Virus record (IMG/VR): IMGVR_UViG_3300044858_005015
Coordinates: 4,270-68,269 of that record
Origin: a virus
Strand: one strand, 5' to 3'
DNA: 64,000 bases
This document shows positions 1 to 64,000 of the stretch, piece after piece; within the stretch, counting starts at the first letter, position 1, and each line of letters opens with the position of its first letter. Position numbers and translations under genes: made by a program. A model generated the notes under the pieces. That model ran no database searches, was not told the DNA's origin, and saw nothing but the letters and a program-made list of their open reading frames with translations.

Positions 1-870
1 TACATGCCAAACCCCCGTTGTTTGGTTTAGCATCTTCAAATGAGGAGCGTAAGTGATTGTTGGGAACAATTTTGACATATCCCAAAGCTCGTATTGGGAG
101 TTGTGCCACATTTTGGTCTTGTATTTTTTGTAGCTATCAATTTGTGTACCCATATCGAGCATTCTCTCTATGCCGACTTTTTTGACAAATTCCATTTTTT
201 GATCAGCATTTTCGATCAAATTATAATTTTTTAAAGGGATATCGGTCGATTTTGTCATAGCCAACCACTCAGGAACTACAATTCCATTTAGTGCGTAAAC
301 TCTAACATTACCCCTTCCTTTGTAACGGATTGCAGGTTGTCCGTCGCCATGTATAACATTGTTTTCGTTGAGGTTAATCTCAACAGGTTTTTGACAAACA
401 ATACACATGTTTTGTGGTCCAACATCTTTAATGTTGAAAATGTAACCGAGTATGTGAGATGCTCGCATCGCTTCGTATTCAGCGTTCACTTCATACTTGA
501 TTCCGACTTCATCACGGAAAAAATCATAAAAACTATAAAACGATGCATCAAAAGATCCTCTTAAATAAGGAGTGTAGAATTGTTCAATTTGTAATTTTAA
601 TTTTCCGTCAAAATAATCATCGACTAATTTAGGAATATCATTAGCTCGATGGGTTTTGGCTAAATTACAAGCCACCCATGCTTCAACAGGATCATCAAAC
701 ACAAGGACAGGGGTTGTTTCTTGTTTGAGAACGATTTTTTGAAGATCATGGATAATATCTACTGCGTCGTCAAAGCTGAATCTGTCTGTAGATGTCCCTA
801 GTTTAATCCATTTGTCTACATATTGAGGCATTGCGGATTTTTGCTTGTCGGTTAGTCCTTCGATTTTCAT
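1..870 (-). CDS. DUF6745-like phage protein, runs off the left edge of the window
   Basis: Absent from the ORF track because it is open to the edge. Manual translation from ATG 870 gives MKIEGLTDKQKSAMPQYVDKWIKLG...IHGDGQPAIRY...YALNGIVVPEWL...ENADQKMEFVKKVGIER; the LHxxxxPAIxY / NGxxVPEW pattern is typical of this family. Confidence 0.6.
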   Translation of the reverse strand, partial: MKIEGLTDKQKSAMPQYVDKWIKLGTSTDRFSFDDAVDIIHDLQKIVLKQETTPVLVFDDPVEAWVACNLAKTHRANDIPKLVDDYFDGKLKLQIEQFYTPYLRGSFDASFYSFYDFFRDEVGIKYEVNAEYEAMRASHILGYIFNIKDVGPQNMCIVCQKPVEINLNENNVIHGDGQPAIRYKGRGNVRVYALNGIVVPEWLAMTKSTDIPLKNYNLIENADQKMEFVKKVGIERMLDMGTQIDSYKKYKTKMWHNSQYELWDMSKLFPTITYAPHLKMLNQTTGVWHV

Positions 871-944
871 ATTTGAATGTTATTATTATACTCTTGTTTT
901 TTTTCAATACCTTTGATTAGAGTGGTAAAGTTTTCAAGTTCATA

Positions 945-1145
945 TTACTTGTTATGAGTCCAAAGTGAAAGCTGCTGGTAGGCTTTAAGTCGCTCTAGCC
1001 AAGCACTATCCGTACACCAGGCGATATTGCGAGCCAGAAGCGAGGGTTGAGGCTTACTCTTAAAGGTTACCGAACGGTAAACGATTTGCAGAGCTTCCTT
1101 TACTGCTACGAGCATATCTATTAAGAGATAGATGAGATGTTTCAT
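945..1145 (-). CDS. hypothetical protein (start moved to ATG 1145)
   Basis: TTGCCT-N17-CATAAT promoter (1186-1158) lies inside the longer track ORF, just upstream of MKHLIYLL. Confidence 0.5.
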   Translation of the reverse strand: MKHLIYLLIDMLVAVKEALQIVYRSVTFKSKPQPSLLARNIAWCTDSAWLERLKAYQQLSLWTHNK

Positions 1146-1188
1146 TATTGGATGTATATTATGTAGGGTTGTTGGAAGAAAGGCAAGT

Positions 1189-1386
1189 TTAAAGTGTTTG
1201 AACCAGCTTAATAATATCATCTTCGGTAATGTTCTTGAAGGTAACTCCTCCCAGATGCCAGGTTCCGGGATATAGGGTAGAGAGTTTAGTAAGGAATTCT
1301 TTATCTCTGTCTACTAGAACGTCATAGTCCTTCCGTGAAAGGTGCACCCTGTCTACTTTAATAATAGATCCGTTCTTAGTTGTCAT
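1189..1386 (-). CDS. hypothetical protein
   Basis: ORF track; TTGCCT box at 1430-1425 upstream. Confidence 0.6.
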   Translation of the reverse strand: MTTKNGSIIKVDRVHLSRKDYDVLVDRDKEFLTKLSTLYPGTWHLGGVTFKNITEDDIIKLVQTL

Positions 1387-1436
1387 CTTAGCTTATGGTT
1401 TAATAATAAAGGAATTTTAATTAAAGGCAACTTAAG

Positions 1437-1673
1437 TTAGAGCTGGGCCAGTAGAGCTAATTCAAATTTAATTTTTTGCTCCAGGTATCGAACTTCTTTT
1501 TTGAGATCATCCAATTTGTTTTCCATCAAAGCTTCTGTCTCAATAGGGATGTCGTCTCCTCGCCCTGCTAGGATTCTATTAATGACCCGAGAGGTCCCGC
1601 TAACGCTATCCAGTTGCCTATTAATCCACTTGAGGGTGTTAAGAGACATTTGCTTTTGTTGTTTTTTATTCAT
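1437..1673 (-). CDS. hypothetical coiled-coil protein
   Basis: MNKKQQKQMS start immediately follows the stop of the RadA-like gene. Confidence 0.55.
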   Translation of the reverse strand: MNKKQQKQMSLNTLKWINRQLDSVSGTSRVINRILAGRGDDIPIETEALMENKLDDLKKEVRYLEQKIKFELALLAQL

Positions 1674-1674
1674 A

Positions 1675-2595
1675 TTAGGTAGTTTGAATGAAAGTGTATT
1701 GGGCTTTTTGGCCGCGGCCATCCTTTTTGATAACTTCTAGCATTGTCAGCTCCCGAAGAACAGACTGAGCCTTCAACGAGCAGCCCAAGAGGTCGGTAGC
1801 CGTCTTGAGATTGATCTGTCCGTTCTGCTTAACGGCATTGAGAATTTTGTCTTTGTACTGAGCAGTCTTACCCTTCTTAGCGGGTTTGTCATCTTCAGAC
1901 TCAACTTCAACCTTCTCAAAGTCAAAGCCGTTAGAGGTCATATAGAAGCAGATCTCATTCGTAGAACCAAAGCGATTCTTAGTCGTATTGAAGATACGGA
2001 CAGAAGGATCCTCTTTGCACTTCTCCATCATGATCGTGCAATCAACGGAATGGCTCAACAAGGTACTGCCGCGATATTGCCCTGCTTTGGTCATATGTTG
2101 AATCGTGCCAACAACAACTTCGAGTTCCTTAGCCTTCGAAGTAATGTAGTTAGAAAGATACTCTTCCAGCTGGCGGCCGCGGATCTTCTTACGAGAAGTT
2201 AAAGCGGGGAAGGAATCCAAGATAACAATCTCATATTTGCCTTCAGCAATAACTTCAAAGATATCCTCGATGACAGACATATTAGCTACAGAAACAAGCT
2301 CAACACCCAGACGCTTACAAGTAAACGCTAGCTGTGCCGTAGCCTCTTCACAAGAGACATAAGCCGTCTTCTTACCAGACTTCTCAAGCAATTCGAGCAT
2401 CTGCAGCATGCAGGTAGTCTTACCAGAACCTGCAGAAGCAGCGAGCATAAAGGACATACCAGGGAGAAGCCCCGAGCCACCAAATACATCATCGAGGTCC
2501 TTACGACCCGTCTTAAACCGGCGCGAGTAAATCTCAGGAATCTTAACATCCTTGACGCGCTGGAAGCCTTTAGAGTTGGTCTTGATTACTTTCAT
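1675..2595 (-). CDS. RadA/Sms-like RecA-fold ATPase (no Zn finger, no Lon-like domain)
   Basis: Walker A ASAGSGKT, Walker B VILDS, RadA signature KNRFG, TG..DLD.VFGG; start MKVIKT placed by the upstream promoter. Confidence 0.8.
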   Translation of the reverse strand: MKVIKTNSKGFQRVKDVKIPEIYSRRFKTGRKDLDDVFGGSGLLPGMSFMLAASAGSGKTTCMLQMLELLEKSGKKTAYVSCEEATAQLAFTCKRLGVELVSVANMSVIEDIFEVIAEGKYEIVILDSFPALTSRKKIRGRQLEEYLSNYITSKAKELEVVVGTIQHMTKAGQYRGSTLLSHSVDCTIMMEKCKEDPSVRIFNTTKNRFGSTNEICFYMTSNGFDFEKVEVESEDDKPAKKGKTAQYKDKILNAVKQNGQINLKTATDLLGCSLKAQSVLRELTMLEVIKKDGRGQKAQYTFIQTT

Positions 2596-2602
2596 TGTTA
2601 CA

Positions 2603-2631
2603 AGTATATCGGAACTGTAATGGGTCGGCAA
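2603..2631 (-). promoter_or_regulatory. sigma70-like early promoter of the RadA-like gene
   Basis: TTGCCG-N17-TATACT, ATG 7 nt downstream. Confidence 0.65.
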
Positions 2632-2696
2632 CATTATTATCCCTAAACTTTAAGAACTAAGACTTAAGATTTAAGACTGAGTTATGAACAAAAATA

Positions 2697-2761
2697 CCTC
2701 TGAGCATTGTGTATTGTGTGAAGAATATCAATTTCTCAAATGAGAATCCAATGCTCAGAGG
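2697..2761. repeat. 13-bp perfect inverted repeat with an internal hairpin
   Basis: CCTCTGAGCATTG (2697-2709) / CAATGCTCAGAGG (2749-2761); internal TTCTCA-AA-TGAGAA. Confidence 0.8.
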
Positions 2762-2832
2762 CATAAATAATTATGTGAAGAATATTAATACTCAAAAACT
2801 GTTTACAAAAAATAAAGAAAAGGCTGTTTGGG

Positions 2833-3006
2833 TGGCATATAGATCACATTAAACCCATCAATACATTCGATTTAACAGATCCAGAACAACAAAAACAATG
2901 CTTTCATTATACAAATCTTCGACCATTATGGTATCAAGATAATTTAAAAAGACCTAAAGATGGAAGTGATATAACTAAACCGATATATTACGAGAAAAAT
3001 TCTTAA
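2833..3006 (+). pseudogene. C-terminal remnant of an HNH-type homing endonuclease
   Basis: WHIDHIKPINTFDLTDPEQQKQCFHYTNLRPLWYQDNLK; the upstream in-frame ATG (2773) is followed directly by TGA. Confidence 0.7.
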
Positions 3007-3229
3007 TCACACTAAAGGCTCCGTTCGCAACTAAGTACTTCTTCTGAGACTTGTAACAGCTATCACTTAAGACTTGAATCTCAGATCCAACCTTTCCGGT
3101 TGAAACCATGACTCCTTTCTTACGTTTGCCTACATTAAAAAGACGAGCACAGCTTCCACAGAGCTGAGTATGAGGTATTAGTTCTAATCTTTCTTTTTCA
3201 ACTGCATTAAAACAATGGGTGCAAATCAT
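2975..3229 (-). CDS. TraR/DksA-type C4 zinc-finger protein
   Basis: MICTHC...ERLELIPHTQLCGSC matches the CxxC...RL..IP....CxxC pattern. Confidence 0.7.
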   Translation of the reverse strand: MICTHCFNAVEKERLELIPHTQLCGSCARLFNVGKRKKGVMVSTGKVGSEIQVLSDSCYKSQKKYLVANGAFSVIKNFSRNISV

Positions 3230-3278
3230 GACATCATTAAAGAGGAACCAGGAAAAGACTTCAAGGTTAAAATTAAAG

Positions 3279-3307
3279 TTGCCGACATCTTCAAGTTCCT
3301 CCATAAT
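3279..3307 (+). promoter_or_regulatory. sigma70-like early promoter
   Basis: TTGCCG-N17-CATAAT, ATG at 3314. Confidence 0.6.
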
Positions 3308-3313
3308 AGTGGT

Positions 3314-3448
3314 ATGCTAATAAAAGATCAAATCAAACACTTCGTAGAAACTATGAAGGCTATCTATGTCGGTATTTGTGTAGGACTTGTGACTGCCATG
3401 CTCTTAGTTGAAATCGTTAAGACAATCTTTAGACAATTCTTCATTTAA
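3314..3448 (+). CDS. small single-TM protein
   Basis: MLIKDQIKHFVETMKAIYVGICVGLVTAMLLVEIV; start set by promoter. Confidence 0.5.
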   Translation: MLIKDQIKHFVETMKAIYVGICVGLVTAMLLVEIVKTIFRQFFI

Positions 3449-3449
3449 T

Positions 3450-3578
3450 ATGTTCAAGAAACTGCTAGACAATTATTGGGTTCAGTGCTTTTTGGAAACC
3501 AGCAAAGCCGTCATTATTGCTGGGTTCACTTTGTATCTAGGCTTGCTAATAATCTCAAAACTTATTAAACTGCTCTAA
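3450..3578 (+). CDS. small single-TM protein resembling the preceding gene
   Basis: Manual translation MFKKLLDNYWVQCFLETSKAVIIAGFTLYLGLLIISKLIKLL; stop overlaps next ATG (TAATG). Confidence 0.5.
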   Translation: MFKKLLDNYWVQCFLETSKAVIIAGFTLYLGLLIISKLIKLL

Positions 3579-3805
3579 TGCCTCATTATCAAATTGAGTA
3601 CTACAACAAGCTGTGGAAGGATTGGCTTGCCTTTGACCAGCACTTCTACAAAACCGAGGAAGCTGCCCGCAAGGTAGCCGACGATTACAAACAAAACAAA
3701 ACCGGAATCAAAACCCGAATAATCCAAACAACCATACTCGATGAAAAACCTCGACAAACTCGCAAACGAAATCTGGGACCAAAAGTGTCCACAGAAAAAG
3801 CGTGA
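3578..3805 (+). CDS. hypothetical protein
   Basis: ORF track, coupled start. Confidence 0.5.
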   Translation: MPHYQIEYYNKLWKDWLAFDQHFYKTEEAARKVADDYKQNKTGIKTRIIQTTILDEKPRQTRKRNLGPKVSTEKA

Positions 3806-3956
3806 ACTGATTCATCAGCTCATTGACTACTCCTCGGCTAAAGATAAGACCAAGATCTTAGCCCATGCCGAAGTCAAAAGAATGCCAGATTACAAGCTTG
3901 ACTCCTTCACTGCTAACTATAAACTATCTGGAGACGGTCATAAGGTGATCAAATGA
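3741..3956 (+). CDS. hypothetical protein
   Basis: ORF track, ATGA coupling to next gene. Confidence 0.6.
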   Translation: MKNLDKLANEIWDQKCPQKKRELIHQLIDYSSAKDKTKILAHAEVKRMPDYKLDSFTANYKLSGDGHKVIK

Positions 3957-4363
3957 GAAGTCGAGTCAAGCCTCAGACGCTGGAAGAACATATCCGTTCC
4001 CAAGAACAACTCTTACACCTTCCTGACCTTGAACTATACTTTGCTGACTTCATTAATAAAATAACTGGCAAATCAGACTTCCGAAAGTTTGGTGTAACAG
4101 GTAAAAAGACAGCACTTGAACGCTTCTACAACAAGTACGAAAAAGATCAGTACCAAGATTGGGATATTAACATTATATGTAGTGTGAGGTTAAAGCCTAG
4201 AATAGCTCTTACAAAAGAATACTATCTTCAAAAACGTTTCCCTAAGAACCTCATCATTGAAAAGAAAATAAAAGGGGTAACAGAAATATTTACTGGCTAT
4301 GATGAGTACATTCCTTTAATAATTGAATACTTCAAAATGCTTGAAGAAAAATACAACAAATGA
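3953..4363 (+). CDS. possible GIY-YIG/T5orf172-like nuclease-fold protein
   Basis: FRKFGVT...ERF and G.TEIF motifs resemble this superfamily. Confidence 0.4.
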   Translation: MRSRVKPQTLEEHIRSQEQLLHLPDLELYFADFINKITGKSDFRKFGVTGKKTALERFYNKYEKDQYQDWDINIICSVRLKPRIALTKEYYLQKRFPKNLIIEKKIKGVTEIFTGYDEYIPLIIEYFKMLEEKYNK

Positions 4364-4650
4364 AAAAGCTTTTACTCCTTTCAATCCTTCTGTCGGGATG
4401 TGCTTACAATGGTCCGGAGATCATTGCCCTCAACTACCCTCCCTTCATCAACTATAACACCCAGCCCTTAAGACAAGCTATCGAACGAACGGATAACGAA
4501 GCAATGAAGCTAGAAGAGTTCGTCCGGAGATCTAACAACAGACAAGACTTGCTTCAAGCTTTGAGAGCCTCTCGACAAGCTAATCGCGATCTCTACAAAC
4601 AACTTCAGAACCCTTGGAACGGCTTCTACTTACTCAATAACTATCCTTAA
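4360..4650 (+). CDS. putative lipoprotein
   Basis: MKKLLLLSILLSGC lipobox. Confidence 0.65.
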   Translation: MKKLLLLSILLSGCAYNGPEIIALNYPPFINYNTQPLRQAIERTDNEAMKLEEFVRRSNNRQDLLQALRASRQANRDLYKQLQNPWNGFYLLNNYP

Positions 4651-4651
4651 T

Positions 4652-4834
4652 ATGGCATCCTTAGCACAAAAACCTTACTACAACGTCGAACGCCGGAATC
4701 GAGATGAGAACTCCTGGTACCAAGTCATGCTGGCACCCTTTAAGACATTTGAGGAATGTATTGAGTACATTCAAAAGTACTCTCAATACTACCCGGCTGA
4801 GTACTGTAATTATCGCATTACTTACGAAGACTAA
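4652..4834 (+). CDS. hypothetical protein
   Basis: ORF track, operonic spacing. Confidence 0.55.
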   Translation: MASLAQKPYYNVERRNRDENSWYQVMLAPFKTFEECIEYIQKYSQYYPAEYCNYRITYED

Positions 4835-4844
4835 ATAATAGTCT

Positions 4845-5120
4845 ATGATAGAAAGACTATACGAAGAAGTAATGCTGGAGGAAGGCATTAAAGACTGGAT
4901 CAAAGAACACAAAGACATCTTAAAGAAGTTTGTATCAGAGCTAGGAGTATTAGGGGCAGGGGCGGTGTCGCCTGTTCTTATGGCAAACTATTTGAATGAT
5001 TTCTTAAAAGCCAACCCTGAACTACTCCTTCAGCATAGAGAATTAGCAGGTAAGACAGTAAATATGATTGCTACTTTTCTAGCAAACAACCCTCAGGTTA
5101 TAGACTGGATTATGTCTTAA
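4845..5120 (+). CDS. late hypothetical protein, possible internal head protein
   Basis: TAAATA just upstream; N-terminus MIERLYEEVMLEE. Confidence 0.55.
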   Translation: MIERLYEEVMLEEGIKDWIKEHKDILKKFVSELGVLGAGAVSPVLMANYLNDFLKANPELLLQHRELAGKTVNMIATFLANNPQVIDWIMS

Positions 5121-5920
5121 CCTACCGTGCCGACGAGCTCTGCACCGTTATAGTACTCTACTCTAAGCGAATCTATTACCAGGTTGCGTGTAGGTACCCC
5201 TGATACCCACTTGGCTACTACCCAAGACGGAAACACTACCGTACCACTTAAAGAAGGACTATTCCAGTTAGGACGGAAGTTAGAGCGTTCTTGTACTGCA
5301 TTATTATTAACTATCCAAGATGTATTAGCAGAGGTAAGAGCAGTAGTATAGTTGTCTTGGGCTAAGCCTTCCCAGTTAGTACCAAAGCTTATCGATATAT
5401 TACTAGCATTAGCAGCTACCTTCTGCATTTTTATAATACCTAAAAAGCTATTAACTGCACTTGTACCTATAACAGCATTAGTAGGAAAGGGCATGCCTGC
5501 ATAAGTTGTATTAATAAAGTTGCTAGTTGTTGACGAACCGTAGTAGAGGGCATTAATATTAAAACCTCCGTTAGTAAAAACAAACGGTGTAGTGGCAGAT
5601 GGCCTCCAAGATGTATAAGTGGTGTGAGATATAGTGTTGCCTGCCGATGTTGTACCTTGCTGATTGGTCCATCCTACAATACCTCCGTTGTTAGCCGATA
5701 CAGACCCATTAAAAGATAAACCAAAAAATGCATCTCCGTTCCATGCATAAGAAGTATTAGCTTCATTCGTACTTACTGGCCAACCTTCAACCCAGGCCTT
5801 ATAATAAAAGACCATTGTATCAGCTGTAGAAGGCTGAGCAGGTAATTGTACTCTTGCTGCCTGATAACCTAAACTATCAGCTCTTAATTCTAGTCTATCG
5901 TTGTTAATGACTGCCGGCAT
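5117..5920 (-). CDS. virion/tail-associated beta-rich protein
   Basis: S/T/N/G/W-rich composition, late block. Confidence 0.5.
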   Translation of the reverse strand: MPAVINNDRLELRADSLGYQAARVQLPAQPSTADTMVFYYKAWVEGWPVSTNEANTSYAWNGDAFFGLSFNGSVSANNGGIVGWTNQQGTTSAGNTISHTTYTSWRPSATTPFVFTNGGFNINALYYGSSTTSNFINTTYAGMPFPTNAVIGTSAVNSFLGIIKMQKVAANASNISISFGTNWEGLAQDNYTTALTSANTSWIVNNNAVQERSNFRPNWNSPSLSGTVVFPSWVVAKWVSGVPTRNLVIDSLRVEYYNGAELVGTVG

Positions 5921-5924
5921 ATTA

Positions 5925-6401
5925 TTATGCTAAGGGAAGAGAAGCGGCTCCGTCCTGAATAGCCTCTTCAAAAGTATAAGGAGCAGGCGACCAATCGTTA
6001 CGAGGCTCTGGATTAGCTGCATACTCTGCCAAAATAATATTAAGCCAGGCACGAACAGGTGAAACCTTCTCTGAAGAAAGACCAAATGAAGCTAATTTAT
6101 CTTCGATGTCCTTAAGAGCTACGAGACGGAGAGCAGTATAACCTTGACTCTCGATCCATTTTTCTGCAGATACCTTAGGCTTATTCTGTTGTTTAAAAGC
6201 TTCTCTCTTCTCTTCTTGAGAAACTAGCTTATTGTCTTCTAGAAAGTAAATGATTTTGGGACTAGCCTCAAAACCGGCTTTAATAGTATCGGCTTGATCT
6301 TGGGTAACCTGCACCACTTTACCGTTAGGGGGAGTTACTTTAGGCTCTTCATCAGTTACGCGAAGAACACCGTTACGAGGGCCTAGAATTGCATATTTCA
6401 T
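5925..6401 (-). CDS. hypothetical late protein, possible tail-fibre chaperone
   Basis: TAAATA upstream; adjacent to a fibre-like gene. Confidence 0.45.
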   Translation of the reverse strand: MKYAILGPRNGVLRVTDEEPKVTPPNGKVVQVTQDQADTIKAGFEASPKIIYFLEDNKLVSQEEKREAFKQQNKPKVSAEKWIESQGYTALRLVALKDIEDKLASFGLSSEKVSPVRAWLNIILAEYAANPEPRNDWSPAPYTFEEAIQDGAASLPLA

Positions 6402-6441
6402 AGTGTTTAATTATTTATTATTTAATAGCAGACTTTACTTT

Positions 6442-7242
6442 TTAAAGACTATCTATCCATTTAAAGGATTGTTTAATTTGCTCTGAAAATTGCCGACCTA
6501 AAACTTCGTTCCAGTCAGGAGCTACCGGTTCTACTTTACCACGAATCGTGTGATCCCCGTAAGGCCAACCGAGCTCATGTTCATGGGTGTATTGTTCTAC
6601 GTTATTAAAGTCGTGAGAAGGAGCCTCAATGCCTAGATAATTCCAGACTGCAGTCATTGTCTCAGCAGGGGCCTTGGTCAGAGATTCAAAATGAACGAAG
6701 TGAAGCTTACTCTTAAACCGCTTAACAGCGTCTGAGAGCCGCTCTACTGCGATACCTAAAGGCGGCATATTCAGCCACCCTTGTGCGCGTTTTTCTACCG
6801 TGGTCCAAAGTTGTGGGTTCTGTTTTTCCACTCCGGTAAAGGGAAAGGGATGTTTTTGCCATTTTTTCTCAAAGGAGGAAAGAATACCGCGCATGTCTCG
6901 TACCGGTACTAGAACTTTAGCATCAGGCCAGATAGCAAAAAGCATATCGAGATGCCCAACCCACGAACGGCATTTATCAGCTACAATAGGTCGATCTGTC
7001 AGCCGGTTGAAGGCATTCTCACATCCCCCTTTTACATAATCGTAGAACAGTGTTTCGCCATCTTTGGGGTTTGGAATTGTTTTAAATTCTTCAGTCGCAG
7101 AGAATTGCCGAGCAATATAACCGATTTCGTGGAGCCCTGAGGTTGCGGTTGAGTGAACCTTAGGATTCTGTGCTAAGAGGTTCATTAAAAGAGTTGACCC
7201 CGATCTCGGAAGCCCCGACACAAAAATTATTTTTTTACTCAT
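6442..7242 (-). CDS. sulfotransferase family protein
   Basis: PAPS-binding loop SGLPRSGSTLL; VRD...SF 3'-phosphate motif. Confidence 0.85.
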   Translation of the reverse strand: MSKKIIFVSGLPRSGSTLLMNLLAQNPKVHSTATSGLHEIGYIARQFSATEEFKTIPNPKDGETLFYDYVKGGCENAFNRLTDRPIVADKCRSWVGHLDMLFAIWPDAKVLVPVRDMRGILSSFEKKWQKHPFPFTGVEKQNPQLWTTVEKRAQGWLNMPPLGIAVERLSDAVKRFKSKLHFVHFESLTKAPAETMTAVWNYLGIEAPSHDFNNVEQYTHEHELGWPYGDHTIRGKVEPVAPDWNEVLGRQFSEQIKQSFKWIDSL

Positions 7243-7318
7243 AGATTTTTATGTTATAAATTAATAATAACCTCTAGAGAAATCAAATAATTTAATATCT
7301 TTCCTTTTGTGTGGTTCT

Positions 7319-8254
7319 TTACGGTACATTAGGGTAGTTTGTCCAAGCAGAGACGGTGATACCGCTCTTGCCGCCAATAGTTTGTCCAGACCCTAAAGTG
7401 TAGCCCGTGGCATCTGGGCCGATATAAATGTTGGTTATTCCTGAATTATAGAATGCGTAACTTCCGATGGAGCCGATTGGTTGATTGAGGTAAGCGGAAG
7501 TTAAACCGAAGCAGTCACGGAATGCGTCACTTCCAATGGTGGTAACGCTGTTGGGGATTGTGAGATTGCCTGTGAAACCGGAGCACTTGTTAAAGGCAAA
7601 GTCTCCAATGGAGGTGACGCTATTAGGTATTGTGAGACTTCCAGTAAAGTTGTTATTATAAAACGCATAACTTTCAATGGTGACAACACTGTTTGGAAGT
7701 ACAAGTTCTCCGTCGAATGAGTTTGCTAAGGAAAGCGAAAAGTTGGCAAATGCATATTGTCCGATTGATGTGACGCTATTTGGTATAGTGAGTTCACCGC
7801 GAAGAAGCGCATTGTCTGCAAAATTGTCATGGATGGTGGTTCTGCCATCCGCGATGATTGTTCTGGTGAAGTATGTATCGTAAAATGCGTAGCTTCCAAT
7901 TGAGGTGACGCCAGTTCCGATGATGAGATTACCCGTGAAGCCAGTGCAATATCTGAATGCGTTGCTTCCGATGGAGGTAACGCTATTGGGTATAACGATA
8001 TCGCCTGTGAGATATGAGCAGCCGCTGAATGCGTAGTCACCAATAGAAGTGGCGGAGTTTCCGATATACAGTTGAGTAATGTCGGTGTTGCTGGCCTTCC
8101 AGTTTGACGGAATGTCTCCATTGAGAAACTGAGTATCCTGGACATTTCCATCGTATATAAGTGTTGGAAATAGTGGAATGTCTTCAAAGCATCTAAGAGC
8201 AGTTCTTATGCCGGAAAGTGTTGTACTGGAAGCTGTAGTAAGTTCTATAGACAT
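7319..8254 (-). CDS. BspA-type leucine-rich repeat protein (copy 1)
   Basis: Multiple LxIPNSVTSIGxxAFxxC repeats. Confidence 0.9.
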   Translation of the reverse strand: MSIELTTASSTTLSGIRTALRCFEDIPLFPTLIYDGNVQDTQFLNGDIPSNWKASNTDITQLYIGNSATSIGDYAFSGCSYLTGDIVIPNSVTSIGSNAFRYCTGFTGNLIIGTGVTSIGSYAFYDTYFTRTIIADGRTTIHDNFADNALLRGELTIPNSVTSIGQYAFANFSLSLANSFDGELVLPNSVVTIESYAFYNNNFTGSLTIPNSVTSIGDFAFNKCSGFTGNLTIPNSVTTIGSDAFRDCFGLTSAYLNQPIGSIGSYAFYNSGITNIYIGPDATGYTLGSGQTIGGKSGITVSAWTNYPNVP

Positions 8255-9211
8255 GTGTTTTAGTATTTATGATTACGGTACATTAGGATAGTTAGTCCAA
8301 GCAGAGACAGTGATACCGCTCTTGCCGCCAATAGTTTGTCCCGCTCCTAAAGTGTAACCTGTGGCATCTGGGCCGATATAAATGTTGGTTATGCCGGTAA
8401 GATAAAACGCATAGCTTCCAATGGAGCTGATGGGTTGGTTGAGATATGCGGAGGTTAAGCCTGTGCAGTTTTCAAATGCATAGTTTCCAATTGAGGTCAC
8501 GCTATTGGGGACTTTGAGGTAGCCTGTGAACCCATCGCAAAATCGAAAGGCGCGGTCTCCAATTGAGGTGACGCTGTTCGGGATGATTAGGTCGCCTGTG
8601 AAGCTGGAGCAATACTGGAATGCATAACTACCAATTGAGGTGATGCTGTTGGGAATAACAAGATCGCTATTTAGGTCTGAGCAGTCCATGAATGCAGAAT
8701 TTCCAATGGAGGTGACACTATTAGGAATTATGAGTTCACCAATAAGCTTCGCGTTGAATGCAAAATCTCCGGGAATAGTCGTTCTGCCATCCGCAATTAT
8801 TGTTCTGGTAAAGTTGGTTCCTTTGAATGCATATCCCCCGACAGATGTGACGCCAGTTCCGATGATGAGGTCGCCAGCTAAGGCGTTGCAGTTATAGAAC
8901 GCATCACTTCCAATAGTGGTAACGCTATTCGGGATAACAAGATCATTTGTGAGATAGTAGCAGCCGCTGAATGCGTTGCTTCCGATGGAGGTTGCTGAGT
9001 TTCCGATATACAGTTGAGTAATGTCGGTGTTGTTGGACTTCCAATTCTCTGGTATGTCTCCGTAGAGAAATTCTGTCTGTCCTGTGGTTCCATTGAAAAC
9101 TAAGGTCGGGGCAAGTGGAATGTCTTCAAAGCATCTAAGAGCAGTTCTTATGCCGGAAAGTGTTGTACTGGAAGCTGTGGTAAGTTCTATAGACATGTGT
9201 TTTAATATTTA
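8172..9211. repeat. ~98-bp near-identical direct repeat (8172-8269 / 9114-9211) covering late promoter and LRR gene leader
   Basis: Two mismatches by eye; includes TAAATA and codons 1-28. Confidence 0.8.
8273..9196 (-). CDS. BspA-type leucine-rich repeat protein (copy 2)
   Basis: Same repeats; first 28 aa identical and C-terminus near-identical to copy 1. Confidence 0.9.
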   Translation of the reverse strand: MSIELTTASSTTLSGIRTALRCFEDIPLAPTLVFNGTTGQTEFLYGDIPENWKSNNTDITQLYIGNSATSIGSNAFSGCYYLTNDLVIPNSVTTIGSDAFYNCNALAGDLIIGTGVTSVGGYAFKGTNFTRTIIADGRTTIPGDFAFNAKLIGELIIPNSVTSIGNSAFMDCSDLNSDLVIPNSITSIGSYAFQYCSSFTGDLIIPNSVTSIGDRAFRFCDGFTGYLKVPNSVTSIGNYAFENCTGLTSAYLNQPISSIGSYAFYLTGITNIYIGPDATGYTLGAGQTIGGKSGITVSAWTNYPNVP

Positions 9212-9829
9212 GGGATTATAAGTTAATATTTCTCCTGTGTATGTTAATGGTTGAGTGTTGTAAGTTATAGTGCCGCTCGGAATAGGAGCAGAATTAGTAA
9301 CCGATACCCCTACGGTATAACTACCGGCACTTAAATAGGTAATGCGAGTTCTGAGTTGAGTTCCTGATTCTAAAGCCTGAGTGGTAATAGTATAATGGAC
9401 GTTCTGGGTGCCTCCCGTAACTGAGGTGGTTACGGTTTGAGTGCTTAGAGGCAAGGTCCAAGAATATACATCAATACCGGTACTAAAGCCCTGAGGTATA
9501 GTATAAGATTCGCTATAAGTTCCCGGAGTAACTCTCAAAGTACCCGTTTGTGGTGAAGGGTAGTCAGTCCAGCTATTGGTACGAGGAACCGGAAGCACCG
9601 ATATCTGTCCTCCAATAGTGTCCATTTGACCTACGACAAGAGTAGTATTAAAGGTAAACAAAACTAGAGGTTCAGATTCTACAAACTCCGTAAACATACC
9701 TGAAGGAGTGCCCACGGATTTCCATTTAAGGGAAACACGCTCTCTAACTGTAGGTCCGTTGTCGCTCCTTCTTAGTAAACGTCGGCGAATTGATCTAAAA
9801 AGCTCTAAAGATGAGGGTACCCCTGCCAT
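9209..9829 (-). CDS. late virion-associated hypothetical protein (MAGVPSSLELF...)
   Basis: TAAATA upstream of ATG 9829; T/S/G-rich beta-type C-terminus. Confidence 0.6.
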   Translation of the reverse strand: MAGVPSSLELFRSIRRRLLRRSDNGPTVRERVSLKWKSVGTPSGMFTEFVESEPLVLFTFNTTLVVGQMDTIGGQISVLPVPRTNSWTDYPSPQTGTLRVTPGTYSESYTIPQGFSTGIDVYSWTLPLSTQTVTTSVTGGTQNVHYTITTQALESGTQLRTRITYLSAGSYTVGVSVTNSAPIPSGTITYNTQPLTYTGEILTYNP

Positions 9830-9976
9830 TATATTATATTTAATTTGTTCTACAGGAAAAGCTTGCCAGCCCTGAACAACTCTGTATAATAAACCTATGA
9901 TCACAGAACAACACTATACAAGACAGTATGAACATCCTGAAGACAGAATCTTTAAGGACAAAGAATATATCAACAG
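9637..9976. repeat. 340-bp direct repeat, copy 1
   Basis: Appears identical to 10541-10880 (offset 904). Confidence 0.95.
9863..9890 (+). promoter_or_regulatory. sigma70-like promoter (duplicated at 10767-10794)
   Basis: TTGCCA-N16-TATAAT, ATG 6 nt downstream. Confidence 0.7.
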
Positions 9977-10540
9977 AGCTATCAAAACACTTCTTCTCTG
10001 TCCCCTTATATGCTCTCCATGCCTCGGAAATATGGTTCCGCTCGAAAGAACACAACATGCTTCTGTAGTTAATGTATGCCGCGAGGATATTGGGGTAGCT
10101 GACTCTAAAATTGTGTTGAGCGATCAATGCGGGATTAGTGATCTTCCCGACATCAACCTCCGCAAAGGTCATATCCAACTGAGCCATCAGCAGCGCCCGC
10201 AGAGTATCCTTGGCAGCATCTCTCCGCTGTCTGTAGGCGATCCACAAAGCGGCGGAACTGGCGATACCAGCACCAATTACAGCGCCAGTCAAATTGATGA
10301 GAAGATCAACAAGAATCATGGAATTAGGGATGCGACGATAAGATCATTCGGTATGTTGATCGGGATTCCTTTGGGAGTGTTGCTTGTGGTAGCCGCTACC
10401 GAAATTCCATATTATTTGAAGGCGTGGAAAAAAGCTCAAGCGTGGAAGGAGAGGAAGCGCCGTAGAGAATGATTTTTTTTGGGAGAACGCCCGTCATCAG
10501 CGGAACTTACCCGCCGAGACGACTTCCGAAAACCACAACC
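9977..10540. other. 564-bp foreign, GC-richer insert between the direct repeats
   Basis: Composition shift; carries a 3'-truncated minus-strand membrane-anchored gene (ATG 10319, MILVDLLINLTGAVIGAGIASSAALWIAY). Confidence 0.75.
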
Positions 10541-10733
10541 CAAGAGTAGTATTAAAGGTAAACAAAACTAGAGGTTCAGATTCTACAAACTCCGTAAACA
10601 TACCTGAAGGAGTGCCCACGGATTTCCATTTAAGGGAAACACGCTCTCTAACTGTAGGTCCGTTGTCGCTCCTTCTTAGTAAACGTCGGCGAATTGATCT
10701 AAAAAGCTCTAAAGATGAGGGTACCCCTGCCAT
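10497..10733 (-). pseudogene. truncated duplicate of the 9209-9829 gene
   Basis: Same N-terminus up to FTFNTTL, then runs into the insert and stops. Confidence 0.75.
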
Positions 10734-10880
10734 TATATTATATTTAATTTGTTCTACAGGAAAAGCTTGCCAGCCCTGAACAACTCTGTATAATAAACCT
10801 ATGATCACAGAACAACACTATACAAGACAGTATGAACATCCTGAAGACAGAATCTTTAAGGACAAAGAATATATCAACAG
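10541..10880. repeat. 340-bp direct repeat, copy 2
   Basis: Appears identical to 9637-9976. Confidence 0.95.
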
Positions 10881-11073
10881 GCTACAAAAGCATGTCGATG
10901 AAGTGTATGAAAAGCTGTCACAAGACCTGAGACTCAATGAGAGGGGTAAAGATCTTCTCTTTGATTATCTTTATAACTGTGATGAAGATATTGAGTTTGA
11001 AGACTATGTGAATAGATTTGGTAGTGAATATGAGGCTATAGCTTTTAAGAAGCCTAGAAAAGTAAGGTACTAA
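10801..11073 (+). CDS. hypothetical protein (intact copy of the MITEQHY gene)
   Basis: ORF track; native AT-rich codon usage. Confidence 0.7.
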   Translation: MITEQHYTRQYEHPEDRIFKDKEYINRLQKHVDEVYEKLSQDLRLNERGKDLLFDYLYNCDEDIEFEDYVNRFGSEYEAIAFKKPRKVRY

Positions 11074-11080
11074 AACTCTT

Positions 11081-11350
11081 ATGAAATACAGAATCAAAGA
11101 AATAGAAGACACAGGGTTCGATCCATCTTATACTAAGTTAATTAAAAAAAATTACTACTACCCTCAGTATAAAAAATTCCTTTTTTGGCGTAGATTTGTC
11201 TGGTGGGGTGGAGAGGATGGCCGCACCCCTCGCACTGCCTTCTACACAACCAAAGAAGATGCTCTAGAAGCGATTGAAGCTGATAAAGAAGAACGAAGAC
11301 AAAAAGCTCTTGACAAACCTCAAAAACCTATCTATCATTACATAAACTAA
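11081..11350 (+). CDS. hypothetical protein
   Basis: MKYRI...YYPQYKKFLFW, a common small phage protein pattern. Confidence 0.65.
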   Translation: MKYRIKEIEDTGFDPSYTKLIKKNYYYPQYKKFLFWRRFVWWGGEDGRTPRTAFYTTKEDALEAIEADKEERRQKALDKPQKPIYHYIN

Positions 11351-11709
11351 TGAATATTAGAATCAACAACATTGGTGCAGTATCTACTAAGTATGATGGT
11401 TTTCATATTGTCAAGTATATGCCTAATGACTTGTATGGAAAACTAGAAGAATACCTTAAAGATGGCTGGGAAGATGATGGAGACTTTGTGGTGAAGCCTC
11501 AAATGTCCGTTGATAAAAATTGCTTCTCAAACAAAGAAAATCAATATGTTGTTGCTTTTCTAAAATATGAACAAAATAACTATTGTACTAGAATTGAATC
11601 AGTTAGGGATAGACTCTTAGATCTCAGTAAACAGGAGAGAGATGACTTCTGGGAGGTCTATGAAATTGCTGATAGAAAGATCTGTGAAAAAGCAGACAAA
11701 GATGAGTGA
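11350..11709 (+). CDS. hypothetical protein
   Basis: TTGACA-N17-TATCAT at 11310-11338 upstream. Confidence 0.65.
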   Translation: MNIRINNIGAVSTKYDGFHIVKYMPNDLYGKLEEYLKDGWEDDGDFVVKPQMSVDKNCFSNKENQYVVAFLKYEQNNYCTRIESVRDRLLDLSKQERDDFWEVYEIADRKICEKADKDE

Positions 11710-11765
11710 GCAGACTTTGGCTTTGTGTTGCCGAAATAGACTCTAGAAGAGATAAATAATAGATA

Positions 11766-11960
11766 ATGAATAAAGACTCTAAAATGCTGGCTGAGGCTTA
11801 TGATCAAGTTAAAAAGCATTTTATACCTGATAAATGGTATGCTCATTATATGGGATCTGTTGCTGGACCTTATGATTCTAAAGAAGAAGCATGGAAAGAT
11901 TGTGGTGGGGATGTTAAATGGATAAAGCTTGGAGAAGAAATAACTGAAAGAAAAGCTTGA
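11766..11960 (+). CDS. small late protein, possible internal head protein
   Basis: TAAATA at 11753; MNKDSKMLAEAY N-terminus. Confidence 0.55.
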   Translation: MNKDSKMLAEAYDQVKKHFIPDKWYAHYMGSVAGPYDSKEEAWKDCGGDVKWIKLGEEITERKA

Positions 11961-11993
11961 GTTGCCCTAGTCCTTCCTGTATACTAGAACATA

Positions 11994-12248
11994 ATGAAAA
12001 CTTGGAAAAAGCGTTTTGAATCTTCTTCTTGGTATGAATCTTATGAACAAGAAGAGGATACTAGTTCCCCTAGAACTGATCTAAAGGTTCAGGAATTATC
12101 TCTCGAAGCTATAGATGTTTGCTCTAATGAGCACTATCTAGTTATTAGCACTCAAAGATGGGCACTTGATGTAGAGGACATTGATGACTTTTGCCAACTC
12201 TTAAAAGACTTCATGAATAGAGAACTTAAACAGAAAAAAATAAAATGA
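11994..12248 (+). CDS. hypothetical acidic protein
   Basis: ORF track; TTGAGT-N17-TATACT upstream. Confidence 0.6.
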   Translation: MKTWKKRFESSSWYESYEQEEDTSSPRTDLKVQELSLEAIDVCSNEHYLVISTQRWALDVEDIDDFCQLLKDFMNRELKQKKIK

Positions 12249-12472
12249 AAGTTATTGACGAAGATACTGATATAATTAGCTTTGGAAAGTATTCTGGTAA
12301 AACTTACAGAGAGATTTGCGATATTGATCCAGAATATATTATTTGGTTGCATGAAAATGTAAAAGAAATTAAATTTAGAAAATCTTGGATTACTGCTATT
12401 GAAATGGATTTAAGAGAAGAAGCATCTGAACTTCATGATATTATTAGAGAGCATTATTATGATATTTTTTAG
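12245..12472 (+). CDS. exonuclease X C-terminal-like (FGKYxG) small domain protein
   Basis: FGKYSGKT..EI..IDPEYI.WL motif. Confidence 0.65.
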   Translation: MKVIDEDTDIISFGKYSGKTYREICDIDPEYIIWLHENVKEIKFRKSWITAIEMDLREEASELHDIIREHYYDIF

Positions 12473-12484
12473 AGATTAAACAAA

Positions 12485-12715
12485 ATGAAAACAACCTGCG
12501 AAAAAAGAGCAATTAAAATTGTAGAGCTTCAAGAAGAGCTTGAAGAGGCAAAAGAAATTATTTATAACTTTGTCTTTCCTTCAGATAGTACAGAACAAAC
12601 CCATCAAGCATTCCTTAAAAAAGCTGCTAGATTTATCGGAACACAAGCCCATTTTAGTGAGAAAAAGAACTATCTGAACAACTTGAACCTCATCCAGAAA
12701 AAATATAAACAATGA
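12485..12715 (+). CDS. hypothetical protein
   Basis: ORF track. Confidence 0.55.
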   Translation: MKTTCEKRAIKIVELQEELEEAKEIIYNFVFPSDSTEQTHQAFLKKAARFIGTQAHFSEKKNYLNNLNLIQKKYKQ

Positions 12716-12903
12716 AACCAAAAATAGTTAATTGGGAAATATATCATAAAAACTTTGAAATACTTGGAGAGTCTATTATGCATGCTGGAGGTAATCCCTT
12801 TAAAGTATTAAAAGATAATGAAGACTTTATGAGAATGCTTGCAAATAATCATATTGAAATAGGTTCTTGTGTTAAGCATAACCCAGATTTAAGCAATGAG
12901 TGA
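12712..12903 (+). CDS. hypothetical protein
   Basis: ORF track, ATGA coupling. Confidence 0.55.
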   Translation: MKPKIVNWEIYHKNFEILGESIMHAGGNPFKVLKDNEDFMRMLANNHIEIGSCVKHNPDLSNE

Positions 12904-13066
12904 TCTATGGTTTAATGTTAGATTTGGAGCATTTCATTTACAATGCAAAAAATATTCATTGACTAAATGGAATTTAAGCTATAATAGTTATTGGAGCAAT
13001 TGGAAATGGCTTAAAGAACCATTTGACATTTGCGAATTTGAATGGAAAGGATGGAAAAATGAGTAG
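12896..13066 (+). CDS. small Trp-rich hypothetical protein
   Basis: Manual translation MSDLWFNVRFGAFHLQ...WKGWKNE; fills the gap between neighbouring genes. Confidence 0.5.
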   Translation: MSDLWFNVRFGAFHLQCKKYSLTKWNLSYNSYWSNWKWLKEPFDICEFEWKGWKNE

Positions 13067-13493
13067 AAAACTAAAATTTAGAGTTTGGAACCCAACATAT
13101 CAAGAAATGTTGTATCCATCAAGCCCAACTAAAAATGGAGACTATGAAGAAAAAATTTATCTTCAATTAGATGGTCAATTAATTGGAGATTTTAAACATA
13201 CAGGTCTTATTAATTGCTCAGAACACTATGTCATTCAACAATTCACAGGAATGCTTGATAATAATGGTAAAGAGATCTATGAAGGAGATATAATCAAATA
13301 TTCAAGATTATTTGAAGCAACCTCCGATGAACCTACCCATATCAAAGAATTAACATCTTTTATTAGATATGAAAGTGCTAAATTTGGATTTGATTTAAAA
13401 GGATTTAATGATATGTTTTGTGATTTAAGTGATGGATATAATGTTGAAGTAATTGGAAATATTTTTGAAAATAAAAATACACTTGACTCCTAA
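13059..13493 (+). CDS. YopX family protein
   Basis: KFRVW...QFTGMLDNNGKEIYEGDII...EVIGNIFEN. Confidence 0.9.
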   Translation: MSRKLKFRVWNPTYQEMLYPSSPTKNGDYEEKIYLQLDGQLIGDFKHTGLINCSEHYVIQQFTGMLDNNGKEIYEGDIIKYSRLFEATSDEPTHIKELTSFIRYESAKFGFDLKGFNDMFCDLSDGYNVEVIGNIFENKNTLDS

Positions 13494-13510
13494 GACAAAT
13501 ACTATAGAAT
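13483..13510 (+). promoter_or_regulatory. sigma70-like promoter
   Basis: TTGACT-N16-TAGAAT, ATG at 13517. Confidence 0.65.
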
Positions 13511-13516
13511 AAAGTG

Positions 13517-14134
13517 ATGTCAGAAGAACTTAAAAAAATCTCTAAAGACCTTGACAAGCTTGAAGCAGAAAAAGAGACTTGGAAAGAAATGTATGAGATG
13601 CAAACTAGGCTTGTCCTCAGTCTAGAACTTGATAAGATTGAGAAAGAAAAAGAAATTGATAGCTTAAAAGAAACCCTCAAACTCCAAAAACATGTATACG
13701 ATGTAGGTGCTGAAGATTTAGAATTAGATAAAAGAATTGAATTTTTAGAAGAAACACAAAAACAATTAGCCAAATGTATTGAAAAATGTTGGAACTGCTT
13801 TGGTTATTCAAAATTCAAGATCTGGGACTTTGTAGATGGTTTAGAATTACTAGTCGAAAAGGTACAAGATGTTGTAGAGGATGAGAGAATACATCAAAAA
13901 ATAGTAGACCAGACCTATGACATCCTTACAGGGAACCCCCCTGTAGACCTACCTAAAGGTATTTTTAGCATTCCTAAATGTGTGGAAAATATGTTTGAAG
14001 AACTTAAAGATCTAGTAATTGAGAACAAAAGACTAGAAGACAAATTAGAAAGATATAGAAAAGAAAATAAAACTCTCCAAAGCTATCTCGATAACATTAA
14101 CAAAAATCTTAAACAGATGACCGGAGAAAAATAA
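13517..14134 (+). CDS. coiled-coil hypothetical protein
   Basis: E/K/L heptad-rich; ATG start after promoter. Confidence 0.65.
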   Translation: MSEELKKISKDLDKLEAEKETWKEMYEMQTRLVLSLELDKIEKEKEIDSLKETLKLQKHVYDVGAEDLELDKRIEFLEETQKQLAKCIEKCWNCFGYSKFKIWDFVDGLELLVEKVQDVVEDERIHQKIVDQTYDILTGNPPVDLPKGIFSIPKCVENMFEELKDLVIENKRLEDKLERYRKENKTLQSYLDNINKNLKQMTGEK

Positions 14135-14135
14135 T

Positions 14136-14435
14136 ATGACACTCAAAACCTTTACAACTCTCATTGAAGGACTCAAAAGCTATAGAGATAAAAAAGACAA
14201 GCTCTATACTTTAGGAATAGATATCCTTAGCTTTGATGAAGACTATTATAGAGAGGTAACAAGACCTTTGATGGTAGAAGCTTTTACTGAAGAAGGAACG
14301 GAATGGATCTATTGGTACTTGTATGAGAAGGAATCTTTATCAGGAGGACCTCTAAAAGCCTTTGACAAAGAGGGTAATGAAATCTGCTTTGACATTCCTT
14401 CATTATATGATACAATAAAAGAGTACTTAAAATGA
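14136..14435 (+). CDS. hypothetical protein
   Basis: EWIYWYLYE...I.SLYD pattern seen in small phage proteins. Confidence 0.65.
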   Translation: MTLKTFTTLIEGLKSYRDKKDKLYTLGIDILSFDEDYYREVTRPLMVEAFTEEGTEWIYWYLYEKESLSGGPLKAFDKEGNEICFDIPSLYDTIKEYLK

Positions 14436-14559
14436 CTATATGGCATGAACTGTTTCTAATTTGTTTTATTGTTGTTTGTGGTGCAATTGCAGTAGCCATG
14501 AAAGCTTTAGAGGATAAAAAATATTTTGAGGATGAAAAGAACTTGATTCAACCTATTAC

Positions 14560-14889
14560 ATGAGAGCATTTAAACTAAATTCTGATTGTCATAAAAGCTC
14601 TGGTTGGAAAATAGAAACCTGTAGAGAATTTATTATTTTTCTAAATGAGTATGCTGATATTCATTTAACAGAAACCGAACCCACTTTGATATGTTCTAAT
14701 AATGCTATGGAATTTGTTGAAAAGTTGCCTGTATTTCAATGGAGTCCTGTTAAATGTTCTGGAATATCTATACCAGATTATATAGGACATATTCAATTTA
14801 AAAACAAAAAAATAAAATTTATTAAAGATAAAGAGTTGGAAAATGTAGTTATAAAGACACAATCTGGAAACGTTATAGCTTCTAATTAA
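14560..14889 (+). CDS. hypothetical protein
   Basis: ORF track; first 15 nt identical to the next YopX gene. Confidence 0.55.
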   Translation: MRAFKLNSDCHKSSGWKIETCREFIIFLNEYADIHLTETEPTLICSNNAMEFVEKLPVFQWSPVKCSGISIPDYIGHIQFKNKKIKFIKDKELENVVIKTQSGNVIASN

Positions 14890-14890
14890 A

Positions 14891-15202
14891 ATGAGAGCAT
14901 TTAAATTTAGAGTTTACGACGAAAAGAAAAAATGTTGGGTAGAGGATTATATCCAATATTATCCAATGGATACTTTCGTTAAACAAGGTCATATTATTCA
15001 ACAATTTACAGGTATGTTGGATAAAAATCTTCAAGAAATTTATGAAGGAGATTTGGTAAAAGCCAAAACTGGTATTGTATATACATGCAAATATTCCAAC
15101 GAAGAAGCTGCTTTTATTCTTGAATTTGTAGATAGTTTTGTGTATCTTTCTGACTTTGATCATTTAGAAGTCGTGGGAAATATTTTTGAAAATGGAAATT
15201 AA
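14891..15202 (+). CDS. YopX family protein
   Basis: KFRVYD...QFTGMLDKNLQEIYEGDLV...EVVGNIFEN. Confidence 0.9.
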   Translation: MRAFKFRVYDEKKKCWVEDYIQYYPMDTFVKQGHIIQQFTGMLDKNLQEIYEGDLVKAKTGIVYTCKYSNEEAAFILEFVDSFVYLSDFDHLEVVGNIFENGN

Positions 15203-15229
15203 ATATCAAAAAAGACTGGAGATTAAAAG

Positions 15230-15670
15230 ATGAATGAAATTTACAGAGAAGAAGCAAAAAAATGGGAAGCTCTTTATGATGAGGTTTATGATGCTTTGTC
15301 AAATGAGATAGATAGAGATTCTCAAGGCGAATTAGAAACTTTGGGACAATGTGCCAAAAGAATTATCAAAGAACGAAACGAACTTATAGCTGAACTTAAA
15401 GAATACAGATCAATCGCAGAAAATATTGGAGCAGAAAAAGAAACTCTTAAACAGTTATCTCAATGGGAAGACTTGGTCTTTAGCCATCAAGAAGATTTTG
15501 AAAAAGAATTTTGTAGTGATAATGAACTTTTGGGTTTGTGGTTTGGTTCAGAATGGGTTAAAATCTGGTACATGCATAGTGAGGGAATACATTATACTAA
15601 TAGTTTCCCCATAAAAATCTTTTTAGAATTTGTGGAAAAATATGAAAGACACATATATTGCAAAAATTAA
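15230..15670 (+). CDS. hypothetical protein
   Basis: ORF track. Confidence 0.55.
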   Translation: MNEIYREEAKKWEALYDEVYDALSNEIDRDSQGELETLGQCAKRIIKERNELIAELKEYRSIAENIGAEKETLKQLSQWEDLVFSHQEDFEKEFCSDNELLGLWFGSEWVKIWYMHSEGIHYTNSFPIKIFLEFVEKYERHIYCKN

Positions 15671-15685
15671 AATTTATTATACAAT
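15658..15685 (+). promoter_or_regulatory. sigma70-like promoter of the queC operon
   Basis: TTGCAA-N16-TACAAT, ATG at 15692. Confidence 0.6.
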
Positions 15686-15691
15686 ATCGTA

Positions 15692-16426
15692 ATGTCTAAT
15701 ACTAAATCAGTTGTTATATACAGCGGGGGGATGGATTCAACAGTAATCTTACATCATGCTATTAAGAACTTTGAAGATGTTTATTGTTTAACATATAACT
15801 ATAATCAAAGACATAAACTTGAAATTGATAAAGCTATTAATTATACAGCTGATTTAGGTGTTGGTGAAGGTCAAAAGATTCAACAACATATTATTGTTGA
15901 TTTGACATTTTACGCTAAATTAGCTACTGCATCTGCTTTAACTAATCCTAATATTAATGTGCCTAAAATGGCGGAGGTAATTGGAGAAGCTCAAACTTTG
16001 GCGTATGTTCCAAATCGTAATACAGTAATGCTTTCAATTGCTGCTGGATATGCTGAATCTATTGGAGCAGAAACTATTCTTTATGGTGCTGCTATGGCAG
16101 ACGACACGAGCGGTTTTTGGGATTGTACAAATCATTACCTTGAACTTTATAACTCTATTTTAGCGCTTAACCGAAAGAATACTATTCAAGTTCAGGCGCC
16201 GCTTATTAAGATGTCTAAGAAGGAAATTATTCAATATGGCGTAGAGCTCGGTATTAATTTTTCTAAGACGTTAACCTGCTATAATGGGGAAGAGGTGGGC
16301 TGTTCTCAATGCCCGGCTTGTGCCGCTCGTTTGCGCGGCTTTATAGACGCAAAGTTAATTGATCCGGTTAAGTATGCTATAGACATTGACTGGACTAAGT
16401 ATGGGTGTCAGCCTATAATGTCCTAA
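15692..16426 (+). CDS. queC: 7-cyano-7-deazaguanine synthase QueC
   Basis: SGGMDS PP-loop, YNQRH, YVPNRN, FWDC, TCY..CSQCPAC Zn site. Confidence 0.92.
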   Translation: MSNTKSVVIYSGGMDSTVILHHAIKNFEDVYCLTYNYNQRHKLEIDKAINYTADLGVGEGQKIQQHIIVDLTFYAKLATASALTNPNINVPKMAEVIGEAQTLAYVPNRNTVMLSIAAGYAESIGAETILYGAAMADDTSGFWDCTNHYLELYNSILALNRKNTIQVQAPLIKMSKKEIIQYGVELGINFSKTLTCYNGEEVGCSQCPACAARLRGFIDAKLIDPVKYAIDIDWTKYGCQPIMS

Positions 16427-17070
16427 TGTGCTCTGTAGCAGGCAGTTCTAACCTCGAGAAAGCATATACTCTTTACAGGCTAGGTCTTGATAGAGGTTAT
16501 CAGTCATCAGGGTTCTTAGGAGTGACCCAGAACAACTTTGTCTTACTAAAGCAAAAGGATATCTTTGAACTCGACTATCTCAAAGAAGAGATGAAGCGTA
16601 CAGAGGAGTTCCCTGTCTACTGTTTGTTTCATTCAAGAGCTCCGACCAATACTGTTAGTCAAAGTTTTTCACCTAAGACTACACATCCCTTTTCGTTTAA
16701 GAATTGGTTTGTGGCACAGAACGGAATCATTCAGAACTTTAATGAACTGAAGACTGAAGCTACATGTATGGCCTTTAATGTCGACTCGGCTATGGTTCCC
16801 TATGACTTGTATTGGAAGAGAGGCGACATAGCTAAGACCTACGAACGTTATAAAGGCCTTTTAACTTCCTGGATCTATAATTCTATTACTGGTGAGATCT
16901 TCTTAGTTAAAGCCGGCTCCTCTCTACATATGGACGAAGATAGCTTTTGTTCAGTCTCTTTTGAAGGTTCTCATATAGTTGAACAAGACGGAGTAGTGAC
17001 TAAATTTAACGGAATGCAGTTTGAAATGTACCAGACCTTTAACTATGACAACCCCTATTTTATTTTATGA
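16426..17070 (+). CDS. class II (Ntn) glutamine amidotransferase
   Basis: Likely start is the ATG overlapping the queC stop (TAATG), giving MCSVAG with Cys2; RG..S.G, HSRAPT, HPF, QNGII.NF, VDS motifs. Confidence 0.85.
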   Translation: MCSVAGSSNLEKAYTLYRLGLDRGYQSSGFLGVTQNNFVLLKQKDIFELDYLKEEMKRTEEFPVYCLFHSRAPTNTVSQSFSPKTTHPFSFKNWFVAQNGIIQNFNELKTEATCMAFNVDSAMVPYDLYWKRGDIAKTYERYKGLLTSWIYNSITGEIFLVKAGSSLHMDEDSFCSVSFEGSHIVEQDGVVTKFNGMQFEMYQTFNYDNPYFIL

Positions 17071-17792
17071 AACAAGTATTACTCGTAACCGCAACTAAAG
17101 CTAAGACTCTAGAAGAGTTTCAGCAAAGACCTCTAGCTAAGTCTTTACAAGTGCTCTGTGACAGGAGATACGACAAGTCAATGTTCGACTTTGAAGTAGT
17201 TAAGGATAACTCAACCGGCTTACCTGAAGTCTACAACCGCTATCTGACTGAAGAGAATAAGGACAAATTACTACTTTTTGTACACGACGACTTGGAGATC
17301 CATGACTTGAACTTAGTAGAGAAGCTTAACCAGTCGCCTTGGGATATTACCGGTCTGGCGGGAGGTGCTACGTTTGAACTAAAAGATAAGAACTTATGGC
17401 ACATTTGTTCAAAGCGTGAATCTCAAACCGGCTCTGTCAGTCATCCTCTCTGTTGGCAGGAAGGCAATCAGCTCAAAGTAGACAATACCCGACAGATTGT
17501 TACCACCTTTGGACCGACCCCTATGAGAGCTCTAATTCTAGATGCACTGTTTATGTGTGTTAACGTTGAGAGAGCTCTAGAGGTAGGCTTTAAATTGGAC
17601 GAAGACTTTAAGTTTCACCACTGGGACATTTCTTCCTGTCTTTTGGCTAATGAGAAGAAGCTAACTATGGGCACCTATCCTGTTTACTGTCTGCATCATG
17701 GCCTGGGCAATTCGTTTATGTCTCAGGACTGGGAAGATTCTAATAACATTTTTAAAGATAAATGGCAAAGTGCCTTGAAGAAGTCTGAATAG
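17067..17792 (+). CDS. GT-A fold glycosyltransferase (Glyco_tranf_2_5/StrF-like)
   Basis: YN, FVHDD, GLAG, LDALF, FHHWD, H..G motifs. Confidence 0.8.
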   Translation: MKQVLLVTATKAKTLEEFQQRPLAKSLQVLCDRRYDKSMFDFEVVKDNSTGLPEVYNRYLTEENKDKLLLFVHDDLEIHDLNLVEKLNQSPWDITGLAGGATFELKDKNLWHICSKRESQTGSVSHPLCWQEGNQLKVDNTRQIVTTFGPTPMRALILDALFMCVNVERALEVGFKLDEDFKFHHWDISSCLLANEKKLTMGTYPVYCLHHGLGNSFMSQDWEDSNNIFKDKWQSALKKSE

Positions 17793-17812
17793 CCTTTATA
17801 TTATTACACACT

Positions 17813-18400
17813 ATGATTATTAAACGCGATAAACTAAAAGAGTTAACTGGATCTGATTACTACTGCGGTAAAGCGCTACATGAACGCTTAGCTTACAAGC
17901 TTTACAAGAAGGAAGTTAACCCTTTGGGCAATATTATTTCTTTTATTGCTCCCATGACTGTGATCGAGAACCTTATCGACCTCGAGGATTCTCTTAACAA
18001 AGACTATATCTATTCTGAGTCAGCTATGAATTTCCTTATGGAGATTCCTGGTAAGGATCTTTGGGGTGGTACCTTGTTCCAGCGCTTGCTTAATGCTCAG
18101 GTCGGCTCTTTACTCTGTTCAAAGTATCTGGAGACTGATGGTTATGTTGACGGAGACGACATTATGGTCAAGGACGGAGATGAGTATAAGAAGGCTTCAG
18201 TTAGTATTGCAGCTGAGAAGAACGGAGCCGTTCTAATCCATCTCGGTATTAATATTAATGCCGGTCCTAAAGCACCTTCATTTGCCTATTCAACCAACCT
18301 TTCTGAAGAGAAGGCTGTTGACTTTATGACTGAAGTTGAAGGTATCTTTTATGAGATTCTAACTTCGGTCTTTGTAGCGACCACGAAAGTTGTAGTGTGA
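17813..18400 (+). CDS. DUF366 family protein (class II aaRS/biotin-lipoate ligase-like fold)
   Basis: DLED, NF..E, QRLL, DGDDIMV, K.SVSIA, IHLGINI motifs recalled for DUF366. Confidence 0.75.
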   Translation: MIIKRDKLKELTGSDYYCGKALHERLAYKLYKKEVNPLGNIISFIAPMTVIENLIDLEDSLNKDYIYSESAMNFLMEIPGKDLWGGTLFQRLLNAQVGSLLCSKYLETDGYVDGDDIMVKDGDEYKKASVSIAAEKNGAVLIHLGININAGPKAPSFAYSTNLSEEKAVDFMTEVEGIFYEILTSVFVATTKVVV

Positions 18401-18750
18401 CGATATTTGACTATCTTAAAGACGTTGTTGTGTTCAAGAAGGGCAGTCTGCCTTTAGACGAGTACATTCCGTTTCTCATCAATCGGTGGCTGTCCTTCTT
18501 TACCCCTCAAGTCTGTCCTGCTATTAACGAGAGTGTTAATAGACTGGGTAGTATGGACAAGGAGCAGCATTACAGGCTTTTGCTAAGGCTTTTTCCTAAG
18601 CAGAAGTTTATGCCTCGGATCAACTATATTAAGAAAGTCAAACACGAGAAGACTAAAGAGGATGATAGAATAGAACATCTATCCCAGAACCTAGAACTGT
18701 CACAGAGAGAAACGAAACTATTACTGGAACTTACTGAACAATTAACTTAA
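18397..18750 (+). CDS. T4 gp62-like clamp loader small subunit
   Basis: FDYL...Y.PFLINRWLS...N.....DKEQHY..L pattern. Confidence 0.7.
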   Translation: MTIFDYLKDVVVFKKGSLPLDEYIPFLINRWLSFFTPQVCPAINESVNRLGSMDKEQHYRLLLRLFPKQKFMPRINYIKKVKHEKTKEDDRIEHLSQNLELSQRETKLLLELTEQLT

Positions 18751-18762
18751 ATTTAAACATAT

Positions 18763-19176
18763 ATGATAGCTAACTCAATGGCCGGCCTTGCTGCCGAAAA
18801 CAACGGAATCGCACCTGAAGATTATAAAGACTTACCCTTACCGGAAGACTACGAAATTGTAGAACTTTTGTCTAATGTAATTTCTGCAGAGTACGTTGAT
18901 ACTAGTCCAGATGGAGAATCGATTGTTCGTAACGGAATTTATCTACCCAAGTCAGTAATCGATCACAGGGCTTGGCGTGTAGCTAGAGTAATTCTTGCAG
19001 GCCCGGCATGCAAGCAAGTTAAGCCAAATGACATTATTATTTTCCCGGGAGATAGAGGATTGCAGTCAATTCAAAAGAATGGTAAGATGGTTATTTTTCT
19101 ATCTGAAGAACGCATCTTCGGTATTTGTAGACCGATGGCAAAAGAAGAATCGAAGAAAGATAAAAAGAAGAAATGA
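18763..19176 (+). CDS. GroES-like co-chaperonin (T4 gp31 analogue)
   Basis: GIYLP...RVILAGP..KQVKPNDIIIF...FLSEERIFG. Confidence 0.7.
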   Translation: MIANSMAGLAAENNGIAPEDYKDLPLPEDYEIVELLSNVISAEYVDTSPDGESIVRNGIYLPKSVIDHRAWRVARVILAGPACKQVKPNDIIIFPGDRGLQSIQKNGKMVIFLSEERIFGICRPMAKEESKKDKKKK

Positions 19177-19559
19177 GATTAGGCCGTGCAGCATTAGCTC
19201 AGCTTTTGATGACTAATGTTGTTGAATTGAGATTTAAAAGACGTATTGAGAAGGCTGGGTTCGGTGATTATCGCCGAATGCTGTGCACTAATGATAGAGG
19301 TCTTCTTATGTCTCAACTCGGCCGTAATATCCTCAACTTTGAACCGGCAACTCAACCTCCTAAGTATGACCCAGCTTCTAAGAACCTTATCATCACCTGG
19401 GATATTTTTATGCAGAATTATAGATGCATTAACTGTAATGATGTGGAGGTGGTTGCCGTTATCAAGACCTCTCCTGATCCTAAAGAGTTTTGGCAATACT
19501 TCAATGACAAGATTGCACCTATGCCGGCAGTTCAGAAGGCTGCCTTTATGAACAAGTAA
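19173..19559 (+). CDS. DUF2693/WYL-like SH3 beta-barrel protein
   Basis: VVELRF.R.....R.M.CT...WDI....YR.I. Confidence 0.55.
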   Translation: MRLGRAALAQLLMTNVVELRFKRRIEKAGFGDYRRMLCTNDRGLLMSQLGRNILNFEPATQPPKYDPASKNLIITWDIFMQNYRCINCNDVEVVAVIKTSPDPKEFWQYFNDKIAPMPAVQKAAFMNK

Positions 19560-19563
19560 TATT

Positions 19564-19944
19564 ATGATATCCGTACCTTCAGCCTATTTAGAAGAGTTGC
19601 CCGGAGAGGCTTTTCTCACCCGAGTTCTTCAATCACCAATTAAGTTTATTTTAGGACAGAAGACTATAAAGCAAGGAAGGCTAGTTCTGTTTAAACGCAC
19701 CCATTACTATCTTCATATCACTTTATTAACTTCTAAAGATACTAAAGAGTCGTTTGAGATTCCTATCCCTTTTAGAGTTGAAGAGTACGCCCAGGAAGGA
19801 CTGGCTTATTTTGATTATAGGGTGCAGGGCTTAGGAGGCATGCATGAAGAGCTTAATAACAGACTAGCAAAGGTTAGAATCAAATCTACCAACCCTTCAC
19901 AATATCTCAATAAGATCCTAGAGATTCAGACCAATTCTGTATAA
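19564..19944 (+). CDS. hypothetical protein
   Basis: ORF track. Confidence 0.65.
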   Translation: MISVPSAYLEELPGEAFLTRVLQSPIKFILGQKTIKQGRLVLFKRTHYYLHITLLTSKDTKESFEIPIPFRVEEYAQEGLAYFDYRVQGLGGMHEELNNRLAKVRIKSTNPSQYLNKILEIQTNSV

Positions 19945-19947
19945 ATA
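19940..19947 (+). promoter_or_regulatory. T4-type late promoter TATAAATA
   Basis: Exact T4 gp55 consensus 8 nt before ATG 19956. Another exact copy at 36734-36741; TAAATA cores at 11753, 22970, 28343, 33449 and on the minus strand at 8269, 9211, 48122, 62355, 63730. Confidence 0.75.
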
Positions 19948-19955
19948 ATATACAT

Positions 19956-20843
19956 ATGGCAACTAAAAATTTTGATTCTCTTTTTGAACAACTCCTAACT
20001 GAACTTACACCTGTTGGTGCTGAATATGAAACGTTTTCCGGATCACTTAAATCAGGTATTGGATCAGCTCCTGGTGGTGGATACCTCATCGGTAAATTAG
20101 CTGATGTTTTAGGTAAATCTAAAGAAGAAGTAGTCGACATGATTTCTAAAGAGCTTTACGACAAAGTGTTCCCAGGTGGTACAAATCCTGCTAACAACGA
20201 AGATGCTTATCGGGCTTCTATCACAAATGCTTTAATTGAAATTGTTAAAAGTATTCAAGAAGAGCAAGGAGTTAAGATTCCTGGTGCTGGTAGAGCTGTA
20301 GCAGGTTATACAGCAAGACTTATTTCCCAGCTTGGTGCTGCTAAGAAGGAGTATGGTGCTAAGGTATCTAGACAAGAAGTTAAAGCTGCCGTAGAAGATG
20401 CCGAGCCTGTAGAGAACGGCAAGCCTGCTGCTCCTAAGGCACCTAAGGCTGCTCGTTTTATGGACGAAGCTGAATATGAAATTTTAACTCCTGATGAGAT
20501 GTCAGGTGCTGGTGTTGAGCTCTCAGACGATCTTAAGACTTATTATGCTCGTGTTGAGAACATCGCCGACCAAGTTCAAAAAGGATCTGATCTCGTTAAG
20601 GCTGTTCAACGCGGAGGTACTGATGTAGGTTCTGCCACTAAGGCTGTTAGCGCTTTGATTAGAGCTGGTGCCATCAAATACGCTTCAGCTGAGAATTCAG
20701 ATCAGGATATCGAAGCTTTAGAAGCTGGTGAAGAAGATATTGAAGATATTGGCCGTAAAGAATTTGAGCGCTCTTTTGGCAAAGTTTATAAAGATTATAT
20801 GGCTTCCCAGCCCGGTGCTATGTCATATGGATTTGAAGACTAA
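19956..20843 (+). CDS. late protein, candidate internal head/core protein
   Basis: Late promoter; NFDSLFEQLLTE N-terminus; A/E/K-rich. Confidence 0.6.
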   Translation: MATKNFDSLFEQLLTELTPVGAEYETFSGSLKSGIGSAPGGGYLIGKLADVLGKSKEEVVDMISKELYDKVFPGGTNPANNEDAYRASITNALIEIVKSIQEEQGVKIPGAGRAVAGYTARLISQLGAAKKEYGAKVSRQEVKAAVEDAEPVENGKPAAPKAPKAARFMDEAEYEILTPDEMSGAGVELSDDLKTYYARVENIADQVQKGSDLVKAVQRGGTDVGSATKAVSALIRAGAIKYASAENSDQDIEALEAGEEDIEDIGRKEFERSFGKVYKDYMASQPGAMSYGFED

Positions 20844-20851
20844 TTTTTAAT

Positions 20852-20992
20852 ATGAACATCAACACACCTCACTTTAATACTATTCTCGAATCTGTTAATT
20901 CAACTCTTAACGAAGCTAAGAAGTCTTATTCTTCTAAAAAGATGAAAATGACTAAAGCAGTTAAGAAGAAAGTTAGAGCTAAATCAAAGTAA
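20852..20992 (+). CDS. 46-aa highly basic protein
   Basis: Manual translation MNINTPHFNTILESVNSTLNEAKKSYSSKKMKMTKAVKKKVRAKSK. Confidence 0.55.
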   Translation: MNINTPHFNTILESVNSTLNEAKKSYSSKKMKMTKAVKKKVRAKSK

Positions 20993-21398
20993 TCTGCTCT
21001 ACTTCAATCCCGAATTCTTTTGCTATCTCTTTAAAGGGATAAGGTATATCGGGTCTATATTCGTGTTGGTAGACGATCTTTTTAATCCCGTAAGCTGCCA
21101 AGGACTTTAGACAGTCATTACAAGGCGACAGGGTACAGGCAGCTAGATAGCATTCATCAGGTCTTACCATCCTCAGTCCATTTATTTCAGCATGGACAGC
21201 TCTAAGAAGCTTTTCTTTTCTATTATTCCAATCTATCTCTACTCCAGAGGGGGCGCCATTAAAGCCTGCTGAAGCTATAGTGTTGTCGTGTCTTAGGAGC
21301 ACACATCCTACCTTATGCCTCGGGTCCTGAGACCGAAGAGCTACTACTTGAGCTATGCGTAAAGCGTATTCTTCCCAGCTAATTCTACTCTCGGCCAT
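20979..21398 (-). CDS. dCMP deaminase
   Basis: RSQDP..KVGC, GFNG.P, HAEINGL, SPCNDC; start MAESRISWEEY. Confidence 0.9.
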   Translation of the reverse strand: MAESRISWEEYALRIAQVVALRSQDPRHKVGCVLLRHDNTIASAGFNGAPSGVEIDWNNRKEKLLRAVHAEINGLRMVRPDECYLAACTLSPCNDCLKSLAAYGIKKIVYQHEYRPDIPYPFKEIAKEFGIEVEQITLI

Positions 21399-21399
21399 C

Positions 21400-21552
21400 T
21401 TATGGTTCTTCAAATGCAGGTAGTTCTGCATCAGGTACAATTAGTAGACGCTCAATGTCATCGATCTTGAACTTGATCATAACTAATGAGACAGTGACGG
21501 CCAGGAGAAGGCCTACTACAGCAAACTTCCAAATAATATTAAATGTATCCAT
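21400..21552 (-). CDS. small membrane protein
   Basis: Manual translation MDTFNIIWKFAVVGLLLAVTVSLVMIKFK... Confidence 0.5.
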   Translation of the reverse strand: MDTFNIIWKFAVVGLLLAVTVSLVMIKFKIDDIERLLIVPDAELPAFEEP

Positions 21553-21553
21553 A

Positions 21554-21841
21554 TTATACTAAATGTTCTTCAATAGCTTGTTCTAGTAAGTCATTAATGA
21601 CATCATTAACAGAGACGTCTCGTTCGCAAGATTCTTGTACTAGCATTTCTAGGATGCTTCGATCCCAGTCTGTTATATCAATTTCCATTTTTACGTAAGG
21701 GGTAAGCTTAACGGCTCCGTCTACTACTTCCCAGGAGTACTTTTGACCCTTCTCCATTTTAAGCTCTTTGAGCTCTTCGTCAGTAAATTGAATGAAGTAT
21801 TCTTCGCGCGACTGCACTACTTTTTGAATAGGTTGTTTCAT
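21554..21841 (-). CDS. AbrB/MazE-like DNA-binding protein
   Basis: YFIQF.DE.LKEL.M.KG....WEV.DG.V.L.P. Confidence 0.55.
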   Translation of the reverse strand: MKQPIQKVVQSREEYFIQFTDEELKELKMEKGQKYSWEVVDGAVKLTPYVKMEIDITDWDRSILEMLVQESCERDVSVNDVINDLLEQAIEEHLV

Positions 21842-21868
21842 AGAGAGTATTATAAAAGGAAGTTTTAA

Positions 21869-22111
21869 TTACGCAAGCTGTTTTAAAAACTGTTCTTTAC
21901 TTTCGGCATTTAACCGATCCTTTATATAGACTAGCAAATGTTTAAGTTCAGTGTTCGTTAGATGCAGTTCTACTCTTATCCCGTCGTATTCAGATCCGTA
22001 ATCACATTCTATCTTAACAGTTACCGGGGGACAGTGCCTGAACAGAGTACCGGAGAAGTCAGAATAGTAAATAGTTTCTTCTGGTTCAGCAGGTTTAAGT
22101 ACCTTTTTCAT
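21869..22111 (-). CDS. hypothetical protein
   Basis: ORF track. Confidence 0.6.
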   Translation of the reverse strand: MKKVLKPAEPEETIYYSDFSGTLFRHCPPVTVKIECDYGSEYDGIRVELHLTNTELKHLLVYIKDRLNAESKEQFLKQLA

Positions 22112-22160
22112 ACAGATAATTTAGTTGCCAGTTCCTTAAATGGCTACTAATATAGGGTGT

Positions 22161-22394
22161 ATGGCTGGAATGTCACAACGCGAATACAACGAATTAGTCG
22201 ACGAAGCTTTAGTACTCTTTGGAGGAGGAGCTCCGTGCTGTAGTATTGATCCTCGTCTGTGGGGTGACTTTAAAGAGCTCTACAAAGAGTTTAATGATGC
22301 CGTTCCTAAGTCTGATCAGTGGTCATTCGATCAGGTTTCAGAATGGCTGGACGCATACAAAGAAGCTAAGATACAACAACAAAAAAATCAATGA
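22161..22394 (+). CDS. hypothetical protein
   Basis: TTGCCA-N17-TAATAT (22125-22153) places the start at MAGMSQ. Confidence 0.55.
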   Translation: MAGMSQREYNELVDEALVLFGGGAPCCSIDPRLWGDFKELYKEFNDAVPKSDQWSFDQVSEWLDAYKEAKIQQQKNQ

Positions 22395-22891
22395 TTGTTA
22401 AAAAAATTACTAACCCCCCTGTAGAGGGTATTTACTCTTCTACTTTAAAAGCTAGGGTCTGGTGGGTTGTTCGAGACTTGCTTTCCTATATCCCTTATCC
22501 TGTTCGGGACTTCTATTGGAAGCATATCCGCACTTTGTGGAAGCCTCAGCATTCCCGGGTCCGTAAAGCTATTCCTCGGTATTGGGTTGATAAAGATCGT
22601 ATTCTTCAGAGTGTCTGTTTTGAGATCATTAAATCCTTTTATGAAGATGAGTATAAGGCTGGTACAGTTGACTGGGAAGGCACAGGAGGAGATGCTATGA
22701 AGTTCGTTGACTGGCTCGAACAGGCTTATACATATATTACATCTGTTCGTCCTACTCTAGAAAAGCGAATCGAAGAAGCTTATGACACCTCTAACTACAG
22801 GAAAGTAGAGAAGCTTGAAGGTCAAATGGAAGACATGGATACTGAAGTTCTTACTGATCTGGTCAAGTGGCGGGGACATATGTGGACTTAG
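22391..22891 (+). CDS. conserved phage hypothetical protein
   Basis: W.D.D..I....FE; ends L..LVKWR..MWT. Confidence 0.65.
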   Translation: MIVKKITNPPVEGIYSSTLKARVWWVVRDLLSYIPYPVRDFYWKHIRTLWKPQHSRVRKAIPRYWVDKDRILQSVCFEIIKSFYEDEYKAGTVDWEGTGGDAMKFVDWLEQAYTYITSVRPTLEKRIEEAYDTSNYRKVEKLEGQMEDMDTEVLTDLVKWRGHMWT

Positions 22892-22982
22892 TATAGAGGT
22901 ACAATTTGCTAATGTTTGGTTGTTGAATATCTTTTTTTATAGACAGATAAGATTTTAAGTATATTATAATAAATATACAATT

Positions 22983-23603
22983 ATGTTACCAACTGTTATG
23001 CTCGATATGGACGGCTTACTGGCCAATCTATTTGATACAGTTGGTCATAAATTTTACGGTAAAGACTATAAACTTCTCACTAAAGAAGAAAAACTAAAAA
23101 TTAAAAAGATTTGGGTTAATAAAAAAGAGTTTACGAAACATTTTACTTCCGTAAGAGAGTTATTTGCTGACCTTGAGCCGTTCGGTACTAACGGCGAAAT
23201 AACTAAAGCAATAGTACAAGCTGTCGTCGATGTTTTTGGAGGGTATAATATTTTGTCTCATCCTGCATCAATTGACAAAGAAGGATGTATTCAAGGAAAG
23301 AAAGAATGGATTAGGAAACATTTAAACCCTCTACCTAAAGAAATGTTCTTTCCTCAAAACAAATCTGACTATGCTATGAGAGAAGGAGTCGCTAATATTC
23401 TTGTAGATGATTTTAGTCCATACATTGAGTCTTGGAGATCAAAAGGAGGTTACCCGATACAGATCAGGTCAGATATGTTTAAGTCTGGAGAAGAAGCTAA
23501 AAATATTTTAACAAAAGAATTAGAAAAAGCAAAAAGAGCTCTTGTAAATGAATCAAATTTTATTAGAATGGTAAGAAACATTCTCAATGAAACTAAATAC
23601 TAA
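22983..23603 (+). CDS. HAD-family 5'(3')-deoxyribonucleotidase-like protein
   Basis: LDMDGLLAN, ILS.P, K.EWI..H, LVDD...I..W...GG. Confidence 0.8.
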   Translation: MLPTVMLDMDGLLANLFDTVGHKFYGKDYKLLTKEEKLKIKKIWVNKKEFTKHFTSVRELFADLEPFGTNGEITKAIVQAVVDVFGGYNILSHPASIDKEGCIQGKKEWIRKHLNPLPKEMFFPQNKSDYAMREGVANILVDDFSPYIESWRSKGGYPIQIRSDMFKSGEEAKNILTKELEKAKRALVNESNFIRMVRNILNETKY

Positions 23604-23913
23604 AAACTACACTAAGCTTGTTTCTTTATTTCTAAGCACAACTTTTATTTGTTCCTGTACCTACAATGATATGAGTAGGCTGTTTGCTGACCGACCTGAT
23701 TCGTATGCTAAGTTTATGGGAGAGTTTGATTATACCAAGGAAGTCAATGAGTCAGCTTATAATAAGTTCGGAGTAGACTTTAAAAGACCGATATATGAGA
23801 CTAAAGACAAAAAGAAGATGTACTATGTAGGGGGTAATGTTTATCATAACTACGATCTCTTCAATAGATCTTATTACGTTAACGGGTTCGGTCATATAGG
23901 GGTTGAGTATTAG
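23587..23913 (+). CDS. putative lipoprotein/exported protein
   Basis: Hydrophobic leader ending CSC; C-terminal GVEY. Confidence 0.5.
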   Translation: MKLNTKNYTKLVSLFLSTTFICSCTYNDMSRLFADRPDSYAKFMGEFDYTKEVNESAYNKFGVDFKRPIYETKDKKKMYYVGGNVYHNYDLFNRSYYVNGFGHIGVEY

Positions 23914-24109
23914 GATAGTTCCTATATACTGTTTATATGAAGTCTATTGATATGCTTATTATTGTTGCTATGTTTGGATTACTTTTTATAATTGATATTC
24001 AGCAGATGGTTAAGAACCGAGAACTACAAGCTCAAATTGATGAGCTGAAGATTATTGTAGAACAGAAGTTTTTACCAGCTATGATTTTAGAAGAACCTAA
24101 TATTAGATA

Positions 24110-24964
24110 ATGCGTACTATTATTATTCCAGATATCCATCAAAGAGTAGATACCATAAAAGCTATTCTTGATATTGAAAAAAACTATGATGAAGTAGTTT
24201 TTCTTGGTGATTTTTTTGATTCCTTCTACGAACCTCCTTATGTTGCTTCGTTTGAACATACTTGTGATTATCTTAAACATCTTGTTTTAGATCATCCCGA
24301 TAAAGATAAATTTGTTTTTCTGTTGGGAAATCATGATGTTTCTTATATATATGAAAATAAAAATTTTTCAGACAAGGGTATTTCTAAAACTCTGAAATAT
24401 TACTGTTCTGGATTCACTAAATCAAAAGCTTCTAAATTTCGTCATTGTTTTTTTGATAAAGGTCTTAAAGATGATTTCTTTTTTAAAAATTTTAAGTTGG
24501 CATATAGAACACAAGGTTGGACATTATCGCATGGAGGAATTTCTATTCAACATTTCCCCTATGGATATACTATTGATAGACTTATTAATGAATTATTGCC
24601 TGATGTTTGGCGTAACTTTAGAAACTTAGAATACAATCATAATTGGCTGATCTCTGGAGCAGGTGTTCACAGAGGAGGTAATCATAGTGTGGGAGGGGTT
24701 CTTTGGCTTGATTGGAGGGCAGAATTTTATCCTTCTATAGATATTGGTAAGCAAATTGTGGGTCATACCACAGTCAGGGAGCCTGAGTGTTTACATATGG
24801 GTTCAGAATATGAATCTTGGAATCTTGATACTGGAAAAGATTACGGTATAATCATTGACAGTAGGATGACTACAAAAAAGATACCTAATATGGTTGGAAG
24901 CCAAAAGCCGGAGACTCTTCGCTGGGATCATTCTGACGAACTTAAAAGGTACTTAGAATTATGA
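24110..24964 (+). CDS. calcineurin-like metallophosphoesterase
   Basis: DIH, GDFFD, GNHD, HGG, GHT. Confidence 0.9.
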   Translation: MRTIIIPDIHQRVDTIKAILDIEKNYDEVVFLGDFFDSFYEPPYVASFEHTCDYLKHLVLDHPDKDKFVFLLGNHDVSYIYENKNFSDKGISKTLKYYCSGFTKSKASKFRHCFFDKGLKDDFFFKNFKLAYRTQGWTLSHGGISIQHFPYGYTIDRLINELLPDVWRNFRNLEYNHNWLISGAGVHRGGNHSVGGVLWLDWRAEFYPSIDIGKQIVGHTTVREPECLHMGSEYESWNLDTGKDYGIIIDSRMTTKKIPNMVGSQKPETLRWDHSDELKRYLEL

Positions 24965-25170
24965 ATGTAAGAGAACTAATTGAATTATTGTCCAAAGAAG
25001 ATCCTGATAAGCTTGTTTTGGTTTCGGGTTATGAATCGGGTTACGAAGCTCTTAAGAAGGTTAGTCAGATAAAAGTTAAACGCGAACCAACCGAGCATTG
25101 GTGGGCTGGGGAATATGAAGATTACCCTCCTGAAGAATGTAATATAGAAGCTATACTTTTACCTCGATAA
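24961..25170 (+). CDS. hypothetical protein
   Basis: M.V.ELIE.L...DPD..V...GYE.G pattern. Confidence 0.65.
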   Translation: MNVRELIELLSKEDPDKLVLVSGYESGYEALKKVSQIKVKREPTEHWWAGEYEDYPPEECNIEAILLPR

Positions 25171-25222
25171 GTCCAGAACTAGAACAGAAGCTAACTGACA
25201 AAACCTCTATGGAGTCTCTGAT

Positions 25223-26236
25223 ATGAATAAATCTCTCAATTATAAAGACGTTCACCTTGTACCTAATTACTCTGATCTCAAATCGCGCTCAGAGGCTGAC
25301 ACCTCAGTCAAGTTAGGCAATTTTACTTTTAAGCTTCCTATTGTACCGGCTAACATGGCCTCTTGTATCTCTTATGAGAAGGCTACTTGGCTGTCACAGA
25401 ACGGTTACTTCTATATCCTTCACCGGTTTTATGACTATGATGAGATCTTGAACTGGATGCGTAGAATGAACAAGTGTTCTGATCTTCTACCTTTTGTTTC
25501 TATCTCAGTAGGTATTAAGCAGAGAGATGTAGAGTTCCTGGCTAAGGTGGTAGACGAGAAGCTTAGACTTGACTTTATTACTGTTGATGTGGCCCATGGT
25601 GACCATGAAGAGGTTATCGGTATGTTAGGATACTTGAGGGCACTTAGACGCTGTGTCTACCCAGAGCTGTTTATCATCGGTGGCAATATTGCTACACGGA
25701 GCGCTTTCCAGCGGCTTAAGCCATATGTAGATGCGGTGAAGGTTGGTGTAGGCCCGGGCGCAGCCTGCACAACTTACAATAAGACAGGGTTTGCATCTCC
25801 TATGTTTTCTACCGTAAAAGAGATTGCTGAAGTTAAAGAGTCTCATTCTATGGCTGGTAACGGAGAAGGTTCTACACCTCCCTATGTAGCACCTCTCATT
25901 ATCGCCGATGGAGGTATTTCTTGTAATGGAGATATTGCCAAGGCTCTAGTAGCAGGAGCTGATATGGTTATGGCTGGGTCAATGTTCGCCCGGTGTATTG
26001 ATTCTCCGGCTATGGTCGACCCTACTGATCCTACTAAGAAGCTCTACTTCGGTTCTGCTTCTGCTATGAACGGCAATAAGAAGAACATTGAAGGACGGAC
26101 CTTGTCTATGCCTATGAACGGGATGACCTACGAACAGAAGATGAATGAGGTTAGACAGGATTTGGCATCAGCTGTTTCTTATGCTGGAGGCAATGATTTA
26201 GAAGCCTTCAAAGAAGTTGAATACCGTCTCATTTGA
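25223..26236 (+). CDS. guaC: GMP reductase (IMPDH/GMPR family, no CBS domains)
   Basis: PANM, DVAHG, GNIAT, KVGVGPGAACTT, IADGG, GDIAKAL, GSAS, EG. Confidence 0.85.
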   Translation: MNKSLNYKDVHLVPNYSDLKSRSEADTSVKLGNFTFKLPIVPANMASCISYEKATWLSQNGYFYILHRFYDYDEILNWMRRMNKCSDLLPFVSISVGIKQRDVEFLAKVVDEKLRLDFITVDVAHGDHEEVIGMLGYLRALRRCVYPELFIIGGNIATRSAFQRLKPYVDAVKVGVGPGAACTTYNKTGFASPMFSTVKEIAEVKESHSMAGNGEGSTPPYVAPLIIADGGISCNGDIAKALVAGADMVMAGSMFARCIDSPAMVDPTDPTKKLYFGSASAMNGNKKNIEGRTLSMPMNGMTYEQKMNEVRQDLASAVSYAGGNDLEAFKEVEYRLI

Positions 26237-26251
26237 GTGTATAATACAGAG

Positions 26252-27109
26252 ATGTACTATTTGATTCTTGGTAAAGGTTTTGTCGGTTCTAATCTAGCCC
26301 AGCACTTTAAGGATACTAAAGTTCCTTATAAGATTTTTTCTCAGTCAGAGCTTGATTATACTAATCCGTCTGTGTTTGAGAAATATATAAAAGAAAATAA
26401 TATTGAAATTAAAGAAATTATTATAGCTTTTGGACTAACAGGGGTACCAAATGTTGATTTTTGCGAAGACAATAAAGAGCTCTGCTATGCCTATAACGTC
26501 CTCTACCCTATGCAGGTAGTTCGTATCTGTGAGCAGTACGTTATTCCCGTAGTGCATGTAGGTTCGGGGTGCATTTATTCTGGTTACGACAAAGCATACA
26601 CTGAAGAGGATACCCCTAACTTTGGAATGTTCTCCGACGACTCTTCCTACTACTCAAAGTGTAAGCATGTCTTTGAGACCTTTGCCCAAGGACGGAAGTG
26701 TTATGTATTGCGTATTCGGATTCCTTTCACTTCTGATTATTCCCGGAAGAACTACTTCACCAAGCTCCTCAAATACGATACCCTTATTAATGAGCTCAAT
26801 TCAGTGACCTCTATTAAGGACTTTAATGTATTTGTTGCTAAATTTATCCGCCAGCATCCCGAGTACGGAATTTACAATGTTGTTAACCCTCAACCAGTAA
26901 AGGCTGAAGATGTGGTTCAGATTCTTAAAGATCACGGACTATCTAATCCTGATTGGCGTTTTATTTCTCTCTCTGAACTGAACACCAAAGCTAATCGTTC
27001 CAACTGTGTTTTATCAACAGATAAGATTGATGCTTTAGGCTTGTCATTACCTGACACCAAGCAATCACTTATTCGGGACATAGCCCAGCTCTCCTTAGTT
27101 ACCCCATGA
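26252..27109 (+). CDS. NAD(P)-dependent sugar-nucleotide epimerase/reductase (RmlD-like)
   Basis: GKGFVG Rossmann motif, G.PNVD.CE, SGCIY, YSKCK (YxxxK), RSNCVL. Confidence 0.85.
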   Translation: MYYLILGKGFVGSNLAQHFKDTKVPYKIFSQSELDYTNPSVFEKYIKENNIEIKEIIIAFGLTGVPNVDFCEDNKELCYAYNVLYPMQVVRICEQYVIPVVHVGSGCIYSGYDKAYTEEDTPNFGMFSDDSSYYSKCKHVFETFAQGRKCYVLRIRIPFTSDYSRKNYFTKLLKYDTLINELNSVTSIKDFNVFVAKFIRQHPEYGIYNVVNPQPVKAEDVVQILKDHGLSNPDWRFISLSELNTKANRSNCVLSTDKIDALGLSLPDTKQSLIRDIAQLSLVTP

Positions 27110-27681
27110 CCAACGTACAGAAGCTTATAGCTAAGGTGGTAGCTGATTGTCGGCATCATGGCATTGGGTTTCATCTGTCGGGGGACGATTATGTGATGGC
27201 TGACGGCATTAAGTGCTCAGGCTACTTTGATGAGACTGACCTTAAGGTAGCCGGAGGCAAAAAGGATTGGGTTGATGTTTTGGTTCATGAGTCCTGCCAC
27301 CTGGATCAGTTCTTAGATAAGTCCCCTCTCTGGGACGGAGGTGATGCGGGGATAACGACTATTGATAAGTGGATTTCCGGAACTGATTATACCGAGAAGA
27401 AGCTTATAAAGTCATTCCAAGATACTATTCTCCTAGAGCTAGATTGTGAGAAGAGATCTATAAAGAAGTTTAAGAAGTATAGACTTAAAGTCAGTGAAGG
27501 GCAGTATATAAAGCAGGTTAATAGTTATGTCCTGTCTTATTGGGCAACTTATAGAGACCGGAAGTGGTTTCCCTTCCCTTATAATAATCCTAAGATCGTT
27601 CGCCGGATGCCGGATTATTTTCTCCCTAGTGAGGTTTACATGACCCCTCAGAACGATTATCTGAGATATTTTCGCCAGTAG
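27106..27681 (+). CDS. HExxH zincin-like protein
   Basis: LVHESCHLDQ...ELDCE. Confidence 0.6.
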   Translation: MTNVQKLIAKVVADCRHHGIGFHLSGDDYVMADGIKCSGYFDETDLKVAGGKKDWVDVLVHESCHLDQFLDKSPLWDGGDAGITTIDKWISGTDYTEKKLIKSFQDTILLELDCEKRSIKKFKKYRLKVSEGQYIKQVNSYVLSYWATYRDRKWFPFPYNNPKIVRRMPDYFLPSEVYMTPQNDYLRYFRQ

Positions 27682-27785
27682 CATTATTGTTTATATGTTT
27701 GACTGATAAGGCTCTTACTGTCTAAGAGTATTACGATGCTAATACATCTTACTTGAAGTATTATCGATAATTAATAATTAACTTT

Positions 27786-27947
27786 ATGAACACTGAGACT
27801 ATTATTAAAATCATCCAAGATAATCTCTTTAACAAAAGTACTTTACCAGAGAACCTTTCATTTAAATCTTCTTTTATACCTTTTGAATATCCTCCGGAGA
27901 CACCTTGGGAAAGAAATATAAGAGAGAGTATTGGAGACTGGTTGTAG
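27786..27947 (+). CDS. small hypothetical protein
   Basis: Manual translation MNTETIIKIIQDNLF...ESIGDWL. Confidence 0.35.
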   Translation: MNTETIIKIIQDNLFNKSTLPENLSFKSSFIPFEYPPETPWERNIRESIGDWL

Positions 27948-27989
27948 TCCTTTAGTAGCATTATTATTCTAACAGCCATAATTGTTTGT

Positions 27990-28349
27990 ATGGTTGTTGA
28001 CGTAGAACAAATAAGAGAAGACGAATTTATAAAGTTTCGTAAAGCTATACAGAAATTTTATAAAGATCGACAGGATTTGTATTTTAATATTTTTGAGGAA
28101 AAGTTAGAGTTTGGGGTAATTGATGTAAATGATTTTAACTATGAAGAGATATGTAAGGCTGAGGCTGAAGCCCATATGTCAACAAGAGGACAAGAGGTAT
28201 TAGAGTTTATCAGACATTACGTAGACCAAAGATCTAATGAGATATTAGATGCAGTTAGTGATAAGACGCTACTCAAAGGGAAGGCTAAAGTACAGCTCGA
28301 AGTTCTTAAGTATGTGCTTGAAGCAGGAGAAGAAGATTCCCTTAAATAA
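27990..28349 (+). CDS. hypothetical protein
   Basis: ORF track. Confidence 0.6.
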   Translation: MVVDVEQIREDEFIKFRKAIQKFYKDRQDLYFNIFEEKLEFGVIDVNDFNYEEICKAEAEAHMSTRGQEVLEFIRHYVDQRSNEILDAVSDKTLLKGKAKVQLEVLKYVLEAGEEDSLK

Positions 28350-28355
28350 TAGATA

Positions 28356-29087
28356 ATGCGTAAGTACACCTATGATTTCGAAATTTCGACTATGGTTCAG
28401 ATGTTTGCTTCGGCCATGGATGATATTATCGTTAAGAGGTATAATCGTTACAGAGAGCCTCAGGATTCTATTAAGGTAAGGTTTGTTTACGCGCCCAAGC
28501 AAAGAGTGCTGGCAGATTTATTAGATAAGGCCCAGAACCTTCAGTTACCGGTTGTTGCTTTAACTAACGGAGGCATTGTTCGGGATCCTAATAGAGTCTT
28601 TAATAAGATTCAAGGGTCTTATATGACTACCTCAAACCCTGCCCTGGCTAATAAGCTCTTACAGCCTGTTCCTATTGATCTTGTTATCAATATGACTATT
28701 CTTACCCGCTTTCAAGAAGATTTCGACCAAATAGTAACCAACTTTATTCCTTACTTTGATCCTTTTATTATTGTATCTTGGCGTACCCCTTCAATGCCTG
28801 ACTATGAAATCCGTTCACAGGTTGTTTGGTCGGGTAATATAGCTGCAACTTATCCTTATGATATTAATAGTACTCTGGTAGCTCGAGTAGAGGGCAATAC
28901 ATCGTTCACTTTTAAAGGATGGCTGTTTAAAGCTTCTGGGGGAGATGATTCTAAGATCTTTACTATTAATTCTAACTTCTCAACTGAAGCAGGATTAAAT
29001 TCAATGCTTTCCCTTGATCTTCTCAACGCTGATACTACTAAGCGTATTACTCTATCAGCACAACCCCAACCTCGAGTTATTAACTAA
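28356..29087 (+). CDS. T4 gp15-like tail sheath terminator/stabiliser
   Basis: YAPKQ, LP, PVP......ILT..QED.DQI..NF.PYF.P, F..KGWLF; late promoter. Confidence 0.8.
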   Translation: MRKYTYDFEISTMVQMFASAMDDIIVKRYNRYREPQDSIKVRFVYAPKQRVLADLLDKAQNLQLPVVALTNGGIVRDPNRVFNKIQGSYMTTSNPALANKLLQPVPIDLVINMTILTRFQEDFDQIVTNFIPYFDPFIIVSWRTPSMPDYEIRSQVVWSGNIAATYPYDINSTLVARVEGNTSFTFKGWLFKASGGDDSKIFTINSNFSTEAGLNSMLSLDLLNADTTKRITLSAQPQPRVIN

Positions 29088-29088
29088 T

Positions 29089-29607
29089 ATGGCAGCTATT
29101 TTAATTAAAAAGCCTTATACCCCTTTTGTTTTTACCTCTGCTTCGAAGACGTTTAGTGTTTACGGTAAATCATTCTTTGCAGTTACTAATGTATATCTTT
29201 CAGGTGACCCTTTCCCTACTACCAGCTTCTTTAATCCTTTTTCGGCTTCACCTCGCTTGTCAGCTGCCTATCCCGGCTTTTATGCTTTGAAGTTACCTGC
29301 TTCGGCTTATAATTCTAATGGCGATAATACTATAACCTTTACTATGCCTTCTGCTGCAGATCCGGGTTATGTTGATATCGTAGTAGAGAATGAGGCAGGC
29401 TATGGAACTTTAACTCAATACGTAATTCGTAGCACTTATAATCCCTATACTTCTGGAACAGCAGAATATAATAGTTTTATACCTTATCAGGTACCTTGGA
29501 GGGATGGTATTATTGTAGCAAATGAAGAGACTATTACATCTCTTGTTGGATTGTATCCAGGTAATCTTTTAACTACTTTATCAGGCGAATACCTGGTCAA
29601 TAACTAA
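29089..29607 (+). CDS. Ig/IPT-like structural protein
   Basis: NTITFTMP...G.VDIVV.N.AGYG; start MAAILIKKPY. Confidence 0.5.
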   Translation: MAAILIKKPYTPFVFTSASKTFSVYGKSFFAVTNVYLSGDPFPTTSFFNPFSASPRLSAAYPGFYALKLPASAYNSNGDNTITFTMPSAADPGYVDIVVENEAGYGTLTQYVIRSTYNPYTSGTAEYNSFIPYQVPWRDGIIVANEETITSLVGLYPGNLLTTLSGEYLVNN

Positions 29608-29619
29608 TAAGTAATGTAA

Positions 29620-30054
29620 ATGGCTACAATTAATTTTTCCCAGTTTGAGTTAAAAACAACACCAGCATTAACCGATTACCTCGTAGGATATAAAGGAAAT
29701 GGAACCGGAGAGTATAGAACATCTATCGAAAGTGTTGCAGCTTTAATCTCCGCAACAACAACTGTGTACCCAACACTCTCATACAATACAACAGGTAACC
29801 GGTTATCTATTTCTAATGGTAACACAGTTACTTTATCTAACCTTATAACCAGCCATCAAAACCTTTCAGTAAACGCTTCTAATAAACAACTCTCAATTAC
29901 CCAAGGTAACACTGTTTCTTTATCTAGTTTTGTTGTAAGTGATACAACCACGATTCCATCAGCGACAGCAATATCTAATATTATAACTGTTACTCAAACT
30001 CAGTACAATGATATTGCTGTAAAAAATCCAAATACACTGTACGTTATAGTATAA
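29620..30054 (+). CDS. tail fibre-associated protein
   Basis: LSISNGNTVxLS repeats; TQ.QY..I..K.PNTLYVI C-terminus. Confidence 0.65.
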   Translation: MATINFSQFELKTTPALTDYLVGYKGNGTGEYRTSIESVAALISATTTVYPTLSYNTTGNRLSISNGNTVTLSNLITSHQNLSVNASNKQLSITQGNTVSLSSFVVSDTTTIPSATAISNIITVTQTQYNDIAVKNPNTLYVIV

Positions 30055-30055
30055 T

Positions 30056-31954
30056 ATGAATTTATCAGAAGTTAAGCGCGTTTATGTTGGTCGTAAACTT
30101 ATAGAAGCGATTAATCAAGGCAATAATACTGTTTTTGAACCTATCACAGGTACCATATTTTTAGGTAGTATTGCGAATGCTGAGCTATACCCGATAGCGT
30201 TCTATCCTGATATAGCTTTAAGTACATCACCGGTTATATTTGAAAACGGTACAGATTACACAATTAAGGATAATAAAATATTTTTACAAGCCAATCTGGA
30301 TAAACTTAGCGGGGCTAATATTTTTAATGTTACAGGAGCCGCCAGAGTTGAGAATTTAACCTTGGAAGGTCTTTCAGGTATTCAAAGCTTAACATTTACC
30401 GGTGTGTCCTCTATTAAAAGTGTTACTCTACCTTACTCTCCTACTCTCAGAAGTCTTTCCATAACTAACTGCCCCGAGCTAACAAGTCTAACCGTTAATA
30501 CTGATACACTGGACTACTACCCGTTATTATCATCCGTAACTATGACAACCGTTACTGGTCTTAGCACTCTACAACCTAATAATGTTTTAGACGTTATTCA
30601 TAAATCTCTTTATTTTTCTTTATCATCTTACAGTTCAAGCAATATATTAAACTATAGTAATTTCTGGGCTAATACACACTTAACAAGAACATCAGCTAGC
30701 GATGTATATATAGGTAAAGTTTATACCCATACAACAAATAATTTTCCTCAGATTGATCCACTTTACCCTGCGTTTGTTTCCCCTACAGAGTATATTTCCT
30801 CAACCCCTGAATGTAGCTCTTATACAATATTTTGTCCTATTAGTTCAGTCTCAGGTAAAGGTGTATATACAGCTGCAACTACCAGAATGTCGACAGACCC
30901 GGTTACTTGGCATAGAGGTCTAACTGCAGAATTTATAAAAACTGGTAACGTATACAACAGCAGAGATGTATTCAGCAACGTTGATAACTACCATTTACTG
31001 TTTAATAGATCTTTAGGACACTGGACTGTAGTAGGTCCTACAAGCAGTAGTGAAACAATATGGCTGAGCGCCCGGGAAGGTATTGGGGAATGGGGCAACC
31101 CTCCAAGTTTAGGATGGACCGGAGGAGCTTATACAGTAGCAGGCTGGAACATACCCCCTCAAACACACGGCACTGTGTGGTTTCAAGCTACTACCGTATT
31201 CCCTACAAGTCATTTATTATATAACGCAAGGTCTTTTGGCAGAGAATATGGTGGCGCACAGCTACGAGTTTTTTATAACCCACTAAGCGGTTACAGGCCT
31301 AACTTTTATAGAACAGATTTAGATTTTTCTGGTATTGCACACAGCGGACCGATTTCTAGTCCGAGCCAAAACGGCAGAGGGATCCTCGTATCCCCGGTTC
31401 ACTACGTAACAAACACTCATTTTAAAGTAGGTAACCCAAGATTCTACAATAGAGACGGAACTGTAGAAGTTAGAACCATTCTTAGCTCGTTAGATATAGG
31501 AAATGATACAACAGTAGGTATATTAAATGCTCCGGTTAGTGCAACGTTTTATCAAGTAGGAAGCGGGTGGCAGCTAAAAAGACTGATAGGTAGAGAAGAC
31601 TTTAAGAACTATCTGTACGGCCCTAGTCAAAACGGTAAAGTGGGATATTGTCTACCTACTGAAAAAAACCCTACTACAAGTTCATGGAACGGGAATACAA
31701 AATACACATTGTGGCACCAAGTAGCAACCATACCTAAAACTGACTGGCATAATGAACCCCTTGTTGGAGGTGACAGCTCTTCACCTTTTTGGTATGTAGA
31801 TGGAGGTAAACTAATACTAATAGGACTCACAATCTCTGCCGGACCTGCAGGAAATTATATTGGCTCACGTACATCCACCGTTAATCAAGCTATGACAGCT
31901 CTAAGTGCTCGGTTCGGGCTCCCTACCCACACTCTGTCATCATTCTCGTTTTAA
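30056..31954 (+). CDS. tail-associated protein with C-terminal trypsin-like serine protease domain
   Basis: LVSPVHYVTNTH, NDTTVGIL, GGDSSSP; LRR-like stretch near the N-terminus. Confidence 0.6.
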   Translation: MNLSEVKRVYVGRKLIEAINQGNNTVFEPITGTIFLGSIANAELYPIAFYPDIALSTSPVIFENGTDYTIKDNKIFLQANLDKLSGANIFNVTGAARVENLTLEGLSGIQSLTFTGVSSIKSVTLPYSPTLRSLSITNCPELTSLTVNTDTLDYYPLLSSVTMTTVTGLSTLQPNNVLDVIHKSLYFSLSSYSSSNILNYSNFWANTHLTRTSASDVYIGKVYTHTTNNFPQIDPLYPAFVSPTEYISSTPECSSYTIFCPISSVSGKGVYTAATTRMSTDPVTWHRGLTAEFIKTGNVYNSRDVFSNVDNYHLLFNRSLGHWTVVGPTSSSETIWLSAREGIGEWGNPPSLGWTGGAYTVAGWNIPPQTHGTVWFQATTVFPTSHLLYNARSFGREYGGAQLRVFYNPLSGYRPNFYRTDLDFSGIAHSGPISSPSQNGRGILVSPVHYVTNTHFKVGNPRFYNRDGTVEVRTILSSLDIGNDTTVGILNAPVSATFYQVGSGWQLKRLIGREDFKNYLYGPSQNGKVGYCLPTEKNPTTSSWNGNTKYTLWHQVATIPKTDWHNEPLVGGDSSSPFWYVDGGKLILIGLTISAGPAGNYIGSRTSTVNQAMTALSARFGLPTHTLSSFSF

Positions 31955-32042
31955 CTTATTGTCTATTACACTCTTTTAATACAATTAGAGCTATTAACAA
32001 GCAAAAAAGAATTGAAAAAAATAATTGATCAAAGATCATTGT

Positions 32043-32125
32043 ATAGCTTTCAATAGACTAAAAGAGCTTATTCGAAGTTACGACAACAACAAATAAGCTT
32101 TGTTCTTTTAGTTAATCTAAGCTAT
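32043..32125 (-). ncRNA. candidate structured non-coding RNA / long bulged hairpin
   Basis: Three nested stems; TAAATA on the minus strand at 32134-32129; no convincing ORF downstream. Confidence 0.35.
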
Positions 32126-32137
32126 TAATATTTATTC

Positions 32138-32284
32138 TCAATAGACGTAAATCTGCTTTCCCTTCTTTATTTTAGTGGGTTTGCGCTTGTCCTTTGACCA
32201 TTTAATTTTGTCAAAGTTTTCTACGTATTGAGATATTTTTACTGGACGGAGGTCATCTCCTTTGCCCGCTGCTGAAGGTTTCAT
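32138..32284 (-). CDS. small GKGDxxRP-type phage protein
   Basis: Manual translation MKPSAAGKGDDLRPVKISQYVENFDKIKW... Confidence 0.6.
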   Translation of the reverse strand: MKPSAAGKGDDLRPVKISQYVENFDKIKWSKDKRKPTKIKKGKQIYVY

Positions 32285-32287
32285 AAA

Positions 32288-32476
32288 TTATTTTGCTCTA
32301 TATTTGTTCAGAACTTCTTCATCTTCTTTATTCAAGCGAAGATCGTCTTTAGTAACTCTTTTTGATCTTTGCTCCTTAGAAGGGAAGTAAACATTTTTCT
32401 TTTCCTCTTTTGAGAGAAGAGGAAAGATTTCATGTTGAATATAGTATTTGTTGAGTATTGGGAATCGTCCGTGCAT
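32288..32476 (-). CDS. hypothetical protein
   Basis: ORF track. Confidence 0.5.
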   Translation of the reverse strand: MHGRFPILNKYYIQHEIFPLLSKEEKKNVYFPSKEQRSKRVTKDDLRLNKEDEEVLNKYRAK

Positions 32477-32560
32477 AAAGTTATATTATATTAATTCCAT
32501 TCTAAAGCTTTTGCAATGGATTTTGTTATTATACAGAATATAAAGGATATAAGTCTACAG

Positions 32561-33187
32561 TTAAACCTGAAATGCCTCAATTGTGTACTTAAAAGGATTA
32601 CCTTCTACACTTTTTACCAGTTCTAACATTTCTGCAGCTATTTCTTTAATTTCTTTTTGCGCGTCTGGTTTATTTCTAAGACTAAGAAAATGATAAAACG
32701 ATCTCCAATTAAACATTACATCACAATCTATCTGTGTGTTGTATGTTCTAAAGTACCTTGCTGATTCTTTAGCTCTTTTTCTATCAAATTTTAAGTCATT
32801 AACTAAAGACTCAATACATTCATGATATAATTTTAGTCCTTCTTCTGTATATTGTTTTAGTCTATTGGCCCAGTGCGGTGACCAATCATCCGGTATATAG
32901 AAATTATCTTCTTTTAACTCTTTATAACGAGCTGATTCAGCATTAATTGAGACTCCAATACGATGTTTTAATAAATGAATATGAGAAGCAATGTCTGAAG
33001 TAACTAAAAAGTGTAAAGACGATTTTTCAAAAGGGGTGTGATGTCCATTCTCAGCAAGCATTTTCAATAACTGAGGTATTCGTTTCTTTTTTTCTTCTGT
33101 TATTTCTCGTGTTGTAGATGTCCATGCCGAACATGCATGAGTTTCATCAGAACCGTAATAACCTATTAATTTAACGGAATTGTTCAT
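32561..33187 (-). CDS. thyX: flavin-dependent thymidylate synthase
   Basis: GHHTPFE, KHRIGVSINAESARY (RHRx7S variant), ESARY, NWRS..HF..LR...DAQ.EI. Confidence 0.9.
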   Translation of the reverse strand: MNNSVKLIGYYGSDETHACSAWTSTTREITEEKKKRIPQLLKMLAENGHHTPFEKSSLHFLVTSDIASHIHLLKHRIGVSINAESARYKELKEDNFYIPDDWSPHWANRLKQYTEEGLKLYHECIESLVNDLKFDRKRAKESARYFRTYNTQIDCDVMFNWRSFYHFLSLRNKPDAQKEIKEIAAEMLELVKSVEGNPFKYTIEAFQV

Positions 33188-33402
33188 AGAGATTTTGTAA
33201 ATATTTTTTGTTCCACTTCAAGTTTTTGGCCTAGTATATTACATTCATGCTCCAATTCTGCCAGCTTTTTGTCTAAAATTTCTATAAGCTCTCGATTGTT
33301 TTCCTCCATAAGCATTTCGCCAATTAGAGTAGCTTTTGCGTTAATAGCATCTATTTGTTGCTGTAGCCAGGTAATAGTTTGCAGTTGTATATTCTCTTCC
33401 AT
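33184..33402 (-). CDS. coiled-coil hypothetical protein
   Basis: ORF track. Confidence 0.55.
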   Translation of the reverse strand: MEENIQLQTITWLQQQIDAINAKATLIGEMLMEENNRELIEILDKKLAELEHECNILGQKLEVEQKIFTKSL

Positions 33403-33461
33403 AGTCTTTATATAGTAAATTAGTCTTTGAAGAATACAAGCAACTTAATAAATAATATACA

Positions 33462-35363
33462 ATGATTCATCAGGCTTATACTTACAATAATGCTATCCCC
33501 GGTAATACTACAGGACCGATTCAAGATCAAGCGTTTCCATCTACGAATTTATTAGGGGCATTTGTTTCAAGACTTCCGTACGCATATAGTATAATTTCTA
33601 GCATGATGGAACGGAACCCGAAGTTCCAGGACTTTAAGGGGGTTGGTCCTAAAAGAGAAGAACTCATCCAAGATCAATCCATTTTTTTACAAGACCCTGA
33701 TCTGCAGTTCGGTTCGGGTCCTGGTACACCTGGTGCTTTACAGATCAATAAAGACTATCAAGCCTTCATCTACGCTAACGTTGACAAGGATAAGACCAGA
33801 CGTTTGCAGGATTATCGCCGTATGGCAGCTTTTGCTGAACTGGCTGACTGTATTGATGAGATTTGCGATGAATGTATTGTCAAGGATGAGAATGACAATA
33901 TTGTACAATTCAATTTAAGAGGCAATTATACCAAAGAGACTAAGGATACTATTGAAAAAGAGTTTAGAAAGTTTATCGAAATTTTTGAACTGGAAGATAA
34001 AGGCTGGGAATATTTTAGACAGTTTCTTATTGACGGAGAGCTATATTTTGAGAACATCATTGACGAAGATCGTAAGAACTTAGGCATTTTCGGTCTAGTT
34101 TCTATTCCCTCTGAGCTCATCAACCCCGTTTATCAAAACGTTCAGAATGAGCTAGTAAAAGGCTTTTTAATTCGTAAGCCTGTTGTAGGACCGGCTACCT
34201 CAATGAACCGTAAGGATCAAGAAGAGCTATTCTTTATGAATAAGGCTCAGGTCTCTTATATTAACTCCGGTATTTGGAACGAGTATAAGTCAATCCGTCT
34301 GCCCTTTATTGAGAATGCTAAGAGAGCTTATCGTCAGTTATCTCTTATTGAAGATTCAATTGTCATTTATCGCCTAGTGAGAGCACCAGAACGTCTTAGA
34401 TTCACCATTTACACTGGCAACATGCCTCCACCCAAGGCTGAAGCGTACCTCAAACGTCTCATGCAGTCTTATTGGACTAAGAAGAACTTTGACTCAAGTC
34501 AGGGCTCAGGGGGCCGGGTTACTAACATCTACGATCCTCAGTCCATGCTTGACGCTTACTGGTTTACCAAAGATGCTCAAGGCAACGGCTCCACTGTAGA
34601 TACTCTTCCTGCCGGTCAGAACTTAGGACAGCTTGACGATCTCAATTACTTCCTCAAGAAGCTTTATAACTCTCTCAAAGTACCGACCTCTCGCTTCATG
34701 CAGCAAGATACTCCTTTCAAGGACGGTGCTGAGATTACACGAGACGAATTAAGATTTGCTCGCTTTATTATCCGCATTCAAAGGCAGTTTGCTATGGGTG
34801 TTAAGGATACTTTTATTGCTCACCTTAAGCTTAAAGGTTTTTGGAAGCAGTACAAGATCCGTGAAAGAGCTTTACAGGTTGAGTTTAATGTTCCGACCTC
34901 ATTCATGGCAATGAGAGAGCAGCAGCTCTTACAGATCAAATTTGAAAACTTTAATACAGCAACCCAGAACAATTCAATAGCTCCTTCTTATGCCCAGAAG
35001 TACTACTTACAGTGGTCTGACGAGATGATGAAGGAGAATAGAGAATGGATCAAGAAAGATGCCGCTCTTCGCTGGGAAATTGCCCAGATTGAGTCTTCAG
35101 GTCCTAATTTTAGAGAGCTTTTAGCAGCTCAAGCCGGTGTTGAAGCCGGAGGAGCTGAAGCAGGTAGTGCACCTGGTGGCGGCGGTAGTGCGGGAGGTTC
35201 AGAGATTCCTGAATTTGGCGGCTCTAGTCCAACTGCAGGAGAATCTCCTGAAGCTGCAACCCCTACAACGGGCGGCGCTGAAGCTGGAGCCGGAGCGGCT
35301 CCTGAGGCTGGTCCTCCGACGCAGGCTACCGGAGCTTCTACGCCAACACCGCCACCAGCTTAA
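33462..35363 (+). CDS. T4 gp20-like portal protein with G/A/P-rich C-terminal tail
   Basis: IDEI.DE, IDGELY, EDSIVIYRLVRAPER, GNMP..KAE.Y, TLP.GQNLG..DD..YF.KKLY.SLKVP.SR, EITRDE..F..F..R. Confidence 0.95.
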   Translation: MIHQAYTYNNAIPGNTTGPIQDQAFPSTNLLGAFVSRLPYAYSIISSMMERNPKFQDFKGVGPKREELIQDQSIFLQDPDLQFGSGPGTPGALQINKDYQAFIYANVDKDKTRRLQDYRRMAAFAELADCIDEICDECIVKDENDNIVQFNLRGNYTKETKDTIEKEFRKFIEIFELEDKGWEYFRQFLIDGELYFENIIDEDRKNLGIFGLVSIPSELINPVYQNVQNELVKGFLIRKPVVGPATSMNRKDQEELFFMNKAQVSYINSGIWNEYKSIRLPFIENAKRAYRQLSLIEDSIVIYRLVRAPERLRFTIYTGNMPPPKAEAYLKRLMQSYWTKKNFDSSQGSGGRVTNIYDPQSMLDAYWFTKDAQGNGSTVDTLPAGQNLGQLDDLNYFLKKLYNSLKVPTSRFMQQDTPFKDGAEITRDELRFARFIIRIQRQFAMGVKDTFIAHLKLKGFWKQYKIRERALQVEFNVPTSFMAMREQQLLQIKFENFNTATQNNSIAPSYAQKYYLQWSDEMMKENREWIKKDAALRWEIAQIESSGPNFRELLAAQAGVEAGGAEAGSAPGGGGSAGGSEIPEFGGSSPTAGESPEAATPTTGGAEAGAGAAPEAGPPTQATGASTPTPPPA

Positions 35364-35406
35364 CATACTTCTAAAGTAAGGCAAAAAGTTCCATAAATAT
35401 AGGTAT

Positions 35407-35745
35407 ATGACCTATAATATACCAAGCCATCGCAGAGGTGATACCTGGGATGGTATAAGTTCAATAGTAATTACTTCTAACGGTCAGCCGGTTGATCTTA
35501 CAAATGCCGCTATTAAGATGGAGCTCCGGGAGGATATTGATGCTCCTGCAATCTTCACTCTTTCTACTACTGATTCTACTATAGTCATTACTAATGCTGC
35601 TCAAGGAATCTTCACTATACCTCCTATTCTCGTTGATATACCCTTCGGTAAGTATCTCTATGATATACAAATTACTTTTGCTAACGGAGTGGTTAAGACC
35701 TATGTTGACGGCTCTTGGGAGATTACAGCAGACATTACCAAATAA
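35407..35745 (+). CDS. BppU-like baseplate/fibre attachment domain protein
   Basis: RGDT...PVDLT......R...G.Y.YDIQ.T...G.V.T...G...I..D.T. Confidence 0.7.
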   Translation: MTYNIPSHRRGDTWDGISSIVITSNGQPVDLTNAAIKMELREDIDAPAIFTLSTTDSTIVITNAAQGIFTIPPILVDIPFGKYLYDIQITFANGVVKTYVDGSWEITADITK

Positions 35746-36738
35746 ATGAGCGATACCTTAGTTATTAATACCTCTACAGAGTATATTAATCTGTCAGTCA
35801 TTACTACGACAGAGCAATATAATGTGTCTGTTGTTGATGGTACATTAGCTCTTTGGGGTACTATATTTGGATCCCTGTCGACTCAAACTGATCTCTGGAG
35901 AGAGTTATCTGCTAAGGCTTTAGAAATAGATCTGCAGAGCTTATCCGGTCAGGTGGTAGATTTGGAAACCTTTATAGCAGCTATCTCCGGTACTTGGAAT
36001 GGAGGACAGCAAGCATTAACCGTTTTGACAAGCAACTCCGCTAATTGGGATTTTAGCTATGATGTAGCTACTTATGTCCAGGCTAACTCTGGTAGCTGGG
36101 AAGAGTCAGCTGAAATTATTCCTACAGTTACTAATTACCTTTCTACCGTCCCGGTTACCCTTAGCTCTGCAGATGTCAGAGGGCAGTTGTTGTCGTCAGG
36201 CACCGATCTTTTTGATATATTTTTAACCACAGAAACTGACAGTCAAACTCTAAGCTATACTCCCTCATCATACAGCTTATCTATATCTAATGGCAACACG
36301 GTTAATTTGTCTTCTATTAATACTACCTTTGCTGCTAACTCAGGAAAGTATGAAAATGTTTATAGTAATGTTGTAAGCAATTCAGCTAACTGGAATACAG
36401 CATTTGATAGATCAACTGTTTTCAGCTCTGTATCAGGCCGTTATAATAGTTCTTCAACTGCAGTTGAGTCAAATTCAGCTAACTGGAATAATGCTTATAA
36501 TACCTCTCTAGCCTATCAAAGTGTATCAGGTACTTTTGCTACCAACTCAACAGTAAGTTCTGTATCAGGTCTTTTAACACCTTTAACCCTTACAAGAACT
36601 TTAACTAGTCAGCTATTACCTACAACCACTTATCAACAAGCTTCCGGTAATTGGCAAGACACTTATACTAATTTTTCCCAAAATTCTGCTACATATTGCA
36701 CCAAATCTCTAGCTTTAGCTTTTGCAATAGCATTATAA
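35746..36738 (+). CDS. tail fibre protein with SANWNxAY repeats
   Basis: Repeated SANW/SGNW units; LSISNGNTVNLS. Confidence 0.7.
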   Translation: MSDTLVINTSTEYINLSVITTTEQYNVSVVDGTLALWGTIFGSLSTQTDLWRELSAKALEIDLQSLSGQVVDLETFIAAISGTWNGGQQALTVLTSNSANWDFSYDVATYVQANSGSWEESAEIIPTVTNYLSTVPVTLSSADVRGQLLSSGTDLFDIFLTTETDSQTLSYTPSSYSLSISNGNTVNLSSINTTFAANSGKYENVYSNVVSNSANWNTAFDRSTVFSSVSGRYNSSSTAVESNSANWNNAYNTSLAYQSVSGTFATNSTVSSVSGLLTPLTLTRTLTSQLLPTTTYQQASGNWQDTYTNFSQNSATYCTKSLALAFAIAL

Positions 36739-36750
36739 ATATTAAACATA

Positions 36751-37491
36751 ATGAAGACCTTAATAACCAATTATACATTTTCACCGAGTACCAAACAGGT
36801 GTTTTTGTCTGGTTTTTCTTATAATATTCTCCAGGATCAGTTATTATTGATAACCAATGTTTCTCAGAATATTATAATTTATAATTTCGCTGACCCCACA
36901 GCTGGAGGCAATATAGTTAATAATGTTGTTACCTTGTCGGCTGATACCACATCAATGCTATCTTCGGATAGACTACAAATATTTTTAGATGATTTAAGAG
37001 ATCCTCTATACGGTGTTTACCAAGACGCTACTTCGTATTCCCCAGTTACTTCTGTATCTGCTGTTCCTTCTCTAACAGGGGTAAATGCTAATCTCACCAT
37101 TGATGTCCAAACTGGAGGTGCCATGGCCCTTCAAGGTGACTTAGATAAAGATATAGATTCAGTTACTACCTTTGATGTCGGGTATGCTTCAGTATCAAAC
37201 TTTTTATCAGCACAGACTCTAGGAACCGTTCCTTCAGGCACCGGTGTTCAGGTCTTGTCCGCTAATGCTAATAGAATTACATTATTTGGTCAGAATTTAG
37301 GAACTCAACCTTTGCTCGTTAAATACGGTCTTGGTTGTAATGTTTCTTCTTTTAATTTTATCTTGTACCCGGGTACAGCAGGTGGAGACGGGAGAGGGGA
37401 AAAGTTTTCTGATGATCGCTATAAAGGAGATGTATCAGTTAATACTACAACAGGTCTGTCAGCACAATATATCTTTTGGGAGGGAGTTTAA
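36751..37491 (+). CDS. tail fibre-associated structural protein
   Basis: YTF.P..K...LLLITNV..N.IIYNFADP N-terminal domain. Confidence 0.65.
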   Translation: MKTLITNYTFSPSTKQVFLSGFSYNILQDQLLLITNVSQNIIIYNFADPTAGGNIVNNVVTLSADTTSMLSSDRLQIFLDDLRDPLYGVYQDATSYSPVTSVSAVPSLTGVNANLTIDVQTGGAMALQGDLDKDIDSVTTFDVGYASVSNFLSAQTLGTVPSGTGVQVLSANANRITLFGQNLGTQPLLVKYGLGCNVSSFNFILYPGTAGGDGRGEKFSDDRYKGDVSVNTTTGLSAQYIFWEGV

Positions 37492-37494
37492 TCT

Positions 37495-38466
37495 ATGCCT
37501 ATTACCTTTGGAGGAAACCCAACGCCGTCTGATGTTTTAAGACCTATTACTCCTATAACTATACCCTCTCATGTCTTTTTACAAGATTTTTTTATGAGTG
37601 GAGGCTCGACTTCGGGAACTTTAGGCCAAATAGGATGGAATCTAGCAGGTACGGGAGCGGGAGCAGCTGTAGGTGGAGCAAGTTCCGGTTTAATCATAGC
37701 TCCAGCTGCTGGTATTACTTCATCTTTAAATACAGCAGCTGTTTTTCTTCCAGGAAATAACTATACAGGCGCGGCTCTCATAAATGCAAATCCTTCTACA
37801 CCTACAATAACACAGCACACTATTGTAGCAAGAAATGTAAGAACTTTTACCAATAACTCATCTTTTTCTTTTGGTTTCGGGCAACAGTCAGGTGGCACAG
37901 CTTCTCCTAATAAGGTAATTCATGAAAACAGTATAGGTGTAGCTTATGTATCCCCTGCATCTGCTACTTGGACTTCAAATTTTGGTGCATCAGTAGGATA
38001 CTCAGTTGTTCCTACAATTTCTAACGGCAGAAAGTATATTTGTACTACAGCAGGCACTACAGACTTGACAGAACCAACATGGCCATTAAATTACGGAACA
38101 ACCGTAACTGACGGTACAGTAACTTGGACTAATGCAGGTTATTCAGGTAATCCTAACTATATATGTTTTACTACAGGAACCGATCCTATTAGTACTGCTA
38201 ATATTTTAGTTACTAATTTTGTGGCACCGACCGCGCAATCTGGCCAGCCAATAACTGATTTTAGCGTGAGAGTAGACGCTCTCAGTGCGTATTTTAGCAT
38301 TAACAATTCAGCTGAAGTCGCTCTCCCCAGAGTAGCAGGTGCTAATTCCTTTACTCCTTATTTTGCTGTTAGAAATGATTTAGGTATATCTCCCGCAGGT
38401 GCTGCTTGTACATCTTTTAGATACTTTGGTTACTACGCACCTCGAAGAGCTGTAACAGATCCATAA
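37495..38466 (+). CDS. tail fibre/receptor-binding protein with CBM-like insert
   Basis: NGRKYICTTAGTT...EPTWP...GTTVTDGTVTWT. Confidence 0.65.
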   Translation: MPITFGGNPTPSDVLRPITPITIPSHVFLQDFFMSGGSTSGTLGQIGWNLAGTGAGAAVGGASSGLIIAPAAGITSSLNTAAVFLPGNNYTGAALINANPSTPTITQHTIVARNVRTFTNNSSFSFGFGQQSGGTASPNKVIHENSIGVAYVSPASATWTSNFGASVGYSVVPTISNGRKYICTTAGTTDLTEPTWPLNYGTTVTDGTVTWTNAGYSGNPNYICFTTGTDPISTANILVTNFVAPTAQSGQPITDFSVRVDALSAYFSINNSAEVALPRVAGANSFTPYFAVRNDLGISPAGAACTSFRYFGYYAPRRAVTDP

Positions 38467-38477
38467 TATTTCTATAA

Positions 38478-39383
38478 ATGCGCTACTATGGTATACAAAA
38501 TGAAGTTAAAGCATATTTGAATAGACTCCAAAGTGAAACATCTATTCAAATAACCCCTTCTATTGTAAAGACCTTAAATGATAGAGTAGAATCTTTAAAG
38601 AAGTCTGGTGTCTGGTCACAGTTTGGCTTAGGTTTTAATGATACAGATGCTGATAATTATTTTCAAAGAGCCTCAGTAAATGATGTAATAGGGAGATCAG
38701 AAGTATGTTGGTTTGTTCGAGGAATAAAGTCTTTAGGTCTGTGGCAGAATATGGTCAGTTGGCCTTTGAGAAGTTATCAGAATGCAGGAACAGGAAGCAC
38801 TGTTTATAGTTTAGGGGGTGGAGGTATATCAAATGGTACTATGGTTAATTCTCCAACTTGGGGCATAGATGGTATTACTTTTTCAGCAACATCTTCTCAG
38901 ACTAAAACAGATACATTAGGTCTTCCACCTACACCATTTAGTTCTATTGTAGTTGGTAAAAGAGTTTTAGGTACGGGTACAGCATCGTGGGAATATGTAG
39001 GTACCGGTTCAGAAGGTACTCGATCAGTAGCAAGAAGAGTATATGCTAATAATTCTATGGGCATAAGCATACAAGGTGTAGGTTATACTATGTTAGTGAA
39101 TACAAACGATCAAACATTTACAGATAATATCGAATATGTTCATATGACAATGCCCTCTCTCGTAAATGCAAATGCTGAAGTTTTTATAAATTTAACAAAA
39201 CCAGCCCAAACAGCAGGAGGAGCTAATTGGGGAGTAAATGCTTCAACAGGAGGTATATTTCGAGTTTTAGGAGATTTGATTTTTCAAACTACGTTTCATG
39301 CAACATTTAACATTAGTATAAACAATGTTAACTTTTACAACCTCTACAAATCAACCCTCGGCTCCAACCTCGGACTACCATAA
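38478..39383 (+). CDS. putative receptor-binding paralogue 1
   Basis: Shared N-module (FV.GIK.LGLW..MV.WP.RS..NAGTGSTVYSLGG), variable beta-rich body, LYK.TLG..L.LP end. Confidence 0.7.
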   Translation: MRYYGIQNEVKAYLNRLQSETSIQITPSIVKTLNDRVESLKKSGVWSQFGLGFNDTDADNYFQRASVNDVIGRSEVCWFVRGIKSLGLWQNMVSWPLRSYQNAGTGSTVYSLGGGGISNGTMVNSPTWGIDGITFSATSSQTKTDTLGLPPTPFSSIVVGKRVLGTGTASWEYVGTGSEGTRSVARRVYANNSMGISIQGVGYTMLVNTNDQTFTDNIEYVHMTMPSLVNANAEVFINLTKPAQTAGGANWGVNASTGGIFRVLGDLIFQTTFHATFNISINNVNFYNLYKSTLGSNLGLP

Positions 39384-39386
39384 CAT

Positions 39387-40211
39387 ATGGCAAAACGATA
39401 CTACAATTTAGAAAAAGAGACAAAAGAGTATTTGAAGGCTTGTGAGGCTAAGAATGTAGCTCCGTTTAGAGCTATTAAAGATATTAATGATATTTTTATA
39501 AATCAGAAAGCTAATAACCGATTAGGTTCTTCTTTTATAACTAATCTAAATTTAAACGGGGCTGTTTTATTTTCAGACGCTTCTTTACAGAGTTCTTATA
39601 CAGGCACAGGTAACTCTTTTGGAGATATAAGCAGTTTTAATAACAATGGTACCATATCAGGTCAAATATTTACAAATGACGGCTTAGGTAGTTTTTTATT
39701 CAATAACAACTCCATAACATTTCCGAATACAATAAATGGTATTCAGCCTTTACAGACAAGTTATGCAATATCAGTATGGATCAAATTAGTCACTAGACCG
39801 TTAATTGCCAACTACTATGGTTTTTTTGCCCATCAATCATTAGCATCAGTAAGTGCAGGTACCCCTAGATTAGAAATAGGTCAAGATATAAGCGGTAATT
39901 TATATTTTGCAACTTATAACCACTCTACAGGTGTTGTAAATAACGGTGCTTCAATTTTTATGTTGCCTTTAGGGACTTGGATTAATATTTGTGTAGTAGC
40001 GGGGTCAAATTTAAACAGAACTTTTGTAAACGGGCAACTCGTTAATTCTGTTTCTGTAACTTCTAACTTTCCTGATTTCACTCATCCCACTTTTTTGGGA
40101 TATAGAAACTATAATGGTTTAGCATCTAATTTAATAATTTATAATAGAGAGCTTACAGCACTTGAAGTACTCCAAAACTACAACGCATTAAGAGGGAGGT
40201 TCGGTTTATGA
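39387..40211 (+). CDS. putative receptor-binding paralogue 2, LamG/ConA-like
   Basis: RYYNLEKETKEYL start; ISVWIK...W.NI.VV...FVNGQ...IYNRELTA.EV.QNYNA.RGRFGL. Confidence 0.75.
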   Translation: MAKRYYNLEKETKEYLKACEAKNVAPFRAIKDINDIFINQKANNRLGSSFITNLNLNGAVLFSDASLQSSYTGTGNSFGDISSFNNNGTISGQIFTNDGLGSFLFNNNSITFPNTINGIQPLQTSYAISVWIKLVTRPLIANYYGFFAHQSLASVSAGTPRLEIGQDISGNLYFATYNHSTGVVNNGASIFMLPLGTWINICVVAGSNLNRTFVNGQLVNSVSVTSNFPDFTHPTFLGYRNYNGLASNLIIYNRELTALEVLQNYNALRGRFGL

Positions 40212-41020
40212 TTTCATCCAAATCATACGGCTTACAAAATGAGACAAGGCAGTACCTAAGAAGGTTATATGCTTACGGGAGAGAACTAGCTCCTACAGAT
40301 GTTGCTGATATAGATAATTTTATAAAGGGTTTAAAACAATTGAATTTCTGGGGTAATGTTATTTGTTGGCCTATGAGATCTATACATAACATAGGTACAG
40401 GTTCTACAGTTCTTAGTTTAGGTAAAATGAATGATGGTTACCAAGGAAACGGAACACTATTAAATAGCCCTACATGGAGTTCTAATGGTATTGTTTTTGA
40501 TATTGGTAGTATACATAGTATGCAGTGGACTAATTTTAGATATCCTTTGTATTTTATGACCCAAACAACTCTTTCTGTCAATACTTCAGTTGCTACAGAT
40601 ATAAACCTACTTGGTACCAGCGTAGCAAGTATTGGTAGTCCGAACAGTTTAACTCTTAAAATAAGCAATTTACAAGGTAGAACGTGGAGAACGTGGAGAT
40701 ATCTTACAAGTTCAAATCACGATCTTATATTTACAAACAATTACGACACATCTTGGAGAACTATTACATGTTATTTAAACAACACATTTAAAGCTGTTAG
40801 AAACAATAAAACTCAAATAGGTAGTACCTCGATAGACGCAACGTTTTTACAGAGAACTATAACAGACTGTATCGGGGCAGCGACTGCCAGTACCACGTTT
40901 AGATTTCATGGTACAATTGCTTCTCATTTAATAACTAGAGCACCAATTTCGTCAACAGAAAGTGACAATCTTCATGATCTAGTTAAAACCACAATAGGTA
41001 AAGGATTGAACTTACCATAA
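40208..41020 (+). CDS. putative receptor-binding paralogue 3
   Basis: Shared N-module and GKGLNLP end. Confidence 0.7.
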   Translation: MISSKSYGLQNETRQYLRRLYAYGRELAPTDVADIDNFIKGLKQLNFWGNVICWPMRSIHNIGTGSTVLSLGKMNDGYQGNGTLLNSPTWSSNGIVFDIGSIHSMQWTNFRYPLYFMTQTTLSVNTSVATDINLLGTSVASIGSPNSLTLKISNLQGRTWRTWRYLTSSNHDLIFTNNYDTSWRTITCYLNNTFKAVRNNKTQIGSTSIDATFLQRTITDCIGAATASTTFRFHGTIASHLITRAPISSTESDNLHDLVKTTIGKGLNLP

Positions 41021-41024
41021 CACT

Positions 41025-41849
41025 ATGTCCACACCCAGACAATACCAATTTGATGTAGATACTAAGCGTTATCTCAACAGAGTTAACACTTATAGGTCTT
41101 TAAACGGCTTGCCAGATATTCAGAAGTCTGATGCAGCTGATATAGACAACTTTGTGATTGGGTTGAAGGACTTAAATTTATGGCAAAACACAACACTTTG
41201 GCTCATGAGATCTGTTCACAATATAAGTGTTGGTTCAAATCTTTTATGCACCGGAGGAGGGCCTCAGTTAGATATAACTCTTATCAACTCTCCGTCATGG
41301 ACAACAAATGGCATAACCTTCAATAGAAGTCTTGATCAATACGGCTTGACAAGAGTAGTTGATGTTTTAAACGATTTTGGTGCCTTTGTTGTTGTTGATC
41401 ATGATAGAAACAATGGTGGTTCTTTTATTACTCAAGATAGGTGGTCAGGGGCTTCTGGAGACGGTGGGTTTAATTGGCTTTTACAAAGAAACGATTCAAC
41501 TTCAGTACAGTTATTTATCGGTAATAATACTACAGGATCAGCTTTTACGAATATTACAGCACCAACATCAGGTTTTATGTTCCATGGAGGCATAAAATCT
41601 ATAAGAGGTAATTCACATAGTGTGAACGGGGGTGCGGTTTCTACTGTAGGGTCTGTTAGTCAATTTTTAGGCACCAAAAGAATGGCTATAAGTTTGGCCA
41701 GATCAGGGTGGGGGTCTGGTAGTGCTATGTCAGGAACTATGGCTGCAGCATGTTATTTAAATACCAGCTTATCTCCCACCCAACAAACATTTCAAAGTTT
41801 AAATAGCTTGTTAAGAGCTACCATTTGTAAAGACATTTTAACCACATAA
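41025..41849 (+). CDS. putative receptor-binding paralogue 4
   Basis: Shared N-module DIDNFVIGLKDLNLW...MRSVHN. Confidence 0.7.
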   Translation: MSTPRQYQFDVDTKRYLNRVNTYRSLNGLPDIQKSDAADIDNFVIGLKDLNLWQNTTLWLMRSVHNISVGSNLLCTGGGPQLDITLINSPSWTTNGITFNRSLDQYGLTRVVDVLNDFGAFVVVDHDRNNGGSFITQDRWSGASGDGGFNWLLQRNDSTSVQLFIGNNTTGSAFTNITAPTSGFMFHGGIKSIRGNSHSVNGGAVSTVGSVSQFLGTKRMAISLARSGWGSGSAMSGTMAAACYLNTSLSPTQQTFQSLNSLLRATICKDILTT

Positions 41850-41854
41850 CAACC

Positions 41855-42658
41855 ATGCCCAGAATAAGAACATACGGATTAGATATAGACACAATCAGAT
41901 ATGCCCAGAGGGTCAAGTCTGGTTCTGGTACTACTATACTCCCTGAACCTTTAAAGCAGATTAATAAGTTTGTTGTAGGGGTTAAGAAGCTGGGGTTATG
42001 GAACTCTATGGTCTGCTGGCCTATGAGAAGTATTCATAATGCGGGAACTGGTAGTACAGTTTATAGTTTAGGGGGCTTGCAGATATCGAATGGCACTATG
42101 GTCAATTCTCCTGTTTGGGGTGATAAAGGAATTAAATTTGGAGATAATTCAAATCGGCATATGACCACAGGTATAACCCCCGCTCTTAATTCTAATTACA
42201 ATGTTTTTGCTGCTATGGAATGCTTGCCCCAAGGGGTTGCTTTTAACGTGATGGGGTCAACGAGAAACGGTACTACAGGTGGATTCACAATGGCTCAATT
42301 TTGGAATAGTGCTTGGAACAATATTGCATGGGTGTCTAGTGGTACTTGGGCAGAGAATAGAATAACACCCCCCATAACAGACGGTACGTACAATACTGCT
42401 TCGTTTAGAGTGAATTGTACACCCACCCACGTAACAGGACTGTCAATAAACAGCAATGTTGAACAAACAATCACAGGCACGGGCGTGGTGCAGATTGCTC
42501 ATAGCCCAATGATTATAGGTAATGAAGGACCAACAAGCACTCGTTCTTTTGACGGAAATCTTGCCTTTACATCCTATATAGTAACATCTACTATACCTGT
42601 AACCTTCTTACACACCCTTTATAAAAGATCTCTAGGTCTAGGTTTAAACATCCCTTAA
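41855..42658 (+). CDS. putative receptor-binding paralogue 5
   Basis: Shared N-module and LYKRSLGLGLNIP end. Confidence 0.7.
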   Translation: MPRIRTYGLDIDTIRYAQRVKSGSGTTILPEPLKQINKFVVGVKKLGLWNSMVCWPMRSIHNAGTGSTVYSLGGLQISNGTMVNSPVWGDKGIKFGDNSNRHMTTGITPALNSNYNVFAAMECLPQGVAFNVMGSTRNGTTGGFTMAQFWNSAWNNIAWVSSGTWAENRITPPITDGTYNTASFRVNCTPTHVTGLSINSNVEQTITGTGVVQIAHSPMIIGNEGPTSTRSFDGNLAFTSYIVTSTIPVTFLHTLYKRSLGLGLNIP

Positions 42659-42699
42659 AACTATTTGAAAACTTTCAACAACTAAATAATATATAATAT

Positions 42700-43047
42700 A
42701 TGAACTTCTCAACTGAATTTAAGACATTTGCTTTTTCTGCTGAACTAGTCGAACAGCTTCCCCAGCTTATTGAACAGTACGGTGAACCAGCACAAGACGG
42801 TTTACAGACTTATACTACGATTGCTGCAGGTTGGGATGATTTAGAACATACAAGGATAAGAGCATTGAGAATTCCGGAAACGGTTTCTTTAACAGATCTC
42901 GTAGATGGTCGTAAAGCTTATACCGCTCTTTGGTCATTAAGACTCTTAGAAGCTTTTAATCAGGGTTTGTTTCCTCAAGTAGAAGAACTAACTCAAGAAC
43001 AGCTTCAAGCCTTGTTGCCTGTTATTGAAGAGCCAGTTACTGAATAA
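42700..43047 (+). CDS. late hypothetical protein, possible fibre chaperone
   Basis: TAAATA upstream; follows the paralogue array. Confidence 0.55.
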   Translation: MNFSTEFKTFAFSAELVEQLPQLIEQYGEPAQDGLQTYTTIAAGWDDLEHTRIRALRIPETVSLTDLVDGRKAYTALWSLRLLEAFNQGLFPQVEELTQEQLQALLPVIEEPVTE

Positions 43048-43936
43048 GCTTTTCAAATTCTCTATCAATTGTTTCTTGATTAAAAAGAGTGCTCGCATCA
43101 TAGTTTCGCGGGCATTGGTGGCCTTGAGTTAGTAAAGGGTAAGAGTCTAAATAAGACTCGAGATTGTCGTATCCGAATCTTAGGTTACTAATTATATTCG
43201 TATGGGTGCTGTAACCGTATACGATAGGAGAATTTCCAATCCAATGAACTAAGGAAGGTTTATTAAAACAAGCCATAACGTGCTGTACCACACTATCAAT
43301 ACCAATAGCTGTTTTACATTGTGAAAGAAGTAAGAGTAATTCTCTTAATGTAAGATCGAGCTGGGTACAGTTGTCTAATTGTATCTGGTTGTTATTTTTA
43401 ATTTGTACGAATGTAAATTTATCTCTATATTTGTTTATAATAGGTATAACATATCGCGGAGGGAGATCTCTAAACCAGTTAAAGCTTATATGTTTGGGGT
43501 TATTGCCCATACCTCCATTAACTTGTACTGCTATGAGAGGTTTATTATTAGAATAGTTTTGTGCCAGTAATTGAGCGTTTTGTTCTTCAATTTGGTTAAA
43601 ATGAAGTTCAGGCTTGTTAAAGTCATAATCAATCTGCAATGACTTACACCAGGCTTTAGCTAAATTTGTCTTTCTGGTTATAACTTCATTTGAGTTATAA
43701 GGTTCATGTTTGAAGACGATAGTGTCTTTATCTCTTATATAGTTCTCGTAAAAATACGGACACATACCTATCTTATATACCCGATAGATATTAGGGTTGT
43801 GTAAGAAGACTTCCGGGTAAGGAGATACAACAACAAGCTGTCTTTCCGGAAAGGTCTTCTTTATTGCGCGAACTACATTCGTCGCTACAACATTCTTACC
43901 TATTCCACCTTCGACATGGAATACCGAATACTGCAT
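43037..43936 (-). CDS. GT9/heptosyltransferase-like glycosyltransferase
   Basis: GGIG..V.....V.AIK..FP, FL.NP.I, IGIDS...H..A.F.KP. Confidence 0.75.
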   Translation of the reverse strand: MQYSVFHVEGGIGKNVVATNVVRAIKKTFPERQLVVVSPYPEVFLHNPNIYRVYKIGMCPYFYENYIRDKDTIVFKHEPYNSNEVITRKTNLAKAWCKSLQIDYDFNKPELHFNQIEEQNAQLLAQNYSNNKPLIAVQVNGGMGNNPKHISFNWFRDLPPRYVIPIINKYRDKFTFVQIKNNNQIQLDNCTQLDLTLRELLLLLSQCKTAIGIDSVVQHVMACFNKPSLVHWIGNSPIVYGYSTHTNIISNLRFGYDNLESYLDSYPLLTQGHQCPRNYDASTLFNQETIDREFEKLIQ

Positions 43937-43938
43937 TT

Positions 43939-44196
43939 TTATTCTTCTGGTGTTTCAGTATAAGCAGCTTTAGCTCTTACCACAGCATCTTCTAAAGAGT
44001 CTTTTTGCTCCTGGGTTAAAGCTTCTTGATAAATAGCTTTACCAAGCTGTAGTTCAATATGTCCTACATTAGCTTTAAGGATCTGTTGCTTCATCTTACC
44101 TTCATTTTCATTGGCAAGAGCTTGATCGATAGCGTAGACACTATCCATAAGAGCTGATACATTTGCTTTTTCTACGAATGGTTGTTTCTGTGACAT
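43939..44196 (-). CDS. late hypothetical protein
   Basis: TAAATA upstream; DSV...NV.H.EL.L pattern. Confidence 0.6.
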   Translation of the reverse strand: MSQKQPFVEKANVSALMDSVYAIDQALANENEGKMKQQILKANVGHIELQLGKAIYQEALTQEQKDSLEDAVVRAKAAYTETPEE

Positions 44197-44219
44197 ATAT
44201 TCTATTTATCTTAAGTTGT

Positions 44220-45002
44220 TTAAAAGTTAAAGTGAAAATTTTGAAATTGTTCATGCATATAACCTAGAACTTCTTTTGAATCGTCTTTTACTGGGGCTAT
44301 TTTAGGTCTAATGGTGTGAAGATCAGTAAAGCCGTGTTCAGCATCATTCTCTTTCGTATACTGAGGTATATTGTTAAAGTCATGATCGAAGTATTCTTCA
44401 TCTAAAAACTCATAAACGTACTTTATAGTAAGTTCGGGCTGTGTAGTTAGCTTGTCAAAATCAATAAAGTGAAATTTATCTCTGTGACCTCTCATTACAG
44501 CGTCTCTAATGGAGTTAAATGTACCACCGATTAACCCGTCTTGAGCGGCCCATACACCAAGTCTTCCTTCCAGTGTTTGCATCTGCGGGCCAGTCTCCAT
44601 AGGAGAGTTTATATTTTTTATTTCTTTTCTATAAAGCTTTTCCATAGAGGCCAGGATACAGGTTATCTTTCTTGTAGTAGTTAAGATTTTAATAGGGTGG
44701 CCTAAAGCATTTTCTACGAGTTCAATTTTAGGTGCCCAGCCTCTCGATTTATTAAAGACTGTAGGGCGATCGGTGTCCTGATGATAGGACTGAAAGAGAT
44801 CTTTAATAATTGACAACTGCTTTTCGGGTGTTTCAGAAGCTTTAATTACCGGATTGTTTTTCCAAAACTGATGCACCCCCTGAACCAATTCAGATAAACC
44901 TGAAGTCGGTGTAACATGAAATTTTGGGTTCTGTGCTAGAATGTTGCACAGAAGGGTTGAACCTGAACGGGGCATCCCGTTTATGAAGTAAATTTTTCTC
45001 AT
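44220..45002 (-). CDS. sulfotransferase family protein (second paralogue)
   Basis: NGMPRSGSTLL..IL.QNP, HDFNN..QYT.E, HTIR. Confidence 0.85.
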   Translation of the reverse strand: MRKIYFINGMPRSGSTLLCNILAQNPKFHVTPTSGLSELVQGVHQFWKNNPVIKASETPEKQLSIIKDLFQSYHQDTDRPTVFNKSRGWAPKIELVENALGHPIKILTTTRKITCILASMEKLYRKEIKNINSPMETGPQMQTLEGRLGVWAAQDGLIGGTFNSIRDAVMRGHRDKFHFIDFDKLTTQPELTIKYVYEFLDEEYFDHDFNNIPQYTKENDAEHGFTDLHTIRPKIAPVKDDSKEVLGYMHEQFQNFHFNF

Positions 45003-45292
45003 TTAACCTTCTCAACCAAAGCTGCCAAATAAGGTACTAAGTCTAAAGCTGTGTCGTGTTTGTACCCACCTAAGAATCTACTATACTTTTGATCAATAAA
45101 GACTGCCAGACCGATAGCGGTTAGAGCATCTTTATCGAGATCTTTATCAGTGTATTTCTTTACGATAGCCTTAGTCAAGTGCCACACAGCATCTTCGCCC
45201 CAGGAGTCACTATACTGACTACCGCGTTCCTGCATTGTACTAGCAACTTCTTTAATAGTTGCTGTAGCTGCTTTAATGAATTCGTTTTGCAT
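44999..45292 (-). CDS. all-alpha nucleotide-modification-associated (Nmad1/DUF6378-like) protein
   Basis: ERG.QY.DSW...K.SR......D...DL..Y pattern. Confidence 0.5.
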   Translation of the reverse strand: MQNEFIKAATATIKEVASTMQERGSQYSDSWGEDAVWHLTKAIVKKYTDKDLDKDALTAIGLAVFIDQKYSRFLGGYKHDTALDLVPYLAALVEKVK

Positions 45293-45576
45293 TAACGTCC
45301 TAACCAGTTAATGGTAGAGGCTGCCGAACAATCCGTAGTATCAAAGAAGAGAGAGTGTTGCTGGCCACCAGCTTCGACTAAGAACGAGATAATACGACGA
45401 GGAGTCTTAGAATAGGAGACCATACGGTTCATAGTCTGTTCATTGATAATCTCATAAGCTCCGTTAAAGTTTCTTGAGATCTGTTGACGAAGGAAGTCCA
45501 TAATATCCTTACCCCCGACTTGTTCTGGTTTAACAATATAAATGTTTGGTTCTGTGCTCATATTTTTAATTATCAA
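45292..45576 (-). CDS. hypothetical protein
   Basis: ORF track. Confidence 0.55.
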   Translation of the reverse strand: MIIKNMSTEPNIYIVKPEQVGGKDIMDFLRQQISRNFNGAYEIINEQTMNRMVSYSKTPRRIISFLVEAGGQQHSLFFDTTDCSAASTINWLGR

Positions 45577-45833
45577 AAGTTAGGCTCATATTCCACCACA
45601 GAGTCAACTCGAAAGGATCTCCAGGCTAGTTTTTCTAAATCCCATACCGGGAGCACATTAGGGTTTTCTTTTTTAGTTCTTTTAACTTCCCCTTCAGTCA
45701 AAGTTTCTGGTTCTGGGAGATATTCTTCAGACAATGTGCAAACCATTTTACGTAAAGTGTCGTCTTTCTTTTTGAACTTGACAGTTACTACTCGTTCTTT
45801 TAACATTTTTATAAGGTCTTCTCGTGTTGCCAT
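45573..45833 (-). CDS. DUF2693/WYL-like SH3 beta-barrel protein
   Basis: VTVKFKKKD.T.R.M.CTL...VWDLEK.AWRSFR.DSV. Confidence 0.8.
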   Translation of the reverse strand: MATREDLIKMLKERVVTVKFKKKDDTLRKMVCTLSEEYLPEPETLTEGEVKRTKKENPNVLPVWDLEKLAWRSFRVDSVVEYEPNF

Positions 45834-45870
45834 ATTTCAATAATACCTCAAAAGAGAGTGAAATCAACTC

Positions 45871-45898
45871 TTGACTTAAACCTTTAAGCATCTATACT
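45871..45898 (+). promoter_or_regulatory. sigma70-like promoter
   Basis: TTGACT-N16-TATACT, ATG at 45906. Confidence 0.65.
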
Positions 45899-45905
45899 TA
45901 ACGGC

Positions 45906-46811
45906 ATGAATAATCTTGTAATCGACGGTTCCAATCTTTTATGGCGAACATACTGGATCGCTGAAACCCGTCAAAAGCTAGTCAACTCCAAAGGCATTTG
46001 GACAGGGCCTATCTATCTTTTTCTTAAATCCCTTAAAGGTCTTCAAGAGAAGTTTAAACCTAATAGTGTTTGGTGTACATGGGATAAAAAATTAATTTAC
46101 CCTTCGACTAACTTCCGTAAAGAGTTAGCTCCGGAGACCTACAAACAGAACCGAGATGATGATAAGTCGCGAGAGATCCATAAACAGCATGATGAACTTT
46201 CAAAGTGGTTGACTGTTTTAGGGGTTAAACAGATTTATCCTGGTGTATTAGAAGCCGATGACATTATTTCCTGGCTCTGTAAGGAGAAGCTTTCGTCGAC
46301 TATTATTGTTACTGTTGACAAAGATCTTTTACAGTTGGTCAACGATTTTTGTCACTACTACAACCCTATTAAGAAGAAGCTTATCACTCCCGATAACTTC
46401 CTAGCCGAAGTAGGAGTAGAGATTGTAGAATACAATTATTACAAGGCTCTCCTCGGGGACAAGTCAGATAACGTCGAAGGAGTTCCCGGTTACGGGGTTC
46501 AGAAGTCAACCCGTCTTTGTAAAGAAGGTTACAACGGAATTGTGTCTAAGCTTTCTGAAGAAGATCGGAAACGTTTTGAAAAGAACTTAACGCTTACTAA
46601 TCTTTTCGGGTCCTATCATAAAACTGAGGGTGAGGTAGAACTTTACGAAAAGCAATATCAAGAACAGAAGGATATCAAAGCTGACATGAAGAAGTTTGAA
46701 GAGATGTGTCAGGAAGCTGAGTTTTATTCTTTTGTTAAAGAGATTGATAAATGGAAGCAGACTTTTTCTCGTAATCAGTCACTCGTCGATCTCATATCCC
46801 AGCTTTCGTAA
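45906..46811 (+). CDS. T4 RNase H-like 5'-3' exonuclease/flap endonuclease
   Basis: IDGSNL..R, YK.NR, EADDII, DKDLLQL, GDKSDNV.GV.G.G. Confidence 0.9.
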   Translation: MNNLVIDGSNLLWRTYWIAETRQKLVNSKGIWTGPIYLFLKSLKGLQEKFKPNSVWCTWDKKLIYPSTNFRKELAPETYKQNRDDDKSREIHKQHDELSKWLTVLGVKQIYPGVLEADDIISWLCKEKLSSTIIVTVDKDLLQLVNDFCHYYNPIKKKLITPDNFLAEVGVEIVEYNYYKALLGDKSDNVEGVPGYGVQKSTRLCKEGYNGIVSKLSEEDRKRFEKNLTLTNLFGSYHKTEGEVELYEKQYQEQKDIKADMKKFEEMCQEAEFYSFVKEIDKWKQTFSRNQSLVDLISQLS

Positions 46812-46985
46812 GTCTTGCGCAGTGATTGATTCTAGTACCATCATAACAAAGTCTTCTATGTCTTCTTTATGGGCATATTTGACCCCGAAAGCATCACATA
46901 CAGCATCTTCAAAGTCTTGATCATAGGTCATATGAAGGATAATTTTATCACCGTTATCCTCGGCATCTAAGATCTCAAACTTCAT
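46779..46985 (-). CDS. small acidic protein
   Basis: ORF track; D/E-rich. Confidence 0.55.
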   Translation of the reverse strand: MKFEILDAEDNGDKIILHMTYDQDFEDAVCDAFGVKYAHKEDIEDFVMMVLESITAQDLRKLGYEIDE

Positions 46986-47358
46986 CTTTAGATTTTTTCT
47001 TTTTACGTTTAGCTCTCTTCTCCTGTAGTTCTTTTTGGAGAGCTGATTTATAGACTTTAGCAGATAAGAGTTTTAGAAACCGAGCATTATCGAGGATCGA
47101 AACACCATTAATGACCCGAGACTCAGCGTAGATGACTTGGGACTCTGACCAGTCCGGGTACAGGTAGTGGATGCATTCATGATAGGCTGTCCTAAGCATA
47201 TCCTTACGGTGATCTATTACTACCATATCCTCATCATACAAACACCAACCACAAATTTTTAACTTACTGAATACAAAGAATTCAGGAGGCTTTTTGCGGA
47301 CTAAGTTTAGGCATCGAGTATAGATTTCGGTTACCTGTTTTTTACCGAGCTTTATCAT
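46975..47358 (-). CDS. HExxH zincin-like protein
   Basis: TAYHECIHYLYPDWSE. Confidence 0.6.
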   Translation of the reverse strand: MIKLGKKQVTEIYTRCLNLVRKKPPEFFVFSKLKICGWCLYDEDMVVIDHRKDMLRTAYHECIHYLYPDWSESQVIYAESRVINGVSILDNARFLKLLSAKVYKSALQKELQEKRAKRKKKKSKDEV

Positions 47359-47378
47359 AGCCGTTAATATTTAATCTT

Positions 47379-48110
47379 TTATAGCCCGAACTCACGATCA
47401 AAGGCTTTGAAGGATTGCTTGTAGGACTTTAAAGATTCGTCGTATTTGTCTTTAGTGTACTGCCAGTTCCAGGATAGTTGTTCCGGAACTTTAAAACCAT
47501 AGAACTTGAGAACTTGTTTTTGTAAGTCAATTACATTGTGACCGTTCCAGTTTTGTCCGGTAAAGATGAGACCGGCATCAATATCTTTAATGATATTGTC
47601 TTCTCCTAAGGTTGTATGTCTTGACTCCAGCCAGCAAAGTCGTTCCAAGAGTCTTTGATAGACAGCATTTGTCTGACCCCATCTAACGGAACCAAAAAAG
47701 ATAACACAGTCAGATTCTAAAAGCTCTTTAACTATTTTCCAAAGCTCATCGTCCTTCATATAAAAAGAGGTCCAGCACCGTAGACATCCTGAAGGATTCT
47801 TGTCTTTATCTTTGAGAGTCGCGGCCTTGACCCCGCAATCATTGTTCTTGAAGGAGACGTGACCGGTGCAGTCATGGATAGTCATATGAGCGGCGTCCAT
47901 GAGGAGTGTCTTATCTGAGTGCTGGGACTGAATGTACCGAGCTAGTTGCATGGACTTAGGTACCTCTTCCTCTTTCATTGATTCTGGTCTATTGGAAGTA
48001 GAAATGAGAAGTATCTTCTTTTTCTTCTCGAGATACTGAACTGTGGTATCGAGGAGTTTTCTCTCTTTAGCTTCCAAAAGATAGTAATAGTCTTTAAAGT
48101 CCGTTTTCAT
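47379..48110 (-). CDS. flavodoxin-fold NAD(P)H-dependent FMN reductase-like protein
   Basis: ISTSNR, I.DC.G..S, C..W.S...DE, ESD.VIF..SVRWG..NA.YQ.L.ERL. Confidence 0.7.
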   Translation of the reverse strand: MKTDFKDYYYLLEAKERKLLDTTVQYLEKKKKILLISTSNRPESMKEEEVPKSMQLARYIQSQHSDKTLLMDAAHMTIHDCTGHVSFKNNDCGVKAATLKDKDKNPSGCLRCWTSFYMKDDELWKIVKELLESDCVIFFGSVRWGQTNAVYQRLLERLCWLESRHTTLGEDNIIKDIDAGLIFTGQNWNGHNVIDLQKQVLKFYGFKVPEQLSWNWQYTKDKYDESLKSYKQSFKAFDREFGL

Positions 48111-48152
48111 GTATAGTATTTAGGAGAAAAATAGATAAATACAATATATTAT

Positions 48153-48440
48153 ATGTACGAATCAGATGGTTACAACGGTATTTTGAGTCCGGGAGGTTTT
48201 AATCCCGTAGCAAAGAAAGTTCTCCCTTTTCCTCTCGAGAACATTGAAGAGAACTTAGCAGATGTTTACTTTGAGATGGATAAGATCCGTAAGCGGATTG
48301 AAGTGGTTAAGCGTAATAATGTTACCTCTTTGACTGAGTTAAGACTTAAACAGCTTACTAAGATGCAGTATAAGATTAACACCGCTATGACCTTGATCAA
48401 AGATCTGACCAAGGACTTAGACAGTTTTTGGATTAACTAA
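48153..48440 (+). CDS. late hypothetical protein
   Basis: TAAATA upstream. Confidence 0.6.
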   Translation: MYESDGYNGILSPGGFNPVAKKVLPFPLENIEENLADVYFEMDKIRKRIEVVKRNNVTSLTELRLKQLTKMQYKINTAMTLIKDLTKDLDSFWIN

Positions 48441-48897
48441 GAGACGTTTTAAACTCAATAGTTTCGTTTTCTCCCACTGGCATTACTACTTTGTTAAGTG
48501 GGGTGGTAATTTGAGCAGCAAAGAATTGCATCTTAACAGCATTAACCTGGTTGCAGGACCCACACTTAAACCGGTTCTCTTGATTTAGAGTAATAAGGGT
48601 TACGTTGGACTGTTTACAGTAAGCGCAGGTCAGCTGGATAGTAAACTTAGAAAGCGCTTCTAGCTGCTCGTTTAGTACTTTGGCTCCCTCTAGTGTATCT
48701 TTTCTTTGTAAGTATGTATTGATAACAGCGAAGATAACAAATTGAACCCCAAAGGCTAGAATAAAGTAACCCCAGAAGGACCCGGTAAGAAGATACCCTC
48801 CTACTCCAACCACTCCTGAAACAAGGGCAGTAAAAGCTAGGGAAAGAAATACAATAAGAATCTCAGGTCGTTTTAATAGCTGTAGATACTTTTTCAT
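48433..48897 (-). CDS. membrane protein with C-terminal Zn ribbon
   Basis: Two TM segments, then CAYC...CGSC; start MKKYLQ. Confidence 0.65.
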   Translation of the reverse strand: MKKYLQLLKRPEILIVFLSLAFTALVSGVVGVGGYLLTGSFWGYFILAFGVQFVIFAVINTYLQRKDTLEGAKVLNEQLEALSKFTIQLTCAYCKQSNVTLITLNQENRFKCGSCNQVNAVKMQFFAAQITTPLNKVVMPVGENETIEFKTSLS

Positions 48898-49102
48898 AAA
48901 TTTTATCGGTTTGACTATCAACATAAGTCATAATATCTAAAGGGTTCAATTGTACACTTTCAAAGTCTACTCCACGATCTTCGCACTTATCGCCAATGAG
49001 ATTAATGGCTTCTTCCAGAGCTGACCAACGGCAAAGTTCATACAAAGACATTTTATCGATGTTAACATTTGAGACCTTTTCGGGTTGTTTAGTTTTTTTC
49101 AT
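48863..49102 (-). CDS. hypothetical protein
   Basis: Likely start MKKTKQPEK within the track ORF. Confidence 0.5.
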   Translation of the reverse strand: MKKTKQPEKVSNVNIDKMSLYELCRWSALEEAINLIGDKCEDRGVDFESVQLNPLDIMTYVDSQTDKIYEKVSTAIKTT

Positions 49103-49136
49103 AGATGGGAAATATATAGGAAGGTGATAAAGGTAG

Positions 49137-49400
49137 TCAAGAACTTTTTTGATAAGTTTCAATGTTTGCTGAGGCTACTTCGAATACTTCTTCCGGTACT
49201 TGTTCTACAAAGTCAAGCAGACCGGTTTGTACTCCTTCCGAGAATTCTTCTTTTGTGAGGCAGATTTGATAACGATCAGGGAGCTGCATGAATTCAAGTA
49301 CTTCAGATTCTTCTTTTATGAAGAGTATAAAGTCCCCTCTTCGGAGCTTTGTAAACGCATACATACCTCTTAACTGAGGAGTTTTTAGTATTTTAGCCAC
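49137..49400 (-). CDS. hypothetical protein
   Basis: ORF track, GTG start. Confidence 0.55.
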   Translation of the reverse strand: MAKILKTPQLRGMYAFTKLRRGDFILFIKEESEVLEFMQLPDRYQICLTKEEFSEGVQTGLLDFVEQVPEEVFEVASANIETYQKSS

Positions 49401-49445
49401 TGAAATATTATAAGGATTATTTAGGATATATCCACTATGTATTAA

Positions 49446-49931
49446 TTAGATTACCCCAGGTATAAGATTAGTATTTTTTGCAATATTATTAAAGTCAGAT
49501 GCTAGTTCGTTTTTAACGCCGTTAACAATATCTGTCTTATCTTGAGATGTGACCCCGGATCCTGTTGCCACAACGGTAGATGCTGCAGATTGTATTAAGA
49601 GGGTCTGGACTCCTTCGCTGTAGGCGATGGGGTCTCCTCCGGGGCCTCCGGTGAGGTTTCCTCCGGCGACCCGGGCGATGTAATTTCCTGACGCAAAACG
49701 AAGTTGCCACGACCCCAATAGTTCGACGGTGAGGCCGACTTGCACGCCGGGACCGAGTTCTTTGAGTCCTGATCCTGAGCCGATTCTTTCATATGTTATC
49801 CCTGTCTCGCTAGCTTGCGCAACTTTAATGGCAGCATAAAGAGATATACAGTCGACATCGGCAGTCCCATTATCAACCTCGATAATAGACGTTTCAAAAT
49901 CGAAGGTAAACGGTGATACATATAAAGTCAT
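49446..49931 (-). CDS. tail-module structural protein
   Basis: Coupled to the upstream tail genes; GC-rich internal patch. Confidence 0.6.
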   Translation of the reverse strand: MTLYVSPFTFDFETSIIEVDNGTADVDCISLYAAIKVAQASETGITYERIGSGSGLKELGPGVQVGLTVELLGSWQLRFASGNYIARVAGGNLTGGPGGDPIAYSEGVQTLLIQSAASTVVATGSGVTSQDKTDIVNGVKNELASDFNNIAKNTNLIPGVI

Positions 49932-51367
49932 TAGACATCGGAGTTTCTACTAGTATTAACGGAACCACCGGCGTTTGTTACGCTTAATAGAGTGTTAAAC
50001 GGTATAATAGGTGCCCCGCCGGATCCGTTGCGAACGTCAACACGCGCGGTGAAATTGGTAGAAAATATAAAGGTAACACTCTCGCTTGAACCAGATGCTA
50101 CTTTATCAATGAAAGGAACAAAGACGTCATCCGCTGTAACAACGTTACCAGCAAGAGCAGGACTTAAGCCAGAGAATGTTTTCGTGCCGGCATTGAACGA
50201 TGAATATGTATAACGTAGCCCTTTAATACGGATAACACCTGATGATGGTGTGTCAGTCTTAATAGATTCTACTACCTGTAAGGATGTAGCGCCAGAGCTT
50301 GCAGCAACCGGTGTATATTCATCTTTAAGAATACCACCGCTACCATTTTCCCGGGCTACCAGAACTCTATCACCAGAGACTAGGTTACCTACAGTTATTC
50401 CAACCAAGGTAGGGGGTACCTGTGTTGTACCGTCGTGAGCAATAAGTTGATAGCGAGTAGCTTCAGCTGGAAGAACACCCGAGAGGTACCATCCTTGTGC
50501 TGCGAAGAACGTACCACCTGCAAAAGTTCCGAAGGGCGCGGAAACAACCTCCGGGTAAGCTGGATTTAGCTTCCGGTATCTCCACCCTGGAATACCACTT
50601 AAGGTAGCGGTAGAGTTTTCTCTTGTGAGATATTGAAGGTACTGATATGTTTCTTGCAGTGTACAATCACCGGAAAGAGATATAGTACCTTTATAAAGCT
50701 TTGGTCCGTTACCGTTGTTAATGTCCTGGGTAGTGTCTCCAAAGGTAACCGAAACTTTAGAAGATAATGCTGCGGTTTGAGTTTCAGTGAGAACAATAGA
50801 GGAGTCTAATGAAGTTGATAACGCAGCCGCGGCTTCACCACCAGCCGCGAGGTTAGTATCGAAGTGGGAATATGTTTGACCCCATTTGCGCGAAAATGCA
50901 GTAACGTCACCGTTGTCGATAAACGATCCACCGGTTCTTACTTTTACTAAAATTTGAATATGACCGTCTGACCAAAACTTGGTAAGTTTGTTCCCGCTCT
51001 GTACAACATAGACGGGGGACCCTGCAACAATACCACCGATGGTTTTAAGACCTGAGTACTGTACGTTTCCGGTATTTTGTTTTACCGAACCGAAATTTAT
51101 ATACTGGGCAGCGTCGTCGTCAATGTTGTAAACAAACTCACCAGATGTTAAAAGGTTGAGCCTTGATGCTACGGCTGCATCTCGGGGACCGTCTAGCCTC
51201 GACGGGTTGGGTGAGAGTATATCGAGAAGATCATTTCCTGAAGCATTAGCATCGTCCGCCAAATCCTGTAACCACGAATGTAGTTCTAGAACACTATAAA
51301 TTGTAGTACCACTAGTATGCCGGATATCCCCTGTTGAATTAATTGAAAAATCATCTTGAATAGCCAT
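49931..51367 (-). CDS. tail-module structural protein (MAIQDDF...YSVLELH.WLQDLADD type)
   Basis: Beta-rich, G/T/S-rich; N-terminus of a type recurrent in phage tail modules. Confidence 0.65.
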   Translation of the reverse strand: MAIQDDFSINSTGDIRHTSGTTIYSVLELHSWLQDLADDANASGNDLLDILSPNPSRLDGPRDAAVASRLNLLTSGEFVYNIDDDAAQYINFGSVKQNTGNVQYSGLKTIGGIVAGSPVYVVQSGNKLTKFWSDGHIQILVKVRTGGSFIDNGDVTAFSRKWGQTYSHFDTNLAAGGEAAAALSTSLDSSIVLTETQTAALSSKVSVTFGDTTQDINNGNGPKLYKGTISLSGDCTLQETYQYLQYLTRENSTATLSGIPGWRYRKLNPAYPEVVSAPFGTFAGGTFFAAQGWYLSGVLPAEATRYQLIAHDGTTQVPPTLVGITVGNLVSGDRVLVARENGSGGILKDEYTPVAASSGATSLQVVESIKTDTPSSGVIRIKGLRYTYSSFNAGTKTFSGLSPALAGNVVTADDVFVPFIDKVASGSSESVTFIFSTNFTARVDVRNGSGGAPIIPFNTLLSVTNAGGSVNTSRNSDV

Positions 51368-51376
51368 ATAATATAA

Positions 51377-53608
51377 TTATTCATCTAAAACTTGATTTGC
51401 TACCACCGAGCCGTTATTTGATGTTAGTGTAGCTATTGTTCTAAATTCCTGGTATACCGGAGACGACGACGCTTTTCTAAGGACTATCTCAATTGGTATA
51501 TCGGCGGTATAAGTGTAACTATAAACACGGGAAGTACCGGCAACTGTTTCATTTACCAGAACGTTTTGATTGTCGGTGTTTCTAATTAAAAGGCGAGAAC
51601 CTGATACAATGTTTGATACGGTAAATGTGTTTTGGGGCTGACTCAAAACAACTGTCGCACCAGCGGTATCAAATGTTATTTCGGAGTCTCCAGCGGCACG
51701 TTCAATGGTAACGGTTCCTGTGGTCGCCAAAATATTCAATGGTTTTGTATAACCAGAAAATGTTGATCCCTCAAGAGAGACGGTTCCTGTTCCCGATATT
51801 TCGATTGCATAAGTTTCCGCCCCCTTAGTAAATGACGTTTGCAGAACAGAACCTCCATTTTCCATGCGAATCGCCGCGTCAGTAGCGGCACTTTCTTTGA
51901 TAAAGCAGTTGCTAAAGCTTGCTCCCTTTGCGTCTATTTTTCCGCATCTTGAAAATGTTGCACCAGAGCAATCTACTCCCGTTTTCCAAGTAACATTCCA
52001 TCCCACAATACTTGCACCGTTAAAACTGTAAGATGCGCTTGTACTGCTACTGCTGTTGATTGTAAATGGTTGACGAGTTGTTGTGGCGACAATTGTGCTG
52101 TCGAGATTTATTGTGTCTGCCGATGATGCGTAGATTGTTAGTGGTTGGTCTAATTCTCCGAGCCTAAACCAAGGAAACGAAACAGTGCCTCCTATTTGAT
52201 ACTCCAAAGATTGTGCCGCTCCAATGAAGTAGGTGCTGTCGGTTCCGTTGCCAATCTGTAGCGGAATCCCGACAAGTGCTTGCCCTGAACCCTGAATAAA
52301 TCCGCGATAAATGCCAGAGCCACTGACGATTATTTTGGCTACATCGTTAAAGGTGACGGGGCGACTGGAACCACCACCAGCCACTTTTAATGTGTCTATC
52401 GAGCCTAACGCACGAAGCTGAACTGTACGACTCGTTCCGTTGGCCGTTGTGTTTTGGTGAACCATACCAAAATACACTATGTTGGCCCAATCTATGGAGC
52501 CAACGGAATCCACAAACGTTTCGTTTGGGAGGTCTGCTATTATTGCCTTAAAATTAACGGAGCCAAAATAAAAGCGATTTATCGGTCGCCATGTTCGCCA
52601 ATTGCCAGAATTGTCTTCAAAATAGAATATCGGCCCATCTTTGGACATTACGTTGTTTTGCGCCGTGCTTGCCAATAGCGCGAACAATTTACCAGATGAC
52701 CAATCCGCTGTGACTGGGAATATGCCGCCATATACTCCAACAGTAGCTGGTGGCTGTGTGGTGACTTGAATATATGGACTATACCAATTGGGATCAGTTG
52801 AATATGACTGTGCGTTTGCAACATTTGGGCCAGATGTAGGTGTTAATGTTGAAACGCCACAAATTGTCGCTTGTCGCGTATGGATGGACGCAACGGTTGG
52901 AGAGTCCGCATCTAAGGTGAATTCCTCAACAACATTAAACACTTGGTCGCTATGTGGAGACACCGCGCCACCAGATTTATTACGAATTGCCAAAGTTGCC
53001 AGAACGCCACCACGACTCAATCCCCTGTCCCAAGTAAATGTTCCAACAGAACCAGCGGTTCTTTTCATTTGTTCTGCCAAATACAATTCAACCGCCGCGT
53101 TTTCAATCCTGCGAGAAACGTCCGTAAAGCCACCGATTGTTAGTGCTGGAGATGATACGCCGTTGGCATCCAATGCTGCCACTCTTATGATTAGAGAATT
53201 GTTATTTGTTGTTGTGATTGATGGGGCTGTATATTTTGTTACAAATACAGTCTGTTCCGTTGTTCCTATCGCCACATCCAAAAACGTAGTAGGGTCTGCG
53301 TCTCTAATAAGCATCGCGCAGCAATTCCAATCGTCACTTGCTCCACTTATCGTGGGGGCTGTTATGTCGCTACCACTGCGTTTGGCCTCCCAAATTCCCA
53401 AACGAACACCAGCAACAGAAGCGGAACTTCTGTATATTTCCGTCCAGCCAGAGCTGATGCTTATTGCGCTACCACCGCCATCGTTGACGGCGCAGAACAA
53501 AATCCGATCATCGTTTTTTTGCTCTTCGGTAATCCACTGATCGGGAGTAAACGAAGCGGCAAAAACCGTGTCTGTGTAAGACTGGACTGCTTGTACTATG
53601 TATGCCAT
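51377..53608 (-). CDS. large tail/receptor-binding protein, apparently chimeric
   Basis: 743 aa beta-rich; GAGGG SD-like motif; GC-richer body with native-like 3' end. Confidence 0.7.
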   Translation of the reverse strand: MAYIVQAVQSYTDTVFAASFTPDQWITEEQKNDDRILFCAVNDGGGSAISISSGWTEIYRSSASVAGVRLGIWEAKRSGSDITAPTISGASDDWNCCAMLIRDADPTTFLDVAIGTTEQTVFVTKYTAPSITTTNNNSLIIRVAALDANGVSSPALTIGGFTDVSRRIENAAVELYLAEQMKRTAGSVGTFTWDRGLSRGGVLATLAIRNKSGGAVSPHSDQVFNVVEEFTLDADSPTVASIHTRQATICGVSTLTPTSGPNVANAQSYSTDPNWYSPYIQVTTQPPATVGVYGGIFPVTADWSSGKLFALLASTAQNNVMSKDGPIFYFEDNSGNWRTWRPINRFYFGSVNFKAIIADLPNETFVDSVGSIDWANIVYFGMVHQNTTANGTSRTVQLRALGSIDTLKVAGGGSSRPVTFNDVAKIIVSGSGIYRGFIQGSGQALVGIPLQIGNGTDSTYFIGAAQSLEYQIGGTVSFPWFRLGELDQPLTIYASSADTINLDSTIVATTTRQPFTINSSSSTSASYSFNGASIVGWNVTWKTGVDCSGATFSRCGKIDAKGASFSNCFIKESAATDAAIRMENGGSVLQTSFTKGAETYAIEISGTGTVSLEGSTFSGYTKPLNILATTGTVTIERAAGDSEITFDTAGATVVLSQPQNTFTVSNIVSGSRLLIRNTDNQNVLVNETVAGTSRVYSYTYTADIPIEIVLRKASSSPVYQEFRTIATLTSNNGSVVANQVLDE

Positions 53609-53703
53609 TTTGTCACCCTCTCAGAGTTTGTAACAACATTTCTATTAGCAACATTAGAAAGCGAGCTATAGTTAATATTGGTTGTTACGTTAAAAGTTGT
53701 CAT
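53596..53703 (-). pseudogene. 35-aa orphan 5' stub of a replaced tail gene
   Basis: MTTFNVTTNINYSSLSNVANR... ends out of frame over the start of the 743-aa gene. Confidence 0.4.
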
Positions 53704-53745
53704 AGACTATATAATAATATGTTATTTTATAAAAATATCAATTTT

Positions 53746-55488
53746 TTATTGGTAAGTTGCCCCGGTTAGTGCATTATTTATTGAGTATTCTAGTGTCTTT
53801 ACAGTACTAATTCCTACTGGAAGATCTCCGGATAGAGTTACTGTTGTTAGGTTATTATTAACGTAACTAAAAATTTTTGTAATTTGTTTATTATCTGGTA
53901 GATTGTAACTTATAGATGTTAGTAAACTACCATTATAGTTTACAGTGTAGGGGTAACTTTTTAAATTTTTCGAAACTGTTTCAAACGTTTCCGTAGAACC
54001 AGTACCCCAACTTGCAGAATTAGACCGCACCGTAGTATATGTTTCCTGCCAATTTCCTGAAGCACTCTGATAAACTGTTGTAGGTAGTAAGGTAGCCGTA
54101 ATGTTAGCAATACTCGTAACCAACTGTCCGGTTAGAGTATTTAAAAGTGTATTAGTAGCAAAATTACTCGAAACGGCTTGATAAGAGGTAGCTGTATAAT
54201 AGGCTGTGTTCCAGTTTGCCGAGTTGTATGTGACTAAGGTAACAATATTGCTATTGTCGGTGGCGGTCAAGGTAAAGATTTCAAATAAATCTTTGTCGCC
54301 TGATAAAATTTTTCCTAAAGAAGAGAGACCATTAACCGTGAGAGTATTGTGTGGCCCCTGAAGAATACCCTTGTTGTCAAAAGTCCATTCATATTTGTCT
54401 TGAGACGTAAGAACTATATTATTATCAACTTTATCAAAAGTAATAGAGTTGCCTTCATTGTCGTAGGCAAAAAAAGCATAGGGGGATAAAGCAATTCGGG
54501 TATAGGATGATAGTAAGGGAGCCTCAGACTCTAGAGTTAAAATAGTTTCATCAGGCGGACGAATAGTGTCGTTAGGAAAATCTATAGTACCATCTGGATA
54601 CAGTCTTAAAGTTTCCGAGTCTGCTATTAACCGGTCCGGTATACCCGATACAACACCTCCCCCTGAGCTAAACAGGGTACTTATATCTACCCCACCCGAC
54701 AAATACTTACCGGTAACATTTAAGTCACCATCCATTGTACCTCCTTTAGCGTATTGAACAGCGTTAGTGCCTCCACCTCCACCAGAGAAGCTTAAATTAG
54801 GGTATCTCGAAAGTTGCTCTTGAATTTGTTGAGCTATTATCTTTTTTATATCGGAAAGTCCTGAAACTTTTTCTTCTGTTTTTGTTTTGTTTTTATCGAT
54901 TACCTGAAGCTCTTTAAGGTAGGGGTTATCAGGTTGGTTTGTTTGAGAAGACTGAACTGTTTCTGTTTTTGTAAACTGTTCTATTACAGAGTGCTGATTT
55001 TCTTTTGAGGTAATCTTTTTTACAAACTTTGGTGGCAAATATTTTTTTGATTTACTTTTTATTTGTTTTTCTTTAACAGCTATTTTTGGAGTATCTTTAT
55101 CAAAAAAATCATCTTCTTTAAGATTGTTTATAAAATTAATAGTAGCGTTTTTAATGTTTTCTTCTTTATTAACATTTTCATCTTGTTTTACAAGACCAGC
55201 AAAAGACTCTAAAAATTTTGCAAAAGGATCGTCGGTACTTGTGGTAGGTTGAACAACTCTTTCGTTAAATTGTTGTTGCTGTTGTTCGGTGATTTTTTTT
55301 TCTTCTTTTAGTTTTTCAGCTAAATTAAAAAGAAATTTATCAAACGGGTCACTATTTTCTGGTACTGTAACTGTAACCTCTTCTGAAACAAGAGGTTTAA
55401 GAGATTCTATTTGTTTTTCCGAAGAGTCTACCGGCTTATCCCTGTCTTCAGCTTTTTTATAAAAATCTATTATTTCGTTATCAGTCAC
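53746..55488 (-). CDS. fibre-like protein with charged N-terminal region and SANWNxAY repeats
   Basis: GGGGGTNAVQYA.GGTM.G.LNV.G..LSGG; SANWNTAY, SGNWQ.TY shared with 35746-36738. Confidence 0.65.
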   Translation of the reverse strand: MTDNEIIDFYKKAEDRDKPVDSSEKQIESLKPLVSEEVTVTVPENSDPFDKFLFNLAEKLKEEKKITEQQQQQFNERVVQPTTSTDDPFAKFLESFAGLVKQDENVNKEENIKNATINFINNLKEDDFFDKDTPKIAVKEKQIKSKSKKYLPPKFVKKITSKENQHSVIEQFTKTETVQSSQTNQPDNPYLKELQVIDKNKTKTEEKVSGLSDIKKIIAQQIQEQLSRYPNLSFSGGGGGTNAVQYAKGGTMDGDLNVTGKYLSGGVDISTLFSSGGGVVSGIPDRLIADSETLRLYPDGTIDFPNDTIRPPDETILTLESEAPLLSSYTRIALSPYAFFAYDNEGNSITFDKVDNNIVLTSQDKYEWTFDNKGILQGPHNTLTVNGLSSLGKILSGDKDLFEIFTLTATDNSNIVTLVTYNSANWNTAYYTATSYQAVSSNFATNTLLNTLTGQLVTSIANITATLLPTTVYQSASGNWQETYTTVRSNSASWGTGSTETFETVSKNLKSYPYTVNYNGSLLTSISYNLPDNKQITKIFSYVNNNLTTVTLSGDLPVGISTVKTLEYSINNALTGATYQ

Positions 55489-55589
55489 AGTAGTAAGGTA
55501 AAATATTTAAGTGAGTTTACTTAAATGTCTATTTTTAACTACTAAAATGTTTAGGCAAAAATAGGTATTTTTCTAATAGCCTCGTTAAA

Positions 55590-57170
55590 TTAAAACGGTA
55601 TAATCGGAACCCTTACATTAGTTCCATTGAGCCTTATAATTACAGAAGATGTCTGATTGGTAAATGTAGTATCTGCTACTGTAGATAATTGCCAAGTAGA
55701 AGAACCGAGAACAAACTGATTGTTTTGTGTTGCTGCGGCACATGTTCCTAACACAATAACTCCGGATAAATTACCTGTTTGTGTATCTGCCTGAGTACCT
55801 ATTATAATATTATTTGTTCCTGTAGTGTTGCTACATCCAGCACCACAACCAAAAAAGCTGTTATTGCTTCCGGTAGAGTTAGCATAACCGGCGCGCCGAC
55901 CAAAAAAGCTATTATTGCTACCGGTAGTATTACAATAACCAGCATCAATTCCCAAAAAGTTGTTATATCTGCCCGTGGTATTAGAACGACCAGCATAGTT
56001 ACCTATAAAGTTGTTATTACTCCCTGTAGTATTGTAAAGTCCGGCCAAGTTGCCTATAAAGTTGTTAAAACTACCGGTACTATTACTGCTCCCAGCTACA
56101 TTACCTATAAAGTTATTTTGACAGCCCTGATTACAATAACCTGCTTTAAAGCCAAAAAAGTTATTATAAGAACCACTACTACTAGCATCACTGCAAAAAC
56201 CAGCCTGAGTACCAAAGAAGTTATTATGAGCACCCTTATTATACTTACCTGCCTCAAAACCAATAAAGTTGCTACACCCACTACTATAATGATTACAGAA
56301 ACCAGCGCGTGTGCCAAAGAAGTTATTGTGTGAACCTCCGTCCCTGTAGCTACCTGCTTTATACCCAATAGCGTTGTTAAAACTACCGCAACTAGTTTCG
56401 AAGCGACCTGCCCAAGTACCAATAAAATTATTATGTGAGCTGCCCGAAGAGTCGTCAGAGCCCGCACAAGTACCAATAAAGTTGTTATGGGACCCGTTGT
56501 TAGAGTTAAAGAGCCCTGTCTTGTAACCAATAAAGTTGTTAAAACTCCCCCCACAACCATATAAGGCACAAGAGCCAGCAAGCGTACCTATGATATTATT
56601 ATTGGAACTACTTATATTACTACTTCCAGCATATTCACCAAACAAGTTGTTGCTATTGCCAGTGTTATTATAAGAACCGGCAAAAAGACCAAAGAAATTG
56701 TTGCGGTTCCCTGTAGTGTTATTAAAACCAGCAAAAGAACCAATAATATTATTGTAGTTCCCTGTAGTATTGCAAAGTCCTGCATCAGGCCCCATAGCGT
56801 TATTGCCACTACCTGTAGTGTTGTAAGAACCAGTACGTTTGCCAAAAAAATTGTTATACCGGCCGGTAGTATTCTGGTTACCAGACTGATAACCAAAAAA
56901 ATTGTTATTATAACCTGTAGTGTTGTAAGAACCAGTACGTTTGCCAAAAAAATTGTTATACCGGCCGGTAGTAAGAGAACATCCCGCTCGCCTACCAAAA
57001 ACAAAGTTATGGGTTCCAGTAGTATTATTATTACCTGTGGTAGAGTCTCCGATAAAAATGTTAGTGTTTTTTACAAAAACGTTATTAGCACTCAAAGGCC
57101 CTCCAACTACAATACTTCCTGAAGAGAGACTTTTTACAAATAAATCATTATTATTAAATTCTTGTGCCAT
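55590..57170 (-). CDS. tail fibre with ~17-aa NNFxGxxAGxxNTTG beta-solenoid repeats
   Basis: More than 20 G/N-rich repeats. Confidence 0.75.
   Translation of the reverse strand: MAQEFNNNDLFVKSLSSGSIVVGGPLSANNVFVKNTNIFIGDSTTGNNNTTGTHNFVFGRRAGCSLTTGRYNNFFGKRTGSYNTTGYNNNFFGYQSGNQNTTGRYNNFFGKRTGSYNTTGSGNNAMGPDAGLCNTTGNYNNIIGSFAGFNNTTGNRNNFFGLFAGSYNNTGNSNNLFGEYAGSSNISSSNNNIIGTLAGSCALYGCGGSFNNFIGYKTGLFNSNNGSHNNFIGTCAGSDDSSGSSHNNFIGTWAGRFETSCGSFNNAIGYKAGSYRDGGSHNNFFGTRAGFCNHYSSGCSNFIGFEAGKYNKGAHNNFFGTQAGFCSDASSSGSYNNFFGFKAGYCNQGCQNNFIGNVAGSSNSTGSFNNFIGNLAGLYNTTGSNNNFIGNYAGRSNTTGRYNNFLGIDAGYCNTTGSNNSFFGRRAGYANSTGSNNSFFGCGAGCSNTTGTNNIIIGTQADTQTGNLSGVIVLGTCAAATQNNQFVLGSSTWQLSTVADTTFTNQTSSVIIRLNGTNVRVPIIPF
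56811..56973. repeat. 61-bp exact intragenic direct repeat (56811-56871 / 56913-56973)
   Basis: Offset 102 nt, i.e. two 17-aa units. Confidence 0.85.
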
Positions 57171-57173
57171 ATA

Positions 57174-58175
57174 TTAAATTACATCAAAGAGTCTTATATA
57201 TTTAGTTTGTCCGTTTGCTACAATCTTAACGTAAGTGTCTGTAGCTGTAACAGAAGTTGTTGATGTTACGGTTTCTCCCGTAAACTGTACAGAACTAATA
57301 GACAAGGTATTGGTAGCTGAAACACTACCGGTAACTAACATATTACCGTTAAAAAAGCTATTACCCTGAGAACTTAAGGTACCTCTAACGGTAAGACTAC
57401 CGGTGGGGGTTGCTGTACCAATATTAACGTTGTTCGCGAGAACAGAACTAGATTGAACGTAGGTAGTCCAGATACCACTTGTAGCAACAGCAGATGAATA
57501 CACAGTGTTGGTAGCTGAAATATCACCCTTAACAGTTAACTTTAAAGCAGGATTGGTTACCCCTAGGCCGATGTTACCCCCGTCAGCCATAAACAAGATA
57601 GATGTTCCATCATCTTGAAAGTTCGCGATAGGTTGTGCCCCAGTTTGATTGACCAATAGAGCAGGACCAGTGCCATTGTTGGTCACCATAACAGACGAGG
57701 TTGTTATGATTTGAGTATCGATATAAGTTATTTCCCCGAGTGCTGTCAGATTACCAAAGACGGTGACATTGTTGGCAGATAAATTACCAATTACATTTAC
57801 ATTACCTGTCTGAGTTGTATTGCCGGTCTGTACGGTATTACCAAAATATGTTAAATCTCCTACCTGAGTAGTATTGCCGGTATAGTTAAGATTACCTACC
57901 TGGGTAGTATCTCCTGCTATAATAAAATCACCACGAGCTGTTAGGGCGTAGTTATCGCTGTCAAGAATAAGAGCTGTTGAAAGACTAGCGAAAGAAGCTG
58001 CAAAACCACTTAAAGAAGAATTGGCTGATAGAGGCCCGTTAATAACAAACGCTCCTTGAAAGGGTGATTCAGGAGAAGCAATCGGGTCATAAGATGAATC
58101 CGGGTATCGAGGATCCGGTTTAGGGTTGGTGTGGTGGTTAAATCTGTGCCACTTATTATGGAATTTTGAGCTCAT
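57174..58175 (-). CDS. tail fibre/structural protein
   Basis: GNxxxxG repeats; N.GTGPAL.V.QTG..PIA.F.D; GNIGLG...P..KLTV.G.ISA. Confidence 0.65.
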   Translation of the reverse strand: MSSKFHNKWHRFNHHTNPKPDPRYPDSSYDPIASPESPFQGAFVINGPLSANSSLSGFAASFASLSTALILDSDNYALTARGDFIIAGDTTQVGNLNYTGNTTQVGDLTYFGNTVQTGNTTQTGNVNVIGNLSANNVTVFGNLTALGEITYIDTQIITTSSVMVTNNGTGPALLVNQTGAQPIANFQDDGTSILFMADGGNIGLGVTNPALKLTVKGDISATNTVYSSAVATSGIWTTYVQSSSVLANNVNIGTATPTGSLTVRGTLSSQGNSFFNGNMLVTGSVSATNTLSISSVQFTGETVTSTTSVTATDTYVKIVANGQTKYIRLFDVI

Positions 58176-58230
58176 ATGTCTTTCAATCTTAGCAACGGTG
58201 TTTATCCGCGCGATATTATTAAGATCAGTT

Positions 58231-58308
58231 ATATTTATTCTAAAAACTAAAATAAGTCCTATAGCACCAGTGAAGACTGCTATTTTGTTGCTTTATTAGA
58301 ATAAATAT
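58231..58308. promoter_or_regulatory. back-to-back late promoters forming a 13-bp inverted repeat
   Basis: ATATTTATTCTAA (58231-58243) / TTAGAATAAATAT (58296-58308). Confidence 0.6.
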
Positions 58309-58319
58309 TAGCAACTTTT

Positions 58320-58985
58320 ATGTTGTTTTTAGCAGAATCTTTACCGACTGTTCCGGGATATACACATTTTATTCCATTGATAATAGCGTTTTTAACCGGC
58401 GTTCTGGGTCCCATATTATTAACTATAGTCAGACATAGACTATCGCGAGCTAATAAAGATTTAGAAAAACGTAAAAAAGATTTTCAACACTCTTTAGAGA
58501 TACAGGATCTCATTAATACCTCTCTTAATAAACTTCAAAACAAATATAATCTTGACAGGCTTTGGATAGCACAATTTCATAACGGAGGTAATTTCTATCC
58601 AGGAAATAAGTCCATGAAGAAGATTTCTATTACTTTTGAATCAACAGCGCCGGGGGTTGCTGCTGACATAATGAAAATGCAGAACTTACCGGTATCTTTT
58701 TTAGCTCCTACCTTACAAAAACTAACATCGGAAGATGGTATTACCATAGACGTCTTTACAGAAGATGATTACGCTCTGAGATCTTTCTGGGAGAATAGAG
58801 GGGTTCAGACAGCTTATCTGTTCCCTATTAGATGTCTGGAATCTGATTTTATTGGTATTTTTGGAGTTGACTTTATTAAAAGAGATGGGTTTTTATCTGA
58901 CGACGTCTATAATCAACTCAAAAACGAAGCACTCCTTCTTTCCGGTTACGTAGCAGCTATTTCGGTAGATAAGTCGTTAAAGTAA
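58320..58985 (+). CDS. single-TM plus GAF-like domain protein, candidate T4 T-type holin
   Basis: N-terminal TM; DR.WIAQFHNGG.F...S.TFE...G; IG..GVDF; heads the lysis cluster. Confidence 0.55.
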   Translation: MLFLAESLPTVPGYTHFIPLIIAFLTGVLGPILLTIVRHRLSRANKDLEKRKKDFQHSLEIQDLINTSLNKLQNKYNLDRLWIAQFHNGGNFYPGNKSMKKISITFESTAPGVAADIMKMQNLPVSFLAPTLQKLTSEDGITIDVFTEDDYALRSFWENRGVQTAYLFPIRCLESDFIGIFGVDFIKRDGFLSDDVYNQLKNEALLLSGYVAAISVDKSLK

Positions 58986-58998
58986 CATAATTACTTTT

Positions 58999-59589
58999 AT
59001 GAGATATTTACTACTTTCTATTGCTCTTATAACCTTAACAGGGTGTGCTACTAAAGTCAAATATGTTGAAAAGCAATCTGAAGAGCTTTCACAGGCCGTT
59101 TACGCTACTAAAGATTCTATAGAAGTTGCTCGGATTGATCTAGCTTCTAAATACTCGGGAGAAGCAGCCCGTCTGGTAGCACCTCCTAAGAACCGAGTTA
59201 AGATAGATGCTATTATTAAGTCAAAGGGTGACAAGGAGACAGAGAGAGTTTTAATTCTTCCTAACGCTAATAAGAACGACAAACCCATTTACGTTGATAC
59301 CCCGGAGTTTCAAGAGCTAGTAAAAGATTCAAGAGTAGCCCAGCAGCTTAAGACCGACTTGCAGAACTGGCAGCTATATACTAAAGAAGTAGATCGCAAG
59401 CTAACTGAACAGTATGAGATCCAGAATGAGATGATAGTTAAGATTCAAGACCTGGAGAAGCAAGTTCTTGAAAAGGATAAAAAGTTACTCAAGAAAGATA
59501 TCGCTATCCTCTGGCGTAACATTGTTATTGTAGCCCTCTTTGGTACTATCGGGGTTGGGGTTTATCTTCGTATCAAAGGGGTTCTCTAA
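58999..59589 (+). CDS. lipoprotein with C-terminal TM, candidate unimolecular spanin
   Basis: Lipobox LTGC, coiled coil, C-terminal hydrophobic helix. Confidence 0.6.
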   Translation: MRYLLLSIALITLTGCATKVKYVEKQSEELSQAVYATKDSIEVARIDLASKYSGEAARLVAPPKNRVKIDAIIKSKGDKETERVLILPNANKNDKPIYVDTPEFQELVKDSRVAQQLKTDLQNWQLYTKEVDRKLTEQYEIQNEMIVKIQDLEKQVLEKDKKLLKKDIAILWRNIVIVALFGTIGVGVYLRIKGVL

Positions 59590-59840
59590 TGTCCTTGGAT
59601 GACATCTACACCCGGCAGGTGCAGGGTAAGAGAGCAGGAGGACTCCCCTCTATAGGTTCAGCCCCTCCTCCTCTCATAGAACGCGATCCTAATGTTCGTA
59701 GATTAGAACAAGATGTCTTTGCCCGGATGCACGAAATTGTTAAACCGGAACCACTCCAAGACACCGTAACTCAAGATGCTCAAGTTGAGGTTGTATCATT
59801 TGAAAGTGCTTTAAGAGAGTTGCAGCAAATGAATAAATAA
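59589..59840 (+). CDS. hypothetical protein
   Basis: ORF track, TAATG coupling. Confidence 0.55.
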   Translation: MSLDDIYTRQVQGKRAGGLPSIGSAPPPLIERDPNVRRLEQDVFARMHEIVKPEPLQDTVTQDAQVEVVSFESALRELQQMNK

Positions 59841-59846
59841 CTATGA

Positions 59847-60323
59847 ATGTGGGCTTCTATTGTCAATATTGCTAAAAATGCAGCATCTTTTTTATCATCT
59901 AACAAGGTACCTCCAGGTACTCCTTACGTAGAACAGGAAGCTTTGCGTAGCCAGAATCACTTTAAGTCTAAGAAGTTCTTTTTAGCATTCTCTTCTTTCT
60001 TAGGTTTATTATTGTTTTATTTTAGTTCAGTTGCTATTTTGTTTATTTTACCAGGGGGTAATGAAATTATTTCCGGTTACGTCACAATTTTTTCAAAGAC
60101 AATAGAAATTTTGGCTATAATCGTGGCTGCCTACCTAGGAACACAAATGGCGATAGACCTAAAGTATGGCAGTTCATCTAATACAAACTTTGACTCTGTT
60201 CTAACATCTGAACAGAGAGAAGAGAAGATCGTACAAGAGGAAACAATTCTGTATGCAGAAAAGTATAAAGACGATCCCTCTTATGCTCCTTTAGAATGGG
60301 TCTTTAATCAACCTACACAGTAA
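59847..60323 (+). CDS. two-TM membrane protein, holin-like
   Basis: SKKF.......TM...TM..AYLG.Q..ID; immediately upstream of the endolysin. Confidence 0.6.
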   Translation: MWASIVNIAKNAASFLSSNKVPPGTPYVEQEALRSQNHFKSKKFFLAFSSFLGLLLFYFSSVAILFILPGGNEIISGYVTIFSKTIEILAIIVAAYLGTQMAIDLKYGSSSNTNFDSVLTSEQREEKIVQEETILYAEKYKDDPSYAPLEWVFNQPTQ

Positions 60324-60324
60324 T

Positions 60325-61020
60325 ATGGAAACTTTAAAACTTGGCAGCTTTGGTGAAGATGTAAAGAGATGGCAGCAGTTCTTACTTTCTGCTGGCTATA
60401 AGATTCCCTTTGTAGACGGCGCCTTTGGTCCTGCTACTGAAAGAGAGACTATAAAATTTCAAGTAAGGAATGGACTAAAGCCTGACGGCGTAGTAGGTCC
60501 TAAAACCCAAGCCTTTATAACCACGATCTCACAAAATACACCATTATCTCAAAAGTGGCCTAAACAGGGTTATAATAGTATGGTTAACTTTTATGGACCG
60601 GTAGGAGAGAATATGACCTCTTTAGATCTTCCTTATGCTATGAGACTAGCCTGGGATACTAACGTAATAGTTAAAAAGATTACCTGCCATCAGAAATGCA
60701 CTCAGGCTTTTTATAACATTTTCGAAAAGACTTTAAAACACTACGGAGAAGCTGAAATTAAAAAGCTAAGACTAGATCTCTTTGGGGGTTGTTTAAATGT
60801 TCGCCGTGTTAGAGGTGGTACAGCTTTCTCAACTCATTCTTGGGGTTGTGCCATAGACATAGATCCAGATCGTAACCAGCTTAGATGGGGTAAAGACAGA
60901 GCAGAGATGGCTAAAACAATTTACGAACCGTTTTGGAAGTTTGTTGAAGATGAAGGTGTGTTAAGTCTGGGAAGAGCTCGTAATTACGATTTTCAACATT
61001 TCCAATGTGCTTTGCTTTAA
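60325..61020 (+). CDS. endolysin: peptidoglycan-binding domain plus M15 family peptidase
   Basis: L..GS.GEDV..WQ..L, DG.FGP.T, DGVVGPKT; R..RGG...STHSWG.AID, D.QHFQ. Confidence 0.9.
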   Translation: METLKLGSFGEDVKRWQQFLLSAGYKIPFVDGAFGPATERETIKFQVRNGLKPDGVVGPKTQAFITTISQNTPLSQKWPKQGYNSMVNFYGPVGENMTSLDLPYAMRLAWDTNVIVKKITCHQKCTQAFYNIFEKTLKHYGEAEIKKLRLDLFGGCLNVRRVRGGTAFSTHSWGCAIDIDPDRNQLRWGKDRAEMAKTIYEPFWKFVEDEGVLSLGRARNYDFQHFQCALL

Positions 61021-61045
61021 TACATATTTTTAATAAATAATAAAC

Positions 61046-61537
61046 ATGGATACCTTTGATAAATTAGTAGAACAACTTCTTAATGAATTTAACGTAGAGG
61101 ATCGCAATGATCCAGCTTTCTACGACTATGCCGTACTTTTTGTAAAGCAATTAAAGCAGCGTAATATGGTTAAGCCGGGCGTCGATGTTCGCAAGACTGC
61201 TATGCAGATCTTAAAAGATCAATACTATAATTTTATAGACGAAAATAGCAATGTTGCTTATAAAGTAGAGTTTCTCTTTGATGACGAAGTAGAGTCACCT
61301 AATAATTTGTCAGTAGCTATAAAGTCTCTTCCTAACGGGGATGTAGTTAAGAGGATTGATAATACACATGAAGAGACTTCGATTACTGATATTGCTGACT
61401 TCATAGAGACTGAAGTACAAAAGCAAAAGCAAGCAGGCCAGACAGCGCCTGAACAAGTAGGTGAAACACCTTCAGAGATGCCTGGTGCTGTAAAGCCACA
61501 AGCACCTAATACTTCCCAATACCTTAAAGGTCTCTAA
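61046..61537 (+). CDS. late protein, candidate internal head protein
   Basis: TAAATA upstream; MDTFDKLVEQLLNE. Confidence 0.6.
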   Translation: MDTFDKLVEQLLNEFNVEDRNDPAFYDYAVLFVKQLKQRNMVKPGVDVRKTAMQILKDQYYNFIDENSNVAYKVEFLFDDEVESPNNLSVAIKSLPNGDVVKRIDNTHEETSITDIADFIETEVQKQKQAGQTAPEQVGETPSEMPGAVKPQAPNTSQYLKGL

Positions 61538-61705
61538 TTACTCTGCGAAGTCTTCGGCTTCTAATTCGTCTACTTTCTGACGAAGATATTCTAAAGCGTA
61601 CTCTATATCTTTGATATTGCTAAATTCGTTATCGAATATCTCAGCTAAGGTTTCATCGAGGGCGTGATCTACAATAGATTCAATTTCAGGCTGTTTAAAT
61701 GACAT
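61538..61705 (-). CDS. 55-aa very acidic protein
   Basis: Manual translation MSFKQPEIESIVDHALDETLAEIFDNEFSNIKDIEYALEYLRQKVDELEAEDFAE. Confidence 0.6.
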   Translation of the reverse strand: MSFKQPEIESIVDHALDETLAEIFDNEFSNIKDIEYALEYLRQKVDELEAEDFAE

Positions 61706-61716
61706 ATAATTTTTAT

Positions 61717-62052
61717 TTATTTAAACTCTATATATTTCAACTGTTTAGTGGTGAATTTTTTCTCTGTTGTAAAGATGGTATAGATTAACCTTATAATACC
61801 TTTTTTACCTTCCATAACAATATCGGTACATTCGAATTTGTTTTTTTCAAGTTGACTAAGATACACTCTTACACTCTTAACTGCTAAAGCTACATCTTCA
61901 GGTTTAAAGTGTCTAGGGAAGATTATATGAGTTTCGTAGAACGGGTCAGGCATTATAGTAACCCCGTCTTTAAAGAATTTAGTAATTGCTGCTTCTGCCC
62001 CTAGAAGTAAACAGCATTCTTTTAAGTCTTCGTTAAACTCGAAGGCAGTCAC
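61717..62052 (-). CDS. hypothetical protein
   Basis: GTG start after TAAATA. Confidence 0.55.
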   Translation of the reverse strand: MTAFEFNEDLKECCLLLGAEAAITKFFKDGVTIMPDPFYETHIIFPRHFKPEDVALAVKSVRVYLSQLEKNKFECTDIVMEGKKGIIRLIYTIFTTEKKFTTKQLKYIEFK

Positions 62053-62081
62053 GTAGAGTATTTAAGTTACTGACAGTAAAT

Positions 62082-62339
62082 TTAAACAGCAAGACGAACA
62101 GCAGCTACTTCATCACCGGTATCTTTTGCATAGCCTCTATAGGTTTTACCATTATGAGTAAATGTAAAAATTTCACCATCTTCCCAAAGAGGTTCGCCTT
62201 CATCAACATCATAAACATCAACATAAAATTTACCGTTATCTACTACAATGTAATCAGTAAGATCTTTTAAAGCGTCTGTTACACTAGAAATCTCTTCTTC
62301 AGATATGTATTTTTTGTATGCTTGATCGAATTTATTCAT
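62082..62339 (-). CDS. acidic late protein, candidate internal head protein
   Basis: TAAATA; MNKFDQAYKKYISEE. Confidence 0.6.
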   Translation of the reverse strand: MNKFDQAYKKYISEEEISSVTDALKDLTDYIVVDNGKFYVDVYDVDEGEPLWEDGEIFTFTHNGKTYRGYAKDTGDEVAAVRLAV

Positions 62340-62356
62340 ATTGTTATTATATTTAT

Positions 62357-62548
62357 TTATTGACAGTGATAATTCAAAAATCTTTGAGCGCCCTTAGCAG
62401 TAGCATTACCTTTATTTTTTTGTTTAGCTTTTAAAGCTCGGGCTTTTGCACAAGTTACTTTACCTTTTATCTGACGTTTTAAAATTCCAGGGCGAACCGG
62501 GTCGTGGATAGACTTTTTTTCGTTTATGTATTCTTTAAAGTTAATCAT
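62357..62548 (-). CDS. basic small protein, candidate internal head protein
   Basis: MINFKEYINE resembles the T4 IP capsid-targeting sequence; K/R-rich body. Confidence 0.65.
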   Translation of the reverse strand: MINFKEYINEKKSIHDPVRPGILKRQIKGKVTCAKARALKAKQKNKGNATAKGAQRFLNYHCQ

Positions 62549-63714
62549 TTTAATTTTACAAGATTTATTTGCTGAGGTATTACACCAGCAGATGCGTTTC
62601 TAAGATCAAACGAAAAGGTATGCTTGTCGGTGTACACTATAATACTAGCATGCTTACGTTTTTGCTGCATACCTCCACCAGCATAAAACGGATACTTAAC
62701 AGCCACCTGTTTGATACTCCCGATCATATTATAAACATCATCAACCGTTAGTAAAGATACAATTTCATAACGTTCTTTACCTAGATTACGAACATAATAA
62801 TAGCCATAATCAAAAGCAGATGCTAGATATTGTTTTATAATTTGTTCATCGAAATCAGTAACTAGTTCTAATTCCTTTTGACCAGACAACTCTTTTTTAA
62901 TATATTTTTCTACAAGATCTGCAATTTTATTTTTGTCTAATTTCGTAGCCGTTAATAACGGGTCAATTAAAGGTACATCTTTAACTATTATTTTATCTCC
63001 CTGTAAAGTAAACATCTGCTTTAAGGTATTATTTGAAATTGTTTTACCGTTTTTGTCTTTTAAAGATATATAAAACTCTTTACCTTTATCATCTATTAAA
63101 ATAATATCTGCAATAATCTTACCTGCATTTTGTGGTGTACCGGTTAATTGTCTGCGGACTACTTGTTTAAAACCGTCCTGCACTTCTACAAAATTTACTG
63201 GACCTACAACCTGTTTGAACTGTATATAAAACGGTACCCGCTCTTGGCTTTGTAAATTATTGCGCAGAGTATCTACTAAAGTTCTTTCAAGGGTCATTCC
63301 TTTATTACCAGCTACTCCTCCTCCGAGAACTAGATAGTGTTCAACACCTTGCTCATCCTTTACTACATATGTCGGGAATTTAGTGGATTTGCTATCAGAG
63401 TCTCCTGGTAGAGCAACTTTTTCAATCCTAAGACCTACAAGCTGTATTGCTGCTGTAAAATCCTCTAAAGTAAATTCTTTTACTACAGGCTGTAGTCTTA
63501 CTTCTCCCTTTTTACCGGCACCGGGTTTCAGTTCTGGAGCTACATTAATAATATCTTTTACAATCGACGCTTTAGATCTCTCTTTAACTAATTGATAAGA
63601 TTCAGTTAATGTTCTTACTTTCTCTTTCTTCCTTACAATAGGTTCAGGCTTTTTAGGAACAGGTTTATTGGAAAGTAGAGAGTCGTAGATCTTATTGAGA
63701 AAGTAATCAGACAT
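62545..63714 (-). CDS. late protein with PD-(D/E)xK-like motif
   Basis: IADIIL......FYISLK; TAAATA upstream. Confidence 0.5.
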   Translation of the reverse strand: MSDYFLNKIYDSLLSNKPVPKKPEPIVRKKEKVRTLTESYQLVKERSKASIVKDIINVAPELKPGAGKKGEVRLQPVVKEFTLEDFTAAIQLVGLRIEKVALPGDSDSKSTKFPTYVVKDEQGVEHYLVLGGGVAGNKGMTLERTLVDTLRNNLQSQERVPFYIQFKQVVGPVNFVEVQDGFKQVVRRQLTGTPQNAGKIIADIILIDDKGKEFYISLKDKNGKTISNNTLKQMFTLQGDKIIVKDVPLIDPLLTATKLDKNKIADLVEKYIKKELSGQKELELVTDFDEQIIKQYLASAFDYGYYYVRNLGKERYEIVSLLTVDDVYNMIGSIKQVAVKYPFYAGGGMQQKRKHASIIVYTDKHTFSFDLRNASAGVIPQQINLVKLK

Positions 63715-63747
63715 ATAGGTATATTATTTATTTGAATAAATACATTT

Positions 63748-63921
63748 ATGCTTTTTGATCAGACAATCAAATATATTCTTGAGCAGACTAAAGACAATAG
63801 AGCTCCAGAGCCTGAACCTTGGAGCCTGGAAATCAAAAAAGATTTCTCAAAGAGTGATGCCTACAACGAGCTCGGCGATCTGATTATAAAGCTCTTTGAA
63901 TTAAGATCTAGGTTAGAGTAA
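63748..63921 (+). CDS. small late protein
   Basis: Manual translation MLFDQTIKYILEQTK...; TAAATA upstream. Confidence 0.5.
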   Translation: MLFDQTIKYILEQTKDNRAPEPEPWSLEIKKDFSKSDAYNELGDLIIKLFELRSRLE

Positions 63922-64000
63922 CCGGTTCAGGCAAGGTAATTGTATCTGGCATAGGTACAGAAGGGTTAGCCAGTGTTTTGGATAACTCAGGTACTTCTTG

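What the first reader, a model, noticed from the sequence alone, without database searches (positions are those of the whole stretch)
15692..18400. QueC-amidotransferase-glycosyltransferase-DUF366 cluster beside the clamp loader: candidate new 7-deazaguanine hypermodification system
Seen: queC, a Cys2 class II amidotransferase (TAATG overlap), a GT-A glycosyltransferase (ATGA overlap) and DUF366 run head to tail into the gp62-like clamp loader. Established: QueC converts CDG to preQ0, archaeal Gat-QueC fusions make archaeosine, and phages put dPreQ0/dPreQ1/dG+/dADG into DNA to evade restriction. Inference: coupling a glycosyltransferase and a ligase-fold DUF366 suggests further decoration of a deazaguanine base (e.g. 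glycosylation or acylation), which I do not know as a described pathway. folE, queD, queE and dpdA are not in this window.
Basis: partly seen in the sequence, partly recalled or inferred. Interest (0 to 1): 0.85.

Follow-up and report, generated by a model that had tools for sequence, protein, structure and literature searches.

The report
Phage deazaguanine genes plus two riders
A T4-like phage fragment carries two genes for making a modified guanine for its DNA, next to a sugar-transferase gene and a ligase-like gene; only the ligase-like gene tracks the guanine pathway in related phages.

Summary
queC (15692-16426), a Cys2 class II amidotransferase (16426-17070), a GT-A glycosyltransferase (17067-17792) and DUF366 (17813-18400) run head to tail into a gp62-like gene, with TAATG, ATGA and GTGA overlaps.

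The window is 32% of a T4-like phage genome.
- **Rest of the pathway:** complete relatives encode it elsewhere: QueD, QueE-like, bimodular QueF, and a distant DpdA3-type transglycosylase (98% hhalign to phiST CGPG_00065). In the closest complete relative a DpdN-like formyltransferase sits beside the DpdA3-like gene. This is the published DpdA3 type of 7-deazaguanine DNA modification, with a predicted dPreQ1 or formyl-dPreQ1 base.
- **QueC plus GATase:** the same pair already exists in Vibrio phage KVP40.
- **Glycosyltransferase:** not specific to the pathway. Three complete relatives keep it, with every invariant residue, but have no QueC, QueD, DpdA3-like or DUF366 gene.
- **DUF366:** the fold resembles biotin and lipoate ligases. 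It was found next to the GT in 0 of 26 loci without deazaguanine genes and 32 of 41 loci with them. These counts reflect only 3-4 evolutionary events.

A glycosylated deazaguanine is unsupported. A DUF366-made acyl derivative is an open, testable idea.

The parts
15692..16426 (+). queC, 7-cyano-7-deazaguanine (preQ0) synthase, 244 aa
   Evidence: PF06508 E 3.8e-60. TIGR00364 equivalog 187 bits, above the 150.3 cut-off. SGGMDS PP-loop visible in the translation. Four invariant Cys (C196, C204, C207, C210) across 11 orthologues.
16426..17070 (+). Stand-alone class II (Ntn) glutamine amidotransferase, 214 aa, Cys2
   Evidence: PF13522 29.3 bits against 27. ATG at 16426 inside TAATG, giving M-C. 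C2 invariant in 11 orthologues. Full-length homologue of KVP40.0125 (hhalign 98.0%, E 2.1e-13).
17067..17792 (+). GT-A fold glycosyltransferase-like protein (PF13712 family), 241 aa, invariant H73-D74-D75
   Evidence: Orthologues hit PF13712. AF2 model pLDDT 94.8. Foldseek: 2qgi majastridin-UDP E 2.7e-9, then AvpGT, GlfT2, TarP. Invariant residues listed.
17813..18400 (+). DUF366 (PF04017/COG2029) protein, 195 aa, biotin/lipoate-protein-ligase-like fold
   Evidence: PF04017 E 8.2e-21. PDB 2ddz E 7.9e-11. Model pLDDT 78.3. Foldseek: 2ddz TM 0.74, then LplA and BPL chains at E about 1e-6, TM about 0.5. Weak motif alignment to M. jannaschii BPL 2ej9 (E 0.08).
18397..18750 (+). gp62-like small clamp-loader subunit, 117 aa; start overlaps the DUF366 stop (GTGA)
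   Evidence: phrog_225 E 1.9e-8. Overlap seen. Follows DUF366 in 79 of 80 IMG/VR loci.
18763..19176 (+). gp31/GroES-like co-chaperonin; downstream anchor of the conserved slot
   Evidence: phrog_3188 E 5.2e-6. Found downstream of gp62-like in most of the 80 loci.

Best explanation
The cluster is two things placed side by side, not one four-step pathway.

**(1) queC and the GATase.**
- They are the window's share of a DpdA3-type 7-deazaguanine DNA modification system.
- QueC converts CDG to preQ0. The amidotransferase most likely supplies ammonia from glutamine, as a split form of Gat-QueC.
- The remaining genes lie outside this 32%-complete fragment: QueD, QueE, QueF, a DpdA3-like DNA transglycosylase, sometimes FolE and a DpdN-like formyltransferase.
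- The predicted DNA base is dPreQ1 or formyl-dPreQ1.

**(2) The GT-A enzyme and DUF366.**
- They occupy a conserved slot between the primase and gp62/gp31.
- The GT is a backbone gene. Relatives without any deazaguanine genes also keep it, so its substrate is not deazaguanine-specific.
- DUF366 occurs only where deazaguanine genes occur. It is the better candidate for an extra tailoring enzyme.
- By fold it would adenylate a carboxylate and transfer the acyl group to an amine, such as the aminomethyl of preQ1.

**Shown:** gene identities, folds, synteny and co-occurrence counts.
**Inferred:** every enzymatic step, the DNA target, and any role of DUF366.
For: - **Pathway in relatives.** QueC in 11 of 12 relatives found through DUF366. 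QueD in 5 of 5. FolE in 3 of 5. QueF_N in 8 of 13, including 3 of 3 complete genomes.
- **DpdA3-like gene.** Present in 10 of 12 relatives, including 3 of 3 complete genomes, with the phiST control found. hhalign of A5 against phiST CGPG_00065: 98.0%, E 1.8e-13, 238 columns.
- **Neighbours of the DpdA3-like gene.** It sits next to an AAA_28 protein and QueF in G008 and G013. In G006 the order is DpdA3-like, Formyl_trans_N (E 6e-10), AAA_28, QueF. [quoted passage not shown]
- **G006 inventory.** The whole genome holds QueC, GAT, GT, DUF366, DpdA3-like, formyltransferase, QueF and a QueE-like gene.
- **Precedent for the pair.** KVP40 has QueF-like, QueC, then a stand-alone class II GAT upstream of gp31, and that GAT is homologous over its full length.
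- **GT is independent of the pathway.** G017, G018 and G021 (all 100% complete) have the GT. They have no DpdA3-like, QueC, QueD or DUF366 (own HMMs for G017 and G018). The 43 GTs from loci without deazaguanine genes keep the invariant residues, apart from D74 in 3 of them.
- **DUF366 tracks the pathway.** Adjacency table: 32 (both), 9 (deazaguanine genes only), 0 (DUF366 only), 26 (neither); 17 undetermined. G007 has DUF366 with QueC, QueD, FolE, QueF and DpdA3-like but no GT or GAT.
Against: - No DpdA, QueD, QueE or QueF gene is seen in the own record, which is 32% complete. The system is inferred from relatives whose DUF366 is 47-88% identical.
- The DpdA3-like assignment rests on a PHROG hit of E 8e-16 to 6e-4 and one profile comparison. 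Pfam sees nothing in these proteins.
- DpdA3 activity itself has never been shown in vitro; Cui et al. report failed attempts (passage).
- The GT does travel with QueC-GAT away from gp62 in G008, G009, G010 and G012. It sits directly after the DpdA3-like gene in 8 loci. Both observations argue for a link.
- The DUF366 association reduces to 3-4 changes on the GT tree and 2-3 independent pairs. It has no statistical weight.
- DUF366 is translationally coupled to gp62 in nearly every locus.
- Its three cellular homologues found have no Que genes within 8 kb.
Confidence: 0.55

Rival explanations
1. All four genes form one pathway that makes a further decorated (glycosylated and/or acylated) 7-deazaguanine in phage DNA.
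For: - Tight head-to-tail coupling with overlapping stop and start codons.
- The four genes stay together with a changed order (QueC-GT-GAT-DUF366) in L007, L049 and six further loci.
- QueC-GAT-GT moves as a unit to the uvsX-gp41 region in G008, G009, G010 and G012.
- A DpdA3-like gene lies directly upstream of the GT in 8 loci.
- One structural neighbour, AvpGT, is a nucleoside glycosyltransferase.
- No paper in the library describes such a product.
Against: - Three complete genomes keep the GT, with the same invariant residues, without any QueC, QueD, DpdA3-like or DUF366 gene.
- G007 has the pathway and DUF366 but no GT or GAT.
- preQ0, preQ1, ADG and G+ carry no hydroxyl group, so glycosylation would have to be an N-glycosylation (my own chemical reasoning).
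Confidence: 0.2
2. QueC and the GATase boost preQ0/preQ1 supply for tRNA queuosine in the infected cell rather than for DNA. GT and DUF366 are unrelated neighbours.
For: - No TGT or DpdA gene in the own record.
- In nt-1, which I recall to be a KVP40 relative, only about 0.1% of G is modified (Hutinet 2019, PMC6884629, passage).
Against: - A DpdA3-like gene beside QueF occurs in 3 of 3 complete DUF366-bearing relatives.
- Cui et al. 2023 treat DpdA as the signature of DNA modification.
- Hutinet 2019 states that no QueA, QueG or QueH homologue was found in the viruses they analysed. I did not test these here.
Confidence: 0.08
3. DUF366 has nothing to do with deazaguanine. It is a backbone gene coupled to gp62, for example a replication or cofactor-ligase accessory. 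Its co-occurrence with Que genes is shared ancestry.
For: - DUF366 is followed at once by gp62-like in 79 of 80 loci, including 48 with no GT or GAT hit nearby. Its stop overlaps the gp62 start.
- It lies 34-38 kb from QueC in G008-G010.
- Only 3-4 state changes occur on the tree.
- Cellular homologues have no Que neighbours.
- Cultured DpdA3 phages lack it: tblastn found 1 record of 50,697, and that one is not in a Que context.
Against: - 0 of 26 loci without deazaguanine genes have DUF366, against 32 of 41 loci with them.
- Within the large GT clade that lacks deazaguanine genes, the two subclades that carry QueC and GAT also carry DUF366.
- A second, divergent QueC lineage (25-28% identity) also lies just upstream of DUF366 in 7 loci.
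Confidence: 0.3

Closest known systems
[quoted passage not shown] 2023, PMC10516641)
   Same: Relatives of the window carry a DpdA3-like gene (98% hhalign to phiST CGPG_00065), QueC, QueD, a QueE-like gene and bimodular QueF. G006 also carries a PF00551 formyltransferase next to the DpdA3-like gene, like DpdN.
   Different: - The lineage here is T4-like, with genomes of about 200-236 kb, and the genes are scattered over several loci.
- It has an extra stand-alone class II GATase, a PF13712 GT and DUF366. tblastn found neither the GT nor a Que-linked DUF366 in 50,697 phage records.
- The DpdA3-like proteins are only remotely similar (PHROG E 8e-16 to 6e-4).
QueC plus stand-alone GATase of Vibrio phage KVP40 (KVP40.0124/.0125)
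   Same: The gene pair is the same, in the same order, in a T4-like genome upstream of gp31. The GAT is homologous over its full length, including the C-terminal NPYF motif.
   Different: KVP40 has no GT or DUF366 homologue. The neighbouring KVP40 proteins .0120 and .0122 have no homologue in the 13 records tested here (12 relatives plus the own record). KVP40 QueC is only 34% identical.
Gat-QueC fusion of Enterobacteria phage 9g, which makes dG+
   Same: A class II GATase combined with QueC. The QueC domain is 28% identical, E 7e-20.
   Different: Here they are two separate genes. The Gat parts align only over 38 residues (E 4e-4). 9g uses DpdA1, which is absent here. Relatives here carry QueF, which points to preQ1 rather than G+.
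PH0223 (PDB 2ddz) and the biotin/lipoate protein ligase superfamily
   Same: DUF366 matches 2ddz by sequence (E 7.9e-11) and by fold (TM 0.74). The next structural neighbours are LplA and BPL chains. The GDDIMV, KKASVSI and GININ segments align with the corresponding segments of M. jannaschii BPL (PNDIMV, KKLGGIL, GINVN).
   Different: No function is known for any DUF366 protein. No paper in the library holds DUF366, COG2029 or PF04017. TM to the ligases is only about 0.5, and the sequence match to BPL is not significant (E 0.08).
Majastridin (PDB 2qgi/2nxv) and PF13712 GT-A glycosyltransferases
   Same: Best structural match (E 2.7e-9, TM 0.67), with bound UDP in 2qgi. The DxD-type HDD motif is invariant.
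   Different: Sequence identity is 14%. The acceptor of majastridin is, to my recollection, unknown. The window protein itself does not reach any Pfam threshold.

Membership tests
QueC (TIGR00364 / PF06508) | Score above the curated equivalog cut-off | tested here: met
   187 bits against 150.3; PF06508 203 bits.
QueC (TIGR00364 / PF06508) | PP-loop SGGxDS motif and a C-terminal cysteine cluster (the features are named from recall and from the passage on SGGxDS in PMC13329287) | tested here: met
   SGGMDS in the translation. C196, C204, C207 and C210 are invariant in 11 orthologues.
Class II (Ntn) glutamine amidotransferase | Catalytic Cys directly after the initiator Met, and a family score above the cut-off | tested here: met
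   M-C start at 16426. C2 invariant. PF13522 29.3 bits against 27.
Class II (Ntn) glutamine amidotransferase | A fused or partner synthase domain that uses the ammonia | tested here: inconclusive
   The protein stands alone at 214 aa. QueC is the adjacent candidate partner, by gene order only.
Gat-QueC fusion (archaeal / phage 9g) | GATase and QueC in a single polypeptide | tested here: not met
   Two ORFs with a stop codon between them. The Gat parts are only weakly alike.
GT-A glycosyltransferase, PF13712 | GT-A fold with a DxD motif | tested here: met
   Model pLDDT 94.8. Many GT-A enzymes among the 119 PDB chains matched at E 0.001 or better. H73-D74-D75 invariant in 26 sequences.
GT-A glycosyltransferase, PF13712 | Pfam gathering score | tested here: inconclusive
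   The window protein has no hit. The L003 orthologue scores 24.8 against 27; the L007 orthologue 35.7 against 27. Many listed relatives carry a precomputed PF13712 annotation.
DUF366 (PF04017) | Pfam gathering score | tested here: met
   74.7 bits against 29.9.
Biotin/lipoate protein ligase (BPL_LplA_LipB) | Family-level sequence match and adenylate-binding motifs | tested here: inconclusive
   No Pfam BPL hit. Profile match to 2ej9 at E 0.08 only. Fold match at TM about 0.5.
DpdA-dependent 7-deazaguanine DNA modification system | A DpdA-family transglycosylase in the same genome | tested here: inconclusive
   None in the own 68-kb record, which is 32% complete. A DpdA3-like gene is present in 10 of 12 relatives. 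PF01702 cannot be used for this test because it misses the 9g DpdA control.
DpdA-dependent 7-deazaguanine DNA modification system | Modified base present in virion DNA | not testable with these tools
   Needs LC-MS/MS or raw long-read signal.
T4 gp62 clamp-loader subunit | Sequence match, and adjacency to gp44 as in T4 | tested here: inconclusive
   phrog_225 E 1.9e-8. The gp44-like gene lies about 100 kb away in G006 and is not followed by a gp62 gene. T4 gp62 itself gave no phmmer hit.

The most novel reading that the evidence does not exclude
DUF366 is a new biotin/lipoate-ligase-like tailoring enzyme of the 7-deazaguanine pathway. It would adenylate a carboxylic acid and attach it to the aminomethyl group of preQ1, either as free base or already in DNA. 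Alternatively it would activate the carboxylate of CDG. Either route would give an undescribed acylated 7-deazaguanine in the DNA of an abundant uncultured T4-like phage lineage, and the first function for the COG2029 family.
Probability: 0.2. Interest if true: 0.8.

Novelty: new variant of a known kind. Interest (0 to 1): 0.5.

Why it matters
- **Reach of DpdA3 systems.** If the reading is right, DpdA3-type guanine replacement extends to a large uncultured T4-like lineage. More than 555 IMG/VR contigs carry DUF366 and more than 430 carry the GT.
- **A first lead for DUF366.** The finding offers a functional lead for a family with a solved structure and no known role.
- **A caution about synteny.** Overlapping, co-oriented genes in T4-like cargo slots need not share a pathway. 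The glycosyltransferase is the most eye-catching gene here, and it is the one the comparative data separate from the pathway.

Tried and rejected
- **PF01702 (TGT) as a DpdA detector.** Searches were negative in the own record and 10 relatives. I rejected them as evidence because the same search misses the DpdA of phage 9g.
- **Other DpdA families.** DpdA1 (phrog_887, phrog_7068; the 9g control was found) gave 0 of 13. DpdA4 (PF20314) gave 0 of 13. The two KVP40 families tried as DpdA2/ArcS candidates (phrog_14221, phrog_10773) gave 0 of 13. Which of these two, if either, is DpdA2 is my guess.
- **Radical_SAM PF04055 as a QueE detector.** It hit only G007. A QueE-like gene in G006 was found by phmmer instead.
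- **Complex prediction of QueC with the GATase.** No verdict (score 0.03 against a mark of 0.32). It counts neither way.
- **hmC glucosylation as a role for the GT.** T4 gp42, alpha-gt and beta-gt gave no phmmer hit at 1e-4 in G006, G017, G018 or the window. This test has low sensitivity.
- **Cellular context of DUF366.** Only 3 loci were recovered, all cyanobacteria-like MAGs, with no Que genes by my own HMMs.
- **DNA similarity to 50,697 phage records.** No match.
- **Protein Atlas.** It only repeated the family names.
- **Closed or unavailable sources.** Supplements were closed, so I could not see Supplementary Data S1 of Cui et al. 2023. It lists uncultured phages with DpdN and DpdA3 and may already include members of this lineage.
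Full report
**1. Observation**

The window belongs to a 68,269-bp IMG/VR virus record that CheckV rates 32% complete. It is T4-like. It has a gp20 portal (PF07230, E 7e-101), a gp62-like gene and a gp31/GroES-like gene.

The five ORFs of the finding are present. Their junctions are exactly as described:
- queC to GAT: TAATG.
- GAT to GT: ATGA.
- GT to DUF366: a 20-nt spacer.
- DUF366 to gp62-like: GTGA.

Family assignments:
- **queC** is a bona fide QueC (TIGR00364, 187 bits against a cut-off of 150.3).
- **GAT** begins M-C and reaches the PF13522 cut-off.
- **The third protein** has no Pfam hit itself. An orthologue reaches PF13712. Its AF2 model (pLDDT 94.8) is a GT-A fold, closest to majastridin with bound UDP. 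It has an invariant HDD motif.
- **DUF366** reaches PF04017 and matches PDB 2ddz.

**2. Is there a DNA-insertion enzyme?**

PF01702 found nothing. However, the same search misses the DpdA of phage 9g, so those negatives carry no weight.

I took family models from named phages and searched 12 relatives that had been found through DUF366, plus the own record:

| Model | Source | Result |
|---|---|---|
| DpdA1 (phrog_887, phrog_7068) | phage 9g | 0 of 13; control found |
| DpdA4 (PF20314) | named in Cui et al. 2023 | 0 of 13 |
| phrog_14221, phrog_10773 | two KVP40 neighbours of QueC | 0 of 13 |
| DpdA3 (phrog_20335) | phiST CGPG_00065 | 10 of 12 relatives; 3 of 3 complete genomes (G006, G007, G008); not the own fragment |

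A profile of six of the DpdA3-like proteins aligns with phiST DpdA3 over 238 columns (hhalign 98.0%, E 1.8e-13).

The DpdA3-like gene is followed by an AAA_28 P-loop protein and a bimodular QueF in G008 and G013. In G006, the closest complete relative, the order is DpdA3-like, PF00551 formyltransferase, AAA_28, QueF, then a 122-aa ORF and uvsX.

Other pathway genes in relatives:
- QueF_N in 8 of 13 records.
- QueD in 5 of 5.
- FolE in 3 of 5.
- A QueE-like gene in G006.

Cui et al. 2023 describe this same set: DpdA3, FolE to QueF, and the PF00551 enzyme DpdN. [quoted passage not shown] They regard DpdA as the signature of DNA modification (sections 17 and 19). The lineage therefore very probably modifies its DNA, in an already described way.

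**3. QueC plus GATase**

KVP40 has QueF-like, QueC (KVP40.0124) and a 202-aa protein that the record notes as PF00310, upstream of gp31. That protein is a full-length homologue of the window's GAT (hhalign 98.0%).

The pair is therefore not new. Its role is inference: ammonia supply to QueC, or conversion of preQ0 to G+ as proposed for Gat-QueC in Hutinet 2019 (passages).

**4. Do the GT and DUF366 belong to the pathway?**

*Sampling through DUF366.* Of 597 pattern matches, 555 were confirmed and 80 loci kept. In these:
- DUF366 is followed at once by gp62-like in 79 of 80 loci.
- 32 loci also have the GT, and these also show QueC and GAT wherever the upstream sequence is held.
- 48 loci have no GT or GAT hit. 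Seven of them have a divergent QueC (25-28% identity) just upstream.
- In G008, G009 and G010 the QueC-GAT-GT triad lies 34-38 kb from DUF366. In G008 and G009 its position is mapped between uvsX and a DnaB-like helicase. G012 also holds GAT and GT close together.
- G007 is complete and has the pathway and DUF366, but no GT or GAT.

*Sampling through the GT.* More than 430 contigs were confirmed and 80 kept. Scanning them with my own HMMs gave six arrangements:

| Arrangement | Loci |
|---|---|
| QueC-GAT-GT-DUF366-gp62 | the window and its close relatives |
| QueC-GT-GAT-DUF366-gp62 | 6 |
| DpdA3-like-GT-DUF366-gp62 | 7, plus 1 without DUF366 |
| QueC-GAT-GT alone | 6 |
| GT-gp62 with nothing else | about 40 |
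| GT alone | 3 |

Three complete genomes of the last two kinds are G017, G018 and G021. None has a DpdA3-like gene, QueC, QueD or DUF366 (own HMMs for G017 and G018). Their GTs keep every residue that is invariant in the family, apart from D74 in 3 of 43. The GT therefore has a function that needs no deazaguanine.

*Counts for DUF366.* On 84 GT rows, adjacency of deazaguanine genes against adjacency of DUF366 gives:
- 32 with both.
- 9 with deazaguanine genes only.
- 0 with DUF366 only.
- 26 with neither.
- 17 rows could not be judged.

On the GT tree this is only 3 changes for the deazaguanine genes and 4 for DUF366, with 2-3 independent pairs. The direction is consistent but there is no statistical power.

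Ascertainment matters. G006-G016 were found through DUF366. Among the complete genomes found through the GT, G022 has both traits and G017, G018 and G021 have neither.

The slot lies between a gp61-like primase and gp62. The gp44-like gene is elsewhere.

**5. Mechanism**

*Most likely (0.55).*
- QueC with the GATase makes preQ0.
- QueF reduces it to preQ1.
- The DpdA3-like enzyme exchanges it for G in DNA.
- In some members a DpdN-like enzyme formylates it.
- DUF366 may add a further step. Its fold is that of enzymes that adenylate a carboxylate and acylate an amine. The motif segments GDDIMV, KKASVSI and GININ align with the corresponding segments of M. jannaschii BPL (PNDIMV, KKLGGIL, GINVN), but only at E 0.08.
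- The GT acts on something else that remains unknown.

*Rivals.*
- A tRNA-directed role for QueC and the GATase (0.08).
- A DUF366 unrelated to the pathway (0.3). This last one overlaps with the main reading.

**6. Comparison and novelty**

The closest known system is the DpdA3/QueF/DpdN system of Cui et al. 2023. The closest known gene pair is KVP40.0124/.0125.

The new elements are:
- the T4-like host lineage;
- the association with DUF366;
- a PF13712 GT that no record among 50,697 phage records matches.

No paper in the searched library holds DUF366 as a whole word, COG2029 or PF04017. None reports a glycosylated deazaguanine in phage DNA (I saw listings only for most hits).

**7. Verdict**

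The inference of a deazaguanine DNA system is right. The claim of a new glycosylating hypermodification is not supported. DUF366 is a modest, testable lead.

Noticed in passing
window 12000-16000: A low-GC stretch (30% against about 40% elsewhere) sits just upstream of queC and is packed with small + strand ORFs. Two of them (13023-13493 and 14891-15202) are paralogues that share the ...IQQFTGMLD...EIYEGD...V(I/V)GNIFEN... segments.
   Followed up: no
L121 4973-5680 (G008): The GATase of G008 has no ATG, GTG or TTG before its catalytic Cys. The reading frame shows Y-I-C-G-I-F-G-S, so an Ile codon probably serves as the start.
   Followed up: partly
G022:C1:213005-213847: The DpdA3-like gene of this complete genome is matched in two pieces with one in-frame TGA between them. 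This could be a pseudogene, a sequencing error or recoding.
   Followed up: no
L136 2250-2819, L133 2234-2788, L145 3468-4028: An AAA_28 P-loop (kinase-like) protein is conserved between the DpdA3-like gene and QueF in G008, G013 and G006. Weaker homologues lie about 2.5 kb upstream of the GT in G017 and G018, which lack deazaguanine genes.
   Followed up: partly
L068 4990-9956 (G008): Directly upstream of DUF366, G008 carries a run of six genes: Methyltransf_24-like, GT47-like, GT1/GT4, Methyltransf_24, Glyco_trans_1_2 and a weak GT1. A GNAT acetyltransferase lies between GAT and GT in the same genome.
   Followed up: no
L001 (MW495066, Microcystis phage MaAM05): The only phage-database record with a DUF366 homologue shows it among cell-like genes (secF, glyS, mtgA, fabI, fliM). 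The three cellular homologues are from cyanobacteria-like MAGs. In one of them (L261), as in MaAM05, the gene follows a large gene of about 730 aa, which the MaAM05 record annotates as mtgA, a peptidoglycan transglycosylase.
   Followed up: partly
window 35746-42658: Eight consecutive + strand ORFs of 246-330 aa lie downstream of the portal gene. None has a Pfam hit except one Laminin_G_3 domain. They are probably structural or fibre proteins.
   Followed up: no
phage 9g record (L125), method note: The six-frame PF01702 search does not detect the DpdA of phage 9g, whereas phrog_887 does. Absence of a TGT hit is therefore no evidence against a phage DpdA.
   Followed up: yes
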